Below, piece by piece: positions 1 through 64,000 of a stretch of DNA of 64,000 nt. Position numbers and translations under genes: made by a program. The DNA lies in assembly GCA_963555985.3 (NCBI GenBank), contig OY820591.1:3008001-3072000 (forward strand). Reading direction: 5' to 3'. Position 1 is the first letter of the stretch, and every line of letters begins with the position of its first letter. This stretch comes from Dehalococcoidia bacterium. Its GTDB lineage: Bacteria > Chloroflexota > Dehalococcoidia > Bin125. The notes beneath the pieces were generated by a model. The model made no database searches, was not told the origin of the DNA, and saw nothing but the letters and a program-made list of their open reading frames with translations.

Positions 1-752
1 AGGGCCTCGATGTATTGACCGGTCTGATAGCAGAGCAGCCCGCGGTCGCGGCGGTCTTCGAGCGACCAGGGCGAGAGCGCGAGCATGTAGTCGGTTGCCT
101 CGATGGCGGCGGCGTAATCGCGTTTGCGGACGCAGGTGCCCTTGAGGTTGGTCAGGATCCGCTGCAAGATTTGGCGCTTGGTGACGGCGGCGAGGAATGA
201 ATCGGGATTGGGTCCGCCGCCGAAGTTGGTGGCGCGCAGGCGTTCGGAGAGGGCGTCGCGTTCGATCTCGCGCCCTGCGTGGAACGGGTCCAGGTAGCGC
301 TCGCGTTCGCCGTCGTCGTACTTGACGAGGAAATGGAAGGGCGCGCCGACGCCGTGTAGTTCGATTCCGGCGCGGCGGCCGACTTCCAGCATCACCGCCG
401 CGAGCGTGATTGGCATTCCGCGTCCGGTCGCCAGCGTTGCGTGGAGGCAGCAGTTGATCGGCTCGTAGTAGGTCTGGGTGTCGCCGCGAAACTGGTGGGT
501 CTCGAAGAGCACTTGGCGGAGCCGCTCCACGCGCTCAGGCAGGGGGCGTTCCTCAGGCACGGCACGGACTTCTTGGGCGAGTTCGCCGAGCCGCTGGAGG
601 GCGGTCAGCTGATCGAGTTGCGGCTCTACGATCCGCCCGATCAGGAAGCAGCAGAGGTCGAGCCGGACAGCGTGGTCGGCGCCGCGCGCCAGCGCTCCGA
701 ACTGGCGCGCGCGCTCGAGTTTTACAAAATCTTCGCTCAGATCGGCAGCCAT
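1..752 (-). CDS. SirB1/YchA-family transglutaminase-like protein (partial, runs off window)
   Basis: Manual translation from ATG at 752: MAADLSEDF...FRGDTQTYYEPINCCLHATLATGRGMPITLAAVMLEVGRRAGIELHGVGAPFHFLVKY, typical SirB1 motifs; absent from ORF track because it has no stop in the window. Confidence 0.8.
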   Translation of the reverse strand, partial: MAADLSEDFVKLERARQFGALARGADHAVRLDLCCFLIGRIVEPQLDQLTALQRLGELAQEVRAVPEERPLPERVERLRQVLFETHQFRGDTQTYYEPINCCLHATLATGRGMPITLAAVMLEVGRRAGIELHGVGAPFHFLVKYDDGERERYLDPFHAGREIERDALSERLRATNFGGGPNPDSFLAAVTKRQILQRILTNLKGTCVRKRDYAAAIEATDYMLALSPWSLEDRRDRGLLCYQTGQYIEA

Positions 753-868
753 GCGGCGAGGCTAGCAGGATGCGCTTGCGCTTGCCCGATTATGATGGAT
801 CTATCAGCTCGAGAGGGCTGAGATGCAGACACGTGGCGGCCCGTTTGAGCGAGGAGCGAGCGTCGCCC

Positions 869-2332
869 ATGGCTCAGCAACAGACCACCCGCGCCGGTCT
901 GCCGATTGACCGCAAAGCGCGGCTGCGAATCCCCCCGCACCACGTCACCAAGCAGACCCCGCACGACCGCATCCACAACTGGGACGAGGTCTACTTCGGC
1001 TACACCGCCGGCCCGGCGATGTTTGAGGCGCAGCGCTGCATCCAGTGTCCGGCTGCGCCCTGCATCGTGGCCTGTCCGATCGACAACGACATCCCCGGCG
1101 CGCTCGCGTTCCTCGAAACCGGACGCCTTGCCGAAGCAGCAGCCGTGTTTCGCCAGACCTCGGAGATGCCGGAACTCTGCGGGCGTCTCTGCCCGCAGGA
1201 AGCGCTCTGCGAAGGCTCCTGCGTGGTCGGGAAGAAGGCCAAGCCAGTCGCGATTGGCAAGCTGGAGGCGTTTCTCGGCGATTGGGATCGCGACCAGCGC
1301 GGCGGCTTCCCGATCCCGACACCCGACCACGAGAGCGGGCAACGAGTCGCGGTAGTCGGCTCCGGCCCGGCCGGTCTGGCTGTCGCCGAGCAGATGCGCG
1401 CCGTCGGACACGATGTGACGGTGTTCGAGGCTTGGCCCTCCGGCGGCGGGGTGCTGCGCTACGGCATTCCCAACTTCAAGACGGCTAAAGACATCGTGGA
1501 CGAGAAGATCGCCGCGCTCGAAGCGGGCGGGGTGCAGTTCTGCTTCAACACACGAGTCGGTGTGGACGTAGGTTGGGACGAGCTGGCCGAGTACGACGCG
1601 GTTTTCCTCGGTCACGGCGCGGGCTTGGGCAAGGCGCTCAGAATCGACGGCGAGCAACTGGCCGGGGTCTACAGCGCTACCGAGTTCCTTGTCCGCGCCA
1701 ACCTTGAGCCTGAGCACTTGCCCGCAGCGATGCGCTCCGCTCCCCATGTCGGCCGGCGGGTGGTTGTGGTCGGCGGCGGCGATACCTCGATGGACTGCGT
1801 GCGCTCCGCCGTCCGTCTGGGCGCCGAGAGCGTGACGCTGCTCTACCGCCGCACCGAGAACGAGATGATCGGGCGCGAAGAGGAGCGCCGACACGCGCGC
1901 GAGGAAGGCGTGATCTTCGAGTACCTCACCACTCCGGTACGGCTGTTGGGCAAAGACGGCGCGGTCACCGGCGTGGAATGCGTGCGGATGAAGCTGGGCG
2001 AACCGGACGAGAGCGGCCGCCGCCGTCCGCAGCCGATGCCCGGCTCCGAATTCGTGATTGACGCGGACGCTTTCGTGGTCGCAGTGGGCTACGACGTGGG
2101 ACGCGATCTCTTCGGTCCCGATGCTGGCATCGATGTCAACGACTGGGGTGAGGTGCTGGTCGATGAGCAGGGGCGGACGTCGCGTCCCGGTGTCTTCGCC
2201 GGCGGCGACAACGTGATCGGGGCAGATTTGGTGGTGACGGCGCTGCGCGGGGCGCATCAGGCGATTCCGGGGATGAAGCGCTACCTCGAAGAGCGCCTGC
2301 TTGAGCACGCTCTGGCCGCCGCCGCGGGCTAG
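869..2332 (+). CDS. NAD(P)-dependent Fe-S flavo-oxidoreductase (GltD/NfnB/SudA-like)
   Basis: RCIQC..PC..ACP and CGRLCPQEALCEGSC Fe-S motifs, GSGPAG and VGGGDT Rossmann motifs, YRRT; GAGGAG RBS before ATG 869. Confidence 0.9.
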   Translation: MAQQQTTRAGLPIDRKARLRIPPHHVTKQTPHDRIHNWDEVYFGYTAGPAMFEAQRCIQCPAAPCIVACPIDNDIPGALAFLETGRLAEAAAVFRQTSEMPELCGRLCPQEALCEGSCVVGKKAKPVAIGKLEAFLGDWDRDQRGGFPIPTPDHESGQRVAVVGSGPAGLAVAEQMRAVGHDVTVFEAWPSGGGVLRYGIPNFKTAKDIVDEKIAALEAGGVQFCFNTRVGVDVGWDELAEYDAVFLGHGAGLGKALRIDGEQLAGVYSATEFLVRANLEPEHLPAAMRSAPHVGRRVVVVGGGDTSMDCVRSAVRLGAESVTLLYRRTENEMIGREEERRHAREEGVIFEYLTTPVRLLGKDGAVTGVECVRMKLGEPDESGRRRPQPMPGSEFVIDADAFVVAVGYDVGRDLFGPDAGIDVNDWGEVLVDEQGRTSRPGVFAGGDNVIGADLVVTALRGAHQAIPGMKRYLEERLLEHALAAAAG

Positions 2333-2334
2333 CG

Positions 2335-2775
2335 CTACTCCGCCGGGGAGCAGCCCGGCGCGCCTGGGATATCCACCTCCGAGACAATCTCCTCAGCCGC
2401 GTTGCGGCAGAGCACGACTTCGGCGTCGCGGTCGTCGCGCGGGTTGGAGATCTGGTGGATCGCTCTTGGCGGGACGTAGAGGAAGTCGCCCGTCTTCACA
2501 TCGTGGACGTGCTCCAGATTGGGGCCGTAGCTCATCCGGATCGGCCCCTGGAGGATGTACATCGCGGTTTCGCAGTTCACATGCCAGTGCGGGGTGGAGT
2601 ACATCCCGGGCGGAATCTTCTGGCGGGTCATGAAGACTTCTTCGGAGCCGGAGAGGTCGCCGGAGACGCCGAACTGGATCGCCATCCCGGACCGGTGATT
2701 CGACCACTCGGCGTCGGCGCCGCTGGTCATTTCGATCATCCCGTGGAGCTCGGAGCGGTCGATTTCGGTCGTCAT
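2335..2775 (-). CDS. Cupin domain protein
   Basis: PHWHVNCETAMYILQG and GDFLYVPPRAIHQ cupin motifs. Confidence 0.85.
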   Translation of the reverse strand: MTTEIDRSELHGMIEMTSGADAEWSNHRSGMAIQFGVSGDLSGSEEVFMTRQKIPPGMYSTPHWHVNCETAMYILQGPIRMSYGPNLEHVHDVKTGDFLYVPPRAIHQISNPRDDRDAEVVLCRNAAEEIVSEVDIPGAPGCSPAE

Positions 2776-2844
2776 CGAGGCCTCCTGGCGGTTGCGGCTG
2801 TCGCTTTGGGGACGATATCAGGCGGGTAGGGCGAACTGGCCGGA

Positions 2845-2891
2845 CCCCCCTCTGTCCCTACGGGACATCTCCCCCCGCAGAGGGGGGGAGA
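2845..2891. repeat. REP-like palindrome, family B (CCCCCTCTGTC..GACATCTCCCCC..GGGGGAGA)
   Basis: Double-hairpin sequence with related copies at ~5843, 31378, 33061, 49844 and 58456. Confidence 0.85.
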
Positions 2892-2917
2892 ACTGATCTG
2901 CTTTGCGTGGAGGTTTT

Positions 2918-4333
2918 CTAGGAGTCGTCTGCGGCTTCCACCTCTGTGGGGGCAGAGGGCGGGCCGATGCTGTGGGCCCAGTCGTCTACCAGCCAGCGGC
3001 CACCGATCAGGATGAGTTCCAGGCGGAGCCAGTCGGTTTCGCTGAACTGGAGATAGAGGCGGGCGCGGTTGGGGTTGAGCGCGTCGGCGAGGGGGACTTG
3101 TTGCAGGAGCTCGCCGCCCAAGCCGATCGATTGCATCTTGACCAGGTCGCGCTGAACGTCCTGGCTGCTCTCCCAGCCCCAGATCGTGAGCGCTTCGGGT
3201 CCGGCCAGGGCGAGGATGGTAGGAGCGTCGCCGTCGCGTAGGGCCTGGAGGAAGGTGAGGCCGGCGGCGGCGAGTGCGGCTGCCTGGGCCTCGTTGGCGA
3301 TCGCGGTGGTGGGCAGACCGCTGCGCACGCTGATCCGGTAGGCGCCGATCAGTTGGCGCTGACCCAGGCTGTTGGAGGCGGTCACGACTTCGACCCGCCA
3401 GACGCCGTCCTGTTCGGCCTGGAAGCTGATCTCGGAATCGAGTCCGTGCCCGCCGTCGTCGTCGGTCTGTTGGAGGATGCCTTCGGGGTTGAAAATCTGC
3501 GCGAACACGTCCACGCCGGTATCGCCGTCCACGGTGACGTAGAGTTGCTCCCCCGCGCTCGCCTGAAACTCGAAGACATCGACATCGCCCGGTGTGTTGA
3601 GCACCCCGTCGACGTGCGCGCCGACGCCCATCACCGCGTTGTCGTCGTCTGCGGCGATGCTGAGCCGATCGAGGCGGATCACGAAGCTCCCGACGGAGTT
3701 GGCGTCGAACGCGCCGACCCTGATGTTCTGGCGTCCCTCGGTCGGGATCTGGACCACGAGCAGGCTGTCGCGGTTGGCGGCGGAGAGATCGTCGTTGACC
3801 GCGATCTCGGTGAGATCGGGTTGGAGCAAGGTGAGGATCGGGTCCATCCCGTCCTTACCGTCCACCTTGATTCGCACCCACTCGCCGGCAGTCGCCTCAA
3901 AGCGGAACTGTTGCGGTTCGTCGATTGAGGCGATGTTGGACTCGATCGGCGCGCCGTCGGGGAGATCGTCGGTGGCGGGGTCGAAGTCGACGGCGGGATC
4001 CTCTGCTTCCTGCTCGGCCTCCGGCTCATCAGTTGCCTGAGACTGCTGCTCCTGGGATTGCGCCGCCGTCTGCGCGGCGGCTTGCTGCTCCGGCTCCGGT
4101 TGGCTCTCTTGCTGAGCCGGGGCGGTCTGTGTTTGCTGAGCGGCGCTGGTCTCGCTCGCTGTCTGTCCGTCCGCCGCGATCGGTTCGGCCTCTTCTTGGC
4201 TGACCGGCTGTACTTGGGTCTCGACAGGCTGATCGTCGCCGCAGGCGGCAGCGACAAAGAGGGCGGGAGCGGCGACGATCAGGGCCAAGCCGAGGCTGAG
4301 CCGCGAGCCGGCGGCAGGGAGAGGAATGCGCAT
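2918..4333 (-). CDS. Lipoprotein with two PPC (pre-peptidase C-terminal)-like domains
   Basis: Lipobox VAAAC-GDD, Q/E/A-rich linker, two repeats of F.A.AGE...I.VDG...D.....NDD/DDGG..DS.I. Confidence 0.75.
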   Translation of the reverse strand: MRIPLPAAGSRLSLGLALIVAAPALFVAAACGDDQPVETQVQPVSQEEAEPIAADGQTASETSAAQQTQTAPAQQESQPEPEQQAAAQTAAQSQEQQSQATDEPEAEQEAEDPAVDFDPATDDLPDGAPIESNIASIDEPQQFRFEATAGEWVRIKVDGKDGMDPILTLLQPDLTEIAVNDDLSAANRDSLLVVQIPTEGRQNIRVGAFDANSVGSFVIRLDRLSIAADDDNAVMGVGAHVDGVLNTPGDVDVFEFQASAGEQLYVTVDGDTGVDVFAQIFNPEGILQQTDDDGGHGLDSEISFQAEQDGVWRVEVVTASNSLGQRQLIGAYRISVRSGLPTTAIANEAQAAALAAAGLTFLQALRDGDAPTILALAGPEALTIWGWESSQDVQRDLVKMQSIGLGGELLQQVPLADALNPNRARLYLQFSETDWLRLELILIGGRWLVDDWAHSIGPPSAPTEVEAADDS

Positions 4334-4454
4334 CAGATGTTCCGTAGCGTCACCCGAGACCGCCCCATGGTGCATTCACCGTTCACTACACGTTCACTAT
4401 ACGTCGTGGGGCGGGCGATCGGAGCGCTCAGCTGGGGACGGGATGATGGCCTGA

Positions 4455-4483
4455 TTGCCCGCGCTGCGGGCGCGGCATATACT
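4455..4483 (+). promoter_or_regulatory. Putative sigma70 promoter of ferredoxin gene
   Basis: TTGCCC-17 bp-TATACT. Confidence 0.55.
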
Positions 4484-4538
4484 GCGAGCGCTTGAGGGAT
4501 GCGCCGGCGCGGGAGCGCCGTCGGACAGGGAGTGCGCC

Positions 4539-5045
4539 GTGGCCTACGAGATCGTTGAGACCTGCATCGGCTGTACGGCCTGCACCAACCGCTGTCCCAC
4601 CAACGCGATCTGGGGCGAGCGCAACGCGATTCACTACATCGACCCGGCGCTCTGCATCGACTGCGGGGCCTGCGGCGCGGTCTGTCCGGTCGAGTGCATC
4701 CTCGACGACGACGGCGACATCTGCCGTAAGTTCGCGCGGAAAGAGTGGCCCAAGGCGGTCGTGGACGCGGACAAGTGCATCGGCTCGGGCTGCGAGATCT
4801 GCATCAACGTCTGCCCCTTCGACGCGCTGGAGCTGGACTTCACCGACGCCGCCTCCGACTTCTTCGGTCAGGCCGTGGTGATTGAGAAGAACTGCACGGG
4901 TTGCCGGCTCTGCGAACAGTCCTGCGGCTGGGACGCGGTGCATATCTACCCGGAGCGCGACCTGCTGAAGAAGCTCTACTACCCGAACGACAAGCCGACG
5001 CCGGGACAGGAGAAGTTCCTGCGTGCGAAGGCGGGTTCGCGGTAG
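4539..5045 (+). CDS. Polyferredoxin with four [4Fe-4S]-type motifs
   Basis: CIGCTACTNRCP, CIDCGACGAVCP, CIGSGCEICINVCP, CTGCRLCEQSC; GTG start after GGGAG. Confidence 0.9.
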   Translation: MAYEIVETCIGCTACTNRCPTNAIWGERNAIHYIDPALCIDCGACGAVCPVECILDDDGDICRKFARKEWPKAVVDADKCIGSGCEICINVCPFDALELDFTDAASDFFGQAVVIEKNCTGCRLCEQSCGWDAVHIYPERDLLKKLYYPNDKPTPGQEKFLRAKAGSR

Positions 5046-5262
5046 GGGCGATTTTCGCAACTTTCAGGTTCGCTTTTCTTCCTGCGATGTCGCGGGTGGG
5101 TTGGGTTGGTCGGACCCCCCGCCTTCGCGGGGACGAGCTCTCCAGGGGAGATCGCTCTAGGGGGAGAGGGTTGAGGCACGGTAGGGACTGGGCGGTCGCG
5201 GTTTGCGGCCTGACGGGGGCTGTAAGAAAAAAACGAGGGTGTCGCCGCTTGCGGTCGGGGGA

Positions 5263-5619
5263 TTACTGCGGTTCTTCCTCTTCTTCGAGGCTGTCGTCGT
5301 CGTCCGGCAGAGGGACGTCTTCGCCACGCATCAGGGCCACGGCGATGGCGTGGGGATGGAGGTGGAGTTCTTTCTTCTGCTCGGGCGTAAGGGGTGCTTC
5401 GGGCAGGCGGGGGGAGTGGTTGGGTTGGGGTTTGGGCGCGGGTTCGGGATGGGGTTCGAGGTCGAGCGCGTGGTGGATCTCTCGGGTCTTGGCGTTGGAG
5501 GGGGAGAGTTCGCGGATGAGGAGGGCGAGCGCTTTGATGCGGACGTGGCCGGCTTCGTTGGAGTGGGCGATCTGGCCGACGCCGGTCATGCTGGACTGGT
5601 AGGTGTGGGGGAAGGGCAT
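5263..5619 (-). CDS. Hypothetical protein (118 aa, Pro-rich linker, acidic tail)
   Basis: ATG preceded by AAGAAAGGA RBS; no recognisable family. Confidence 0.55.
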   Translation of the reverse strand: MPFPHTYQSSMTGVGQIAHSNEAGHVRIKALALLIRELSPSNAKTREIHHALDLEPHPEPAPKPQPNHSPRLPEAPLTPEQKKELHLHPHAIAVALMRGEDVPLPDDDDSLEEEEEPQ

Positions 5620-5739
5620 GGCGGGTTGTTCCTTTCTTGGGGATTCCAGGACTCTTGAGCTTATCTGGATGGATGTTCGGGTTGCAAGTTGGTTGGGTGT
5701 GTTGTGGTTGTCGGTTTGGGGGTTGGGTGCTGGTCACGG

Positions 5740-5773
5740 CGAGATACCCGCGACGGAGCGCGGGTATGACGGA
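5740..5773. repeat. REP-like palindrome, family A (GAGATWCCCGCG..CGCGGGWATGAC)
   Basis: Palindrome; second copy with similar flank at ~5940. Confidence 0.85.
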
Positions 5774-5842
5774 GGTGGTTGGGGGTGGGTATGACGGAGT
5801 TTGGCGGGTGTTGGGGTGTCTGTGCTGGGTGTGGCGTTCTCA

Positions 5843-5884
5843 CCCCCTCTGTCACTTCGTGACATCTCCCCCTTGAGGGGGAGA
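5843..5884. repeat. REP-like palindrome, family B
   Basis: CCCCCTCTGTCACTTCGTGACATCTCCCCCTTGAGGGGGAGA. Confidence 0.85.
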
Positions 5885-5939
5885 GGGGATCAAGGGGGAG
5901 ATTTTGGGGAGGTGGGATGGGGGTTGGTGCTGGTCGCGG

Positions 5940-5973
5940 CGAGATTCCCGCGGCAAGCGCGGGAATGACGGAG
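5940..5973. repeat. REP-like palindrome, family A
   Basis: GAGATTCCCGCGGCAAGCGCGGGAATGACGGAG. Confidence 0.85.
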
Positions 5974-6003
5974 TCGGGGCGAGATTGACGATTGCGTGTT
6001 GGT

Positions 6004-7047
6004 CTAGCGGTCGTGGATGTCCTCGAGGAAGGAGCGGTCGAGGGCGGCGTCGAGATCGACTGGATTCTCCAGCGCGCCGTATTCGAGCAGGACGTCTGCG
6101 AGGGCTTGGAACTGGGCTCGGGTGAACCAGCCGACGCCGTTGGCGTCGGTGAGGTCGCTGACGGCGTTGGCGAGTTCGATGTCGAGGATGAAGCGTTCGT
6201 GGACGAGGTCGGGTTCGCGCTCGGTGATGAACTTGGTGGTGGACTCGATGGCGGCGGCGGGATCGTCCTGAGCGAACTCAAACGCGCGCACAGTCGCGGC
6301 GAGGAAGCGGGCGAGCTTTTCGCGGTTGTCCTCGTCTTCGAGGAACTCTTCGGTCACGAGGTAGACCACGCCCAGGGTGGGCACTTTGTAATCGGCCGCC
6401 TCGAAGACGATGATCTCCTCGCCCAAGACGCGGGTGAGGGTGTCGGGTTCGTTGGAGAGGAAGACGGGGTAGACGTCGACTTCGCCTTCGGCGAGGACGA
6501 CGGGGTTGAATCCGGTGGGGACGATTTCGACGTCGTCCACGGTCATGCCGTGTGCGGCCAGCATGGCGTGGAACTCGGCCTGGATGATGCCTTTGGTGCC
6601 GACCACTTTGCCGCGGAAGTCGGCGGGCGATTCGATCCCGCTTGACTTGAGCACGGCGTAGCCGAAGTCGCCCACTTGCCCGAAGAGCATCACGGCGACG
6701 TAGGGCGCGCCGGAGTTGGCGCGGATCTGGAGGAACTCGGAAGCGGGCAGGGTAGTGATGTCGATCTCGCCGCTGACGAGGAGATTCTTGTGTTCGCCGC
6801 CGAAGCCGGCGTGGGCAATCTCGACCTCGAGGCCCTCGTCGGCGAAGAAGCCTTGATCGTCGGCGACGTAGACGGCGACGAAGGGCAGGTTGGCCTGGGG
6901 GATGAAACCGCCCATGTAGCTGATGCTGAGGGTGTCGGAGGTGTCGTCGCCGCAGGCGCTCAGAGCGGCGCCAACGAGGGCGGCGAGCAGAAACAACGAC
7001 GCGACGAAGGCACCGCGCGCGCGGCGTGACTGCAAACGAATAAGCAT
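6004..7047 (-). CDS. ABC transporter substrate-binding lipoprotein, NMT1/THI5-like
   Basis: Lipobox LSAC-G, YVADDQGFFADEGLEVEI, SGIESPADFRGKVVG, LARFLAATVRAFEFA. Confidence 0.85.
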   Translation of the reverse strand: MLIRLQSRRARGAFVASLFLLAALVGAALSACGDDTSDTLSISYMGGFIPQANLPFVAVYVADDQGFFADEGLEVEIAHAGFGGEHKNLLVSGEIDITTLPASEFLQIRANSGAPYVAVMLFGQVGDFGYAVLKSSGIESPADFRGKVVGTKGIIQAEFHAMLAAHGMTVDDVEIVPTGFNPVVLAEGEVDVYPVFLSNEPDTLTRVLGEEIIVFEAADYKVPTLGVVYLVTEEFLEDEDNREKLARFLAATVRAFEFAQDDPAAAIESTTKFITEREPDLVHERFILDIELANAVSDLTDANGVGWFTRAQFQALADVLLEYGALENPVDLDAALDRSFLEDIHDR

Positions 7048-7319
7048 GGGAACCATCTCCAGCGGCTGAGAGCGCCGGTCATCTCACTCTTTGCACCGGA
7101 CCGGCAGTCGGAGCCGCCTCCGCAGGGTTGCTGCGGCGATAGCGACCAGTTAGAGCGTATCGGCGGGTTGGTCTAGCCGCAATCGGAGACTGATGCGTAA
7201 CTCCCGAGTTGTCGAATTTCCGCTATTCCGACTCAATGAGGAGTCCAGTGCTGAGCAGATACGGAGACTGGATTCCCGCGTTCGGAGAGCTTTGCACAAT
7301 CCCCGATCTGAGCGTTTTG

Positions 7320-8336
7320 TCATTCTTGCGAAAGCGAGAAGGTGGGTTCACATTGCAACTGCAACAACTGCCGACCGAAGACTTCGGCCGGGGAGAGGTA
7401 GTCGAGGCACTGGCGGGGGGTGTTGTTGTACAACTGCAGCACTTCGATCAAACGCGCGAGGCTGAGTTGGGCGAGGTCGAGCCGGCGCGGCAGGACCCGG
7501 CGCAGGCGTCCGATCGCATTCTCGATCCCGCCCTTCTGCCAGGGCGCGTAGGGGTCGCAGAAGAAGGTCTCCACGCCCAGCCGGTGCAGTTCGTAGTGGC
7601 GGGCGAACTCGGTCCCGTTGTCGAACGCGACCGTGCGCCGCAGGGCGGGCGGCCAGGCGCGGAGCAGGCTGAGCAGCAGGCGCGCGACCGGAGCGGCCGC
7701 CTTGCCCGCCACGGGCAAGCCCACGAGCAGCCGCGAGGAGCGCTCGTGCAGCATCAGCAGGAGCGGACCGCCGCGCCCGAAGAGCATCAGGTCGGCCTCC
7801 CAGTGACCGGCTTCGAGCCGCCCGGCGGCCGCCGCCGGGCGCTCGCTCAGGGGCCGCCGCAGTTGGATGCGCTCGACCGAACTGCCGCCTTTGCGCCCGC
7901 GCCAACCGCGTTTCGCCTTGCGCCGCGGCAGATACTGGCGCCAACCGCCGCCGCGGCCGGGCTTGGCCCGCGAGGCTTGGGCGTAGATGAAGCGGTAGAT
8001 GCTCTCGTGCGAGATCACCGGCGCGCCCGCCTCGCGCGCCAGCCGGCCTGCGACCTGTTGCGGCGAGAGCCCGCGGGCCAACTCGCGCAGCACCCGCGCG
8101 CGCAGCTGATCGTCGCGTTCCAGCCGCGAACCGCGCCAGCGCCGCGCCTGGGCCTGTTGCTGGGCGTAGTCGGGACGGTAGCCGTCGCGCGCCGTGTTGC
8201 GTTTCAGCTCTCGAGCAATCGTCGATGGCGAGCGATCCAGAGCTGCAGCGATCTGCCGGATCGAGCGCCCCTCGGCCTGTAAGCGGGCAACCGCGCATCG
8301 CTCCGCCAGGTCCAACTGCGTGTACTGCGCGCCCAT
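7320..8336 (-). CDS. IS30-family DDE transposase
   Basis: N-terminal HTH (SIRQIAAALDRSPSTIARELKRN), ISHESIY, GHWEADL, FDNGTEF, PWQKGGIENAIGRLR. Confidence 0.95.
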   Translation of the reverse strand: MGAQYTQLDLAERCAVARLQAEGRSIRQIAAALDRSPSTIARELKRNTARDGYRPDYAQQQAQARRWRGSRLERDDQLRARVLRELARGLSPQQVAGRLAREAGAPVISHESIYRFIYAQASRAKPGRGGGWRQYLPRRKAKRGWRGRKGGSSVERIQLRRPLSERPAAAAGRLEAGHWEADLMLFGRGGPLLLMLHERSSRLLVGLPVAGKAAAPVARLLLSLLRAWPPALRRTVAFDNGTEFARHYELHRLGVETFFCDPYAPWQKGGIENAIGRLRRVLPRRLDLAQLSLARLIEVLQLYNNTPRQCLDYLSPAEVFGRQLLQLQCEPTFSLSQE

Positions 8337-8380
8337 GGTCTCACCTCAATCATCTGTCGCACTTCGTCTGTGAGACTAGG
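7341..8380 (-). mobile_element. IS30-family insertion sequence, copy 1 (1040 bp)
   Basis: Near-identical to 27515-28554; flanked by GAA/GAA 3-bp repeat (7338-40, 8381-83); imperfect terminal inverted repeats. Confidence 0.92.
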
Positions 8381-8408
8381 GAATCCACGTCTCACTCGAT
8401 ACGCCGCA

Positions 8409-8518
8409 TGGATTCCCGCTTTCGCGGGAATGACGGAAACGGGAGTTTGCAAAGGCCTCCCTGCGCGGGAATGACGGAATTTGGGATTAGGCGCAGGCCT
8501 CCGTTCGCGGGGATGACG
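8409..8518. repeat. Cluster of REP palindromes (TGGATTCCCGCTTTCGCGGGAATGAC and partial copies)
   Basis: One full and two half GCGGGRATGAC units in tandem. Confidence 0.85.
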
Positions 8519-8557
8519 ATCAAGTGTTGGTCTGGTGAGCGTCGATCTGTAGAGGCT

Positions 8558-9850
8558 CTAGTTGATCACCCCAGCTGCGCGGAGCTCCTCAATCTCCGTG
8601 TCTCCATAGCCGGCCTCGCGCACGATCGCCTCCGTGTCCCGGCCCAGGGGCGGGGACGAGCCTTGGGCTGCGGTGGGCGTCGCGCTCATCTTGAGCAGCG
8701 GGCCGACCTGACGCTGGGAGCCGGAGAGGTCGTGGTTCAGCTCGACCACCATCTCGTTTGCAGTGATCTGCGGATCATCGGCTAACTCCTCCGGGAAGCG
8801 GATTGGGCCGCTGGGGACGCCGTGCTCCTCAAAGCGTTGGAGCCAGTGTTCGGTGCTGTGGGCGCGAACATGGGCTTCGACCTCTCGTACGCGGACGGCG
8901 GCGTTGGCGAGGGCATCGGCCATTGCGGCTGGATTGGTCAAATCGAGCTCGGGGTCGGCGAAGCCGAGGAAGTCGGTGTCGAGCGCGGCCCGTACTTTGG
9001 CCCAGAGCGAGGCCGAGAGCGCGCCGATGGCGACCGCGCCGTCGCTGGTCTCGTAGCAGCGGTAGTAGATATTCAGCGCCCCGGCCGGGCCGCGTTCCTG
9101 ATAGGCGTCCTGCAGCTCGGCGTAGGAAGCGTTGGCCGCACGCAGTTGATTGACGTTCGCCATCTTCTGCTCCACCGCTGCATCCGCCGCCGGCAACTGC
9201 ATCACCGAGCTGCCCTGCATCGCCAGCGCCGAGTTGAGCAGCGTCGTCTCCACCATCTGACCTTCGCCCGTGCGCTCGCGGTGATAGAGCGCCGCGCAGA
9301 CGCCCCAGGCGATTACGATCCCGGTCGCGTAGTCGGCTACCGGCGCGGAGACCGGGGAGGGCGCGACGCCGGCCGCGTCGAGCTTGCCGTCGAGCGCCAT
9401 TAGTCCCGACACCGCCTGCGCCACGATGTCGTAGCCCGGCCGCTGGGACCAGGGACCGCGCCGCCCGAAGGCGGTGTTATCGACGTAGATCAGGTCGGGT
9501 TTGAGCGCGCGCAGGGTGCCGTAGTCGATTCTGAGCCGCTCGGCGACGTCGGGGCGGTAGTTGATCACTACCACGTCCATCTTCGAGACCAGGCGGTGGA
9601 CGATTTCCTGCGCCTCCGGCTCGCGCAGCGCCAGTACGAGCGAGCGTTTGCCCCGATTGAGCGATTGGAACCACTTCGACTCGCCCGGCATGAACTGGGA
9701 GAACTGCCGCCAAGCTTCGCCTTCGGGGGGTTCGACCTTGATCACTTCCGCGCCCATATCGGCGAGATTCTGGCAGCCGAAGGGTCCGGCGATAATCTGC
9801 GAGAACTCAAGCACGCGAATGCCGTTGAGGGGTCCGGAGTGGTCAGCCAT
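8558..9850 (-). CDS. Family III CoA-transferase (CaiB/BaiF)
   Basis: GPLNGIRVLEFSQIIAGPF, GAEVIKVEPP, NRGKRS, GYDIVAQAVSGLM, PPLGRDT. Confidence 0.93.
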   Translation of the reverse strand: MADHSGPLNGIRVLEFSQIIAGPFGCQNLADMGAEVIKVEPPEGEAWRQFSQFMPGESKWFQSLNRGKRSLVLALREPEAQEIVHRLVSKMDVVVINYRPDVAERLRIDYGTLRALKPDLIYVDNTAFGRRGPWSQRPGYDIVAQAVSGLMALDGKLDAAGVAPSPVSAPVADYATGIVIAWGVCAALYHRERTGEGQMVETTLLNSALAMQGSSVMQLPAADAAVEQKMANVNQLRAANASYAELQDAYQERGPAGALNIYYRCYETSDGAVAIGALSASLWAKVRAALDTDFLGFADPELDLTNPAAMADALANAAVRVREVEAHVRAHSTEHWLQRFEEHGVPSGPIRFPEELADDPQITANEMVVELNHDLSGSQRQVGPLLKMSATPTAAQGSSPPLGRDTEAIVREAGYGDTEIEELRAAGVIN

Positions 9851-9921
9851 GATGTCTTCTATCCTCCAGCTTGACACAGGTCGCCGCTCAGTATCGGCGA
9901 TGCTCTGGTGAGGGGATAGCA

Positions 9922-11709
9922 ATGCGGTTGTTGTGGCTACTACTGGTATCGGCGCTACTTGGCGGGCTAGCGCTCAGCGCCTGCAAGGACTCCATTCCCT
10001 CTGCGGATGAGCGCGAGGTCGTGGAGCGCGAGGTCGCGGAGCGTGAAGAGGCGACGCCGCAGCCGGTGGCGGAGATGCAGGTGCGATTCGTCGATGACAC
10101 CGAATCCGCCGGTCTGAGCTACGTGCAGCACGTGAAGAACGAACCCCCGGAGTGTCTCTTCGACAATCTGATGCGCGCGACCGAAGCGGAACGGGAAGGC
10201 ACGCTCTGCGACGCCGAGCGGATGACCGGCGGCGCGGCCGCCGGCGACTTCGACGGCGACGGGGCGACCGATCTTTTGGTCACGCGGCTCGATGGGTACG
10301 ATCTGCTGTTCCGCAATATGGGCGACGGGCGTTTCGTCGATGTCTCGGCGTCGGCCGGGCTGGCGCGCTGGAATCTGGCCTCGAACGGGGCGGCCTGGGG
10401 CGATATCGACAACGACGGCGACCTTGATCTGTTCATCACGACGGTCGGCGATACGCGCCACTATCTGTTCATCAACGATGGCGCGGGCGGGTTCAGCGAA
10501 GCGGCGATTGAGCGCGGCGCCGCGGTCGATACGGGCGACCGGCGGATTGGGTTCTCGGCCTCGTTCGGGGACTACGACCGCGACGGTTTCCTCGATCTGC
10601 ATGTGACCGAGTGGCGGCCGTCTCAGTTGGTGGGCGAAGCGCAAGCGGGAGTGGTGCTGCTGCGCAATCGGGGCGCGGAGGCTCCGGGCTACTTCGAGGA
10701 TGTGACCGAGGCAGCCGGCGTGGTGATGGCCGGAGTGGTCTCGCAGACTCAATCGGAGTTGACGGAGGGGACGTTTGCGTTCGGCTCGACCTTCGTCGAT
10801 CTCGATGACGACGGCTGGCCCGATCTGGCGATCGCGTCCGACTTCGGCACGAGCCGGTTGTTCTGGAACAACGGCGACGGCACCTTTACGGACGGCACAT
10901 TGGCGGCAAGCGTCGGCACGGCGCAGAACGCGATGGGGACGACCTTCGGCGATTTCGACGCCGACGGCGACTTCGACTGGTTCGTCACCTCGATCTATTC
11001 GACTCAATCCGGGAGTCCGGGCGGCGAAGAGCCCGGGACCAAGGACGGCAACCGGCTCTTCCGCAACGAGGGCGGGCGGCGGTTTGTCGATGCGACCGAC
11101 GCCGCCGGGGTGCGCGACGGCTCCTGGGGCTGGGGTGCTGCGTTCTTCGACGCGGACAACGACGGCGATCTCGATCTGACGATGACCAACGGGATGGAGA
11201 TGATGCCCGGCTACCACGCCGACGCGATGCGCTACTGGGAGAACAACGGCGCAGGCGTCTTCCGCAGCCGCAGCACGGAGGTCGGCCTGGACGACATTGA
11301 GGACGGCAAGGGCTTGCTGGTCTTCGACGCGGACAACGACGGCGATCTCGATGTGTTCGTGGTCAACAACGCCTCGCCGCCGCGCTTCTACCGGAACGAG
11401 TCGGAGTCGGCGGGCGCTTGGCTGCGGATCTCGCTGGAAGGCACCGAGAGCAATCGTCAGGGTTTGGGCGCGCGGGTCTTCGTGCGGGCGGCGGGCTTGC
11501 CGGAGCAGATCCGGGAGATGGGAGTCTCCAGTCACTTCCTGGGTCAGAGCGAGTCGGAGTTGCACTTTGGGTTGGGAGGGGCGGACGAGGCGGTCGTGAT
11601 CGTGCAGTGGCCCGCATCTGGGGTGGTGACGACGCTGCGCGAGGTACCGGCGAACTCGTGGATTCGGGTCGTGGAGGGCGAGTCGGGATTTGAAGTGGTT
11701 GGGGGGTGA
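9922..11709 (+). CDS. CRTAC1/ASPIC-UnbV family lipoprotein with FG-GAP repeats
   Basis: Lipobox LSAC, repeated GD.D.DGD.DL motifs, C-terminal SNRQGLGARV...LHFGLG. Confidence 0.9.
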   Translation: MRLLWLLLVSALLGGLALSACKDSIPSADEREVVEREVAEREEATPQPVAEMQVRFVDDTESAGLSYVQHVKNEPPECLFDNLMRATEAEREGTLCDAERMTGGAAAGDFDGDGATDLLVTRLDGYDLLFRNMGDGRFVDVSASAGLARWNLASNGAAWGDIDNDGDLDLFITTVGDTRHYLFINDGAGGFSEAAIERGAAVDTGDRRIGFSASFGDYDRDGFLDLHVTEWRPSQLVGEAQAGVVLLRNRGAEAPGYFEDVTEAAGVVMAGVVSQTQSELTEGTFAFGSTFVDLDDDGWPDLAIASDFGTSRLFWNNGDGTFTDGTLAASVGTAQNAMGTTFGDFDADGDFDWFVTSIYSTQSGSPGGEEPGTKDGNRLFRNEGGRRFVDATDAAGVRDGSWGWGAAFFDADNDGDLDLTMTNGMEMMPGYHADAMRYWENNGAGVFRSRSTEVGLDDIEDGKGLLVFDADNDGDLDVFVVNNASPPRFYRNESESAGAWLRISLEGTESNRQGLGARVFVRAAGLPEQIREMGVSSHFLGQSESELHFGLGGADEAVVIVQWPASGVVTTLREVPANSWIRVVEGESGFEVVGG

Positions 11710-11914
11710 GGTCGGAGCGCGTCTCACTGCGGCAAACGTTGCGGGAGCGACAGACAGAGGGGGGCGGGCTGTGCGATCCTGAAGCCAGGACTGGACGGGA
11801 GGCCGGCCGGGAGCTGAAGCGGTGTGAAGCCCGCCAACCATCAACAGGCGGCACTGAGAGCCTCGCGGACGGGCCACTGGGAACACACAGTCCGCCTAGA
11901 TCGATCCCTCCCCC

Positions 11915-13042
11915 ATGTCTCGCAGAAACAATGAACACGTCTTCGACGTTGTAGTCGTCGGCGCTGGCGCCGCAGGGGTGGGCGTCGCGGTCACGATCAT
12001 GCATGCCGGCATCGAAAACTTCGTGGTGCTCGATCGCCGCAGCGTCGGCTCTTCGTTCGCGTCGTGGCCAGCGGAGACCCGCTTCATCACACCGTCGTTT
12101 GCAACGAATTCGATCGGCATGCTCGATCTGAACTCGATCGCGATCGGAACGTCGCCCGCCTATAGTTTGGGCGTCGAGCACCCGACCGGCCAGGACTACG
12201 CCAGGTATCTGCGCGGCGTCGCGCGGTTCTTTGAACTGCCGGTGCGCGACGATGTCGACGTCGTGCAGGTCGCTGCGGTTGACGGGGGCTTTCGCATCAG
12301 TACGGTCGGCGAGGTCCTGCGAGCCAAGCACGTCATTTGGGCCGCCGGTGAGTTCCAGTACCCGCAGCTCAGTGGGTTTGAGGGCAGCCAATGGTGCCGA
12401 CATACCGCGTCCATCGCGAGTTATGAGGCGCTTGACGGCGATGACTTCATCGTGGTGGGCGGTTACGAAAGCGGCATTGACGCGGCCTATCACCTGGCCT
12501 GGTGCGACAAGCGGGTGCAGGTGTTCGACATGGGTTGCCCGTGGGAGGAAGAGAGTTCTGATCCGAGCATCGCGCTCTCCCCGTTCACGCTTGAGCGGAT
12601 GCATGAGCAGCCGTTCGCTGAGCAGGTGGAGTTATTTCCGAATACGACTGTCGAATCGGTCGCCCGCGTGGACGGCGCGTATGAGGTGACGGTTCAGGAC
12701 GGGCGTCGGTTTCATACGCGCGCGCAGCCGCTCCTGGCGGGCGGGTTTGAAGGCAGCCACCGCTTAGTCGCGGATCTGTTTGAGCAGCGCGAAGACGGCT
12801 CCCTGCTGCTGAGTGAAGACGACGAATCGACCATCTCGCCGGGCATATTCCTCTGCGGTCCCGCCGTTCGCCACAACGATCACATCTTCTGCTTCATCTT
12901 CAAGTATCGGCAGCGTTTCGCGGTCGTCGCCAAAGCGATTGCGACCTCGCTCGGTCTGCCGGCGGAAGCGTTGGAGGAGTATCGCAAGTGGGGGATGTAT
13001 CTCGATGATCTCTCCTGCTGTGGTCAGCAGTGCGCATGTTGA
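11915..13042 (+). CDS. FAD/NAD(P)-dependent oxidoreductase (flavin monooxygenase-like) with Cys-rich C-terminus
   Basis: VVVGAGAAG, VVGGYESG, IFCFIFKYRQRF, ends LDDLSCCGQQCAC. Confidence 0.85.
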   Translation: MSRRNNEHVFDVVVVGAGAAGVGVAVTIMHAGIENFVVLDRRSVGSSFASWPAETRFITPSFATNSIGMLDLNSIAIGTSPAYSLGVEHPTGQDYARYLRGVARFFELPVRDDVDVVQVAAVDGGFRISTVGEVLRAKHVIWAAGEFQYPQLSGFEGSQWCRHTASIASYEALDGDDFIVVGGYESGIDAAYHLAWCDKRVQVFDMGCPWEEESSDPSIALSPFTLERMHEQPFAEQVELFPNTTVESVARVDGAYEVTVQDGRRFHTRAQPLLAGGFEGSHRLVADLFEQREDGSLLLSEDDESTISPGIFLCGPAVRHNDHIFCFIFKYRQRFAVVAKAIATSLGLPAEALEEYRKWGMYLDDLSCCGQQCAC

Positions 13043-13254
13043 TCGGGAACGGGCACGAGGACAGCGCAGGGCGCAGTCGGCTGGCCCGGGCGCTGAGCTT
13101 CAAGTGGCTCGGGCAAACGGTCGCCAGCCTGTGCTGGATGGCCAGCATGTTGGCGTACGGGATCGAGTCCGGCGGGGATTGGCTGCAACTGTGCGCCGCC
13201 TCCGCCTGGCTGCTGGCCAACCTGGCGGCGCTTGCGCCTGTCGATGCTGACTGA
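13036..13254 (+). CDS. Small hydrophobic hypothetical protein
   Basis: Overlaps upstream stop; two predicted helices rich in W/A/L. Confidence 0.6.
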   Translation: MLIGNGHEDSAGRSRLARALSFKWLGQTVASLCWMASMLAYGIESGGDWLQLCAASAWLLANLAALAPVDAD

Positions 13255-13259
13255 CGGCG

Positions 13260-14321
13260 TTACGCCTCAGTGTTGATTTCGCTGATCAGGTGCATGAAGT
13301 GTTCGAGGTTGGCGATCCGGTCTCGGACCGTTTCGCCTTCGACGCCGGCTCGGAAGGTGTTGACGCCGGCGTCTCGGTAGACGCGCAGGCGCTGCTTGAT
13401 GTCCTCGTCGTTGCCGATCACGTTGATCTTGTAGGCGAGTTCGACGGGGACGCGCTCGCGGGCGAGATCGCGTTCGCCTGAGATCCAGAGGCGCTGGACC
13501 TCTTTGGCGGCGTCGGCCCAGCCCTGGCGGCAGAAGGCGTCGTTGTAGAAGTTGGTCTTGGCCGAACCCATCGCGCCGAGGGTGAACGCAATCCCACGCG
13601 CGTGGCGGGCGGCGTCGCGCTCGGGATCGTCGCTGAACACCACTCCTCCGCCTGCTTCGAGGTCGATCTCGTCGATGCTGCGGCCCGCACGCTCGGCGCC
13701 GATACGGATGTCTTCGAAAAAGACATTGGCGGTTTCGGGGATGAAGGAGGAGGCGAGCCAGCCGTCGGCGACTTCGCCGCACATTTGCAGGCTGCGCGGT
13801 CCGAGCGAGGCCATGTAGATCGGCGGCGGCTCGACCGGGGGCGAACCGGAGCGGATCGCCTTGCCCTCGCCGCCGGGCAGGGGCAAGGTGTAGTGCCAGC
13901 CGTCGTAGACGACGCGCTCGCCGTTGCAGACCATGCGCACGATCTCGGCGGTCTCCTTCAGCCGCGAGGTGGCGCGGGCGAAGGGCACGCCGTGCCAGCC
14001 TTCGACGACCTGCGGCCCCGAGGTACCGAGACCGAGCATGAAACGGCCGCCCGACATCGATTGCAGGCTCATCGCGGTCATGCCGATCAGGGCCGGCGTG
14101 CGGGTGCCGCCCTGGATGATGCCGGTACCGAGCTTGATCGTCTCGGTCTTGCCGGCCAGGTAGGCGAGCGGCGTGATCCCGTCGTAGCCCCAGGCTTCGG
14201 CGGACCAGATCGAGTAGACGCCCAGCTTCTCCGCTTCTTGGGCGTAAAGCGCGGCGGAATCCCAGTCGTCGATGCGGTCGCGGTGGAGGCCGATGGCGAC
14301 CCGCATTGGTTGTCTGCTCAT
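13260..14321 (-). CDS. LLM-class (probably F420-dependent) oxidoreductase
   Basis: WSAEAWGYD, IKLGTGI, SGGRFMLGLGTSGPQVVEGWHG, GEVADGW. Confidence 0.9.
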   Translation of the reverse strand: MSRQPMRVAIGLHRDRIDDWDSAALYAQEAEKLGVYSIWSAEAWGYDGITPLAYLAGKTETIKLGTGIIQGGTRTPALIGMTAMSLQSMSGGRFMLGLGTSGPQVVEGWHGVPFARATSRLKETAEIVRMVCNGERVVYDGWHYTLPLPGGEGKAIRSGSPPVEPPPIYMASLGPRSLQMCGEVADGWLASSFIPETANVFFEDIRIGAERAGRSIDEIDLEAGGGVVFSDDPERDAARHARGIAFTLGAMGSAKTNFYNDAFCRQGWADAAKEVQRLWISGERDLARERVPVELAYKINVIGNDEDIKQRLRVYRDAGVNTFRAGVEGETVRDRIANLEHFMHLISEINTEA

Positions 14322-14866
14322 GCGGGGTAGCCCTCGGTTTCCTTGATCGCGTTGACCTGGTTGACGTGGTCGAGGTCGTGGACGCGCTGGAACATGAACC
14401 AGGCGCGTGAGTGGAGCGGACCGAAGAAGGGATGGGCGGGGCGGGGTTCGAAGGCGGGCGGCTCAGGCAGGCCGTCGATCACGTTGCTGAACTGGCGTGA
14501 ATCGTCGAGCAAGGCGTCGACCAGCTCGGGCCAGGAGAGTTCGGCGGCGCGCTGCGCGGGATCGATCGCGCCGATGCCTTGCGGCCCGAGATTGGGTTCG
14601 CGCCCGTAGGCGAGGTTGGCGATCATGTCGGCGTTGCGGCGGGAGCCATCGAGCACGTGCTGGGCGACTTCCTCGACGCTCCAATCGTCGGGACCGGGTT
14701 TCCAGGCGGCCTGCTCGGTCGTGACGCGATTGAGCGTGTTGAGGAACTCGATGCGAGCATCGACGACGCGGGGCCAGAGATCGATCCAGCGGTACTTCTC
14801 GCCCTGCGACAACAGATAGCTGGAGACGCGCTGGCGTTCGTTGTCTTCGACTGGTCGTTGTGGCAT
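14318..14866 (-). CDS. DinB family protein
   Basis: WKPGPDDWSVEEVAQHV ... HPFFGPL ... HDLDHVNQ. Confidence 0.85.
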   Translation of the reverse strand: MPQRPVEDNERQRVSSYLLSQGEKYRWIDLWPRVVDARIEFLNTLNRVTTEQAAWKPGPDDWSVEEVAQHVLDGSRRNADMIANLAYGREPNLGPQGIGAIDPAQRAAELSWPELVDALLDDSRQFSNVIDGLPEPPAFEPRPAHPFFGPLHSRAWFMFQRVHDLDHVNQVNAIKETEGYPA

Positions 14867-14888
14867 CAAACCCCTCCTGAAAGGTGCT

Positions 14889-15004
14889 CGTCATACCCGC
14901 ACCAGGCGCGGGTATCTCGCCGTATTCGAGACGTCCATGCTCCGTTCAGCGAGATTGCCCCCCGATCATGTCGGGGGCAGGCTACGCCAAGTTCGGCAAT
15001 GACG
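14889..15004. repeat. REP doublet (REPIN-like), family A, with an inserted internal palindrome
   Basis: GTCATACCCGC..GCGGGTATCTCG ... CGAGATTGCC(CCCCGATCATGTCGGGG)..GGCAATGAC. Confidence 0.75.
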
Positions 15005-15012
15005 ACGCTGGA

Positions 15013-15834
15013 TTACCGCCCTTGGAAGTTTGGCTCCCGCTTTTCCATGAAGGAGCGGACGCCTTCCTTGAAGTCGTCGGAGCGGAAGAGGGGCAGGAGC
15101 TGGAGGTAGATGTGGTCGACCGCGGCCTCGAACGGCTCGTCCATACCGAGCCGCATCATGCGCTTGGTCGCCTGGATCGAGAGCGGCGCGTTGGCGGCGA
15201 TCTCGTCGGCCAGTTCGAGGGTGCGAGCCATCAGTTCGTCGTGCGGGACGACCTCGTTGACCAGGCCCACATCCAGCGATTCCTGAGCATCAAGCACGCG
15301 GCCGCGGAAGGCGACCTCGGCCGCTCGCGCCCAGCCCAGCAGTCGCGGCAGGATCCAGGTGCCGCCCGATTCGGGCAGGACGCCGCGCTTGGCGAAGACG
15401 GCGCCCATCTTGGCCTGGTCGGAGGCGATGCGGATGTCGGCGAGCAGGGCCATGTCCATGCCGTAGCCGGCAGCCGCGCCGTTGAGCGCGCAGATCACCG
15501 GCTTGTCCATCTTCTGAAGCACGACCGGCGGGGCGTCGCGCAGGTCGAAGAGCGAGTAGCCGGGCGCGCCGATGTTGCTTTCGCCGGTTCCCTGGAGGCG
15601 CTGCTGCTGGTCGACCAGGTCGAGGCCGGCGCAGAAGCCGCGGCCGGCGCCGGTCAGGACGATCACGCGGATGTCCGGCTCGCGCTGGCAGGCGATCAGC
15701 TGGGCCGAGAGCGCCTCAAGCATTTCGCTAGTGATCGCATTCAGGCGCTCCGGGCGGTTGAGCGTGATGATCGCGACGTGTCCGCGCTGTTCGAAGAGCA
15801 GGGTGTCGGTGGCGGGCGCGGTCAGAGTAGTCAT
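15013..15834 (-). CDS. Enoyl-CoA hydratase/isomerase (crotonase) family
   Basis: ITLNRPERLNA, LTGAGRGFCAGLDL, KPVICALNGAAAGYG, DFKEGVRSFMEKREPNF. Confidence 0.93.
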   Translation of the reverse strand: MTTLTAPATDTLLFEQRGHVAIITLNRPERLNAITSEMLEALSAQLIACQREPDIRVIVLTGAGRGFCAGLDLVDQQQRLQGTGESNIGAPGYSLFDLRDAPPVVLQKMDKPVICALNGAAAGYGMDMALLADIRIASDQAKMGAVFAKRGVLPESGGTWILPRLLGWARAAEVAFRGRVLDAQESLDVGLVNEVVPHDELMARTLELADEIAANAPLSIQATKRMMRLGMDEPFEAAVDHIYLQLLPLFRSDDFKEGVRSFMEKREPNFQGR

Positions 15835-15935
15835 GGTGCCTCCAGTTGGTTGGTATCTCCCTGAGTGTACCTGCGGCTTACGTTTCTGTTCCCCGCGTCC
15901 GCGGGGGATGGGAGGGAGGTGGGTTCAGCGGCCTG

Positions 15936-18380
15936 TTAGGTGGCGGCTTGGGCGAGTTCGGCGATTGGCGCGTCCTCCCCGCTGGCGGTGAACCGGAATT
16001 CGCCGTCGGCGTAGTTGACGGTGATCGTTGCTCCGGCGGGGATGTTGTCTCCGATCAGGAGCTTGCTCAGCGGGTTTTCGATCTTGCGCTGGATCAACCT
16101 GCGCAACGGTCTGGCGCCGAAGGCGGGATCGTAGCCCTCGCTGGCGAGTTGGCGGCGGGCGGCGTCGCTGAACTCGATGCTGTGGCCCAGCTCTGAGAGT
16201 CGCGCTTGTTCCTCATAGGCGATCAGGTCGACGATTTGCAGGAGTTCGTTCTCGCTGAGCGGATCGAAGACGACAATCTCGTCCACCCGGTTGAGGAATT
16301 CGGGGCGGAAGAAGTCGCGCAGAGCTCGGGCGGAGGTCTGAGCTTTCTCGTCGTGTGAACCGTTGAAGCCGAGGCTGCCCGTGGGGCGTGAGGTCGTGCC
16401 GAGGTTGCTGGTCATGATCACGACCGTGTTGCGGAAGTCGACCGTGCGGCCCTGACCGTCGGTGATCCGTCCATCGTCGAGCACTTGCAGGAGCAGGTTG
16501 AAGACGTCGGGGTGAGCTTTCTCGATCTCGTCCAGCAGCACGACGCGGAAGGGTCGGCGGCGCACGAGCTCGGTCAGGCCGCCGCCGTCGTCATAGCCGA
16601 CATAGCCCGGAGGCGCGCCGACGATCCGGCTGACCGTGTGGCGCTCCTGGTATTCGGACATGTCGAGTCGGACGAGCGCATCTTCGGAGTCGAAGAGGTA
16701 CTCAGCCAGCGCCTTGGCCAGTTCAGTTTTGCCGACGCCGGTCGGTCCGACGAAGATGAAGGAGCCGATCGGCCGGGTGGGATCTTTGAGTCCGGCGCGG
16801 GCGCGGCGGATCGCGTCGGAGACGACGGTGACCGCATCGGACTGTCCGATCACGCGGCTGTGCAGCTCTTCCTCGATTCGGAGCAGGCGGGCGTCGTCGT
16901 CGTCCAGCATCCGTGAGACGGGGATACCGGTGATCTCACCGACCAGTTGGGCGATGTCGTGTTCGGTGACGGTGTCGCGCTGGGGGCGTTCGGCGTTCCA
17001 GTCGTCGCGGTTGGCGCGGTACTGCTGTTGGATTTGCAGCAGCTCCTGCTTGATTCGGGCGGCCGCTTCGTAGTCCTCGCGCTGGGCGGCGGCTTCCTGC
17101 TCGTCCTTGAGCGCATCCACGCGGCGCTGTAACTCCACCACCTGCGACGGCAGCGACTGATTGTCGATCACCAGGCGTGAGGCGGCCTCGTCGATCAGAT
17201 CGATCGCTTTGTCCGGCAGCCGCCGCTCGGTGATGTAGCGGTGACTGAGGCGAGCGGCGGCGTCGAGCGCGTCGTCGCCGATGTGGAGTTGGTGGTGCGC
17301 CTCGTAGCGCGGCCGAACCGCGCGCAAGATCTGGTCGGTGTCTTCGAGCGAGGGTTCGTCGAGGTAGACCGGGGCGAAACGGCGTTCGAGCGCGGCGTCC
17401 TTCTCGATCTGCTTGCGGTATTCGTCGAGCGTGGTCGCGCCGACGACGCGGAGTTCGCCGCGCGCGAGCGGCGGTTTGAGCATGTTGGCGGCGTCGATCG
17501 CGCCTTCGGCGGCGCCCGCGCCGACGAGCGTGTGCAGTTCGTCGATGAACAGCATCACGTCGCCATCCGACTCGCGCACCTCGTCGATCACCGACTTCAG
17601 CCGCTCCTCGAATTCGCCGCGAAACTTCGCGCCCGCCAGCAGCAGACCGAGATCGAGCGCCATCAGGCGCTTGCCGCGCAGGTTGTCGGGCACATCGTCG
17701 TCGGCGATGCGCTGGGCCAGACCCTCGGCGACGGCGGTCTTGCCGACGCCGGCTTCGCCGATGATCACCGGGTTGTTCTTGGTGCGGCGGTTGAGAATCT
17801 GGAGCACGCGCCGGATTTCGAGATCGCGGCCGACGACCGGATCGAGCTTGCCTTCATCGGCCAGGCGGGTGATGTCGGTCGCGTAGCGTGCGAGCGCGTT
17901 GTAGTTGTCCTCCGCGTTGGGCTGATCGACGCGGCGGCTGCCGCGGATCTGTTGCAGGGCGGTGTAGAGGCGCTCGGTCGTGATCTGGTGGGCGCGCAGG
18001 ATCTGGGCGGCGTCGCCGCTGTCTTCGGCGGCCATTGCCAGCAACAGATGCTCAACGCCGACATACTCGTCGTTGAGCCGTTGTGCTTCGAGGTTGGCGC
18101 GCTCCATCAACTGCACGATCCGAGGGGTGACGGTGAGTTGGACCACGTCGTAGCCGAGCCGGGGGCGTTGGTCGAGGGCGCGCTCGGCGTCGGCGCGGAA
18201 GCGGGGGCGGTCGACCTCGAGTGCGTTGAGTAGGTCATGAGCGAGTCCGTCTTCGACGCCGGCGAGTCCGGCGAGCAGGTGCTCGCTGTCCCACTGGGCG
18301 TGGCGCTTCTGGCGCACGAGTTGCTGGCTCGCTTCGAGCAGTTGCTGGGCCTGTTGGGTGAAACGGTCTCGTCGCATCAT
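15936..18380 (-). CDS. clpC: ATP-dependent Clp protease ATPase subunit, ClpC type
   Basis: Two AAA+ modules ([16 protein letters not shown]), short UVR-type middle domain ([10 protein letters not shown]), LGF ClpP-docking loop. Confidence 0.85.
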
Positions 18381-18425
18381 GGTGAGGCTCCGATCTGGCG
18401 TGGGTTTGGCGGGGTGAGCGAGCGT

Positions 18426-18752
18426 CTAGGGACGCTGGCGGAGGCGGCGCGGGAGGATCGGCGGACGCTGGGCCAGTTCCTCTCGCAGTTGCTCGTTCTC
18501 GGCTCTGAGGGCGCGGATCTCCTCGCGTTGGCGGAGGATGATGTCAGCCCCGGGCAGATTGACGCCAAGGTCTTCGATCAGGCGGCGGATCTCACACAGG
18601 CGGTCGATGTCGGCCTGGGAGTAGAGGCGCTGACGCCCAGGCGAGCGGGCGGGGAAGACGAGTCCCTCGCGCTCGTAGGCGCGGAGCGTCTGTTGATGCA
18701 CGCCGACGAGTTGGGCGGCGATCCGGATCGTGAAGATGGGCTGATCGCTCAT
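18426..18752 (-). CDS. hspR: MerR-family heat-shock repressor HspR
   Basis: IFTIRIAAQLVGVHQQTLRAYEREGLV.PARSPGRQRLYS...LGVNLPG; between J-protein and Clp genes. Confidence 0.85.
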   Translation of the reverse strand: MSDQPIFTIRIAAQLVGVHQQTLRAYEREGLVFPARSPGRQRLYSQADIDRLCEIRRLIEDLGVNLPGADIILRQREEIRALRAENEQLREELAQRPPILPRRLRQRP

Positions 18753-19714
18753 GCGGAGGCTCCGTCCTCGAGTTGTTGGAGTTGGCGGAAGAGGTCGCGC
18801 TGGGCGTCGCTGAGTTTGTTCGGCAGCCGGAGTTGGACGGTGGCGAGCAGATCGCCGCGTCCCGATTGCTTGAAGCGGGGCATTCCCTGTCCGCTGAGGC
18901 GGAAGACGCGCCCCGACTGGGTACCGGCGGGGATGCGCAGCGCGAGCTGGCCGGTGAGCGTGGCGATCGTGGTCTCGCCGCCCAGCGCGGCGGTAGTCAC
19001 GGGCACCGGGACGTCGACCAGGAGATCGTCGCCGCGGCGCTCGAAGCGGGTGTCGTCGGAGACGTTGATCAGCAGATAGAGATCGCCGGGTGGACCGGCG
19101 GGCGACGGATCGCCTTGACCGCTGATTTTGATTCGGGAGCCGTTGTCCACGCCTGAGGGGATCGTGACCTCGATCCGCTTGCGGTTGTGTGGGGTCTGGA
19201 TCATGCGGGTGGCGCCGTCAAAGGCTTCGCGCAGGCTGACGGTGACGGGATGCTCGCGGTCGCGTCCGCGCGCCGGTGCTGCGGTTCGTCCGCCGAAGAG
19301 GTCGCCGAAGATGCCGCCGAGGTCGCCGAGGTCGCCGCTGTCGAAACTGAACTGGGTTGGTCCGCCGCCGAATCCGGACGGATCAAACCCACCCTGCGCG
19401 AACTGCTCGAAGATGCGCGGATCGACGTTGCCGCTAAAGCCGCCGAATCCGCCCGCGCCCCGCTGCCGCTGCAATTCCTCAAGCTGCTCGGCGTGTTCCC
19501 ACTGCTCGCCCCACTTATCGTAGGCGGCGCGTTTGTCGGTGTTGCCGAGTACGTCGTGGGCGGCGTTGATCGCTTTGAAGCGCTCCTCGGCGTGCTTGTC
19601 GCCGCCGGTCACGTCGGGGTGGTACTGTCGCGCCAGGCGGCGGTAGGCGGCGGTGATGTCGCGTTCGGAGGCGTCCGGGGAGACGCCGAGGGTCTGGTAG
19701 AAGTCGCTAGGCAT
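18749..19714 (-). CDS. J-domain chaperone (CbpA/DnaJ class B, no Zn finger)
   Basis: DFYQTLGV, HPD motif, G/F-rich region, GDLYL, RIPAGTQSG. Confidence 0.92.
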   Translation of the reverse strand: MPSDFYQTLGVSPDASERDITAAYRRLARQYHPDVTGGDKHAEERFKAINAAHDVLGNTDKRAAYDKWGEQWEHAEQLEELQRQRGAGGFGGFSGNVDPRIFEQFAQGGFDPSGFGGGPTQFSFDSGDLGDLGGIFGDLFGGRTAAPARGRDREHPVTVSLREAFDGATRMIQTPHNRKRIEVTIPSGVDNGSRIKISGQGDPSPAGPPGDLYLLINVSDDTRFERRGDDLLVDVPVPVTTAALGGETTIATLTGQLALRIPAGTQSGRVFRLSGQGMPRFKQSGRGDLLATVQLRLPNKLSDAQRDLFRQLQQLEDGASA

Positions 19715-19781
19715 GACGTGCATCCTCTTTGAGTGGAAGCATATCAGGTTCTCGCGTTGGCATATCTGGAATTCGGAAATA

Positions 19782-19802
19782 GTTGATTAGATAACACTAA
19801 AG
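19782..19802. promoter_or_regulatory. HAIR-like HspR operator
   Basis: GTTGATT-N7-ACTAAAG versus consensus CTTGAGT-N7-ACTCAAG (11/14), between divergent J-protein and hsp20 genes. Confidence 0.6.
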
Positions 19803-19806
19803 TTTA

Positions 19807-19835
19807 TTGACGTTGTTTACTCCGCTGCGTACTGT
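19807..19835 (+). promoter_or_regulatory. Putative sigma70 promoter of hsp20
   Basis: TTGACG-17 bp-TACTGT. Confidence 0.65.
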
Positions 19836-19886
19836 GGCCGCAGAGCCGCCGAACCGAATCTCCGGCGGAAGAAAGGACACCCCAAC

Positions 19887-20315
19887 ATGACTCATCTCGC
19901 CGTTCGAGACCCCTTCGCTGCGTTCAGCCCCTTCGCCCGGCGCGCGTTTCCTCGCACCGGCGGCGGCCGCAGTTGGATGCCGGTCAACATCTACGAGACC
20001 GAGGGCGGCGTCGCGATCGATGCCACGCTGCCCGGCTTCGAGCGCGACGACATCGCGGTCACCCACGAGGACGGCCGCCTCACGATCCGCGCCGCGCACG
20101 ATGTGGAATCGTGCGAAGACGAGCGCCACGATCACCAGGACCGCCGCTACCGTCACCGTGAGGTCTACCGACGCCAGCTGGAGCGCAGCTTCGACATCGG
20201 CGACCGCTATGAGGCCGGCACGATTCAGGCCGAGCTGCGCAACGGCGTCCTGCACCTCGAGCTCAAGCGCTCAGGCGAGGCCGAACCGAAGCAGATCGAG
20301 ATCAACGTCAACTGA
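19887..20315 (+). CDS. Small heat-shock protein Hsp20
   Basis: MPVNIYETE, LPGFERDDI, IQAELRNGVLHLEL, PKQIEI; AAGGA RBS. Confidence 0.92.
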   Translation: MTHLAVRDPFAAFSPFARRAFPRTGGGRSWMPVNIYETEGGVAIDATLPGFERDDIAVTHEDGRLTIRAAHDVESCEDERHDHQDRRYRHREVYRRQLERSFDIGDRYEAGTIQAELRNGVLHLELKRSGEAEPKQIEINVN

Positions 20316-20336
20316 GGTCTCGGCGATCCGAGCACA

Positions 20337-20372
20337 GCGGCGAAGCCCCCGCGAGGGGGTTTCGCCGTGTTT
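20337..20372 (+). terminator. Intrinsic terminator after hsp20
   Basis: GCGGCGAAGCCCCC-GCGA-GGGGGTTTCGCCGT hairpin followed by GTTT. Confidence 0.7.
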
Positions 20373-20422
20373 GGCGTTGGTTCCAGCTTGACTCTGAGCG
20401 CCGGCGGCTCCAGTCTGAGGCC

Positions 20423-20974
20423 ATGCCGTCCCGAATGCTCGCCTTGGTGCCGGATGAGCAGGCGCGCGCCCAGATCGATCTGGTGCGCGCGCTCTACGAC
20501 CGCGAGCGGGTGGACGGCACCCCGCCGCATGTGCCCTTGACCAACGGTCTGGACTCCCACTACCCGCTGGATGATTTGCAGCAGATGCTGGAGATCATCC
20601 TGGGCGTCTTTCGGCCCTTCATGCTGGAACTCGGCGAGGCAGTCGCCTGGTACGACGATGGGGAGCATCTGCTGCAAGTAGTAGCGCTGCAAGGGAGCGA
20701 GGACGCGCAGCGGATCGCGGGCGCGATCTACCGCGACCTGTTCCCCGAGCAGACGCCGCAGCCGCCGTTCCGGTCGCGCTCACCCCTGGAGCGGACGACG
20801 CTCACGCTGGGGCGGTTCGGGCGCGAACGCGAGGCGGCCGACGCGGTTACGGCGCTAGCTGCGCAGCGCTACTTCCTGGTCGTGACGCACGCGGGGATCT
20901 TCGACGAAGAGGAAGGCGGCGGCTGGCGTCTCCGGCGCGCCCTGCCGCTCGGCGGGATGGTGGCCGACGTCTAG
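20423..20974 (+). CDS. 2H-phosphoesterase / 2'-5' RNA ligase-like protein (degenerate motifs)
   Basis: PPHVPL first motif, FRPFMLEL, TLTLGR at second motif position, W...LPL C-terminus. Confidence 0.6.
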   Translation: MPSRMLALVPDEQARAQIDLVRALYDRERVDGTPPHVPLTNGLDSHYPLDDLQQMLEIILGVFRPFMLELGEAVAWYDDGEHLLQVVALQGSEDAQRIAGAIYRDLFPEQTPQPPFRSRSPLERTTLTLGRFGREREAADAVTALAAQRYFLVVTHAGIFDEEEGGGWRLRRALPLGGMVADV

Positions 20975-21061
20975 CGGCCTGCCGGAAGTGGCAACGTATC
21001 CACTCGCATCCTCTCCCCCGCATCGCGGCACCTGTCCCCGCGTAGGGAGAGCTTTGCCTAA

Positions 21062-21176
21062 GTCATACCCGCGCTTGCCGTGGAGCCTGTCCCCGTCCTG
21101 TGGGATATCTCGCTGTGATCTGCACCGTCGTCGCGCACACGGCGAGATTGCCGCGGCGGAGCGCGGCAATGACGGA
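21062..21176. repeat. REP doublet (REPIN-like), family A
   Basis: GTCATACCCGCGCTTGCC...ATCTCG spacer CGAGATTGCCGCGGCGGAGCGCGGCAATGAC; spacer resembles 48360-48395. Confidence 0.8.
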
Positions 21177-21370
21177 AACATCGACTCGCGCAAAGCTCTC
21201 CGCAAGCAGGGGCAACAGAGGAGGTCCGGCCACCCCCAACCCAACTGTGACCCCCGCAACATCTCGCCCACAATCCAGATCCGCCACAGAACGCCCGTCC
21301 GTATACGATCAACCCCGCTCACCCCCGCGACCGCAACCGACGGAACCCCCCATGACCGCCAACACCGAAT

Positions 21371-21526
21371 CTAGACAGACCTGGACAAACCTGTACGCAC
21401 GCCCCAATTCCGCTCCAATCAGCCCCAAATCCAGCCGAATCGGGACTTTTCTGGACAAATCCGGACTACCTGACGCCCAATTCCCCGCCTACGACCGCAT
21501 ATTCACCTCTCCCGCCCAAAAAAATC
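21371..21526 (+). repeat. 10-bp-phased repeat element (GGAC motif) with A-tract
   Basis: CTAGACAGAC CTGGACAAAC CTGTACGCAC ... CGGGACTTTT CTGGACAAAT CCGGACTACC ... CGCCCAAAAAAA. Confidence 0.6.
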
Positions 21527-21674
21527 TTCCACCCGCCCTGAGGATGTTGCAACGGTCTCCGGGCCGGGACGGAGATTGGCGGCTTCTGCACTCAGCACGG
21601 GCGATGTCAGGTACCCTCAGAGCAGTCGCGGCGTTCGGGTCTGCCGCGTGTTCGCGATCGCGTGGGGGTGTGTC

Positions 21675-22376
21675 ATGCCGGTCGTTACCGTATCGAGTCA
21701 GTACGGCGGAGGCGCGCGCGATGTCGCGCGCCGCCTGAGTCGGCAGATGGGCTTGGAGTACATCGACCAAACCGTGCTGGTCGATGCCTCGCGGCAGTTG
21801 GGCCGGACCGTGACGGAGGTGGCCGAGAAGGACGAGCGCACCGATTCGCTGCGCGCCCGCTTGGGCCACTTTTTGCAGCGGGCGCTGGAACGCTCGGCCG
21901 CCGGCGGCGCCATCGATCCGATGCTCGGCTCGGGCAACCTTGAGCTGATGCTCTCGCAGAGCTACCAGGAGCTCTCCGACGGCGGCTCCGGAGTGGTGGA
22001 CGACCGCGCGATCCTGGCGACGACCAGCCAGATCATCGAGTCGATTGCGCAGCGCGGGGATGTCGTGATTATCGGCCGGGGCAGTCAGATGATCCTGCGC
22101 GGCGATCCGAGCGCGACGCATGTCCAGCTGGTGGCGGAACCCGCTCTGGCGTTGGCGCGAGTACAGGAGTGGGAAGGCGTCGATGCCGAGACAGCGGCGC
22201 GCCGGATCGAGGAATTCAACAAGGGCCGGGCCGAATTCCACAAGAAATTCTGGCAAGTCGATGTCTGGTCGCCCGTCTTGTACGACCTCGTGATCAACAC
22301 GACCCACGTGAGCTACGCGCAGGCGGTGGAGTTGATCGCGGAAGTGGCGGAGATGAAAGCGGGCGCGAGGGTCTAG
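21675..22376 (+). CDS. Cytidylate kinase-like family protein
   Basis: VVTVSSQYGGGAR, GDVVIIGRGSQMIL, YDLVINT. Confidence 0.85.
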   Translation: MPVVTVSSQYGGGARDVARRLSRQMGLEYIDQTVLVDASRQLGRTVTEVAEKDERTDSLRARLGHFLQRALERSAAGGAIDPMLGSGNLELMLSQSYQELSDGGSGVVDDRAILATTSQIIESIAQRGDVVIIGRGSQMILRGDPSATHVQLVAEPALALARVQEWEGVDAETAARRIEEFNKGRAEFHKKFWQVDVWSPVLYDLVINTTHVSYAQAVELIAEVAEMKAGARV

Positions 22377-22666
22377 CGCCCGCCGCTGCGAGCCAGCGAG
22401 CGGAGCACGGCTTCAGCCGCCTCCAGACGCGGGGCCATCCCGAAGGGTCCGTGAATTTGCAGGCCCTCGGAATCGATCCGCTCGCGCGGGCCGATCGCTT
22501 CGCGGTATTGAGCCAGCGCAGGGTGATCTTCGCCGAGCAGATCGGTCAGCAATTCTTCGGCGGAGTCGCGCCAGCGCATGAAGTCGTCGGTAGTGGGACC
22601 GATCGCGCGGATGTAGCGGGCACGTTCGAGCAGGTCATTGATGAGCGTGTTGGCGTCCATGGGCAA
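22373..22666 (-). CDS. Hypothetical protein
   Basis: Plausible helical 95-97 aa ORF overlapping the convergent stop. Confidence 0.6.
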   Translation of the reverse strand: MPMDANTLINDLLERARYIRAIGPTTDDFMRWRDSAEELLTDLLGEDHPALAQYREAIGPRERIDSEGLQIHGPFGMAPRLEAAEAVLRSLARSGGR

Positions 22667-22690
22667 AGTGTAGCGGAGGGATTGGAGGTC

Positions 22691-22735
22691 TCCGTCATTG
22701 CCGCGCTCCGCCGCGGCAAGCGCGGGTATGACGGA
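22691..22735. repeat. REP family A, fused doublet lacking spacer
   Basis: TCCGTCATTGCCGCGCTCCGCCGCGGCAAGCGCGGGTATGACGGAG. Confidence 0.8.
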
Positions 22736-22773
22736 GTTGTAGGTGTGGGTATGGCAGTGGTCTACCGGATCTC

Positions 22774-23358
22774 CTAGGCCGGCCAGTGCTCGAGCGATGC
22801 CCCCGCACGGTCACGCCAATCGAGGCGCAGCCCAGCCGGATAAGCAACTGCTAGGGGTCGCGGCAGTCTGCATGTGAGCCGCGCGGGGACGGGGCCGTCC
22901 ATCAGGATCGCGGTTTCGTTGGGGTGCTCGTAGAAGTGGGGGCGTTCTCCCACGGCTCGGAAGCCGTGTCGTTGATAGAGGCGTTGCGCGGCGAGATTCG
23001 ATTGGCGCACTTCGAGCTCGATGGTGTCGATCTCGAGCCGTTGGGCGAGACGGAAGAGCGTTTGCAGGAGCAGCGCGCCCAAGCCTTGCCGTTGATGTTC
23101 TGGGTTGACGGCGAAGTTGGCGAGATGCAGCTGATTGGGCAGGCTCCAGCAGACGAAGTAGCCAAGCAGCCGCTCGGCATTGAGCGGAATCTCCCGATCG
23201 GCGCAGAGCAGGTAGAGGATGCTGATCCGCGACTCGATCAGCTCGGTCTCGAATGCGGCTTCGCTCCAGGCCGAGCGAGCGAAGATGCGGCGGTCAAGTG
23301 CGGCGACGACGGGGACGTCATCCAGGCTGAGATGACGAAGGGTGAGATTGGCGGTGAT
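22774..23358 (-). CDS. rimI: GNAT N-acetyltransferase, RimI-like; start codon unclear
   Basis: LRHLSLDDVPVVAALDRRIF..AWSEAAF, LHLANFAVNPEHQRQGLG, LEVRQSNLAAQRLYQRHGF..VGERPHFY; frame open upstream of the track's TTG. Confidence 0.8.
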   Translation of the reverse strand: MTANLTLRHLSLDDVPVVAALDRRIFARSAWSEAAFETELIESRISILYLLCADREIPLNAERLLGYFVCWSLPNQLHLANFAVNPEHQRQGLGALLLQTLFRLAQRLEIDTIELEVRQSNLAAQRLYQRHGFRAVGERPHFYEHPNETAILMDGPVPARLTCRLPRPLAVAYPAGLRLDWRDRAGASLEHWPA

Positions 23359-23523
23359 GGCGGCGTCTCTGTGCTGGTGAGGGCGGAAGATGGCTTGCGG
23401 GTGTGAGAGTTGCCTGCGAGATAGGGGCGGGTTGGGCAGACCTCTATAATGCCTGTGGACTATGAGCTTATTCGACCTGCGTTCCGCCGGAGCGTCTTTC
23501 CATCAACCGGCTGGAGCGAGACC

Positions 23524-25404
23524 GTGACCGCCCTCTCTGCCAGTGCTCCGCGCGCGCGATGGCCGCGCATGCCCGCCTCGGTGATCACCGTCGGGCGGAT
23601 CATGCGCTTCGCCCTTCCCTACTGGAAGGGCCTGCTGATCACGATGATCGCGATTCTGGCCACGGCCGGCTTCGCGGTGGCGACGCCGGTGCTTTTGCGC
23701 TGGGCTGTGGACACCGCAATCGACACCAGGATCGTCAACGGCGACACCGTTGTTGGAGTCACCGGCTGGCTGGTCGCGGTTGCGGGCGTGGCGCTGGTCG
23801 GCGCCGCCGTGCTGCGCGGTACCACGATGTTCATCCAGCGTTACCTGGCCGAATGGGTCGGCCAGACCGTCGCCTACGACCTCCGCAACGCGATTTACCA
23901 ACGCCTGCAAACACTCTCGTTCCGCTTCCACGACGGCGCGGAGACCGGTCAGATCATGGTGCGCGCGACTCAGGATGTCGAAGTGGTGCGGATGTTCATC
24001 AACTTCGGCGGTGTGCAGCTGACCTTCACGGTCGTGCTCACGGTCGTGACTGCGGTGCTGATGCTGGCGACGAACTGGCCGCTGACGCTGATGATCTGGG
24101 GAATTCTGATCGTGATTTCGGCGCGCTCCGCGATCGTCGCGCGGCAGCTGCGCCCGATCTGGAACGATGTGCAGGAGTCGCAGGCGCGGCTGGGGATCGT
24201 GCTCCAGGAGGCGCTCTCGGGCATCCGCGTGGTGAAGGCGTTCGGACGCGCCGATTTCGAGGGCAAGAAGTTTGGCCGCGCAGCGGGCTGGTTGCAGCAG
24301 CGCTCCTACGACGCCTCCATGGTGCAGGCGGTGAATATGCCGCTGATGACCGCGCTCGGGGCACTGGCGGTGGTGATCACGATCTGGTACGGCGGACGCC
24401 AGGTGATCAACGGCAGTCTCACGGTCGGCGATCTGACCATGTTCCTGATGTACCTCACCATCTTGCAGATGCCGATTCGCGGTCTCGGCTGGATGGTGAT
24501 GATGGTCCCCCGCGCGGCGACGGCGGGTGTGCGCATCTTCGAGATTCTCGATCAGGAGTCGGAAGTGCAGGATCGTCCCGGCGCAGCTGCGCCGACGAAC
24601 CCGCGAGGAGCGCTGCACTTTGACAACGTTGCATTCGCCTACGATCCGCGCTCGCCGGTTCTGCACGGGATCGAGTTAGAAGCCAGACCCGGCGAGTTGA
24701 TCGCCCTGCTTGGACGAACCGGGTCGGGCAAATCGACGATCGTGAACCTGATTCCGCGTTTCTACGACGTCAGCCAGGGCGCTGTCCGCTTCGACGATGT
24801 GGATGTGCGCGATTGGCCGCTCGAAGAACTCCGCCGACAGGTCGCGATCGTGCAGCAGGAAGTGTTCCTCTTCGCCGCCTCACTGAAGGAGAACATCGCC
24901 TACGGCCGCCCTGACGCGACGGACGAGGAGATTGAAGCGGCGGCGAAGCTGGCGCGGATTCACCACTTCATCAACCGTCTGCCGGAGAAGTACGACACTT
25001 GGGTGGGAGAGCGGGGCGCGAATTTCTCCGGCGGTCAGAAGCAGCGGATCGCGATCGCGCGGGCTCTGCTGATGGACCCGCGTGTGCTGATCTTTGACGA
25101 CTCCACCTCCAGCGTGGACGCGGCCACCGAGTTTGAGATCCAGCAGGCGATGGCGGCGCTGATGCGCGGTCGCACGACCTTCGTGATCGCGCACCGCCTG
25201 CGCTCCGTGCGTGAAGCCGATCAAATCCTGGTGCTTGACCAGGGCCGGATCGTACAGCGCGGCAAGCATCACGAATTGCTCGAAGAGGGCGGTCTCTACC
25301 GCGAGATCTATGAGCTGGAGCTGCGCGATCAGGAGTCCGCCGCCGAGTCCGAATCCGGAGAGCCGGTCGAAGCGGCTGTCGCAGCCGCGGGCGGGAGCAG
25401 CTAA
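23524..25404 (+). CDS. ABC exporter fused permease/ATPase, subunit 1
   Basis: TM domain, GRTGSGKS, FSGGQKQR, IFDDSTS (degenerate Walker B), AHRL; GTG start after GGAG, TATAAT at 23445. Confidence 0.92.
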   Translation: MTALSASAPRARWPRMPASVITVGRIMRFALPYWKGLLITMIAILATAGFAVATPVLLRWAVDTAIDTRIVNGDTVVGVTGWLVAVAGVALVGAAVLRGTTMFIQRYLAEWVGQTVAYDLRNAIYQRLQTLSFRFHDGAETGQIMVRATQDVEVVRMFINFGGVQLTFTVVLTVVTAVLMLATNWPLTLMIWGILIVISARSAIVARQLRPIWNDVQESQARLGIVLQEALSGIRVVKAFGRADFEGKKFGRAAGWLQQRSYDASMVQAVNMPLMTALGALAVVITIWYGGRQVINGSLTVGDLTMFLMYLTILQMPIRGLGWMVMMVPRAATAGVRIFEILDQESEVQDRPGAAAPTNPRGALHFDNVAFAYDPRSPVLHGIELEARPGELIALLGRTGSGKSTIVNLIPRFYDVSQGAVRFDDVDVRDWPLEELRRQVAIVQQEVFLFAASLKENIAYGRPDATDEEIEAAAKLARIHHFINRLPEKYDTWVGERGANFSGGQKQRIAIARALLMDPRVLIFDDSTSSVDAATEFEIQQAMAALMRGRTTFVIAHRLRSVREADQILVLDQGRIVQRGKHHELLEEGGLYREIYELELRDQESAAESESGEPVEAAVAAAGGSS

Positions 25405-27416
25405 TGGGCATGATGGGCGGCGGGATGGCGGGCGGCTGGTCGTCCAATCTGGGCGGCGGCGGTCACGGTCCGCGCAGCGGTTGGGCCAGTTCGCGCATGT
25501 CCACCGACGGCTGGGAGAAGGAATACGGCACTCTCTACAACCCGCAGTTGGTGCGCCGCTTCGGTCGCTACATCGCTCCGCACAAGAAGCGTCTGTTTGC
25601 GGCAATCGCGGCGAATGCGCTCTTCGCCGTCGCGTTCAACATCCAGGTGTTCGTGGTCTATCAGGCCGTACAGGGCGCGCTCGATGAGGGTGTGCTCTCA
25701 ACCCTCGATTGGATTGCCGGCGCGTTCCTCGCGATCGTCGTCCTCTCCTGGCTGACGGAGTTCTTACGCCAATGGCTGATGGCCAACGTCGGACATCCGA
25801 TCCTGCGCAAGATGCGCCAGGACGTGTTTGATCACCTAATGCGACTAGAACATCGCTTCTATGACCGCGGCGAAGTCGGCGCGATCATGTCGCGCGTCAC
25901 CTCCGATGTACAGGTCTTGCAAGAGATGCTGACCAGCGGCGTGCTGACCGTGATCGGCGATATTTTCGGACTCGTGATCATCATGGCGGTGATGCTGGTG
26001 ATCGACTGGCAACTCGCGCTGGTGGCGTTCGCGGTGCTGCCGATTCTGGTGGTGGCGATGGCCTGGTGGAGCAAGCGCGCGCGGCGGGTGTTCCTGGAGA
26101 CGCGGGTGGCGATTGCGGCAGTCAACTCGACCTTGAACGAAGACCTCAACGGCGTGCGCGTCGTGCAAAGCCTCAACCGCGAAGGCGAGAACGCGCGCCG
26201 CTTCGACCGGATTAACAACTGGAACCTGCGCGCGACCCGCCGGGCGGGAATGCTCTCGGCGGCGATCATGCCGCTGGTGGAGATCCTGATCGCGGTGGCG
26301 ACGGCGCTGATCATCGTCGTGGCAGCGATCCGGCTGAGCAATGGCTCGATCACTGAGGAGGTCGGCATCGCGGCGATCATCGCGTTTGCGATCGGGATTC
26401 AGCGCTTCTTCGACCCCGTTCGGGATCTGGTTCTGCAATACACGATGTTCCAGCGCGCGATGGCGGGCGCCGAGCGAGTGTTCGAGGTGCTGGACACGCC
26501 GCCGGAAATTGAGGACGCCGCCGATGCACGAGACCTGCCCGATATCGCCGGACATGTGCAGTTCGACAATGTCTCGCTGGAGTACGTGGAGGATGTGCGG
26601 GTGCTCTTCGATCTCGATCTGGAAGTCCAACCCGGTGAGACCGTCGCTCTGGTGGGCGAAACTGGAGCGGGCAAGACTTCGATCACCTCGCTGATTACGC
26701 GCAACTACGAGGTCACTGAGGGGGCCGTGCGGATCGACGGCAACGATGTGCGCGAGGTGACGCGGGCCTCGTTGGTGCATCGCGTGGGCGTGGTGCTGCA
26801 AGACCCCTTCCTATTCTCCGGCACGGTGCTTGAAAACATCATGTACGGAAATCTGGAGGCGACGCGGGAGCAGGCGATCGCGGCGGCGGAAGTCGTCGGC
26901 GCGCACGAGTGGATCATGCGTCTGCCGCAGGGTTACGACACGCCGCTGGCGGAACGGGCGCAGAATCTGTCGATCGGGCAGCGTCAGCTCGTCGCGTTTG
27001 CGCGGGCGATTCTCTCCGACCCGCGCATTCTGATTCTGGATGAGGCGACTGCGAACGTGGACTCGCAGACCGAAGCGCTGATTCAGCAGGCGATTGCACG
27101 AGTGCTGCGGGGACGCACCGCGTTCGTGATTGCGCACCGATTGAGCACGATCCGCTCGGTGGATCGGATCATCGTGCTCGAATACGGCCGAATCATGGAG
27201 ATGGGTTCGCACGACGAACTGCTTGATCTGGACGGCTACTACGCCAAGCTCTACCGGATGATGTACGCGGAGCAGGAGAGCGTCGAGTTCGACGAGGATG
27301 CGGCGTTGGCGGTGCTGGACCGGATGCGGGAACGGACGAGCGCGAACGGTCGCAATGGCGCCAATGGCGCCGGCGCTCGCACAGAGTCAAACGAACCAGC
27401 CCTCGCCCTCGACTGA
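25404..27416 (+). CDS. ABC exporter fused permease/ATPase, subunit 2
   Basis: GETGAGKT, LSIGQRQ (degenerate signature), ILDEAT; TAATG coupling, heterodimeric exporter pattern. Confidence 0.92.
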   Translation: MGMMGGGMAGGWSSNLGGGGHGPRSGWASSRMSTDGWEKEYGTLYNPQLVRRFGRYIAPHKKRLFAAIAANALFAVAFNIQVFVVYQAVQGALDEGVLSTLDWIAGAFLAIVVLSWLTEFLRQWLMANVGHPILRKMRQDVFDHLMRLEHRFYDRGEVGAIMSRVTSDVQVLQEMLTSGVLTVIGDIFGLVIIMAVMLVIDWQLALVAFAVLPILVVAMAWWSKRARRVFLETRVAIAAVNSTLNEDLNGVRVVQSLNREGENARRFDRINNWNLRATRRAGMLSAAIMPLVEILIAVATALIIVVAAIRLSNGSITEEVGIAAIIAFAIGIQRFFDPVRDLVLQYTMFQRAMAGAERVFEVLDTPPEIEDAADARDLPDIAGHVQFDNVSLEYVEDVRVLFDLDLEVQPGETVALVGETGAGKTSITSLITRNYEVTEGAVRIDGNDVREVTRASLVHRVGVVLQDPFLFSGTVLENIMYGNLEATREQAIAAAEVVGAHEWIMRLPQGYDTPLAERAQNLSIGQRQLVAFARAILSDPRILILDEATANVDSQTEALIQQAIARVLRGRTAFVIAHRLSTIRSVDRIIVLEYGRIMEMGSHDELLDLDGYYAKLYRMMYAEQESVEFDEDAALAVLDRMRERTSANGRNGANGAGARTESNEPALALD

Positions 27417-27514
27417 CACTCAGCACCTCTCCCTCTGGAGACCTGCGCGTACATCATTGATCGTCGGGATTCGATCTGTCTTCGTGCTTGCTGAGCAGAT
27501 AGCCGGATGGATTC

Positions 27515-28554
27515 CCTAGTCTCACAGACGAAGTGCGACAGATGATTGAGGTGAGCCCATGGGCGCGCAGTACACGCAGTTGGACCTGGCGGAGCGATGC
27601 GCGGTTGCCCGCTTACAGGCCGAGGGGCGCTCGATCCGGCAGATCGCTGCAGCTCTGGATCGCTCGCCATCGACGATTGCTCGAGAGCTGAAACGCAACA
27701 CGGCGCGCGACGGCTACCGTCCCGACTACGCCCAGCAACAGGCCCAGGCGCGGCGCTGGCGCGGTTCGCGGCTGGAACGCGACGATCAGCTGCGCGCGCG
27801 GGTGCTGCGCGAGTTGGCCCGCGGGCTCTCGCCGCAACAGGTCGCAGGCCGGCTGGCGCGCGAGGCGGGCGCGCCGGTGATCTCGCACGAGAGCATCTAC
27901 CGCTTCATCTACGCCCAAGCCTCGCGGGCCAAGCCCGGCCGCGGCGGCGGTTGGCGCCAGTATCTGCCGCGGCGCAAGGCGAAACGCGGTTGGCGCGGGC
28001 GCAAAGGCGGCAGTTCGGTCGAGCGCATCCAACTGCGGCGGCCCCTGAGCGAGCGCCCGGCGGCGGCCGCCGGGCGGCTCGAAGCCGGTCACTGGGAGGC
28101 CGACCTGATGCTCTTCGGGCGCGGCGGTCCGCTCCTGCTGATGCTGCACGAGCGCTCCTCGCGGCTGCTCGTGGGCTTGCCCGTGGCGGGCAAGGCGGCC
28201 GCTCCGGTCGCGCGCCTGCTGCTCAGCCTGCTCCGCGCCTGGCCGCCCGCCCTGCGGCGCACGGTCGCGTTCGACAACGGGACCGAGTTCGCCCGCCACT
28301 ACGAACTGCACCGGCTGGGCGTGGAGACCTTCTTCTGCGACCCCTACGCGCCCTGGCAGAAGGGCGGGATCGAGAATGCGATCGGACGCCTGCGCCGGGT
28401 CCTGCCGCGCCGGCTCGACCTCGCCCAACTCAGCCTCGCGCGTTTGATCGAAGTGCTGCAGTTGTACAACAACACCCCCCGCCAGTGCCTCGACTACCTC
28501 TCCCCGGCCGAAGTCTTCGGTCGGCAGTTGTTGCAGTTGCAATGTGAACCCACC
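27515..28554 (+). mobile_element. IS30-family insertion sequence, copy 2 (1040 bp)
   Basis: Flanked by TTC/TTC (27512-14, 28555-57) inside REP TGGATTCCCGCCTGCGCGGGAATGAC. Confidence 0.92.
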
Positions 28555-28575
28555 TTCCCGCCTGCGCGGGAATGA
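27559..28575 (+). CDS. IS30-family DDE transposase
   Basis: Identical to 7320-8336 protein except terminal residues (FPPARE vs FSLSQE). Confidence 0.95.
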   Translation: MGAQYTQLDLAERCAVARLQAEGRSIRQIAAALDRSPSTIARELKRNTARDGYRPDYAQQQAQARRWRGSRLERDDQLRARVLRELARGLSPQQVAGRLAREAGAPVISHESIYRFIYAQASRAKPGRGGGWRQYLPRRKAKRGWRGRKGGSSVERIQLRRPLSERPAAAAGRLEAGHWEADLMLFGRGGPLLLMLHERSSRLLVGLPVAGKAAAPVARLLLSLLRAWPPALRRTVAFDNGTEFARHYELHRLGVETFFCDPYAPWQKGGIENAIGRLRRVLPRRLDLAQLSLARLIEVLQLYNNTPRQCLDYLSPAEVFGRQLLQLQCEPTFPPARE

Positions 28576-28647
28576 CGGAAATGGGGATTACGCGCAGGTC
28601 TCCTCTGGGGGAGGCCACGGGCTGCACGCTCAGCTTCGGAAACGCTG

Positions 28648-29730
28648 CTAGCTCGCATCGAACAGTGTGCCTTGATCGGGCCCGCCGTTTGGGGGCGTCA
28701 GGCCCAGGTGACTCCATGCGGCCGGCATGGCGATGCGGCCCCTTGGGGTGCGGGCGAGGAAGCCCAGCTGCATCAGGAACGGCTCGTAAACGTCCATGAC
28801 CGTATCGGTCTCTTCGGCGATGGCGGCGCTGAGGGTGTCCAGGCCGACAGGGCCGCCATCGAAGCGGGTGATCAGGGTGTGGAGGAGGCCGCGGTCGCGT
28901 TCGTCGAGGCCGAGTTCGTCGATTTGGAGGCGGGAGAGGGCTTCGTCGGCGACGGCTTCGGTGATCACGCCGTCGGCGCGGACTTCGGCGAAGTCGCGCA
29001 CGCGGCGAAGCAGGCGGTTGACGATCCGGGGAGTGCCGCGAGCGCGGCGGGCGAGCGTCTCGGCGCCAGCGGGTTCGAGCTCGACATTGAGCGCGTGAGC
29101 GGAGCGCTTCACGACGAGTTCGAGTTCTTCGGGGCTGTAGAAGTCGAGCCGCTGGACGATGCCGAAGCGGTCGCGCAGGGGCGGAGAGAGCATGGCGAAG
29201 CGGGTGGTCGCGCCGACCAGGGTGAAGGGTTTGATCGCGAGACGGACGCTGCGCGCGCCGGGTCCTCTGCCGATCAGCACATCAAGGGCGAAGTCCTCCA
29301 TCGCCGGATAGAGCACTTCTTCGACACCGCGCGGGAGGCGGTGAATCTCGTCGATGAAGAGCACGTCGTGGGTTTGGAGGGTGCTGAGCAGGCTGGCGAG
29401 GTCGCCCGGGCGCTGAATGGCGGGGCCGGAGGATGGTCGCAGGCTGACGCCGAGTTCGGCGGCGACGATGCGGGCCAGCGTGGTCTTGCCCAGTCCGGGC
29501 GGGCCGTAGAGGAGCAGGTGATCGAGCGGCTCTTCGCGCGCGCGGGCTGCATCGACTGCGATTCCCAACGCTTCATGCGCTGTGGCCTGGCCGACGAACT
29601 CGGTCAGGCGGGAAGGCCGCAGGGAGCGCTCGCCGGCGTCGGACTCGCTCTGATGCGCGCCGTCGACGATCCGGCCGACGGCTGCGCCTTCCTGTTCGGC
29701 GCTGTCGTTGGCAGGTGTCTCGTCAGGCAT
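28648..29730 (-). CDS. ruvB: Holliday junction branch migration helicase RuvB
   Basis: [53 protein letters not shown]. Confidence 0.97.
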
Positions 29731-29741
29731 GGTGCAGGAAC

Positions 29742-30323
29742 TCAGACACGCTGCAAGAAGGCGTTGCGGGACTCGACGGCGAGCGGGTGCAGTTGCTGCC
29801 CCGAGGCGAGTTGCTGACTGAGGCGGCGCTCGAGAAAGAGCGTGGCAGCGGCATAGAGGTCGCGTTCGGCGGCGGCGGCAACGACGGCCAGACCAGGATC
29901 GCGCTTGACTTTGTTCGGATCCACCTTGTCGGCGAGGAAGACGGCTAGCGCTTCTTCGGAGAGATCGGGATGGGCAGTGGTGTGGTAGTGGATCGCGCTG
30001 AGGATGTCGTCGTGCTCGATCTCCAGTTCGCGGGCGGCGTAATGCGCGGCGAGCGGGCCGTGCAGAACGATCGGCGCGGCGCGATCGGCGTCGGTGATCG
30101 TGAGTCCGCGAGCGCGGGAGCGTTCGAGGATGTCGGCGGGGTCGAGGTGGCGGAAGAGATCGTGTCCGGTTGCGGCGGCGGCGCAGACTTCGGGGTCGAG
30201 CTCGTGGATTTGGGCGAGGTGGAGTGCGCCGTCGATCACGCGCTGGGTATGCCGGCGGAGCGGCTTGGGCCGGTCGGTCAGCGCGGTCTCGAAGCGGGCT
30301 CGAGCCTCAGCGGGGGAGGTCAT
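29742..30323 (-). CDS. HD-domain phosphohydrolase, YqeK-like
   Basis: RHTQRV, GHDL, LHGPLAA, AIHYHTT, FLADK. Confidence 0.8.
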
Positions 30324-30331
30324 GGGCACTG

Positions 30332-30916
30332 CTACTCGGGGCGCTCAAGCTGGACGCCGATGAAGTTGCTGACCGCATCGGCGACATCCAGCGACTCGCG
30401 TTCGGTCGGGAAGCGGCCCACGCGGAGCTGGGTTCCGTCGGCGAAGTTGAGATAGTTGCTGTAGGAGCCGCTGAATTGGAGCAGGAGCGGGCGCGAGCGT
30501 TGGCGCGTGATGCGCACGGTTTCCACGTCGTAGAGCTCGAAGCTCCAGTCGCGGTTGATCACCCAGAGCATCGATTGATGCACACGCCCGACATCAGCGC
30601 TGAGATCGAAGTCGATTTCGAGCACGTCTCCGCCGATCACGCCGAGGATCGCCCAAAGAATGCCGCCGCCGAAGTAGCCGGCGGCGGCGCCGATCAGCAG
30701 GGCGCCGATCAGGTCGTCGCCGCCGATCAGCAGGGCGGCGATGATCGCGCCGATCACGCCTGGAACCGCGCCGTAGGCCCAGTTGGGCAGAGGCGACCAA
30801 AAGGTGCGCACGCGCATCGTGTCGGAATTGGGGAAGGAGAGTCTGGCGATCGAGGAGCGCGTGGTCGGTTGCTGATCCTCGGAGCGGGCGGGTCGGCGTC
30901 GGCGTCGCTGTGACAT
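30332..30916 (-). CDS. Hypothetical membrane protein
   Basis: Basic N-terminus, hydrophobic G/A/I-rich segments, PH-like beta-rich C-terminus. Confidence 0.7.
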   Translation of the reverse strand: MSQRRRRRPARSEDQQPTTRSSIARLSFPNSDTMRVRTFWSPLPNWAYGAVPGVIGAIIAALLIGGDDLIGALLIGAAAGYFGGGILWAILGVIGGDVLEIDFDLSADVGRVHQSMLWVINRDWSFELYDVETVRITRQRSRPLLLQFSGSYSNYLNFADGTQLRVGRFPTERESLDVADAVSNFIGVQLERPE

Positions 30917-31001
30917 GCACTTGAGGCTAGCCGATGCGCGCAGAGGCGCGAACGTTCCGCCTCACCCTTATCCTGAGCGTGGATAGCGAGAGGACGTTGC
31001 G

Positions 31002-31214
31002 ATGCGGCGATTCGGCGCGTTGTTGGTTGGCATCGCGGTGTGGATGTCGACGTACGGGGTCACGTTCGCAGCGGAGTCCGGGAGCCGCTATTCGGCGCCG
31101 GTCTGGGTCTGGGCGGCCGCGGGCGGCGCAACGGTCGGACTTGGGATCGCGGGATTTCTGATTGGCGTCTGGTTTCACCGCAAGCGGGAGCGTTTGGAGC
31201 GCGAGGGGGAGTGA
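31002..31214 (+). CDS. Small membrane protein
   Basis: GAGGA RBS, signal-like N-terminus plus one TM helix and charged tail. Confidence 0.55.
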   Translation: MRRFGALLVGIAVWMSTYGVTFAAESGSRYSAPVWVWAAAGGATVGLGIAGFLIGVWFHRKRERLEREGE

Positions 31215-31231
31215 TCGGGACGAGGGAAGGC

Positions 31232-31360
31232 GGGTGGATAGTTTGGATGGGTGGTTTGTTTTTTCCCAGGGCGGGTGAATCGACGATCTCCTGTTTTGGC
31301 TGGGAGAATCGCTGATCGGGGGTGGATGATTCTGGATAGTTTTGGATGGATTTGGATAGT
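31232..31360 (-). repeat. 10-bp-phased repeat element (ATCCA motif) with core and A-tract
   Basis: Minus strand: ACTATCCAAA TCCATCCAAA ACTATCCAGA ATCATCCACC CCCGATC..AAAACAGGAGATC..GATT..CGCCC..GAAAAAA. Confidence 0.7.
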
Positions 31361-31377
31361 GCTGCGGAGGTTCCGGA

Positions 31378-31426
31378 CCCCCCTCTGCCGCTGCGCGGCA
31401 TCTCCCCCCGCAGTGCGGGGGGAGAG
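31378..31426. repeat. REP-like palindrome, family B
   Basis: CCCCCCTCTGCCGCTGCGCGGCATCTCCCCCCGCAGTGCGGGGGGAGAG. Confidence 0.85.
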
Positions 31427-31483
31427 TTCTGCAACGCGCGGGTCGGTCTGAGTCTGGGCAGCAGCTAGCGACGCAGCGGGGGT

Positions 31484-31717
31484 TTAGGCCAGTACCGCGA
31501 TCAGGATGCCTGTACACGTGCCCATCGCGGCGATGATCAGGCCTCCCACAGTGATGACGACCTTGATGATGTCGAGCTTGGCTTCGGAAATGATCTTCCT
31601 GACGCGCTGTTCGAGGTCGTCGTCAAGCGCGGCCATAAACTTGCCCGCATCCTCATCTCCCCACTTTGCCCGAATGACGTCGTACAGGCGGATATGCGGC
31701 AACACGCTCACTGTCAT
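31484..31717 (-). CDS. Small DUF1640/CCDC90-like coiled-coil membrane-anchored protein
   Basis: AAGGAG RBS; MTVSVLPHIRLYDVIRAKWGDEDAGKFM...KLDIIKVVITVGGLIIAAM. Confidence 0.65.
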   Translation of the reverse strand: MTVSVLPHIRLYDVIRAKWGDEDAGKFMAALDDDLEQRVRKIISEAKLDIIKVVITVGGLIIAAMGTCTGILIAVLA

Positions 31718-31779
31718 CTCCTTGCTAGAGACGATCCACCGCCATCTTACCGAATGCCGCCTGGTCAGAGAGTGCAGCG

Positions 31780-32910
31780 CTAGATGTTGAGCAGATCCGC
31801 GACCTTCTCGCGGTGGTGGTCGGCGTCGCCCCACATCAGCTCGGCCATCTTCTGGCGGCGGAAGTAGAGCTGGATGATGTACTCCTTGGTGAAGCCGATG
31901 CCGCCGTGGATCTGCTGGCCGTGGGCGACCACGCGGCGGGTGGCGTCGGAACACCAGGCCTTGGCCATGGCGACCTGGAGGTCGGCGTCGGGCTCGTTCT
32001 CGGTCACGGCCCAGGCGGCGCGGTACATGATGAAGCGGGAGCCGTCGACGTCGGTGATCATGTCGGCGGCCTTGTGCTGGATCGCCTGGAAGGAGCCGAT
32101 CGGGCGACCGAACTGGATGCGCTCCTTGGCGTAGTCGACCGAGATCTCGAAGTCGCGCTGGGCCAGACCGACGAGGTAGGCGCAGTAGGCGACGGTGTAA
32201 TAGCGCTTGGCGACCTCGATGATCTGCCAGGCTCCGCCTTCGGGTCCCAGCAGCGCATCGGCGCCGACGCGGACGCCGTCGAGCTTGACCTCGCACTGCT
32301 TGTCGGCGGCGATGGTCTGGAGGACGGTCGTGCTAAGGCCCTCGGCGTTGCCGGGGACGAGGAACATCGAGACGCCCTCATCGCCTTCGGAGCCGTCGGC
32401 GCGAGCGACGACGAGGATGGTGTCGCTGACGTGGGCGTCGGGGATGAAGAGCTTGGTGCCGTTGAGCACGTAGCCGTCGCCGTCGGCCTCGGCGGTCGCT
32501 TCGATGCCGGTGCTGTCGAAGCGGGCGGAGGGCTCGGTGAGGGCCAAGGTCATCACGTGCTGACCGGATGCGACAGCGGTGCAGTACTGCTGCTTCTGGG
32601 CGTCGCTGCCGATCGCCTCGACGAAGGCCGAGGTGAGCACGGTATTAATGAACGGACCTGGCACGAGAGCGCGCCCGAATTCCTCGAGCAGGACGCAGAA
32701 GTCGAGGAAGGTGAGACCTTCGCCGCCCAGGTCTTCGGCGGTCATCAGGCCCATCCAGCCCTGCTCGGCCATGCCGTTCCAGAGGTCGTCGGTGTAGCCG
32801 CGCTCGTCCTCTTCCATGTCGCGGACGAGTTTTTCGGTGCATTCGTTGGTCAGGAAGTCGCGCGCGAAGTTCTTCAGCAGTTCCTGCTCTTCAGTCAGTC
32901 CCAGGTCCAT
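31780..32910 (-). CDS. Acyl-CoA dehydrogenase family
   Basis: MDLGLTEEQELL, LALTEP, LNGTKLFI, YAKERIQFGRPIGSFQAIQHKAADM, QIHGGIGFT. Confidence 0.95.
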   Translation of the reverse strand: MDLGLTEEQELLKNFARDFLTNECTEKLVRDMEEDERGYTDDLWNGMAEQGWMGLMTAEDLGGEGLTFLDFCVLLEEFGRALVPGPFINTVLTSAFVEAIGSDAQKQQYCTAVASGQHVMTLALTEPSARFDSTGIEATAEADGDGYVLNGTKLFIPDAHVSDTILVVARADGSEGDEGVSMFLVPGNAEGLSTTVLQTIAADKQCEVKLDGVRVGADALLGPEGGAWQIIEVAKRYYTVAYCAYLVGLAQRDFEISVDYAKERIQFGRPIGSFQAIQHKAADMITDVDGSRFIMYRAAWAVTENEPDADLQVAMAKAWCSDATRRVVAHGQQIHGGIGFTKEYIIQLYFRRQKMAELMWGDADHHREKVADLLNI

Positions 32911-33060
32911 GGGTTCCTCTCCCTGGCGGATCGGTCGTCCGCCCAATTCTGCGCTGTGCAGCATGACCCCGCCCCACGGCGGGCAACGTGTTTGAGGCTA
33001 TCGGATAGGTGGATAGCGCGCTAGGGCAGAGACTTGCGCGGGGGCATTTGGGCGAGTCGC

Positions 33061-33108
33061 CTCCCCTGTCGCTATGTGACATCTCCCCCCCGCAGTGCGG
33101 GGGGAGAG
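33061..33108. repeat. REP-like palindrome, family B
   Basis: CCCCTGTCGCTATGTGACATCTCCCCCCCGCAGTGCGGGGGGAGAG. Confidence 0.8.
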
Positions 33109-33277
33109 GAGAGCGGAGGGGCGTGTTGAATTGAGACGATCTGTTAATTGGATTACAGTTCTGTCGTTTCGACTTGAGGTGCGGAACCTTAGTTCATTAG
33201 AGTGCAATGACCAGATAGGAAATTGGTTGCGCTGCGATTCACAGTAGCACGACCTCATGCGATTGGGAGCGCGTTCG

Positions 33278-33736
33278 ATGACGGAAGCGGTTGGCCTGGA
33301 TCACCAGCGGATCATTCCTTACCTGACCTACGCCGACGCGCCGGCGGCGATTGAGTGGCTTTGCCGGGTGTTCGGGTTCGAGGAAGTGCGGCGGATGCCG
33401 GTCGGGGATGGCCGGATCGGACATGCGGCGCTGAGCTTCAACGGGGATCAAGTCATGCTCGCTTCGGTGTTCGAGGAGGCGGGCACGTTCTCGCCCCGGG
33501 ATTTGCCGGGCATTCACCAACAGATCTCCGTCTATGTGGACGACGTTGACTCGCATTTCGCACGTGCTCAAGCCGAGGGAGCGGAGATTCTGGCGGAGCC
33601 GGAAGACCAGTTCTGGGGGACGCGCTCGTATTGGGCGCAGGACCTCGAAGGGCACCGCTGGACGTTTCAGCAGCAGCTTCGAGTGGTGAACGACGCCGAG
33701 GCCGCCGCCGCGATGGAGGCGGTTTCATCGCGCTAG
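33278..33736 (+). CDS. VOC/glyoxalase (PhnB-like) protein 1
   Basis: PYLTYADAPAAIEWL..FGF, GHAAL, YVDDVDSHF, EDQFWG.R..DLEGHRW. Confidence 0.9.
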   Translation: MTEAVGLDHQRIIPYLTYADAPAAIEWLCRVFGFEEVRRMPVGDGRIGHAALSFNGDQVMLASVFEEAGTFSPRDLPGIHQQISVYVDDVDSHFARAQAEGAEILAEPEDQFWGTRSYWAQDLEGHRWTFQQQLRVVNDAEAAAAMEAVSSR

Positions 33737-33795
33737 CAGGTCTCGAACGAACCAGTAGATCGAGACGGCCCGGAGCCGTCGGAAAGGACAGGAAG

Positions 33796-34260
33796 ATGGT
33801 TCAGAACCCACCGGAAGGCAGCCAGCGGATCGTGCCGTACCTCAACTACTCGGATCCGAAAGCGGTGATCGAGTTCTTGATCGACGCATTCGGCTTTGAG
33901 CAAGGTCTGCTGATCGAGGGCCCCGATGATTCGATCGGCCACTGCGAACTGCTGCTGGGCGGCGAAACAGTGATGCTGTCCAGTGAGTTCGCCGAGGGCG
34001 GCTTGAGCAGCCCGAAGTCGTTGGGCGGCGTTCATGCCTCGGTCATGGTCTACGTCGATGACGTCGATGCGCACTGCGAACAGGCCAGGGAGGCCGGCGC
34101 GCAGATCGTGCAGGAGCCGGCTGACCAGTTCTATGGCGATCGCACCTACCGCGCGCTCGATCCCGAGGGCGTGGGCTGGGACTTCCATCAGCATGTGCGC
34201 GATGTCACACCGGAAGAGATGGCCGCCGCAGCCGCAGCGATGGCTGAGATGGGTGAGTGA
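33796..34260 (+). CDS. VOC/glyoxalase protein 2
   Basis: PYLNYSD, GHCEL, YVDDVDAH, DQFYGDR..DPEG. Confidence 0.9.
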   Translation: MVQNPPEGSQRIVPYLNYSDPKAVIEFLIDAFGFEQGLLIEGPDDSIGHCELLLGGETVMLSSEFAEGGLSSPKSLGGVHASVMVYVDDVDAHCEQAREAGAQIVQEPADQFYGDRTYRALDPEGVGWDFHQHVRDVTPEEMAAAAAAMAEMGE

Positions 34261-34264
34261 GATC

Positions 34265-34723
34265 ATGACGGAACCAGCACCAGCGGCGGCGCAGGGGGTT
34301 GTGCCGCAGTTGTCCTACGACGACGCGCCGGCGGCGATTGAGTTTCTCTGCCGGGCGTTCGGGTTTGAAGAGGACTATCGGCTGGAGATGCCGGGCGGCA
34401 GCATTGGTCACGCCGAACTGCACTGCAACGGGGCCAGGATCGCGCTGGCCTCGCACTGGCCGGAGGGCGGGCTCGGCAGCCCGCGCTCGCTGCCGCATCT
34501 GCACGCCTGCTACATGCTCTACGTCGACGATGTCGATGCGCACTACGAGCGGGCGAAGGCGGAGGGCGCGGAGATCATCCAGGAGCCTGAGGATCAGTTC
34601 TTCGGCGACCGGACCTATCGGGCGCACGACCTCGAGGGCCACCGCTGGTGGTTCCACCAGCATCTGCTCGAGGTCTCGCCCGAGGAGATGAACGCCGCGA
34701 TCGAGGCAATGGCGTCGGAGTAG
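34265..34723 (+). CDS. VOC/glyoxalase protein 3
   Basis: PQLSYDDAPAAIEFL, GHAEL, YVDDVDAH, DQFFGDR..DLEGHRW. Confidence 0.9.
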   Translation: MTEPAPAAAQGVVPQLSYDDAPAAIEFLCRAFGFEEDYRLEMPGGSIGHAELHCNGARIALASHWPEGGLGSPRSLPHLHACYMLYVDDVDAHYERAKAEGAEIIQEPEDQFFGDRTYRAHDLEGHRWWFHQHLLEVSPEEMNAAIEAMASE

Positions 34724-34741
34724 CGCCGGCGAAGGCTACGC

Positions 34742-35587
34742 CTACTCTCCGTAGACGACTCGGTGCGTGGCCTCAACCCGCACCACTACGCCCTCGGTGA
34801 GGTCGTAACCGTCGTCGCGCTCGTCCGGGTACTTGTCCAGCTTCCAGTAGAGCGGGGTGAGTTCGTCGAGCATCTGATGCCCCTCTACTGCTGTCAACGT
34901 CGCGCGGCCGCGCACTTCTGTGTAGCGGTAGGGGTTCGCTTCGTCGTGGATGCTCACGGCGATCGCGGGATTGCGGCGCAGGTGCAGCGTCTTCAGGGTC
35001 GTCGGCATCGTCCAGAACTCGATGTCGTCCTCGCCGCCGCCGGAAGCGCGTCGGTGCCAGACGACCGAGGATCGCGGCTGACCAGTCGAGCTGACCGTCG
35101 CAATGTGGGCGAAGTGGGGCGGGTTCAGCAGGTCGGTGCCCGGCTCCGGCGGATCGACCACTTCTTCGGGCGTGAAGTCGAGCGTGACCGCGCGCTCGAC
35201 GCTGACCGTGACGCCCCAGCCGTCGGCTGAGCCTTCACCCTTGTTGGGGTAGTCCACGCCGATGTAGCTGCGGGAGATCTCGTCGACGTCGTCCCAGGAG
35301 GTGCGGGGCGAGAGCGAGGCCGTACCAACGATCTCCAGCGTGCGATAGGGGTTCGAGGCGTCGTGGACGGAGATGGCGACGCGCGGCTCGCGCTGCATGT
35401 TGAGCGACTTGCGGTAGCGCTGACCGGTCACGAAGTAGACCGACGACACCGATCCATCGGGATTGACGGTTTCGGGCCGGAACCAGACGACCGAAGATTG
35501 AGGCGAATCGTCGCGGTTGACGGTGACGATGTGAGCGAAGTGGGGCGCGCCGCAGAGGTCGGCGAATTCGGGCGGGACGGTTGCCAT
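34742..35587 (-). CDS. PPOX-class F420-dependent oxidoreductase, tandem two-domain
   Basis: Two repeats of HFAHI.TV..G/D.P.SSVVW...K..N/H..R.P.VAIS.HD..NPYR. Confidence 0.85.
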   Translation of the reverse strand: MATVPPEFADLCGAPHFAHIVTVNRDDSPQSSVVWFRPETVNPDGSVSSVYFVTGQRYRKSLNMQREPRVAISVHDASNPYRTLEIVGTASLSPRTSWDDVDEISRSYIGVDYPNKGEGSADGWGVTVSVERAVTLDFTPEEVVDPPEPGTDLLNPPHFAHIATVSSTGQPRSSVVWHRRASGGGEDDIEFWTMPTTLKTLHLRRNPAIAVSIHDEANPYRYTEVRGRATLTAVEGHQMLDELTPLYWKLDKYPDERDDGYDLTEGVVVRVEATHRVVYGE

Positions 35588-35624
35588 GGGGATCTCCTAT
35601 ACGGCGCGGGGTCAGGATCGGCGG

Positions 35625-36449
35625 TCAGCCGACGCGGTGGGTCGTCTCCACCCGGATTGCGACACTGTTCATCTCGCTCACGTCCATGGGGAACTCGTCC
35701 AGCTTCCAGTAGAGCTGCGTCAACTCGTCGGCCATCCGGCGCCCGTCGATCGGGGTGATCTGCGCCTGTCCCCGCAGCTCGGTGTAGCGGTAGGGGTCGA
35801 CCTCGTCGTGGATGCTGACGGCGATCGCGGGGTTGTTGCGCAGGTGCCTGGTCTTGAGCGTTTCGGCGCTGGTCCAGAACTCGATATCGTTCTCGCCACC
35901 GCCCTCAGGTCGTCGGTGCCAGACCACGGATGAGCGTGGCTGACCGGTCGAACTGACCGTGGCGATGTGGGCGAAGTGAGGCGGGCTGAGCAGATCGGAG
36001 CCGGAGGCAGGGGGATCGACGGAGGGCGGTTGCGGGCCGTCGTTGGGCAGGGTGACGCGGTCGATCTCGACGGTCACGTGCCAGCCGGCGGGATCGTCGC
36101 CCTTGAAGGGGTAGTCGCGACCCATGTACTGGTTTGAGAGTGCGTCGAGCGCGTCCCACGAAGTGCGCGGCTCCATCGAAGCGGTGCCGACGATCTCGAG
36201 CATTCGGTAGGGCTGGTCGGCGCCGTGGATCGAGAGCGCCACGCGCGGCTCGCGCTGCATATTGAGCGCCTTGCGGTAGCGCAGCCCGGTGACGAAGAAG
36301 ATCGATTCGACTGCGCCGTTGTCGGCGACGCGCTCGGGCCGGATCCAGATCGGCGAGGACTGCGGCGAGCCGTCGCGGTTGACGGTGACGAGGTGAGCGA
36401 AGTGAGGCGCGCCGACGAGGTCGGCGTGTTCGGCTGGGACAGATGCCAT
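35625..36449 (-). CDS. PPOX-class F420-dependent oxidoreductase, tandem two-domain (paralog)
   Basis: Same two-domain architecture, highly similar to 34742-35587. Confidence 0.85.
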   Translation of the reverse strand: MASVPAEHADLVGAPHFAHLVTVNRDGSPQSSPIWIRPERVADNGAVESIFFVTGLRYRKALNMQREPRVALSIHGADQPYRMLEIVGTASMEPRTSWDALDALSNQYMGRDYPFKGDDPAGWHVTVEIDRVTLPNDGPQPPSVDPPASGSDLLSPPHFAHIATVSSTGQPRSSVVWHRRPEGGGENDIEFWTSAETLKTRHLRNNPAIAVSIHDEVDPYRYTELRGQAQITPIDGRRMADELTQLYWKLDEFPMDVSEMNSVAIRVETTHRVG

Positions 36450-36468
36450 GGGTCAGTCCTTTGCAAAT

Positions 36469-36501
36469 CGCAGAGGCGGGGCCATAACCCCGCCTCTGTG
36501 G
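36469..36501. terminator. Strong hairpin between TPP-enzyme and PPOX genes
   Basis: CAGAGGCGGGG-CCATAA-CCCCGCCTCTG. Confidence 0.55.
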
Positions 36502-36522
36502 CTGTTTCTGACCGATTGATGC

Positions 36523-38166
36523 CTAGCGGCTGAGGGTCGCCGAGTAGCCGCCGAAGCGGGCTTGGCCGGGCATGGCGTGCTGCTCGACCTCGACGTTGAC
36601 GACGGCGGGCAGGCCGGATTCCATCGCCCGCTCGATCGCAGGGCCGATCTCTTCGGGCTTGGTCACGTGCTCGCCGTGTCCGCCGAGCGCGACCGCGATG
36701 TCCTCGTAGCGCTGTCCGTAACCGAGCGGTCGGCCTGGCGTGTCGTTCGAGCCTGCGGTCCAACCGGCGTTGTTCGAGATCACGATCGTGCCCGGCAGGT
36801 TGTGCCGGACCATCGTATCGATCTCCTGGCAGTTCATCAGGAACGAGCCGTCGCCGACGAAGCCGATCACCTGCCGCTCCGGGGCGGCGGCCTTGGCTCC
36901 GAGCACGTAGGGCAGGCCCACGCCCATGCAGCCGTTGGGGCCGGGGTTGAGCCGGCCGCCCTCGGCGTAGGAGGGGATGTACTGGCGCGCGAAGGCCAGC
37001 GTCGCATTGCCGTCAACGCAGACGATCGCGTCGCGATCCATGCGCTGCACGACCTCGTCGGCCAGGCGCAGCGGGTGAATCGGCACGGTGGACGAGTGCG
37101 CCTGTTCGAGCGACTGCTGGCGGCGGTTGTCGTCCGACTCGCGCAGTTCGGCGAGCCAGCCGGTCGGCCCGGTGAGGCCGGCCTCTTTGGCGGCCGCGGT
37201 CAACGCGACCAGCGCGCGCTTGGCGTCGGCGACCATGCCCACTGCCGCTTCCTTGTTGTGACCGATCTCAGTCGGGTCGGTGTCGACGTGGATCACCTTG
37301 AGGTCGGGCGCCCAGCGCGGGGGCAGACCGGAGCCGACGACGAAGTTGAGGCGGGTACCCACGACGAGCGCCACGTCTGCCTCGCGGAACGCCTTGCTGC
37401 GAGCAGCGATGAAGCAGAGGTCGTGGTCCTCGGGGACGACGCCGCGACCCTGTGGGGTCGTGTAGAAGGGGATGCTGGTCGTCTCGACGAACTCTTGGAG
37501 TTCAGCCGAGGCATCTGACCAGAAGATGCCGGTGCCGGTCAGCACGATCGGGCGCTCGGCCTTGGACAGCAACTCAATCGCTTCCGTGACCTGGTCGGGG
37601 TCGGCGCCCGGTCGGGAGCGTGCCGCGCCTGCGTCGGGGAACCAGACGGTCTCGTCGTCCGACTGCTGGTAGAGGGTGTCGCCAGGTAGATCGAGATAGG
37701 TCGGGCCGGGCTTGGGTCCCTGCGCCTCGCGGTAGGCGAGGTTGAAGAACTCGGGCATCCGCGCCGAGTGCGTCACACGGCTGGCCCAGCGAGTGACCGG
37801 TACCGCCATCGCCAGCTGGTCGTACTCCTGGAAGTCGTCCCGCTCGAATGACGAGAACGCCGCCGCGCCACCCAGGGCGACCATCGGTACGCCGTCGAGG
37901 TAGGCGTTGGCGACGCCGGTGAGCAGGTTGGTCGTGGCCGGTCCGGAAGCGGCCATGCAGACGCCGGGCAGGCGCTTGACGCGGGCGTAGCCGTGCGCGG
38001 CCATCGCTGCACCCTGCTCGTGTCGGCAGTCAATTGTGCGGATGCCGTGCTCGGCGGCGAAGCCGGCGGCCTCAATGATCGGGCCGCCCATGATGTAGAA
38101 GAGGTCCTCAACCCCCTCGTTCACCATCTGGCGGGCAAGCAGTTCGGAGCCCATCTGGTCGGGCAT
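36523..38166 (-). CDS. ThDP-dependent enzyme, oxalyl-CoA decarboxylase / 2-hydroxyacyl-CoA lyase family
   Basis: RHEQGAAMAAHGY, SGPATTN, FQEYDQ, TTPQGRGVVP, GCMGVGLPY, GDGSF..NN. Confidence 0.88.
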   Translation of the reverse strand: MPDQMGSELLARQMVNEGVEDLFYIMGGPIIEAAGFAAEHGIRTIDCRHEQGAAMAAHGYARVKRLPGVCMAASGPATTNLLTGVANAYLDGVPMVALGGAAAFSSFERDDFQEYDQLAMAVPVTRWASRVTHSARMPEFFNLAYREAQGPKPGPTYLDLPGDTLYQQSDDETVWFPDAGAARSRPGADPDQVTEAIELLSKAERPIVLTGTGIFWSDASAELQEFVETTSIPFYTTPQGRGVVPEDHDLCFIAARSKAFREADVALVVGTRLNFVVGSGLPPRWAPDLKVIHVDTDPTEIGHNKEAAVGMVADAKRALVALTAAAKEAGLTGPTGWLAELRESDDNRRQQSLEQAHSSTVPIHPLRLADEVVQRMDRDAIVCVDGNATLAFARQYIPSYAEGGRLNPGPNGCMGVGLPYVLGAKAAAPERQVIGFVGDGSFLMNCQEIDTMVRHNLPGTIVISNNAGWTAGSNDTPGRPLGYGQRYEDIAVALGGHGEHVTKPEEIGPAIERAMESGLPAVVNVEVEQHAMPGQARFGGYSATLSR

Positions 38167-38213
38167 CGTTTGGTCCTCTCTGATATCTCCCGGCGCGGCG
38201 CGCCAGTCTGGAT

Positions 38214-38504
38214 CTAGTCGTCGACGTCGTACCGGTGCAGGACCGGGCGTCCTGTCAGAAACTCTCGGATTCCCGCCATCCCCGCCATTGCCTGCGAGGT
38301 TCCGTGCGCGGTCAGGTCTGCTTCCGTGGCCCAGTTCTCGAAGAGCAGGTAGCGCGTGCCGTCATCGACGCTGCGGAAGAGGTCGTAGTTGTTGCAGCCG
38401 GCGTCTTCCGCCTTGACCTTGGCGGTCGCTCCCGCCATGAAGGTCTCAAAGGCCTCGTTCTGGCCTTCCCCGATCGTGAATTCGACGGTCAATCCGATAG
38501 CCAT
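38214..38504 (-). CDS. Antibiotic biosynthesis monooxygenase (ABM) domain protein
   Basis: AEDAGCNNYDLFRS..RYLLFENW....L.AH. Confidence 0.85.
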   Translation of the reverse strand: MAIGLTVEFTIGEGQNEAFETFMAGATAKVKAEDAGCNNYDLFRSVDDGTRYLLFENWATEADLTAHGTSQAMAGMAGIREFLTGRPVLHRYDVDD

Positions 38505-38575
38505 GCGGTACTCCCTCTGCGTTTGCTGAGACTGTCAAGCGGCTGCGCGAATAATAGCGGTCTATGCTGCGAGCC

Positions 38576-39397
38576 ATGCTGGAATTGCTGCGGATGGACG
38601 GCAAGCGGGCGATCGTGACCGGGGCCGGTCGCGGTCTGGGCCGTCAGATGGCGCTGCATCTCGCCGACGCGGGCGCTGATGTGGTCTGCGCAGCCCGCAC
38701 CGAAGCCCAGATCGCCTCAGTCGCCGCAGAGATCGAGGCGCGAGGACGCAAAGCGCTCGTGATCCCCACCGACGTCACCGATTCCTCGCAGGTGGACGCG
38801 CTAGTTGACCGCACAATTGCTGAATGGGGCGGTTTCGAGGTGATGATCGCGAATGCTGGCGGCGGCGGCTCGTCCGCCGGCAAACACGTGACCCAAGTCT
38901 CGGACGCCGACTGGCGCGACACGGTTGACATCAATTTCTCCAGTGCCTTTTACTGCGCCCGCGCCGCCGCCCGTCATTTCCAAGAGCGCGGCGGCGGCAA
39001 CATCATCACGGTCGCCTCGGGCACCGCCCTGCGCGGCGACGCGCGGCTGATCGTCTACGGCGCGGCTAAGGCGGGCGTGATCACGCTCACGCAGGCGCTC
39101 GCTACCCAGCTCGCGCGTGAGCAGATCCGCGTCAACTGCATCGTGCCCGGCTTTGTGCTCCAGCGAACCCTGCATGAATCCGAAGAGATCGAGCTAGCCC
39201 GCAATCAGGGATCACGCATTCCGGTTGGTCGCGTGGGTGAAGCGTGGGAGTTGGGGCCGCTGGCGGTCTACCTCGCCTCCGACGCATCGGCCTACGTCAC
39301 CGGCGAGGCGTTCGTGATCGACGGCGGCGGCTTAGCCGGAGGTCTGGCTCCAACCGGTTGGGACATCACCAGCGGGATTGGCGGAGTATCGAGATGA
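38576..39397 (+). CDS. SDR oxidoreductase (intact catalytic motifs)
   Basis: TGAGRGLG, ANAG, catalytic S, YGAAK. Confidence 0.93.
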   Translation: MLELLRMDGKRAIVTGAGRGLGRQMALHLADAGADVVCAARTEAQIASVAAEIEARGRKALVIPTDVTDSSQVDALVDRTIAEWGGFEVMIANAGGGGSSAGKHVTQVSDADWRDTVDINFSSAFYCARAAARHFQERGGGNIITVASGTALRGDARLIVYGAAKAGVITLTQALATQLAREQIRVNCIVPGFVLQRTLHESEEIELARNQGSRIPVGRVGEAWELGPLAVYLASDASAYVTGEAFVIDGGGLAGGLAPTGWDITSGIGGVSR

Positions 39398-40188
39398 GCG
39401 ATCGCAATCCGCTGCCGCCGCCCGCAGTGGCCGCAGGCAAACTGCAAGGCTTTGACCTGAGCGGACGGCGCGTGATCGTCTACGGAGCCGAGCGTCCCGC
39501 CGCCGCTGCTGCGGTCGAAGCCTTGCGGGAGGCGGGAGCGCTGGTCGGCGTGACCAGCGCCGCCACCGACGGCACATCGCTCTTCCGGCTCAAGAAAGCC
39601 GCAGCCGGCGGCCCCACCGAAGCCGTGGATCTCGCCAACGGCACCAATGTGCAAGTGGCGACGCGCAAACTGAGCAAGGAGCTCGGCGGCCTCGACGCGG
39701 CGATCGTCGCGCCCGGCCTCTGGCACACCGGCCCGATCACGAAGACGCTCGATGCCGATGTCCAGCGCGTGCTGGCCGCCAATCTGGGCGGGGTCTACGC
39801 CGCCTTCCGCAGCGCCAGCCGTGAGTTTCGCGGCGGCCCCGGCCGTCTGCTCGCGCTGCTTGACGCGCCCGCCGTCAGAGGCCTCACCAACCTCAGTCTC
39901 TACGCCGCCTCCCAGGCAGGCGTGATCGGCCTCGTGCGCGCGCTGAGCCAGGAACACGCCCCCAACGGGATCACGGTCAACGCGATCGTCAGCGGTTGGA
40001 CGGATGCGAGCGTGGGCCGAGGCCCGACCGCGGTCGAGGACAACCTGCTGCTGCGCTTCATCCCCTTGCGCCGCTTCGGAACGGGGGAGGACGTAGCGCC
40101 GCTGGCGGTCTATCTGGTGGGCGGGGCAAGCGGCTACGTGACGGGTCAGGTGTTCCAGGTGGACGGCGGGGTCTTGAAGCATCTGTAG
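39394..40188 (+). CDS. SDR-fold protein with degenerate motifs
   Basis: ATGA overlap; YGAERPAA instead of TGxxxGxG; YAASQ instead of YxxxK; IPLRRFG..VTGQVFQVDGG. Confidence 0.85.
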   Translation: MSDRNPLPPPAVAAGKLQGFDLSGRRVIVYGAERPAAAAAVEALREAGALVGVTSAATDGTSLFRLKKAAAGGPTEAVDLANGTNVQVATRKLSKELGGLDAAIVAPGLWHTGPITKTLDADVQRVLAANLGGVYAAFRSASREFRGGPGRLLALLDAPAVRGLTNLSLYAASQAGVIGLVRALSQEHAPNGITVNAIVSGWTDASVGRGPTAVEDNLLLRFIPLRRFGTGEDVAPLAVYLVGGASGYVTGQVFQVDGGVLKHL

Positions 40189-40295
40189 ACCGTCAAAGGC
40201 GACCTGGATTCGATCCCGATCCAGTCGTTATCGCGCACGCAAAACAAAGGATATGACGTAAACTTATTCTCGCTGCGTGATCGGACAAAGGAACT

Positions 40296-41495
40296 ATGCG
40301 CGGTCGTCTAGTGCATCAGGTCTGGCAGAGCGAGCCGTCCTCCCTTGCGCCCCGGCGCTTCCGTCGGGAGTGCGGCTACGAAGCGTTCATCCCTGACTCG
40401 CTCGATGTGGCGCAATTTCGCTTGCCGATCGACGTCGCCGCAGATCTCGCTGACGCCGAGAGCGCGATCCAGCGGTTGCAGCAGCACGACGACCGCTTGC
40501 TCGATCCGCTCGCACACCTGCTCATGCGGACTGAGTCGATCGCATCGTCACGGATCGAAGGGATACAGGTCGACGCCCGTCAACTCGCCCGTGCGGAGGC
40601 CCGCTTGCGCGTCGGGCGGCGCGTTGGCGCCCAAGCCCGCGAAGTCATCGACAACATCGAAGCAATGCAGCTCGCAATTGGGGATGCGGCGAAGGTCGAA
40701 CAACTGAGCACTCGCGAGTTGCTCAGCGTCCATCACACGCTCATGCGGCGGCGATTGCAGTCCGCGGGCCGGATACGCACATCGCAGAACTGGATCAGCG
40801 GCAACGACTACAACCCGTGCGGCGCTGACTACGTGCCCCCACCCGCCGAGTACGTCGCTGAGTTGATGGATAACCTTTGCGCGTTCTGCAATTCCGACGA
40901 GGTTCCGCCGCTCTTTCAGGCAGCAGTCGCTCATGCACAATTTGAGACGATTCACCCATTCGAGGACGGCAATGGTCGTACCGGGCGCGCCCTCGTCCAC
41001 ATTTTGCTGCGGCGACGCGGGCTCGCGCCGAATATCGCGCCTCCGATCAGCGTGGCGCTCTCGCTCAACCGTCGTGCCTACATCGGCGGGCTGACCGCGT
41101 TCCGCGCCGATGACCTTGACACATGGCTGCTGCAGTTTGTCACCGCTGCGGGGCGAAGTGTGCAGCTTGCGGAGCATTACCGCGCGTCAGTGACCGAGCT
41201 GCTGACCGACTGGCGTCAGCGGCTGCGCGCCGGTGCGAATCCCCGCTCCGACGCGGCCGCCTGGATGATCATTGATGCGCTGCCGGCATATCCGGTCCTG
41301 AACCGCGCCGATGCGACTGACCTCACTGGACGCAGCCTGCCAGCAGTCGATCATGCGCTACGACAGCTTGAGACAGCGGGCGTACTGATTCCCGTGCGTC
41401 ACGACTCTCCCAGCCGCCGAAGCTGGGAGCCCGCTGGTCTCTTGGATCTCATCACCGCTCTTGAGTCGGGCGAGTCCATCGCGCCGCGAGCGTGA
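40296..41495 (+). CDS. Fic family protein
   Basis: ESIASSRIEG and canonical HPFEDGNGRTGR. Confidence 0.93.
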   Translation: MRGRLVHQVWQSEPSSLAPRRFRRECGYEAFIPDSLDVAQFRLPIDVAADLADAESAIQRLQQHDDRLLDPLAHLLMRTESIASSRIEGIQVDARQLARAEARLRVGRRVGAQAREVIDNIEAMQLAIGDAAKVEQLSTRELLSVHHTLMRRRLQSAGRIRTSQNWISGNDYNPCGADYVPPPAEYVAELMDNLCAFCNSDEVPPLFQAAVAHAQFETIHPFEDGNGRTGRALVHILLRRRGLAPNIAPPISVALSLNRRAYIGGLTAFRADDLDTWLLQFVTAAGRSVQLAEHYRASVTELLTDWRQRLRAGANPRSDAAAWMIIDALPAYPVLNRADATDLTGRSLPAVDHALRQLETAGVLIPVRHDSPSRRSWEPAGLLDLITALESGESIAPRA

Positions 41496-41549
41496 GCGAG
41501 TCCCTTAGACTGACCCCACCGACCTCTACTGATAGCCAGGAGACCCCTC

Positions 41550-42431
41550 ATGACCGACTTCGAGAACATCCTCTACGAGGTACGCGACCGTAAGGCCTAT
41601 GTGACGCTCAACCGACCAGAAAAGCTGAACGCCCTCTCGATCGCCCTCCAGGACGAACTCTCTGAGGCAATGTGGGAGGCGGACAACGACACCGGCGTCC
41701 ACTGCGTGATCCTCAGCGGGGCCGGACGCGCGTTCTCCGCCGGCTACGACCTGACCGGTTCGACCCGCGACTCGCAGGAGACCTACGACAAGGTCTACCG
41801 CGGCCGCGTCAGCTTCGACGACGACACCTGGGGCATGGAGAAGGCCCAGCGCGCGCGGATGGCCATCTTCGACATGCACAAGCCGGTGATCGGCAAGGTG
41901 CATGGCTACTGCCTCGCCGGCGGCACCGACCTCGTGCTGCTCTCGGACATCATCATCGCCGCCGAGGACGCCGTGATCGGCTTTCCGCCCGTCCGCGCGA
42001 TGGGCGCTCCGCCGGCGCACATGTGGCTCTACCACGGCGGGCCGCAGTTCGCCAAGCGGATGCTGCTGACCGGCGACTCAATCTCGGGCGCTGAAGCGGC
42101 GCGGCGCGGCCTGGTCTACGACGCGGTGCCCGCCGACCAGCTCAACGACACCGTCGAGGAACTCGCCGACAAGATGGCGATGATCGACCACGAGTTGCTT
42201 TCCGCGAACAAGCGGATCGTCAACCTCGGGCTCGAAATCATGGGCGCGCGCACGCTCCAGCGGCTCGCCTCCGAGAACGACGCCCGGGCTCACCTCGCGC
42301 CTGCCGTCCAGGAATTCGGCAAGATGTCGCGCGAGAAAGGCCTCAAAGCCGCGCTCGAATGGCGCGACAACAAGTTCGGCGACGGGCGTGGATCCACCGC
42401 AGCGCAGCAGCGCAAGGCGGCAGCGACGTAG
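41550..42431 (+). CDS. Crotonase/enoyl-CoA hydratase family
   Basis: VTLNRPEKLNAL, GRAFSAGYDL, KPVIGKVHGYCLAGG. Confidence 0.93.
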   Translation: MTDFENILYEVRDRKAYVTLNRPEKLNALSIALQDELSEAMWEADNDTGVHCVILSGAGRAFSAGYDLTGSTRDSQETYDKVYRGRVSFDDDTWGMEKAQRARMAIFDMHKPVIGKVHGYCLAGGTDLVLLSDIIIAAEDAVIGFPPVRAMGAPPAHMWLYHGGPQFAKRMLLTGDSISGAEAARRGLVYDAVPADQLNDTVEELADKMAMIDHELLSANKRIVNLGLEIMGARTLQRLASENDARAHLAPAVQEFGKMSREKGLKAALEWRDNKFGDGRGSTAAQQRKAAAT

Positions 42432-42437
42432 GTCATC

Positions 42438-43244
42438 ATGGCTACTCCCGACCGATTCCGACTCGACGGTCAGGTCGTCCTGCTCACCGGAGCAGGACGC
42501 GGCCTCGGCCGCGCCATGGCAATGTCCTATGCCGACGCCGGGGCCAAGGTCGCCGGCGCCTCGCGTACGTTGTCGCAGCTTGAAGAGACCGCCGCCCTCG
42601 TCGCCGAACGCGGCGGCGAGGCGATTTCGATCGCCACCGACGTCACCGACCCGCAGGCCGTCCAGGCGATGGTCGACGCCACGCTTGATCACTTCGGGCG
42701 CGTCGACATCCTGATCAACAACGCCGGCGGCGGCGCTGAGGGCGATGGCTCGCCGCTGGAGCAACTGACCGACGAGCAGTGGCGCTGGGGCATCGACATG
42801 AACCTCACCTCGCAGATGCTCTGCGCCCGCGCCGTCCTCCCCCACATGACCGAGCGCGGCTCGGGCGTGATCATCAACGTCGCCAGCGGGTTCGGTCTGC
42901 GCGGCGGCCGCGACAACTGGATGTACGTCTCGGCCAAGGCTGGCGTGGTCAACCTCACGCGCTCGCTGGCGGTGACGTATGGTCCCGCCGGCGTCCGCAC
43001 CAACTGCATCGCGCCTGGCATCTTCCCTCACACCGAGCAGGCGCTCGCGCGTTGGCGCGGCGGACGCTTCATCCCCGTCGGGCGCGTGGGACTGGCCTGG
43101 GAGATGGGCCCGCTCGCGGTCTTCCTCTCCTCCGACGCCGCCGCCGGCATCAACGGCGAGACGATCGCCCAGGACGGCGGCGGACTCGCCATGATCGGCC
43201 CGACCGGATGGGCCCCGAACGTCCCTCTCACGGAGCCGGTCTGA
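42438..43244 (+). CDS. SDR oxidoreductase (intact catalytic motifs)
   Basis: TGAGRGLG, NNAG, YVSAK. Confidence 0.93.
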   Translation: MATPDRFRLDGQVVLLTGAGRGLGRAMAMSYADAGAKVAGASRTLSQLEETAALVAERGGEAISIATDVTDPQAVQAMVDATLDHFGRVDILINNAGGGAEGDGSPLEQLTDEQWRWGIDMNLTSQMLCARAVLPHMTERGSGVIINVASGFGLRGGRDNWMYVSAKAGVVNLTRSLAVTYGPAGVRTNCIAPGIFPHTEQALARWRGGRFIPVGRVGLAWEMGPLAVFLSSDAAAGINGETIAQDGGGLAMIGPTGWAPNVPLTEPV

Positions 43245-44050
43245 TGCCCGACGAATTTGTACCCACTCCCAATCCCGAGCCGGCCGACGATCCGTTCCGC
43301 CTGAGCGGACGCGCGGGGCTCGTGGTCGGCGCGGGCGACCCGCTCGGGCGCGCCGCTGCGGTTGCTCTCGCTGAAGCCGGCGCGGATGTCGCCGTCGCCA
43401 GTCTGCGCGCCGGACCGCAAGAGGTCATGCGGGTCAACTCAGTCGCCAACGAGGTCTGGTCGCTGGGACGCGGCAATGCCGCAATCACGCTCGATGCAAC
43501 CTCTCCCGCCAGCGTCGATGCAGCCGTCGGGCGGGTGCTCTCCGAGTTCGGGCGGCTCGACATCCTCGTCAACGCTGCCGATCTCGTGGCCGCGGCTCCG
43601 CTCGAAGCACTCTCACCGGCCGACTGGGATGCCATTCTCGGCGCGAACCTGATCGGCCCGGCGCTCGTCGCGCGAGCCGCCGCCGCCCCGATGAAAGAAG
43701 TCGGCTACGGACGGATCATTAATCTGGTCAGTGTGCTCGCCGCGCGCGGCGTCGCCAACACCACCGCCTACGCCGCCGCGCACGGCGGCTTGCTCTCACT
43801 GAGCCGTGCGCTCTCCCAGGAGTGGGCGCGAACCGGCATCACGGTGAACACAATCCAGGTCGGCATCTACGAGGGTCAACACGGCTTCGGCGAGGGCGAC
43901 GCAGCCCAATCCGTCTCGCGGATGCTCCCCGCCAAAGCGCTCGTCAAGCCCGCCGACGTCGGCGCAGCGGTCGTCGGGCTGGCCTCCGACAGCGGTTTCA
44001 TCACCGGCGAAACTCTCGCGGTTGACGGCGCCGCCACCGCCCGCGTCTGA
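43244..44050 (+). CDS. SDR-fold protein with degenerate motifs
   Basis: TGATG overlap; VGAGDPLG; YAAAH instead of YxxxK; ITGETLAVDG. Confidence 0.85.
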   Translation: MPDEFVPTPNPEPADDPFRLSGRAGLVVGAGDPLGRAAAVALAEAGADVAVASLRAGPQEVMRVNSVANEVWSLGRGNAAITLDATSPASVDAAVGRVLSEFGRLDILVNAADLVAAAPLEALSPADWDAILGANLIGPALVARAAAAPMKEVGYGRIINLVSVLAARGVANTTAYAAAHGGLLSLSRALSQEWARTGITVNTIQVGIYEGQHGFGEGDAAQSVSRMLPAKALVKPADVGAAVVGLASDSGFITGETLAVDGAATARV

Positions 44051-44091
44051 GCTGGAATTCGATACGCTCATTCCCTGAGGGGTGGTTCCGT

Positions 44092-44652
44092 ATGGGCCAG
44101 ATGATGGAGTTCGCCTTCGAAGAGCATCGGATCGCCGATGCAGCCTGTTATTTGCTATCGCGCTATGACGGGCCGATGTCCTATCTGAAACTGTCCAAAC
44201 TGTTGTATCTCGCCGATCGCAAGTCGCTGCTTGCGCAAGGTGCGACCGTCACTCGTGATCGCTTGGTTGCGCTGGCGGACGGCCCAGCAGTAGAGCAAGT
44301 GCTGAAGCTGGCAAGGGGGCACGAACTGCCTGCGAACTCGTGTTGGCCTCAACATGTCACGCCGTCCGAGCACGGCTGCGTTGGCGCAGTTGGTCATGGG
44401 GAATTGGGTTGGCTGCCGGAGTTCTCGCGGCGCATGATCAACGAGGTCATGGCTGAATACGGCTCGCTGACCGACGCCGAATTGATCGAACTCACCCGCG
44501 GGCTTCCGGAATGGGAAGCGCCGCAGGCCGGCTCGTGTCTGATCGATCCGGCGGCGATCATGCGGTTGGAAGGTGTACCGGAAGAAGACATCGCCGAGGC
44601 GGCCAGTCTTGCCGCAGCGCACCTGGAGTTGATGCTGACCGTGAGGGAATGA
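44092..44652 (+). CDS. Panacea (SocA/DUF4065) domain antitoxin
   Basis: MSYLKLSKLLYLADR, DGPA, YGSLTDAELIELTR.LPEW. Confidence 0.8.
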   Translation: MGQMMEFAFEEHRIADAACYLLSRYDGPMSYLKLSKLLYLADRKSLLAQGATVTRDRLVALADGPAVEQVLKLARGHELPANSCWPQHVTPSEHGCVGAVGHGELGWLPEFSRRMINEVMAEYGSLTDAELIELTRGLPEWEAPQAGSCLIDPAAIMRLEGVPEEDIAEAASLAAAHLELMLTVRE

Positions 44653-45044
44653 TCAGGATCGGTGATACCTTCTTTGGCTCAGTCTTTGGCCGTGACCCCG
44701 ATGGCCACCTCTGGGTCGTCATCAGCGAACCCACGCCTGAAGGCTGGATCGCAGTCGTGAACGTGACCACGCACCGTCCGGGCCGCCTTTGGCATGACGA
44801 GTCTTGCGTCCTCGTGCGCCCCGGCGACCATCCCTTTCTTGTGCGCGAGAGTTGCATCGCCTACCTCTACGCCGACCTGACGATGGTCGCGGAGCTTGAG
44901 CGCAAGCTCGGGCATGAACTCGATCCGCGCGAGCCTGTTCCGCAGCGGCAGTTACAGCGAATTCAAGACGGTGCGCTGGCCTCCCTCAATGTGGCGCCCA
45001 ACGTCAAGTCTGTCATCCGCGCGAGTCGTGAAGCGGATTCGTAG
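44649..45044 (+). CDS. Putative toxin, PemK/MazF-like fold
   Basis: ATGA overlap with antitoxin; IGDTF..HLWVVIS..VVNVTT..GDHPFL.RES.I.Y. Confidence 0.6.
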   Translation: MIRIGDTFFGSVFGRDPDGHLWVVISEPTPEGWIAVVNVTTHRPGRLWHDESCVLVRPGDHPFLVRESCIAYLYADLTMVAELERKLGHELDPREPVPQRQLQRIQDGALASLNVAPNVKSVIRASREADS

Positions 45045-45069
45045 CTGATCCGCCGATTCCTCTCGCCGT

Positions 45070-46458
45070 TCACTCCCCCGACAGCGCCTCAATCACCGCC
45101 TGACGCTCAGACTCACCGCCCCTCGGGGGAATGCTGAAGCCGCCCGAGATATCGACATCGTGCCAGTCCGCTGCAGCTCGAACCGCGTCAACGTCCAGGT
45201 CTTCGCTGTAGCGTTCCCAGATCACGAGCAAACGCTCGATGAAGCGCGGGCCATGCCTGGGCGCGAGATAGTACCGGCTCGCTGCATCCAGCTCCGCCGA
45301 GAGGCGAAGCATCGCGTGCGCGGCTTCGTGCAGCACGACGGCCGCGGTCATGCCGGCCGGAGCCAATTCGATCGTGTGCGATTCCGAGTTGTACATGCCG
45401 ATGTAATCCGTATCGCTCGGCGCGGCGGCGACGGCCGGCGGTTCCGTCGTGTCGCCGTAGAAATCCCGATAGAGCGCCTGCACGATCCGTGCAGCCTGAC
45501 CCATTGTGATTCGCTCCGACCAGCGCGGCGGCAGGTGGTTTGCGACCACTTCCTGCTCCCAGTCGTAGCTCTGGTACTGCTGGTTGTCGACCGGGTCGTC
45601 CGGCTCCGGTGGGTGTGCGACCCAGAGCACCCAGCGCAGGCGCGTTCCGGCGGCGTCGCAGCCGCCCGCCTCCTGCTCCTGCTGCCAGACGCTGTGGAAA
45701 CCGTGCAGCAATCGAACCTCTCCGCATTGGTTTTCCAGCAGCGCGCCGTCCACTGCCGCGCTGACGTTGCCCTCCACGACTCTTGCTTCCAATACTCCGC
45801 CTTCGCTGTGATACGGGATCGCCAGCGTCGTGCCCGCCTGCCACGCGCGCTCGTCAGCCCGATCGAGGTCGCAGATTCTCCCCGCCGAGAGTGAGCGCCA
45901 GTCGCCGCGGCCGCTCGCTTCGGGGCGCAGGTCGAGCCTCAATTCGGCGCAAGCGCCCTCGATCCGCAGGGCCGCCCGGAGCAGCATCGGCCTCGAATCG
46001 CCGGGCGTGATCTCGAACTGCGGCCCCGTGTCTGTGCAGCCTGCGGCGGCTGTGGGCGCGGCTACGGTCAGCTTCGACTCGGCACCGACGCCAAGTAGCA
46101 GGACGCCGCACTCAGGCTCGACCGCCTGACGCGACGCTCCTTCCAAGCCGAAGCCGGCCCCGCCTGCCCCGATCCTGACCACGCCGAGCGCCTCAACTGC
46201 AACTTCCGAACTCTCCCACCAACCCTCCCCCGCGTCGGCGAGTTGCAACTCGTGCTTCTGCGGCAGCACACGCGCATATGAGACTGACTCGGAACCGCGA
46301 AATTCCAGGCCGACCGCCAGCGAATCTTCTCCCATACGGCTGACGACGACTCGCGCCTCAGCCGCCGATCCCGCATCCGGTACGGCGTCCCCGCCGCAGG
46401 CGACCGCGATCCCCAGGATCGCAATCAAGATCGCTCCAAGCGGCACGCGCCTAAGCAC
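45070..46458 (-). CDS. Lipoprotein with C-terminal HEXXH zinc-metalloprotease-like domain
   Basis: Lipobox AVAC-GG; VVLHEAAH ... HGPRF. Confidence 0.7.
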   Translation of the reverse strand: MLRRVPLGAILIAILGIAVACGGDAVPDAGSAAEARVVVSRMGEDSLAVGLEFRGSESVSYARVLPQKHELQLADAGEGWWESSEVAVEALGVVRIGAGGAGFGLEGASRQAVEPECGVLLLGVGAESKLTVAAPTAAAGCTDTGPQFEITPGDSRPMLLRAALRIEGACAELRLDLRPEASGRGDWRSLSAGRICDLDRADERAWQAGTTLAIPYHSEGGVLEARVVEGNVSAAVDGALLENQCGEVRLLHGFHSVWQQEQEAGGCDAAGTRLRWVLWVAHPPEPDDPVDNQQYQSYDWEQEVVANHLPPRWSERITMGQAARIVQALYRDFYGDTTEPPAVAAAPSDTDYIGMYNSESHTIELAPAGMTAAVVLHEAAHAMLRLSAELDAASRYYLAPRHGPRFIERLLVIWERYSEDLDVDAVRAAADWHDVDISGGFSIPPRGGESERQAVIEALSGE

Positions 46459-46522
46459 CGACTGCCTCCGTCCCTCCGACAGTTACCCTAATCCCGAACG
46501 CCCACCTACGGAGATGACGCAC

Positions 46523-47938
46523 ATGGCTCTGCCCACCGATTCCTGGGGACACCCGCTGACCGCCAATCCCGCCGCCGCTGAGGCCTACCGCGACGGTGTC
46601 GACCGGATGCTCGCCTACCTGCCCGAGGTGGAGGAATCGCTGGAGCGCGCGATCGAGCTCGATCCCAGCTTCGCGCTGCCCCATAGCCAACTCGGACTCT
46701 TCTATCTCTTCCGCGGCAACCCCAAGCGTGCCAGCGAACTCGCGGAGGAGGCAGCCAATCTCGCCGACCGCGCCAGCGAGCGTGAGCGCAGCCATGTCGC
46801 CATCCTCGGCGCGAGCGTGCGCGGTCAAGGCTCCAAAGCGCCCGAATGGATTGACCAACATCTGCGCGACTATCCCAGCGACGCACCCGTTTTAATGCAG
46901 TGGTTCGGAGCCAACTTCTACAACGGCGGACCGAACAAGCGCGAGCGGATGCTCGAACAGTTCGACCGGCTCGCCCCGCACTACGGCGACGACTGGTGGT
47001 TCCTCGGCTGGCACGCCTTCGCCAACCACGAGTCCGACCAGCTCGAAATCGCACGTGTGCTGGTCGAACGCAGCGCCGAACTGCGCCGCGAAAACGGTCA
47101 GGCCGCCCATGCAATGGCGCACGTCTTCTTCGAGGAGCACGATGTCGAAGGCGGCTCCGGCTGGCTCGGCGACTGGCTGACCGATCATCCCCACCGCGCC
47201 GGCTTCCACCGCCATCTCACCTGGCACCAGGCCCTCTTCCTGCTCGCCAACGGACGCCGCAGCGACGCGCTCGAACTGCACGACGACATCATCCGCCCCG
47301 GCGCTGACCCGCACGGCGACGCGCTCGGCGGCGTCGCCGATTCCGCCTCCTTGCTCTGGCGCTGCCGCCTCCACGACGGCGACGAAGCCTTCGACTGGCG
47401 AGCCATCGCCGATCTCGCCGACGGCGCATTCCCCAAGCCCGGCGTCGCCTGGGTCGACGTCCATCGCGCGATGGCGCTGGCGGCATTGGGAGACGAGGTC
47501 GGTCTGGGCAAGCTGCTCGACGGACTCTCCGAGGCCGCCAAGCGCGGACACGCCATCGCCGGCGAAGTCGTCGCCCCGACCGTAGAGGCGCTCTCCGCCT
47601 TCGGACAGGGCGACTACGCTACCGCCGCCGACGGTCTGGATGCCGTCCGCGATCGCCTGGTCGAACTCGGAGGCTCCAACGCCCAGCGCGACGTCTTCGA
47701 AGAAACCCTGGTCGAAGCCCACCTGAGAGCCAGGAATCTTGAGCGAGCGTTTGAACTGCTCAACGACCGCCTCAGTGGCGGCGCAACCGCGCGCGACCTC
47801 TTCCGCCTCGGCCGCGCCCAGACCGCGCAGGGTCAGCTCGAAGCCGCCAAAACCTCCTTCCGCCAAGCCCGAGACCTCTGGCAAGACGCCGATCCCAATG
47901 CCGCCGACGTCCAAGCCCTCCGCGAGGCCGCCGCATGA
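46523..47938 (+). CDS. TPR protein, TTC38-like
   Basis: AIELDPSFAL, AAHAMAHVFFE, HLTWHQAL, DSASLLWR, LGGSNAQRDVFEETL. Confidence 0.85.
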   Translation: MALPTDSWGHPLTANPAAAEAYRDGVDRMLAYLPEVEESLERAIELDPSFALPHSQLGLFYLFRGNPKRASELAEEAANLADRASERERSHVAILGASVRGQGSKAPEWIDQHLRDYPSDAPVLMQWFGANFYNGGPNKRERMLEQFDRLAPHYGDDWWFLGWHAFANHESDQLEIARVLVERSAELRRENGQAAHAMAHVFFEEHDVEGGSGWLGDWLTDHPHRAGFHRHLTWHQALFLLANGRRSDALELHDDIIRPGADPHGDALGGVADSASLLWRCRLHDGDEAFDWRAIADLADGAFPKPGVAWVDVHRAMALAALGDEVGLGKLLDGLSEAAKRGHAIAGEVVAPTVEALSAFGQGDYATAADGLDAVRDRLVELGGSNAQRDVFEETLVEAHLRARNLERAFELLNDRLSGGATARDLFRLGRAQTAQGQLEAAKTSFRQARDLWQDADPNAADVQALREAAA

Positions 47939-48294
47939 CTCGTAGCTGCGCCCAGATTCAGCCCGCCACTCCCCGCCCAGACATCCTCGTTGAGGAAGAT
48001 GTTGGCGCGGATCGTGAGAGCGAGCTGGAAAAGCGCTACCACCTCTTCCTCCACGACTCTGACGACCACACCTACGAATACGTGATCGAAATGCTCGGAG
48101 CCGTCTTCGGCTACAGCAAGGAAAAAGCGTTCGCCATCGCCTCAATGATCGACGGTCACGGCCGAGGAATCGTCGAAACCGCCGACTACAACACAGTCAA
48201 GGATCACCAGGATCAGATCCACGGCTGGGGCCCCGATCCGAGGATCGCCCACTGCAAGGGGTCGCTCTCAGCGACGATCGAGGAAGCGCCGTAG
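47935..48294 (+). CDS. clpS: ClpS-family Clp protease adaptor (atypical)
   Basis: YHLFLHDSDDHTYEYVIEMLGAVFG..EKA...GRGIV...LSATIEEA. Confidence 0.78.
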   Translation: MTRSCAQIQPATPRPDILVEEDVGADRESELEKRYHLFLHDSDDHTYEYVIEMLGAVFGYSKEKAFAIASMIDGHGRGIVETADYNTVKDHQDQIHGWGPDPRIAHCKGSLSATIEEAP

Positions 48295-48329
48295 TTCCTG
48301 TACACATCGGCGGTCGCCAATCCGAGACT

Positions 48330-48428
48330 CCGTCATTGCCGCGCTCCGCCGCGGCAATCTCGCTGCGTTCTGCACCGACGTCCGTGCTCGACTCAGCGAG
48401 ATACCCGCGGCAAGCGCGGGTATGACGG
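48330..48428. repeat. REP doublet (REPIN-like), family A
   Basis: CCGTCATTGCCGCG..CGCGGCAATCTCG spacer CGAGATACCCGCG..CGCGGGTATGACGG. Confidence 0.88.
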
Positions 48429-48505
48429 AAGAGGCGCGGGGTCAGAGGGATCCGGCCAGAGTTCGGCTACCCTCCCACCAATCCAACCCGCCAAAGGAAC
48501 CACCA

Positions 48506-49834
48506 ATGGTCCGACTCTCCGACCTCCACCCCGAAGAAGCCCAGGGTATGCGCAACGCGATCCAGCGCTTCGCGCAGTTCGACATCGGCACGACTCCCTG
48601 GCTCACTCCGCCCCCGCTGGCGGAATCCAAGATCGCGCTGGTCACGACCGCTGCACTCCACCGCCGCGACGACCGCCCCTTCCGCTTCGGCGACCACGGC
48701 TACCGCCTGATCCCCGACGACATCGACCCCGCCGAGCTCGTCCAGACTCACGTCAGCGTCAACTTCGACCGCACCCACTTCCAACGCGACCACAACGTCG
48801 TCCTGCCGCTCGATCGGCTGCATGAACTGGTCGAGCTGGGCGAAGTCGGGGTTGCCTCCGAGTGGCACTACTCGGTGCAGGGCGCAAGTCCAAACCCGGC
48901 CGCGTTCGCGCAGGCCGGCGCGGACATCGCCCGCCGCATGGTCGACTCGGGCGTCGCCAGCGCGCTGCTCGTACCGGTTTGACCGGCCTGCACGAGCGCC
49001 GTCGGCGCCCTCTCACACTTCCTCCAGCAACACGGAATCGCCACCACCGGCATCAGCCTGATCCGCGAACACACCGAGGTGTTCAAGCCGCCGCGCGCGC
49101 TCTGGGTTCCGTTCCCGCTCGGACGGCCCCTCGGCATCGCCGACGATCCCGACTTCCAGCGCGACGTGCTCCGCAGCGCACTAGGCCTCCTGGAGACTGC
49201 GACCGAGCCCACGATCGCGGACTACCCCCAGGACGCGCCCGACGGCGGCGGAGACGGTGTCTGGGCTTGCTCCATCGCCTTGCCGCAACCTGAGTTGAGC
49301 GATCTCGAATCCGCTCTACGCGCCGAGGTCGATCTGCTCACCCCCTGGTACGACGAGGCGCGCCGACGCCGAGGCCGAACCACCGTCGGCATCAGCGGCG
49401 CGACGCCCGAGCAAATCGACGACGTCGTGTCGTTCATCGTCGCCATCGCCGAGGGCTCCGGGTTCAGCGAAGTTCCCGCCGCCGCAACCGCTCCCAACTG
49501 GACCCACAAGATGCCGCTGCTGACTCGCTTTGTGGTCGAAGACCTGCGCGCCTTCTACCAGGAGGCCGTCACCTCGCAGCCCGGTTCGGGCGCGCCCTCA
49601 CAGCACGACATGCACAGCTGGATTTTCGAAGAAACCGCGCTCGGCGAAGCGATCCGGCAGGTCGGTCAGCAGATCACCGACGCAGGCGAACCGCGCCTGA
49701 TGCGGATGCGAGGCTTCATCGTCCCCGAGGGCTTCTGGAAGGGCGAGGTCTCCTGGGGCCGTCCGCCCGAAGGCGTCCACCCGATCGACTTCATTCGCAG
49801 CGCCATCCCCTATCTAGTCGGCGAAGAGGCGTGA
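48506..49834 (+). CDS. GrdB/PrdB-like selenoprotein (in-frame UGA at 48980-48982)
   Basis: KIALVTTAALH, D.NVVLPLDRLHEL, LLVPV-U-PAC, KPPRALWVPFPLGRPLG; frame continues through UGA into ORF 49079-49834. Confidence 0.85.
48994..49012 (+). promoter_or_regulatory. Candidate bacterial SECIS hairpin
   Basis: GCGCC-GUC-GGCGC stem-loop, apical G 19 nt after the UGA. Confidence 0.55.
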
Positions 49835-49843
49835 GCCCACGAT

Positions 49844-49893
49844 CCTCTCCCCCCGCAGTGCGGGGGGAGATGTCACGAAGTGACAGAGGGGGG
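49844..49893. repeat. REP-like palindrome, family B (reverse orientation)
   Basis: CTCTCCCCCCGCAGTGCGGGGGGAGATGTCACGAAGTGACAGAGGGGG. Confidence 0.85.
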
Positions 49894-49979
49894 TCCGGCA
49901 AGACACCCGATAGACCGCCGCTGCAAGCGATCGCTAGGCTCACTCCACCCCGCGCCGACCGCGCCAGCGAGAATCCGCC

Positions 49980-52160
49980 GTGCCCCAATCATCCGCGCTC
50001 GACCCCCTCCACGACGCCCTCAACCAGCACTTCGGCTTCACTGACTTCCGACCCCAACAACGCGAAGCCATCCAACACATCCGCGACGGCGGCGACGCGC
50101 TCGTGCTCATGCCCACCGGCGGCGGCAAGTCCCTCTGCTACCAGCTTCCCGCCGTCCTCTCCGACGGACTCACCGTCGTCGTCTCCCCATTAATCGCGCT
50201 GATGCAGGAGCAGGTACAGGCGCTGCGCGCCAACGATCTCCGCGCCGCCTATCTCAACAGCACGCTCACCACAACCGCCGCCGCGCAGATTGAGCAGATG
50301 GTCGCCAACGGCGACATCCAACTCCTCTACGCCGCCCCGGAGCGGGTCAACACGCCCCGCTTCACCTCATTACTCGAACGCCGCCCGCCTGCGCTCATCG
50401 CCATCGACGAGGCCCATTGCATCTCCGAGTGGGGACACGAATTTCGCCCCGACTACCGCGAACTGCGCCGCCTCACCGCTCAGTTCCCCGATGTGCCTGT
50501 CGCCGCTCTCACCGCAACCGCCACGCCTCAAGTCCAGCGCGACATCGTCGACCAGCTTGACCGCCCCCGAATGCAGCGCTTCGCCACCAGCTTCATGCGT
50601 CCCAACCTCACGCTCCGGATCGTGCCCAAGCGTGAGTCGGTTGAGCGTCTGATTGAGCGGCTGCGTGAGCTTCCGCGCGAATCCGCGATCGTCTACTGTC
50701 GCTCCCGCTCAAGCGCCGAAGACACCGCCGCCAAACTGCGCAGCGCCCGTATTCCCGCTGCCCACTACCACGCCGGCATGACCGGCGACGAGCGAGCCCG
50801 CGTCCAGGACGAGTTCAGCAGCAGCCAGACTCCGGTGATCTGCGCCACGATCGCTTTCGGCATGGGTATCGACAAGCCCGACATCCGCCTCGTCGCCCAC
50901 CTCGATATGCCCCCCTCAATGGAGGGCTACTACCAGGAGACCGGCCGTGCCGGACGCGACGGCGAGCCGTCCGAATGCCTGCTCTTCTACACCCGTGGCG
51001 TCTGGGCGCAGCAGCAGTACTTCCTCCGCCAAATCCGCGACGAACGCGAGCGCGAAGCGCGCATCCGCCGCCTGCGCCGGATGATGGACTTCTGCGAGCA
51101 GCAATCCTGCCGCTGGTCGACCATCCTCAAGTACTTCGGCGAGCAGCCGCCATCCGAGTCCTGCGGTCACTGCGACAACTGCCTGGGCGAGGAGGAGGCG
51201 CCGGCCGATGCCGCATCGCCGAGACTCGTCGATCCCGCCGACCCGCCGGGGCCGCCGGGACAGGACGCGCAGCAACCGCTCAGCCCCGAAGAAGACCGGC
51301 TGTTCGAGGCGCTGCGAGCGGAGCGGTCGCGGCTGGCGAACGCGGAAGCAACCTCGGCCTACATCGTCGCCAGCAACCGGGAGTTGTCGGACATTGCGCG
51401 TCGCAAACCTCGCACGATCGCGGAACTGATCGAAATCAAGGGTATCCGTCACCGCAAGGCGGCCCGGTTCGGCCAGCAGCTGCTCGACGTGGTCGCGCAA
51501 CACTCGCAAGAAGCGGCCGACACCTTGGAGGAGACAGCGGACGAGACAGCCGGAGAGATGCAATTGACGCTCGACACGCCGCCCGAAGCCTGGCAGCAGC
51601 GCTTCAACGCCCTCGCCGCCTGGCGCAGCCTGACCAGCGACAACGAACAGTGCGATCCCTCCGACCTCCTCAGCTTCCCCGCCATGCGGGAAGTCGCCGA
51701 GCACACGCCCTCCTCAATCGAAGCGTTGTCGGCGGTGGACGGCGTCGGCGTACTTGCCATTGAGCGCTACGCCGAGGAACTCGCGCTCATCCTCGGCATC
51801 CAGCCCAAGCCCTCGGAACCGCCGCCGCCAACCTCCCGAACCTCAGATGCCGCCCCAAGCTGGCAAGTCAGCGCCGACCTCTACCAGGACGGCCACACCA
51901 TCCTCGCCATCGCCGAGCGCCGGATGCTCTCCCCGGGAACGGTGGCGTCGCACCTGACTACCGCCCTGCGCAATGGACTCGACATCGACCTCAATCCGGC
52001 GCTCCCCTCAACGAAACAGATCCAGGCCGTGCGCCGCGAACTGGGCCGAGACCCCGACGCCAGCATCGCCGACCTGCAAGAGCGCCTCGACCACCGCCTG
52101 TCGCATCCCGAGATCAGGCTCGTCCTGGCTCATCTGCACCCGCCGATGCTAAGTGACTAG
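49980..52160 (+). CDS. recQ: RecQ-family DNA helicase with two HRDC domains and C-terminal HTH
   Basis: MPTGGGKSLCYQLP, DEAHCISEWGHEFRP, ATIAFGMGIDKPD, QETGRAGRDG, CGHCDNC. Confidence 0.95.
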   Translation: MPQSSALDPLHDALNQHFGFTDFRPQQREAIQHIRDGGDALVLMPTGGGKSLCYQLPAVLSDGLTVVVSPLIALMQEQVQALRANDLRAAYLNSTLTTTAAAQIEQMVANGDIQLLYAAPERVNTPRFTSLLERRPPALIAIDEAHCISEWGHEFRPDYRELRRLTAQFPDVPVAALTATATPQVQRDIVDQLDRPRMQRFATSFMRPNLTLRIVPKRESVERLIERLRELPRESAIVYCRSRSSAEDTAAKLRSARIPAAHYHAGMTGDERARVQDEFSSSQTPVICATIAFGMGIDKPDIRLVAHLDMPPSMEGYYQETGRAGRDGEPSECLLFYTRGVWAQQQYFLRQIRDEREREARIRRLRRMMDFCEQQSCRWSTILKYFGEQPPSESCGHCDNCLGEEEAPADAASPRLVDPADPPGPPGQDAQQPLSPEEDRLFEALRAERSRLANAEATSAYIVASNRELSDIARRKPRTIAELIEIKGIRHRKAARFGQQLLDVVAQHSQEAADTLEETADETAGEMQLTLDTPPEAWQQRFNALAAWRSLTSDNEQCDPSDLLSFPAMREVAEHTPSSIEALSAVDGVGVLAIERYAEELALILGIQPKPSEPPPPTSRTSDAAPSWQVSADLYQDGHTILAIAERRMLSPGTVASHLTTALRNGLDIDLNPALPSTKQIQAVRRELGRDPDASIADLQERLDHRLSHPEIRLVLAHLHPPMLSD

Positions 52161-52296
52161 CTGGGGCCTACCCGCTTCGTCATTCCCGCGTAAGTGGACA
52201 CTCGCCTCGCCAACTACCGAGAAGAGATGTGCTATCATGTCGACCGAATCGTCGATGCTGTTTCTTTGGCATCGGCAGTCAGCAAGAGGATGGAAC

Positions 52297-52503
52297 ATGA
52301 TCGACCTAACCCACGCTCCACAGCGATGCGCCTGCTGCGGACACAACGAGACCATGTATCAGTTCGTTCGAGAGCAGATCGCGACCGGCGAATTGCTGAT
52401 CCCTGCCTGCCCCTCATGCCAAGGCCAGTGTGACGCCCTCTCTTTCGTTGGTGACTTGGAGGCCCTTCGGCAGCGACCCTGCCCACGTCTCCAGGCTGCC
52501 TGA
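52297..52503 (+). CDS. Small Cys-rich putative Zn-ribbon protein
   Basis: CACCGH...CPSC..C; GAGGA upstream of ATG. Confidence 0.45.
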   Translation: MIDLTHAPQRCACCGHNETMYQFVREQIATGELLIPACPSCQGQCDALSFVGDLEALRQRPCPRLQAA

Positions 52504-52668
52504 TCTCAGATCCACTTTATGGAGTTGATCTGGTGGCGTTGGTCTCATCGCTGCCGACGCACCCCTTTCCGCAGAGGCGCTAACCTCCGCTAAGGTGCTG
52601 TCGACACAGAATTGTGGGTGAAGGCAAGTTTGCCGCGGAAGCACCTACAGTCTGGAGGGTGGCCTGCG

Positions 52669-53694
52669 ATGGCACTACTGGACGTGCTTGTGAGAGTTGC
52701 GGGAGAGATTCCTAGGACCCAGCGCGAACTGGACTCTCTCAGCGAGGATGACGCGAGAGGTGAACTCATCGACCCGATTCTCGTCGAGTTAGGCTGGCGC
52801 AGCCCTAAGAAAGTGAGTCGCAGCTACCGTGCTGGAGAGCAAAAGAAAAAGAAGCCAGATTACGCACTATTGGACGACAACGGCACGCCGCTAGCGTTTA
52901 TCGAAGCGAAGGCTCCGGGACAGAAGCTGGCCAATCACGTGGAACAGTTGCGAGAGTACGCCGAACTCGAAGATGTAGATATCTGCGCCCTGACCAATGG
53001 AGTGTACTGGTGGCTATACTTGCCTCGGGAACCTGGTGACTTCGAGGAACGACGATTCGCAACCCTCGATGTTTCACTGTGGTTCGCAGCCCCCTCTGCT
53101 GACCTGGTACTAGAAGAGACTCTCGGATACGAGAGCCTCACAACAGGTGCCGCCGTTGGGAATGCGAAGAAGTTGCTCGAGGCGCGCAAGCGCGATGAAC
53201 GGCGACTCGCTGAGATTCCTCGGGCTTGGCAACGCCTCGTGAACGATTCCGGCACCAGCCTTTTTGATCTGGTTGCGGAGGAAGTGTTTCAGTCGATCGG
53301 CCAGCGGATACGACCAGCCGAGTTTCGTAGGGCTTTGCCACACCTCTTCGACGAAACTGATTCCCGCTCCCAAAGACATGTCACTGTAACGTTTTCGGAG
53401 ATCTTCGGCGCGGTAAACAACTATTGCTATTCCACGTATGAAGACAGCGTCCACGACAATCGTACCGCCCAAAGGCTCGCGAGAGACCTCGTGGTGTACC
53501 TAGCTCACAAGCACACTGGAGCGTCCTTTGTCGAGTTGGGGAAGCGAGTAAGTGTAGATGGCCACGAAAACGTGCAACAGAGAATCCGTCGTGTCGACGA
53601 GCAGATCAACTCGACCCATGACGGGGGCATAAGAGCAAGAACGATTCGCCGGTGGCATCGAATGATCTGTGAGCGACTTCAACTCGACCCTTGA
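52669..53694 (+). CDS. HsdR N-terminal-type PD-(D/E)xK nuclease fused to DnaA domain IV-like HTH
   Basis: SEDDAR..LIDPILVELGW, PDYAL..FIEAK, QL.EY, LTNG..W; C-terminal EI..AV..Y..ED..RT..LAR..YLA..T..S..ELGK..H..V. Confidence 0.8.
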   Translation: MALLDVLVRVAGEIPRTQRELDSLSEDDARGELIDPILVELGWRSPKKVSRSYRAGEQKKKKPDYALLDDNGTPLAFIEAKAPGQKLANHVEQLREYAELEDVDICALTNGVYWWLYLPREPGDFEERRFATLDVSLWFAAPSADLVLEETLGYESLTTGAAVGNAKKLLEARKRDERRLAEIPRAWQRLVNDSGTSLFDLVAEEVFQSIGQRIRPAEFRRALPHLFDETDSRSQRHVTVTFSEIFGAVNNYCYSTYEDSVHDNRTAQRLARDLVVYLAHKHTGASFVELGKRVSVDGHENVQQRIRRVDEQINSTHDGGIRARTIRRWHRMICERLQLDP

Positions 53695-53771
53695 GTCGGA
53701 TTCGACAAGAAGTCTTTCGAACGAATGTCAGCGGAATGGAAGCCGCTCACTGTAATGGCAGCTTCCTTGAG

Positions 53772-54014
53772 CTAGCGGCGACGATAGCCCCTATGGCGCC
53801 CCGGTCTCCGTCGCTGCTCCTCGGCTTGTCGGTCGAGCAGAGCCATAGCCTGTTTCGTCCGTGATCGAATCTCCGCTGCGGAGAATGCAGAATCGCAATA
53901 GGGACAAGCGATGGTGTCCTTGCCCTCCACATCACGGGTGAGTTCGACAAAGACTGCCCTGCACTGAGGGCACCAAAACGACTCCTTCTGTCCGACACCG
54001 ACTGTTCTTGCCAT
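53772..54014 (-). CDS. Small Zn-ribbon protein with basic tail
   Basis: CPQC...CPYC; AGGAG RBS; just downstream of lhr. Confidence 0.7.
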   Translation of the reverse strand: MARTVGVGQKESFWCPQCRAVFVELTRDVEGKDTIACPYCDSAFSAAEIRSRTKQAMALLDRQAEEQRRRPGRHRGYRRR

Positions 54015-54060
54015 GATGGTCTCCTGAGATACATCTGCGACCGCCTGAGGCGACAGACCG

Positions 54061-57000
54061 CTAGTCCGCCGCCACAGACCCCGACAACGCCTCCGACTCC
54101 TCCACTGCCCCATCCACCAGCGTCACCGTCCCGCCCAGACGCGAGGGCACCTTCGCGCCCGGCAACAAGATCCCCACCAGGTTGCACGGATCCGCCGCCG
54201 CGATCACCACACGCTCGCCGTCCAGCGCTTTGCGCCGCACCGCCCGCAACTGATCGAGCGCTTGCGGCAACGCAAACTGTTCCCCGATCAGACCCTGAAT
54301 GAAGCGACCGCCCCGAATCTCACCACGCGCCTCCAGGCGGCGCAGCGCACGCAGAATCTCCCGCCAGGCGAGAGTCAGACTCTCCCGCGTCGCCAACTCG
54401 CGCGAGATCACCCCGTAGCGCCGCAGCAGGAGCACAGCCATCCGCTCGGCCAACTCATCCGCCTCTTCCACATCCACCGGCGGCGGCGCAACCGGCGACA
54501 ACGCCGCCCAGCGACCGGCCGGACCTTCCCCGATGAACACCCCGCCCCCGCCATAACGCGGACGCCGCCGCCGACCGTTACGAGCCGGACGAATCAGTTG
54601 CCGCAAGCCCTGGAATCCGTCCGCATGAGCCAACCCCGACGCGACCAACTCGCGCAGCCCGTTCTCCACATCCGTCGCGATCCGTCGCGTGCCGTCCACC
54701 AATTCATCGAAGAACAGCGCCCCGCGCTCGTTCAGCATCCGCAAAATCTGGCTCGCGGCCCCGCCGTCGGCATGAACCTGCTCGGCGACATCCGGTTCAG
54801 GCGGCGGCGCAGACCGCCCCCGAGCCGCCGGCGCTGGCGCAGGACGCCGCACCGCCGCCAGCAGCGAGCGGAAATCCCGCCGCAACGCCAGTGTGATCGG
54901 CGTCGACTTGGTCGGCGCGCGCCGCGCCGCCCGAGGCGTCAACCGCGCCCACGCGATCTCCCCCGCCAAACACAGTTCGTCCAACCACGCCTCCCGATAG
55001 TCCGCCACGCGCGGAGCCAGCAGATCCCGCTCCCAGGCAGCCGCCGGCGCCTCAAACCCCTGCAACTGCTCGATCACCGCCCGTACCCCCGCCTTGCCCG
55101 TCAACCGCGTATCCGGTGTCAGCCGCTGCCAGCGCAGCAGGAAGCGCAGGTACTGCTGCACCGTGACCGGCTCGATCTCCGCTCGCAACCGAGCGATCGT
55201 GTAGCGGTGAATCCGCGCCAGCAGCCGCCGGTCGCAATACTCTTCCTCGCTCTCGTCCAGGAACTCCGGCGGGCTAAACCGTCCCCGCATGACCTCGCCA
55301 TATGCCTCAAGCTGTTGCAGCGCATAACCCACATCCCGCGCCGACAACCCGCACCGCCGCGATAATCCAGCCGCTGTAATCGGCCCCACCACCTCCATAT
55401 GACCCCGCGCCAGCCGCAGCCGCGCATCCTCCCGGTCTGCAACCTCGATCAACGCCGCTTCAGGCACCTCCAACGCCGGCTCGATCACCGCTTCCGGCAA
55501 CAGCAACTGAATCGCCGACAGGTGCTCAGCCGCAAACCAGACCGCCCCGTCCTCTGTCCGCGCCAGCGCCGCCCGACCCTCCGCAACCAACGCTTCCGCC
55601 AACGAGCGCACATGCGACAGGTTCCGCTCTCCCAACGCCACCAGCGAGATCAGCAACTCATGCAGCTCGTCCGCATCACGAACCGGCGGCAACGCCTCCT
55701 CCCGCACCCGATCAATCGCGTCCGGATCCAGCCGACCCAGATCCCGCTGCTGTTCCGGCAGCGTCCGCCGCGTCATCACCGCCCGCGCCCGCCGCTCCTC
55801 CAACGGAGCATCGTCGAGAAACCCGAACGGGTTCACGTTGATAATGCTCTGAGCCATCGGCGAGGGCGTCACCGTATCCCGAGCGTGCAGCCGAATTTCG
55901 CCGCGCTCGATCCGCTCCAGCACTCCCACTAGCGCATCGGTATCGACCGCCTCATGCAGACAGTCATCCATCGTTTGCGCGATCAGCGGATGATCGGGCA
56001 CTTCCAACGGGCCGGCCAGATTCTCCTGACACCCCACCTGAGCCGGGAACACCGCCGCCAGCAAATCGTCCGCGATCATCCGCTGCAAATTCGGCGGTAC
56101 TTCCTTCCCTCCGCGACGCCGAGGCACCGCCAGCGCCCGCGTCGCCGCCCAGCGCCAGCGCGTATTCCAGAACGGCGCGTACAACACCGCCTGCCGCAGC
56201 GACTGCTCCGCGTTCTCCGCCGACAGATAGCCAAACGCCTCCTCCAGCGGGAACGACTGCGACGGTCCCAGCGAGAGGATGATCCCCTCCTCGTTCGCCG
56301 CCGCCTGCAACTCGAAGTCGAAGCGCACGCAGAAGCGCTTACGCAGCGCCAGCCCCCAGGCCCGGTTCACGCCCGAGCCGAACGGCGCATGAACCACCAA
56401 CTGCTGACCGCCCGCCTCATCGAAAAACCGCTCAAACACCACATCGGTATCCGAGGGCATCACCTGCAACGCATCCTGCGCCGAACCCAGGTACTCGATC
56501 ATCTGCTCCGCTGCGACCGAGTTCATCCCGCACTCGCGCTGCAACCGCGCCGAAGTCGATTCCGCATCGTCAATCGTCTCCGTCACATCCCGCCGCAGAC
56601 AACCCACCTCACGCGACAACTCAACGCTCCGTCCGGGCGCTTCGCCCAGCCAGAACGGAATCGTCGGCGGCAACCCCTGCGCGTCCTCCACTCGCACCAC
56701 GCCCTTGCTCTCGACCCGCCGGATCCGCCACGAAGTGCTGCCCAACAGAAAAATATCCCCCGCCTGCGACTCAATCGCAAAGTCCTCGTTCACCGTCCCG
56801 ATGAACGCACCCTCCGGCTCCTTCACCACCCGAAAATCGCCGGTCTCCGGGATCGTCCCCCCGTTCACGATCGCCGTCAGCCGCGATCCGCGCCGCGCCC
56901 GCACCATCCCCTGGATCCGATCCCGATGCACCAGCGGCCGCGAACGCCCCCCGCCTTCGCCCACGCCGGTCGCCAGCATCTCTACGGTTTCGTCAAACGT

Positions 57001-58368
57001 CTCCCGCGCCAGCCCCCGATACGGCGCCGCCCGCCGGAAACGCTCGTACAACTCGTCCTCGCTGCACGATTCCGCCGCCGTCTCCGCCACGATCTGCTGC
57101 GCCAGCACCTCAATCGGCGCCTCCGGCTGCCGAATCCGATCCAGATCCCCGCTCTGCACCGCCCGCACCATCGCAGCGCATTCCACCAGTTCGTCCAGCG
57201 AGGTCGGGAACAGCGCCCCGTGCGGTACCCGCCCCAGCGCGTGACCCGAACGCCCTACCCGCTGCAAGAACGTCGCGATCCGCCGCGGCGAACCGATCTG
57301 ACAAACCAGATCCACGCTGCCGATATCAATCCCCAACTCCAACGAAGCCGTCGCCACCACCGCCTTCAGATCGCCCGCCTTCAGCCGCTCCTCCATCACC
57401 TGCCGACGCTCTTTCGCCAGCGACCCATGATGCCCTGCCACATTCTCCTTACCCACCCGCTCCCCCAGCCGGTGCGCCACCCGTTCCGCCAGCGCCCGTG
57501 TATTCACGAAGATCAGCGTCGTCCGGTGCTGAACCGCCAGTTCCGCCAGCCGGTCGTAGATGCTGTCCCACAACTCATGCGTCGGGATCGCCGGAATCGG
57601 AACATCGGTCGTCTCGATCCACAGCTGCAACTCCCGCTTGTGACCCAAATCCAAAATCCGGCAGGGCAGGGCCGCGCCCTCTTCGTCCACCCCCGTCAAA
57701 AACGCCGCAATCTGATCCATCGGCTTCTGCGTCGCCGACAACCCAATCCGCACCGGACGCCGCTCGGCCACATGATCCAACCGCGCCAGCGACAACGCCA
57801 AATGCGATCCCCGCTTATCCCGCACAACCGCATGAATCTCATCCACGATCACCGTCGTCACCGTGCGCAGCACCGCCCGGCTTTGTTCCGCCGTCAGCAT
57901 CAGGTACAACGATTCCGGCGTCGTAATCAAAATGTGCGGCGGATTCTTCACAATCGCCCGCCGCTCCGACTGCGGCGTATCCCCCGTGCGCAACCCCATC
58001 CGGATCCGCGGCAGCGTCACCCCCCGCTCCTCGGCCAGCGCCCGAATCTCCCGCAGCGGCTCCTCCAGGTTCCGCCGGATATCGCTCGAAAGCGCCTTCA
58101 ACGGCGACACATACAAAATCCGCACCTCATCCGGCAGCGCCCCCCGCTCCCCCTCCCGAACCAGGTCGTCAATCCCCGCCAGAAACGCCGTCAGCGTCTT
58201 CCCCGATCCTGTCGGTGCCGCCAACAACACATCCCGCCGGGTCCGAATCGCCGGCCACCCATCCTCCTGAGCAAACGTCGGCGCGCCAAACCGCCCCACG
58301 AACCAGTCCCGAACCAACGGATGAAAATCGTCCAAAGCGGACACCGGAGGAGAATCTGCCTGACTCAT
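54061..58368 (-). CDS. lhr: Lhr-family ATP-dependent helicase
   Basis: APTGSGKT, RTGDT, ITTPESL, DEIH, SATQ, HHGSL, QRVGRSGH, LLRRYGV, GEIRGGRF..GEQFA. Confidence 0.95.
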   Translation of the reverse strand: MSQADSPPVSALDDFHPLVRDWFVGRFGAPTFAQEDGWPAIRTRRDVLLAAPTGSGKTLTAFLAGIDDLVREGERGALPDEVRILYVSPLKALSSDIRRNLEEPLREIRALAEERGVTLPRIRMGLRTGDTPQSERRAIVKNPPHILITTPESLYLMLTAEQSRAVLRTVTTVIVDEIHAVVRDKRGSHLALSLARLDHVAERRPVRIGLSATQKPMDQIAAFLTGVDEEGAALPCRILDLGHKRELQLWIETTDVPIPAIPTHELWDSIYDRLAELAVQHRTTLIFVNTRALAERVAHRLGERVGKENVAGHHGSLAKERRQVMEERLKAGDLKAVVATASLELGIDIGSVDLVCQIGSPRRIATFLQRVGRSGHALGRVPHGALFPTSLDELVECAAMVRAVQSGDLDRIRQPEAPIEVLAQQIVAETAAESCSEDELYERFRRAAPYRGLARETFDETVEMLATGVGEGGGRSRPLVHRDRIQGMVRARRGSRLTAIVNGGTIPETGDFRVVKEPEGAFIGTVNEDFAIESQAGDIFLLGSTSWRIRRVESKGVVRVEDAQGLPPTIPFWLGEAPGRSVELSREVGCLRRDVTETIDDAESTSARLQRECGMNSVAAEQMIEYLGSAQDALQVMPSDTDVVFERFFDEAGGQQLVVHAPFGSGVNRAWGLALRKRFCVRFDFELQAAANEEGIILSLGPSQSFPLEEAFGYLSAENAEQSLRQAVLYAPFWNTRWRWAATRALAVPRRRGGKEVPPNLQRMIADDLLAAVFPAQVGCQENLAGPLEVPDHPLIAQTMDDCLHEAVDTDALVGVLERIERGEIRLHARDTVTPSPMAQSIINVNPFGFLDDAPLEERRARAVMTRRTLPEQQRDLGRLDPDAIDRVREEALPPVRDADELHELLISLVALGERNLSHVRSLAEALVAEGRAALARTEDGAVWFAAEHLSAIQLLLPEAVIEPALEVPEAALIEVADREDARLRLARGHMEVVGPITAAGLSRRCGLSARDVGYALQQLEAYGEVMRGRFSPPEFLDESEEEYCDRRLLARIHRYTIARLRAEIEPVTVQQYLRFLLRWQRLTPDTRLTGKAGVRAVIEQLQGFEAPAAAWERDLLAPRVADYREAWLDELCLAGEIAWARLTPRAARRAPTKSTPITLALRRDFRSLLAAVRRPAPAPAARGRSAPPPEPDVAEQVHADGGAASQILRMLNERGALFFDELVDGTRRIATDVENGLRELVASGLAHADGFQGLRQLIRPARNGRRRRPRYGGGGVFIGEGPAGRWAALSPVAPPPVDVEEADELAERMAVLLLRRYGVISRELATRESLTLAWREILRALRRLEARGEIRGGRFIQGLIGEQFALPQALDQLRAVRRKALDGERVVIAAADPCNLVGILLPGAKVPSRLGGTVTLVDGAVEESEALSGSVAAD

Positions 58369-58455
58369 ACGTTTCGTACTCTATCTGGCAAAGAGCCAAC
58401 ACGCCAGAGGTCTACCCTCTCTCTCCTCTGGAGACTTGCACGCAAACCCTGATCG

Positions 58456-58572
58456 ATCTCCCCCTCAAGGGGGAGATGCCCCAACGGGGCAGAGGGGGTG
58501 AGAACACCGCAGTCCTCTCCGGTACACCAGCTCTCCTCCTCAGTTAAGGGGAGGTCACGCAGCAACAGAGGG
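58456..58572. repeat. REP-like palindromes, family B (one full, one degenerate)
   Basis: TCTCCCCCTCAAGGGGGAGATGCCCCAACGGGGCAGAGGGGG and CTCCTCCTCAGTTAAGGGGAGGT..AGAGGG. Confidence 0.75.
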
Positions 58573-58750
58573 ATCTGGACGAACACCTCACCGCACATTC
58601 CCACCCACTATGTACAGACCGCCCACCCACTTGCCAAACCAGACAGTCCATGTGAACGTATGCACGGAAGACCAAGAACGTCGCCCAACGCCGCACAACG
58701 GCTAGCGTGAGATCAGCGGATCACCGACCACCGCAAACCGGAGCACATCC

Positions 58751-60346
58751 GTGAACCTCCGCAACCGCACCATCTACATCGGCGACAACCTTAAGCGTCT
58801 GCGCGGCATCGACAGCGACTCCGTCGACCTCATCTATCTCGATCCGCCCTTCAACAGCCGCGGCGAGTACCAGTGGCCGATCGGCACCGACGAACTCGAC
58901 TGGGACGACGGCCCCACCGACGAGGACGACCTCGACGATGAAGCCCTGGAGAATCTGATCGGCGGCAACGGCATCGACAAGTTCAAGGACGCCTTCACTC
59001 TCGACGATCTCGACCAGCGCACCTTGCAGGAACTCTTGGACAACGGCGAACCCGCCGGCTACGTGATCGCGGCGGCGGGCGCAGCGGTCGGACCGGGCAC
59101 GCAAGCCTACCTCACCTTCATGTGGGAGCGCCTGGTCGAAATGCGCCGCATCCTCAAGCGCACCGGCAGCATCTACCTGCATTGCGACGACACCGAAGGC
59201 TTGTGGCTAGGAGCCCTCATGGACGCCATCTTCGGGCGATCCAGCTTTCGCAACATGATCACCTGGCAGCGCACCAGCGCTCATAACGACGCAGGCGGCT
59301 TTGGACGAATCGCGGACCATCTCCTGTTTTACGCAATGTCAAACGAATCTCTATTCGATCGTGAGGGAGTCGCGCGCGCGCTCGATCGCGGCTACGTGAC
59401 GAGGGAATACAGTCGCGGCAGAGATGACCCCAGAGGCCGATGGCGGCGAAGCGACTTGACCGGCCCCGGCATTTCCGTCGGCGAGAGCGGCCAGCCCTGG
59501 CGGGATTACAACCCCACTGAGATCGGACGCTGTTGGTCGGTACCGCGCGCAATCGGACGGGGCGAGTACGCCGATTGGATCGCCGAGAACATCATCCCGG
59601 GCTACGAAGAGATTGAGGGCGTCCACGACCGCCTCGACGCTCTCGATGCCCACGGCCTCATCCATTGGACGCGAACCGGCACGCCCGAACTCAAGCGCTA
59701 CCTGGCGGCTACGGCCGGACAGGTGCCCGGCACGATCTGGGCCGACATCAATCCGGTCGTGGCTGGCTCCAAAGAGTGGCAGCCCTGGGACACCCAGAAG
59801 CCATTGGCCCTGCTCGAGCGCGTGATCGCCGCCTCCTCCCGACCGGGCGACATGGTGCTCGATCCCTTCTGCGGCTGCGCCACCGCCTGCGTCGCCGCCG
59901 AGCGCCTCAATCGCCAGTGGGTCGGCATGGACCGTTCCCCCCGCGCCGGCATCCTCGTCCGCAAACGCCTCCGCGAACAGGACGAAGGCATCGCCATCTG
60001 GGCCCACGACGTCAACGTCACCCGAGCCGTCCCCACGCGCACCGACATCACCGAACCGCCCCTGACCAGAGCCGAACTCAAAGCGGCCTTGTTCGAGCGC
60101 CAGTCGGTCGCCGCCGACCACTACCCGATCCCCCACGCCCTCTGCGCCGGCCCGGGCTGCGACACCGCCTTGCCCATCCACCTGCTCGAAATCGACCGTA
60201 TCCGCCCCGGCGCCGCTGGCGGCGAGTACACCCCCGACAACACCCAACTCCTCTGCGGCTGGTGCAACCGCGTCAAAGGCAACCGAGACATGGACTACCT
60301 CGCCGCCCGCATCGCCCAACGCCGCCAAACAGAAGCCGGGACCTAG
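58751..60346 (+). CDS. Amino-DNA methyltransferase (N6/N4, beta class) fused to C-terminal HNH-like domain
   Basis: GDNL, VDLIYLDPPFN, TQKPLALLERVI, DPFCGCAT; C-terminal C..PGC..EIDRI.P...GG....DN.QLLC..CN..KG. Confidence 0.9.
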   Translation: MNLRNRTIYIGDNLKRLRGIDSDSVDLIYLDPPFNSRGEYQWPIGTDELDWDDGPTDEDDLDDEALENLIGGNGIDKFKDAFTLDDLDQRTLQELLDNGEPAGYVIAAAGAAVGPGTQAYLTFMWERLVEMRRILKRTGSIYLHCDDTEGLWLGALMDAIFGRSSFRNMITWQRTSAHNDAGGFGRIADHLLFYAMSNESLFDREGVARALDRGYVTREYSRGRDDPRGRWRRSDLTGPGISVGESGQPWRDYNPTEIGRCWSVPRAIGRGEYADWIAENIIPGYEEIEGVHDRLDALDAHGLIHWTRTGTPELKRYLAATAGQVPGTIWADINPVVAGSKEWQPWDTQKPLALLERVIAASSRPGDMVLDPFCGCATACVAAERLNRQWVGMDRSPRAGILVRKRLREQDEGIAIWAHDVNVTRAVPTRTDITEPPLTRAELKAALFERQSVAADHYPIPHALCAGPGCDTALPIHLLEIDRIRPGAAGGEYTPDNTQLLCGWCNRVKGNRDMDYLAARIAQRRQTEAGT

Positions 60347-60359
60347 TCGGCTGTGCCCT

Positions 60360-60659
60360 CTAGCCAAACCCCAAAATGATTCCCACCGCCAGCGCCGTCC
60401 CCGCCAGCAGAATCCCTACCGCCTGCATGATCAGCTTCACGATCCGCGCCTCACGCTCCGCTGCCCGCGCGTCCGCCTCCGCGATCGCCCGCAGCACTCG
60501 CCCGATCTCTAGGCTCAGTCGATCCTGCGTCGCGTACTCCGAGAGCGCTTCACTCATCTGCTCCTCCAGCTCCTGAACAAACTCCGTCGCCGGCTCCGCC
60601 TCCGCAATCTGCCCACCCACCAGGATGTCTCGCAACCGCGCCGTATTGAAGATCGCCAT
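60360..60659 (-). CDS. Small DUF1640/CCDC90-like coiled-coil membrane-anchored protein
   Basis: MAIFNTARLRDIL...YATQDRL...coiled coil plus C-terminal TM; GAGGGG RBS. Confidence 0.7.
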   Translation of the reverse strand: MAIFNTARLRDILVGGQIAEAEPATEFVQELEEQMSEALSEYATQDRLSLEIGRVLRAIAEADARAAEREARIVKLIMQAVGILLAGTALAVGIILGFG

Positions 60660-60860
60660 TACAACCCCCTCAGCACCAGCATACCGACCGAACAGCTCAC
60701 CAGGACACATCCCCAACTTGATCACCGAACATCAGTGCTTGTAAGATCGACGATCCATTCCCGCGCCAAACCCGCCGTAAAGCTCCCATGCCCGCCATCC
60801 AAACGCCCCAACACAGACCAACACATCCTCAAACAACCCCCCTCCAAACCCAAACACCAG

Positions 60861-61014
60861 CGAACGCCACCGAACGGAATCGAACGGAATCGAACACCAC
60901 CGAACACCTAAACCTGAACAAACCTGAACGCCCCGATCGCCAATACCCCAGAAAACACAGGAGATCCGTGATTTCGAGCGCCCGAAAAAATTCTCCGCTG
61001 AACACCTGAACACC
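60861..61014 (+). repeat. 10-bp-phased repeat element (GAAC motif) with core and A-tract
   Basis: CGAACGCCAC CGAACGGAAT CGAACGGAAT CGAACACCAC CGAACACCTA AACCTGAACA AACCTGAACG CCCCGATC..ACAGGAGATC..GATT..CGCCCGAAAAAA. Confidence 0.75.
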
Positions 61015-61047
61015 GCTACTCTCAGCCATACCCCGAAGGAGCCGACC

Positions 61048-62358
61048 ATGACCACCCAAATCGACTGGCAGCCCGTCTTTGACCAGGCCCTTGACTACTT
61101 CGTCAACTACCTCCAGATCAACACCACCAACCCTCCGGGCAACGAGAAACCCGCCGCCCGCTGGCTCGGCGCCATCCTCGCCGACGAAGGCATGGAGGTC
61201 GAGTACGTCGAAATCCAGCCCGAGCGCGAAGCCGTCTTCGCCTGGCTGCGCGGCGACGGCTCCAAGCGCCCGATGATGCTCTGCAACCACACCGATGTCG
61301 TCCCCGTCGAGGAGGCCTACTGGACCAAGCCCGCCTTCGAGGGCCACATCGAAGACGGCAAGGTCTACGGGCGCGGCGCGGTCGACATGAAGGGCTGCGG
61401 CATCATGCACCTGATGACCATGCTGCTGCTCAAGCGCCACAACGTCCCCCTCAAGCGCGACCTCGTCTTCTGCGGCGTCCCCGACGAGGAGGCCGGCTCA
61501 GTCTGGGGCATGGACTGGCTCTGCAAAAACCGCCCCGACCTCGTCGATGTCGAGTTCGAACTCTCCGAGGGCGGCTCCGGCTCGACCCAGCTGATGGGCG
61601 AAGAGGCCAACATCTTCTCCGTCGCCACCAACGAAAAAGACATCTGCTGGCTCCAACTCACCTCGATCGGCACCCCGGGCCACGGCTCCCGCCCCCACTA
61701 CGACAACTCCGCCGTCCACCTCGTCAACGCGCTCTCCAAGCTGGCCGCCTGGGAGCGACCCGTCACGATCACGCCCTCGACCCAAGTCTGGCTCGATCGC
61801 CTGATCGAGGAAGGCCATCTGCCCGCCCTCGAGGACGAAGACGAACTGGCCGCCCTGATCACCGAGCATCCCGGTACCCACGCCATGTTCATCAACACGC
61901 TCAACGTGACCATGGTCAACAGTGGGATCAAGGCCAACGTGATCCCGGCCAAGTCCGAGGCCGTGATCGATTGCCGCCTGCTCCCCGGTCAGGACCGCGA
62001 GGACTGGCGGCAACAGGTCATCAGCGTGATCGACGACGACCGCATCGAGGTCGAATTCTCCGGCTGGGACCAGGACCAGCCGGTCGAAGTCGATTGGGAC
62101 ACCGAACTCTACCGAACCATCGAAACCGTCGTCACCGATGCAGTCGAAGACGCCACCGTCGTCCCCAGCACCTGCGTCGGAGGCACCGACAACCGCTTCC
62201 TCCGCCAGCAGGGCATCCCCGCCTACGGCTTCATCCCCGTCCTCCTCACCCCCGAAGAAGCCGCCGGCTTCCACGGCAACGACGAGCACATGTCCATCGA
62301 AAACCTCAACATGGGAGTCGAGCTCACCTACGAAATCGTCCGCCGCATGGTGACGTAG
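61048..62358 (+). CDS. M20/M25/M40 metallo-hydrolase
   Basis: NHTDVVP, YGRGAVDMKG, DEEAG, GHGS, GGTDNRF, HGNDEH. Confidence 0.93.
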   Translation: MTTQIDWQPVFDQALDYFVNYLQINTTNPPGNEKPAARWLGAILADEGMEVEYVEIQPEREAVFAWLRGDGSKRPMMLCNHTDVVPVEEAYWTKPAFEGHIEDGKVYGRGAVDMKGCGIMHLMTMLLLKRHNVPLKRDLVFCGVPDEEAGSVWGMDWLCKNRPDLVDVEFELSEGGSGSTQLMGEEANIFSVATNEKDICWLQLTSIGTPGHGSRPHYDNSAVHLVNALSKLAAWERPVTITPSTQVWLDRLIEEGHLPALEDEDELAALITEHPGTHAMFINTLNVTMVNSGIKANVIPAKSEAVIDCRLLPGQDREDWRQQVISVIDDDRIEVEFSGWDQDQPVEVDWDTELYRTIETVVTDAVEDATVVPSTCVGGTDNRFLRQQGIPAYGFIPVLLTPEEAAGFHGNDEHMSIENLNMGVELTYEIVRRMVT

Positions 62359-62389
62359 CCGGCAGCGTTGCTCAGCGGAGGAGGCATCA

Positions 62390-62749
62390 ATGGGCGCGAT
62401 TCTTGCACAAGTGACGATCAGCAATCCATCCGATCGCGAACGGCGGTGGGAGGGCGAGTTCCTGATCGACAGCGGCGCCATCGACACGGTGGTGCCGGGC
62501 GTGCATCTGCGGGAGATCGGAATCTTGGTGGCCGAGACACGGCGCTACACGATGGCCGACGGCCGCGTGAGTGAGCTTGACGTCGGCGTCGCACAGGTTG
62601 AATTCATGGACGGTCACGCCGGCGTGACGGTCGTCTTCGCCGACGACGGTGTGCGACCCCTGCTGGGCGCGACGGCGATGGAGTCGCTCGGCATCGAGAT
62701 TGACATGCGCACCGAGGAGCTGCGGCGGCTGCCTGCGGTGCAGCTTTGA
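62390..62749 (+). CDS. Clan AA aspartic protease (single-domain)
   Basis: FLIDSGA, YTMADG, PLLGATAMESLG. Confidence 0.85.
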   Translation: MGAILAQVTISNPSDRERRWEGEFLIDSGAIDTVVPGVHLREIGILVAETRRYTMADGRVSELDVGVAQVEFMDGHAGVTVVFADDGVRPLLGATAMESLGIEIDMRTEELRRLPAVQL

Positions 62750-62754
62750 CGGAG

Positions 62755-63426
62755 CTACTGCATCTTCGAGTACGGCAGCGGATTCAGAAAGTAAATCTCC
62801 TCCTCCGGAGCGTGTTCCCGCAACGGACCAATCACGTCCGCCAATGCATCCCCCGGCTGGTACTGCATCATGAAGTCCGGACCGTTCGGCATAATCCAGA
62901 GGTCGGTCAGTTCACCCGTCCGACCAATCCGCGACGCGTACGCGGTCGCCAATTGCATCGCGCCTGCGCCCTCCAGCGTGTCGACGAGCGTGCCGATCGT
63001 GTCAATCGCCGGCAACAGTCCCCCGGTGCTCGTCTGCAACACCGCCAGCATGTACTGGCGCGGAGAGTCCGGCTCAGCGTTCAGCGCCGCCTCCAGCCGC
63101 GCTTCCGTCCCGTACGAGACGCTGTTGGTGAACTTCGTGATCTCCTCGATCTCAAGCTGCCCGCGCAGCTTGTCGACCGCCGACCACAGCGCCGTGTCCT
63201 GCCCCAGCGACGCCAGGCACTCTTCGGCGTGGGCCATGCTCTCGTAGCGGTGAATCGACAAATCCCAACCCATCTCCCCGCCGGTGACCTTCCAGCCCCC
63301 GATCAGGTCGATCCCGTGCCGCTCCATCGCCGGCACGACCGTGTCGGCGTAGAAATCGACGAACAGGTCGAAGGCGGTGTTGGTGATCGGCTTGATCCGG
63401 TGTCGGACTTCGAGGAATACGCTCAT
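62755..63426 (-). CDS. NIPSNAP-like dimeric alpha/beta barrel protein
   Basis: VVPAMERHGIDLIGGW..GG, YESMA, GELTDLW, LNPLPYS. Confidence 0.7.
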   Translation of the reverse strand: MSVFLEVRHRIKPITNTAFDLFVDFYADTVVPAMERHGIDLIGGWKVTGGEMGWDLSIHRYESMAHAEECLASLGQDTALWSAVDKLRGQLEIEEITKFTNSVSYGTEARLEAALNAEPDSPRQYMLAVLQTSTGGLLPAIDTIGTLVDTLEGAGAMQLATAYASRIGRTGELTDLWIMPNGPDFMMQYQPGDALADVIGPLREHAPEEEIYFLNPLPYSKMQ

Positions 63427-63477
63427 GCTGAAACTCCAGTCGTGCTGCTTCCGTTCGCGCGCAGGCTAGACGGTTTC

Positions 63478-64000
63478 TCAGATCGACGGTGCCAGCGCCG
63501 CCAGGAAGTCATACGTCCGCTGCCGCGCGGCAGCGTTGGGGCCGTCTACCGCCGCATAGAAGTCGGTCACGCCGAGGTCGCGCCAACGGATCAGCTCGCG
63601 CTCGACCTCCTCCTCCGAGCCGACGATCGCCACCCCGCCCGGATCCTCCGCCCCCGAACCCTGGATCACCCGCTGATACGACGGCAGCGTGTTGTACATC
63701 GCAAACACCCGCGCCACCCGCTCCCGCGCCCGATCCGGATCGGTGGTCAGTGCGACCGGAACCCCCGCGATCACACGTGGATCAGGGCGTCCTGCTTCCG
63801 CCGCTGCCTGGCCCATCTCCGGGATCACCACCTCCTCGATCCACTTCGGCCCGCACAGCCACAGCGCCGTCCCGTCCGCCAGACGCCCCGTCACCCGCAG
63901 CATCTGCGGCCCCAGCGCCGCCACAATGATCGACGGCGCTTCACAGTCCGGCAACTCCAACTGCGAATGCACCTGAAACGCCTCGCCCTCGTGATCGACC
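63478..64000 (-). CDS. LLM-class F420-dependent oxidoreductase (partial, start outside window)
   Basis: IIVAALGPQMLRVTGRLADGTALW, YNTLPSY, LGVTDF. Confidence 0.88.
   Translation of the reverse strand, partial: VDHEGEAFQVHSQLELPDCEAPSIIVAALGPQMLRVTGRLADGTALWLCGPKWIEEVVIPEMGQAAAEAGRPDPRVIAGVPVALTTDPDRARERVARVFAMYNTLPSYQRVIQGSGAEDPGGVAIVGSEEEVERELIRWRDLGVTDFYAAVDGPNAAARQRTYDFLAALAPSI

Follow-up and report, generated by a model that had tools for sequence, protein, structure and literature searches.

The window analysed here, a 64,000-nucleotide stretch of a Dehalococcoidia bacterium genome, contains two copies of a 1040 bp insertion sequence (IS), each of which splits a short hairpin repeat. 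The copies differ at a single base, IS position 42, and form an inverted pair with arms that are 99% complementary in the repeat scan. Their features, in order of coordinates, are:

7319-7340, minus strand: larger part of the repeat split by copy 1, TTCTCGCTTTCGCAAGAATGAC in IS orientation, including the duplication copy at 7338-7340
7320-8336, minus strand: ORF for the copy 1 transposase (338 aa), to which target DNA contributes the final six codons (FSLSQE) and the TGA
7341-8380, minus strand: IS copy 1, 1040 bp, delimited by sequence reading and the repeat scan
8381-8387, minus strand: smaller part of the repeat split by copy 1, TGGATTC in IS orientation, including the duplication copy at 8381-8383
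8409-8434, plus strand: unsplit partner hairpin within the doublet, TGGATTCCCGCTTTCGCGGGAATGAC, an unoccupied target
27508-27514, plus strand: left part of the repeat split by copy 2, TGGATTC, with the duplication TTC at 27512-27514
27515-28554, plus strand: IS copy 2, 1040 bp, with ends CCTAGTCTCACAG... and ...GTGAACCCACC
27515-27544, plus strand: left inverted repeat (IR) of copy 2, with a -10-like TAGTCT at IS positions 3-8
27559-28575, plus strand: ORF for the copy 2 transposase (338 aa), to which target DNA contributes the final six codons (FPPARE) and the TGA
28525-28554, plus strand: right IR of copy 2, inside the coding region, with a -35-like TTGCAA at -18 to -13 from the tip
28555-28576, plus strand: right part of the repeat split by copy 2, TTCCCGCCTGCGCGGGAATGAC, with the duplication TTC at 28555-28557

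An earlier note on this DNA had placed two 1040 bp copies at 7341-8380 and 27515-28554, sharing one insertion base and one orientation in a repeat it called REP, with a TTC duplication. Sequence reading and the repeat scan give the same coordinates, and both copies fit the description, reading TGGATTC-CCTAGTCTCACAG...GTGAACCCACC-TTC[C/T]CGC....GAATGAC in IS orientation. The flanking triplets of copy 1 are GAA on the plus strand at 7338-7340 and 8381-8383, which is TTC in IS orientation. When copy 1 and one TTC are excised in silico, GTCATTCTTGCGAAAGCGAGAATCCA is restored, head-to-head with the partner hairpin TGGATTCCCGCTTTCGCGGGAATGAC at a distance of 21 nt, reproducing the clean doublet described previously. 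The transposase had also been said to have no stop within the element and to reach 338 aa by ending at the GAA-TGA of the repeat. This is the case for both ORFs, which start at IS position 45, are still open at the final IS base and end six codons into the flank with the tails given above; the stop used by copy 2 is TGA 28573-28575, within the right repeat part. The terminal IRs are imperfect, with matches at 17/30 positions compared with the ~16/27 estimated before and the same CC versus GG tips. In a typical clade member 17/24 positions match.

The copy 2 transposase matches the NCBIfam model NF033563 (transpos_IS30) over residues 38-309 at 217 bits (cut-off 80; E 3.2e-64) and carries an N-terminal helix-turn-helix (HTH) at residues 5-47 (Pfam HTH_38, E 3.5e-15). 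D182, D239, and E272 are invariant in an alignment of this product with four relatives and probably constitute the catalytic DDE triad. The second D and the E of the triad are separated by ~33 residues in the IS30 family, and D239 and E272 are 33 residues apart. The element lies within the norms of the family in its length (1040 bp, family ~1.0-1.25 kb), its single ORF, its terminal IRs (family 20-30 bp), and its 3-bp target duplication, which falls in the family range of 2-3 bp.

A search of the host assembly (G000; 3.33 Mb in 11 contigs) found ten full copies with mutual differences of 0-1 nt. Nine are inserted at the same base in the same orientation, GGAT-T[C/T]-IS-TTC-CCGC..GCGGGAATGAC, and all nine have a 338-aa ORF ending at the TGA of the repeat. 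At two of the nine the left triplet is TTT and the right triplet TTC. The hairpins on the right flanks fall into six variants (CCGCCTGCGCGG, CCGCTTTCGCGG, CCGCCTACGCGG, CCGCCTTCGCGG, CCAGCTTTCGCTGG, and CTCGCTTTCGCAAG). The tenth copy, at C1:2308130-2309169, lies in non-repeat DNA within a coding region, where it has an AAG duplication, no hairpin, and a 408-aa ORF. The hairpin is thus target DNA and not part of the element, as near-identical IS copies carry differing variants, the tenth copy has no hairpin beside its AAG duplication, and most of the 216 oriented hairpin sites followed by GAATGAC in the assembly contain no IS. Comparison of the flanks of all ten copies, including the off-target one, also fixes the IS ends and the 3-bp duplication. 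The possibility raised in the earlier note that the REP flanks move with the element therefore does not hold.

With 216 such sites among ~6.7 million position-and-strand choices, a random insertion has a chance of ~3e-5 of landing at that position and orientation, where nine of the ten copies are found. The mirror arm of the hairpin shares TTCCCGC and is at least as common in the assembly (253 occurrences of CATTCCCGC and 195 of GATTCCCGC). A preference for a hairpin subtype was also considered, since all nine occupied sites have a 4-nt loop, yet so do 155 of the 216 sites and the bias is too weak to support one.

Homologues are present in four of 40 related genomes. All four copies in G022 (84% identity) lie at TGGATTC-IS-TTCC[C/T]GCCTGCGC[G/A]GGAATGAC, all seven in G019 (62%) at GGGTTC-IS-TTCCTGCCTGCGCAGGAATGAC, and all six in G007 (62%) at GATTC-IS-TTC.., and G018 retains a single broken fragment (79% identity) with two in-frame TAG codons. 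A scan of one genome per species returned more than 565 stretches, the best 80 of which were used; these are 59-65% identical, with one at 84%. These best 80 derive mostly from Dehalococcoidia or Chloroflexota MAGs and also include Binatia, Nitrospirales chromosomes, and alphaproteobacterial contigs. Some of them lie on contigs of only 1.5-4 kb, for which binning is not trustworthy, and two loci from differently named bins (L063 and L068) have an identical right flank. In an even sample of the phylum, 15/401 genomes and 6/218 genera have a clade member at E ≤1e-90. Plasmid-borne relatives of the IS30 family are at most 45% identical.

Pooling of the sites, including those from the best 80 of the more than 565 stretches, gave 106 sites from 40 genomes or records, with L040 left out as it represents the same place as L013. 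A right-flank hairpin is present at 87 of these sites, spread over 35 genomes or records, and 74 of the 87 have both a 4-nt loop and TGAC. Insertion in the mirror arm was found at none of the 106. The duplicated triplet tracks the repeat variant of the host, being TTC, TAC, TGC, or TCC, and is perfectly duplicated at 92/106 sites. At the remaining 14, recombination between copies is a putative cause of the mismatch. Five loci (L086, L091, L108, L113, and L117) keep a single repeat half and look rearranged.

Clean off-repeat insertions account for seven of the 106 sites, each with a duplication of its own, and the site-dependent duplications are AAG, GAG, GGG, ATG, TTG, and ACC. Off-repeat sites were ranked among nearby windows by a matrix derived from the 74 canonical targets, and of the seven, three fell in the top 0.3% (ranks 1, 12, and 12 of 3634 windows). 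Others ranked 156, 559, and 893 of 3634, and the off-target site of the host genome was unremarkable (22106 of 31336). Insertion outside REPs, which the earlier note held would count against its reading, is seen at these seven of the 106 sites, among them that of the off-target host copy. The site- and orientation-specific IS30 lineage proposed there is strongly supported, by 9/10 copies in the host, 4/4, 6/6, and 7/7 in three relatives, and the majority of another 79 loci. The observation is genuine, and chance falls far short of explaining it. That the element is mobile follows from the near identity of the ten copies (0-1 nt) and the perfect duplication at 92/106 sites. With a probability of roughly 80%, it is an active IS30-family insertion sequence with one DDE transposase, which itself picks the host hairpin repeat as its target.

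The label REP was right in that the target is a hairpin repeat; more precisely it is an NTS/SRM-type hairpin, the type recognised by Ssn GIY-YIG nucleases. According to the available text of Chenal et al. 2025 (PMC11893778), the Neisseria NTS is CGTCATTCCCGCGMAVGCGGGAATCYRG, a 28 nt sequence that extends the dRS3 repeat. SsnA, a GIY-YIG nuclease of 94 aa, binds it in single-stranded form, and in several phyla the ssn genes lie between hairpins of a similar kind, termed 'SRM'. The host assembly contains 102 matches to the NTS pattern CGTCATTCCCGCGMAVGCGGGAATCYRG at ≤2 mismatches, compared with none for the reversed control, and the reverse strand of the partner hairpin fits the pattern at G000:C1:3016408-3016435. 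The assembly also encodes a single-domain GIY-YIG protein of 95 aa (PF01541, 60 bits; G000:C1:84736-84954), a candidate member of the Ssn family proper (cd10448), and its ORF lies between inverted doublets of hairpin variants. Its relatives in the PDB are UPF0213 proteins only, and searches of the PDB and NCBIfam returned no Ssn entry for it. The host resembles the system in PMC11893778 in a repeat that fits the 28-nt NTS, and has an NTS-gene-NTS layout around the gene for this candidate Ssn protein of ~95 aa. That paper is concerned with the repeat together with its nuclease; it describes no IS that inserts there and mentions neither IS30 nor IS1655.

This identity bears on what insertion does to the repeat. 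The accessible part of PMC11893778 calls the cytosine directly 3' of the palindrome the most crucial for binding, and bases upstream of the palindrome matter for cleavage. The TGAC of the present repeat, which is also conserved at hairpins without an IS, corresponds to these upstream bases as described there. Read in NTS orientation, the repeat is interrupted by the IS within its 3' arm, which parts the palindrome from the key cytosine, hence the occupied repeat is probably no longer an Ssn site.

The borrowed stop codon is a separate matter. The earlier note held that only on-target insertions terminate the transposase correctly. This is literally so in the host genome (338 aa on target versus 408 aa off target) but fails as a design principle in G007 and in the alphaproteobacterial copies. 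In G007, five copies with 0-2 differences over 1037 bases occupy a repeat variant with a 6-nt loop, in which the TGA is out of frame. Their ORFs reach 341, 395, 405, 430, and 477 aa with tails of 10-146 aa, although the near identity of these copies indicates that the element has spread recently. Copies from alphaproteobacterial bins, in ..GGGGACGAC repeats, meet no TGA and their reading continues for 65 to 161 codons or more. The missing internal stop is probably a by-product of a reliable target, which removes the pressure to keep one, and not a requirement for activity.

An adaptive coupling, in which insertion at the right base and orientation yields a terminated, fully active transposase and off-target copies disable themselves, is unlikely. 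It would agree with the absence of an internal stop throughout the clade of ≥59% identity (the best 80 of more than 565 stretches), when two plasmid relatives at ~40% identity do have their own stop, and with the in-frame stop after exactly six target codons at 84/106 sites. The frame is also retained at L044, where the insertion has moved by 2 nt, and the off-target host copy yields the 408-aa product. In addition, the off-repeat sites L046 and L111 have a TGA at an equal distance (+19-21), and the stop could be under selection there. However, the near-identical G007 copies have spread with the TGA out of frame and the ..GACGAC-repeat copies read far past the hairpin, while the TGAC is kept in repeats where no IS sits. 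Selection for the stop also cannot account for the lack of mirror insertions among the 106 sites. Selection on the protein could not hide fresh mirror-arm copies, so the strict orientation must stem from target choice. These data weaken the case for a function of the stop.

A broader version, in which the open ORF acts as a sensor in a cross-phylum DDE clade specialised on Ssn NTS/SRM hairpins, is doubtful when taken as a whole. The hairpin would serve as a universal safe landing pad with asymmetric flanks read for one orientation, with no guide RNA and no helper protein. An on-target copy would then produce a short-tailed active enzyme and an off-target copy a long-tailed, weakened one, and every insertion would also destroy one Ssn site.

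That the pattern reflects survival and not choice, with near-random insertion followed by persistence only of copies in harmless repeats, is very improbable. The repeats are intergenic and presumably neutral, and the coding-region copy at C1:2308130 proves that off-target insertion happens. Any intergenic position and both orientations would nonetheless be expected from such a process, and instead one nucleotide and one orientation are seen at 87/106 sites in 35 genomes or records. Still less credible is the suggestion, prompted by flanks that look alike on both sides at first glance and by longer left flanks common to some G019 copies, that the element itself includes the hairpin halves or that the IS spreads through repeats by homologous recombination, as copies 0-1 nt apart carry six right-flank variants, the 3-bp duplication is a transposition mark that changes with the site, seven of the 106 sites are clean off-repeat insertions, and the homology arms would measure merely 7 and 22 nt.

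The element shares with IS30 of E. coli and IS1655 of N. meningitidis the transposase family, a length of ~1 kb, one ORF, and a 2-3 bp duplication. It differs from both in that its target is an abundant host hairpin repeat and its ORF has no stop inside the element. IS1239 is another member of the IS30 family. IS110 elements, for their part, use a different type of enzyme and an RNA guide. For IS30/IS1655-type elements, the available part of PMC9333248 describes dual targeting of hot spots and IRs, near-palindromic hot spots, circles, and dimers. Unlike at IS30 hot spots, the present insertion lies off the palindrome centre, where one of the arms begins, and has a single orientation.

REP-targeting IS are reported by Tobes and Pareja 2006 (PMC1525189) in the IS3, IS110, IS4, IS256, and IS5 families, and IS30 is absent from the portion of that paper available. 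Their 'type 1 association', as given in the same portion, denotes elements for which every copy sits at the same REP position and the REP is restored upon removal of the IS. The present element behaves in this way at 9/10 host copies, hence not strictly at 100%, and at 4/4 copies in G022, 6/6 in G007, and 7/7 in G019. In its fixed position it resembles elements named in the available text of PMC1525189, namely IS1397 and ISKpn1 (IS3), IS621, ISPpu9, ISPpu10, and ISPa11 (IS110), and ISRm22 (IS4). IS1655 is there found near REPs only weakly, for 2/13 and 2/6 copies.

Stops supplied by the target also have precedents. The portion of PMC13630536 available, in its Discussion, lists IS870 of Agrobacterium vitis, ISMt1, IS1547, and IS1110 as having a stopless transposase ORF that is terminated by the target. 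IS870 builds a TAG from its CTAG target itself according to that text, whereas the stop used here lies 18 nt into the target, past the hairpin. Unlike in the IS870 case, the target stop of the present element is not kept in all sublineages. For IS1239 of Streptococcus pyogenes, the same portion of PMC13630536 reports C-terminal residues encoded by flanking DNA, with a frame opened by a 1-bp deletion and variable tails. The tail of the present element is near constant because its target is constant.

Both target-supplied stops (IS870) and REP-targeting IS (IS3, IS110, IS4, IS5, and IS256) are therefore already known. No targeting of REP, dRS3, or NTS by a member of the IS30 family was found in the open-access literature searched. 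Within this scope, the element combines homing to a repeat with a stop supplied by the target, and publications have yet to connect its family with this type of repeat. The IS30 family thereby joins the transposons that home to host repeats, and the NTS/SRM naming connects, in several phyla, two sorts of element associated with repeats. A DDE transposase that acts as one protein and uses one base and one orientation of a ~28-bp site offers a tractable model of how target orientation is read, and tools for site-directed insertion might be developed from it. In annotation, the element accounts for transposase genes that overrun their element and for hairpin repeats that seem to be split. The work on this window contributes a natural experiment of ten copies that includes an off-target one, a counter-example in G007, and a direct test of the NTS-type target.

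Insertion into the repeat duplicates the TNC with which the 5' arm starts, the middle triplet in GGA-TTC-CCGC-loop-GCGGGAA-TGAC, always in the orientation that puts the right IS end beside the hairpin. As the right IR is coding and the ORF lacks its own stop, translation is predicted to cross the hairpin for six codons and end at the TGA of the TGAC tail. The N-terminal HTH may recognise the double-stranded target, and the orientation rule points to recognition of asymmetric flanks, with TGGA upstream and TGACGG downstream as the candidates that would set orientation. The bases read by the transposase are inseparable from those that the repeat conserves for its own reasons.

Two natural variants bear on how the insertion point is measured. 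L044 and L059 come from one genome, and at L044 the hairpin is 2 nt shorter and the insertion shifted 2 nt to the left, such that the distance to the TGA stays at 18 nt. In G007 the hairpin is 2 nt longer, but the insertion is still at GATTC and the distance to the TGA is 20 nt. The two cases conflict as to which arm, left or right, serves as the reference for the insertion point.

Likeness of the target to the IS ends was considered as a form of IR-targeting, as the reverse complement of the right tip contains TGGATTC in most clade members, like the left half of the target. It was dropped by reading and not by a test, since the TGGATTC of the tip is constant across host repeat variants and the insertion point is inside this motif and not beside it. 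In the TTC and TAC variants as read, the sequence about the duplicated triplet is likewise not consistently palindromic.

The example of IS30 and IS1655 suggests a copy-out-paste-in route, in which the element would leave as a circle or dimer whose ends abut and then insert. Neither a circle junction nor a bridged empty site was found among the Logan contigs of four public runs, which break at the IS ends (27510-27516 and 28554). Junction promoters (Pjunc) are described for IS30-type elements in the available part of PMC12288879. Read from the ends, a candidate junction promoter would be TTGCAA-N17-TAGTCT, the 17 nt spacing being obtained if the junction spacer is 3 bp. Across the clade, in 79 loci from the best 80 of the more than 565 stretches, the corresponding hexamers are TTGAAA in 56/79 right ends and TAGACT in 40/79 left ends.

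The Dehalococcoidia genome (G000) seems to hold two nuclease-repeat pairs. Besides the hairpin family targeted by the IS30-family element (IS), there is a second one of pattern ..GATTGCCGCGGCGGAGCGCGGCAATGACGG, and hairpins GTCATTGCCGCG.. and GTCATACCCGCG.. flank a second small GIY-YIG ORF. No IS copies were seen in this second family.

Window 21137-21187, second hairpin family
Window 22680-22724, second hairpin family
Window 48329-48368, second hairpin family
G000:C1:2090400-2090615, second small GIY-YIG ORF, 141-aa open frame

In the related genome G007, the hairpin that holds IS copy L019 lies immediately upstream of a GIY-YIG-like gene, and the open-ended transposase ORF of L019 continues into that gene (tail ..AYILASRPHGAIYT..).

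G007:C1:704050-705042, IS copy L019

The off-target copy of G000 (C1:2308130-2309169) is inserted in frame within another coding region, and its read-through tail, ..FVVEVRSPNDA..LGWLVDP.., is reminiscent of Uma2/DUF820 endonucleases.

In G019, another related genome, the protein match starts only at query residue 66, just past a stop, in six of the seven copies (L020, L024, L028, L031, L034, and L036). Five of these are 1047 bp long and L036 is 1035 bp, while the intact L014 is 1037 bp. The six look like a broken variant that has multiplied nonetheless, perhaps through mobilisation in trans. Left flanks are common to L024 and L028, and likewise to L014 and L034.

Two short contigs, L063 and L068, share one IS, and its right flank is identical in both. 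Going by their titles they are binned to different phyla (Hyphomonadaceae and Oleiharenicola), and at least one of the two contigs is probably mis-binned.

The window also contains at least six copies, in both orientations, of an unrelated ~50-nt repeat, CCCCCTCTGTC.CT.CG.GACATCTCCCCC.., and a repeat scan detected three repeated blocks that look like two diverged paralogues lying in tandem.

Window 2836-2888, ~50-nt repeat
Window 5830-5885, ~50-nt repeat
Window 31373-31426, ~50-nt repeat
Window 33054-33102, ~50-nt repeat
Window 49845-49902, ~50-nt repeat
Window 58457-58511, ~50-nt repeat
Window 34827-36452, three repeated blocks, 862-bp spacing, 74-82% identity
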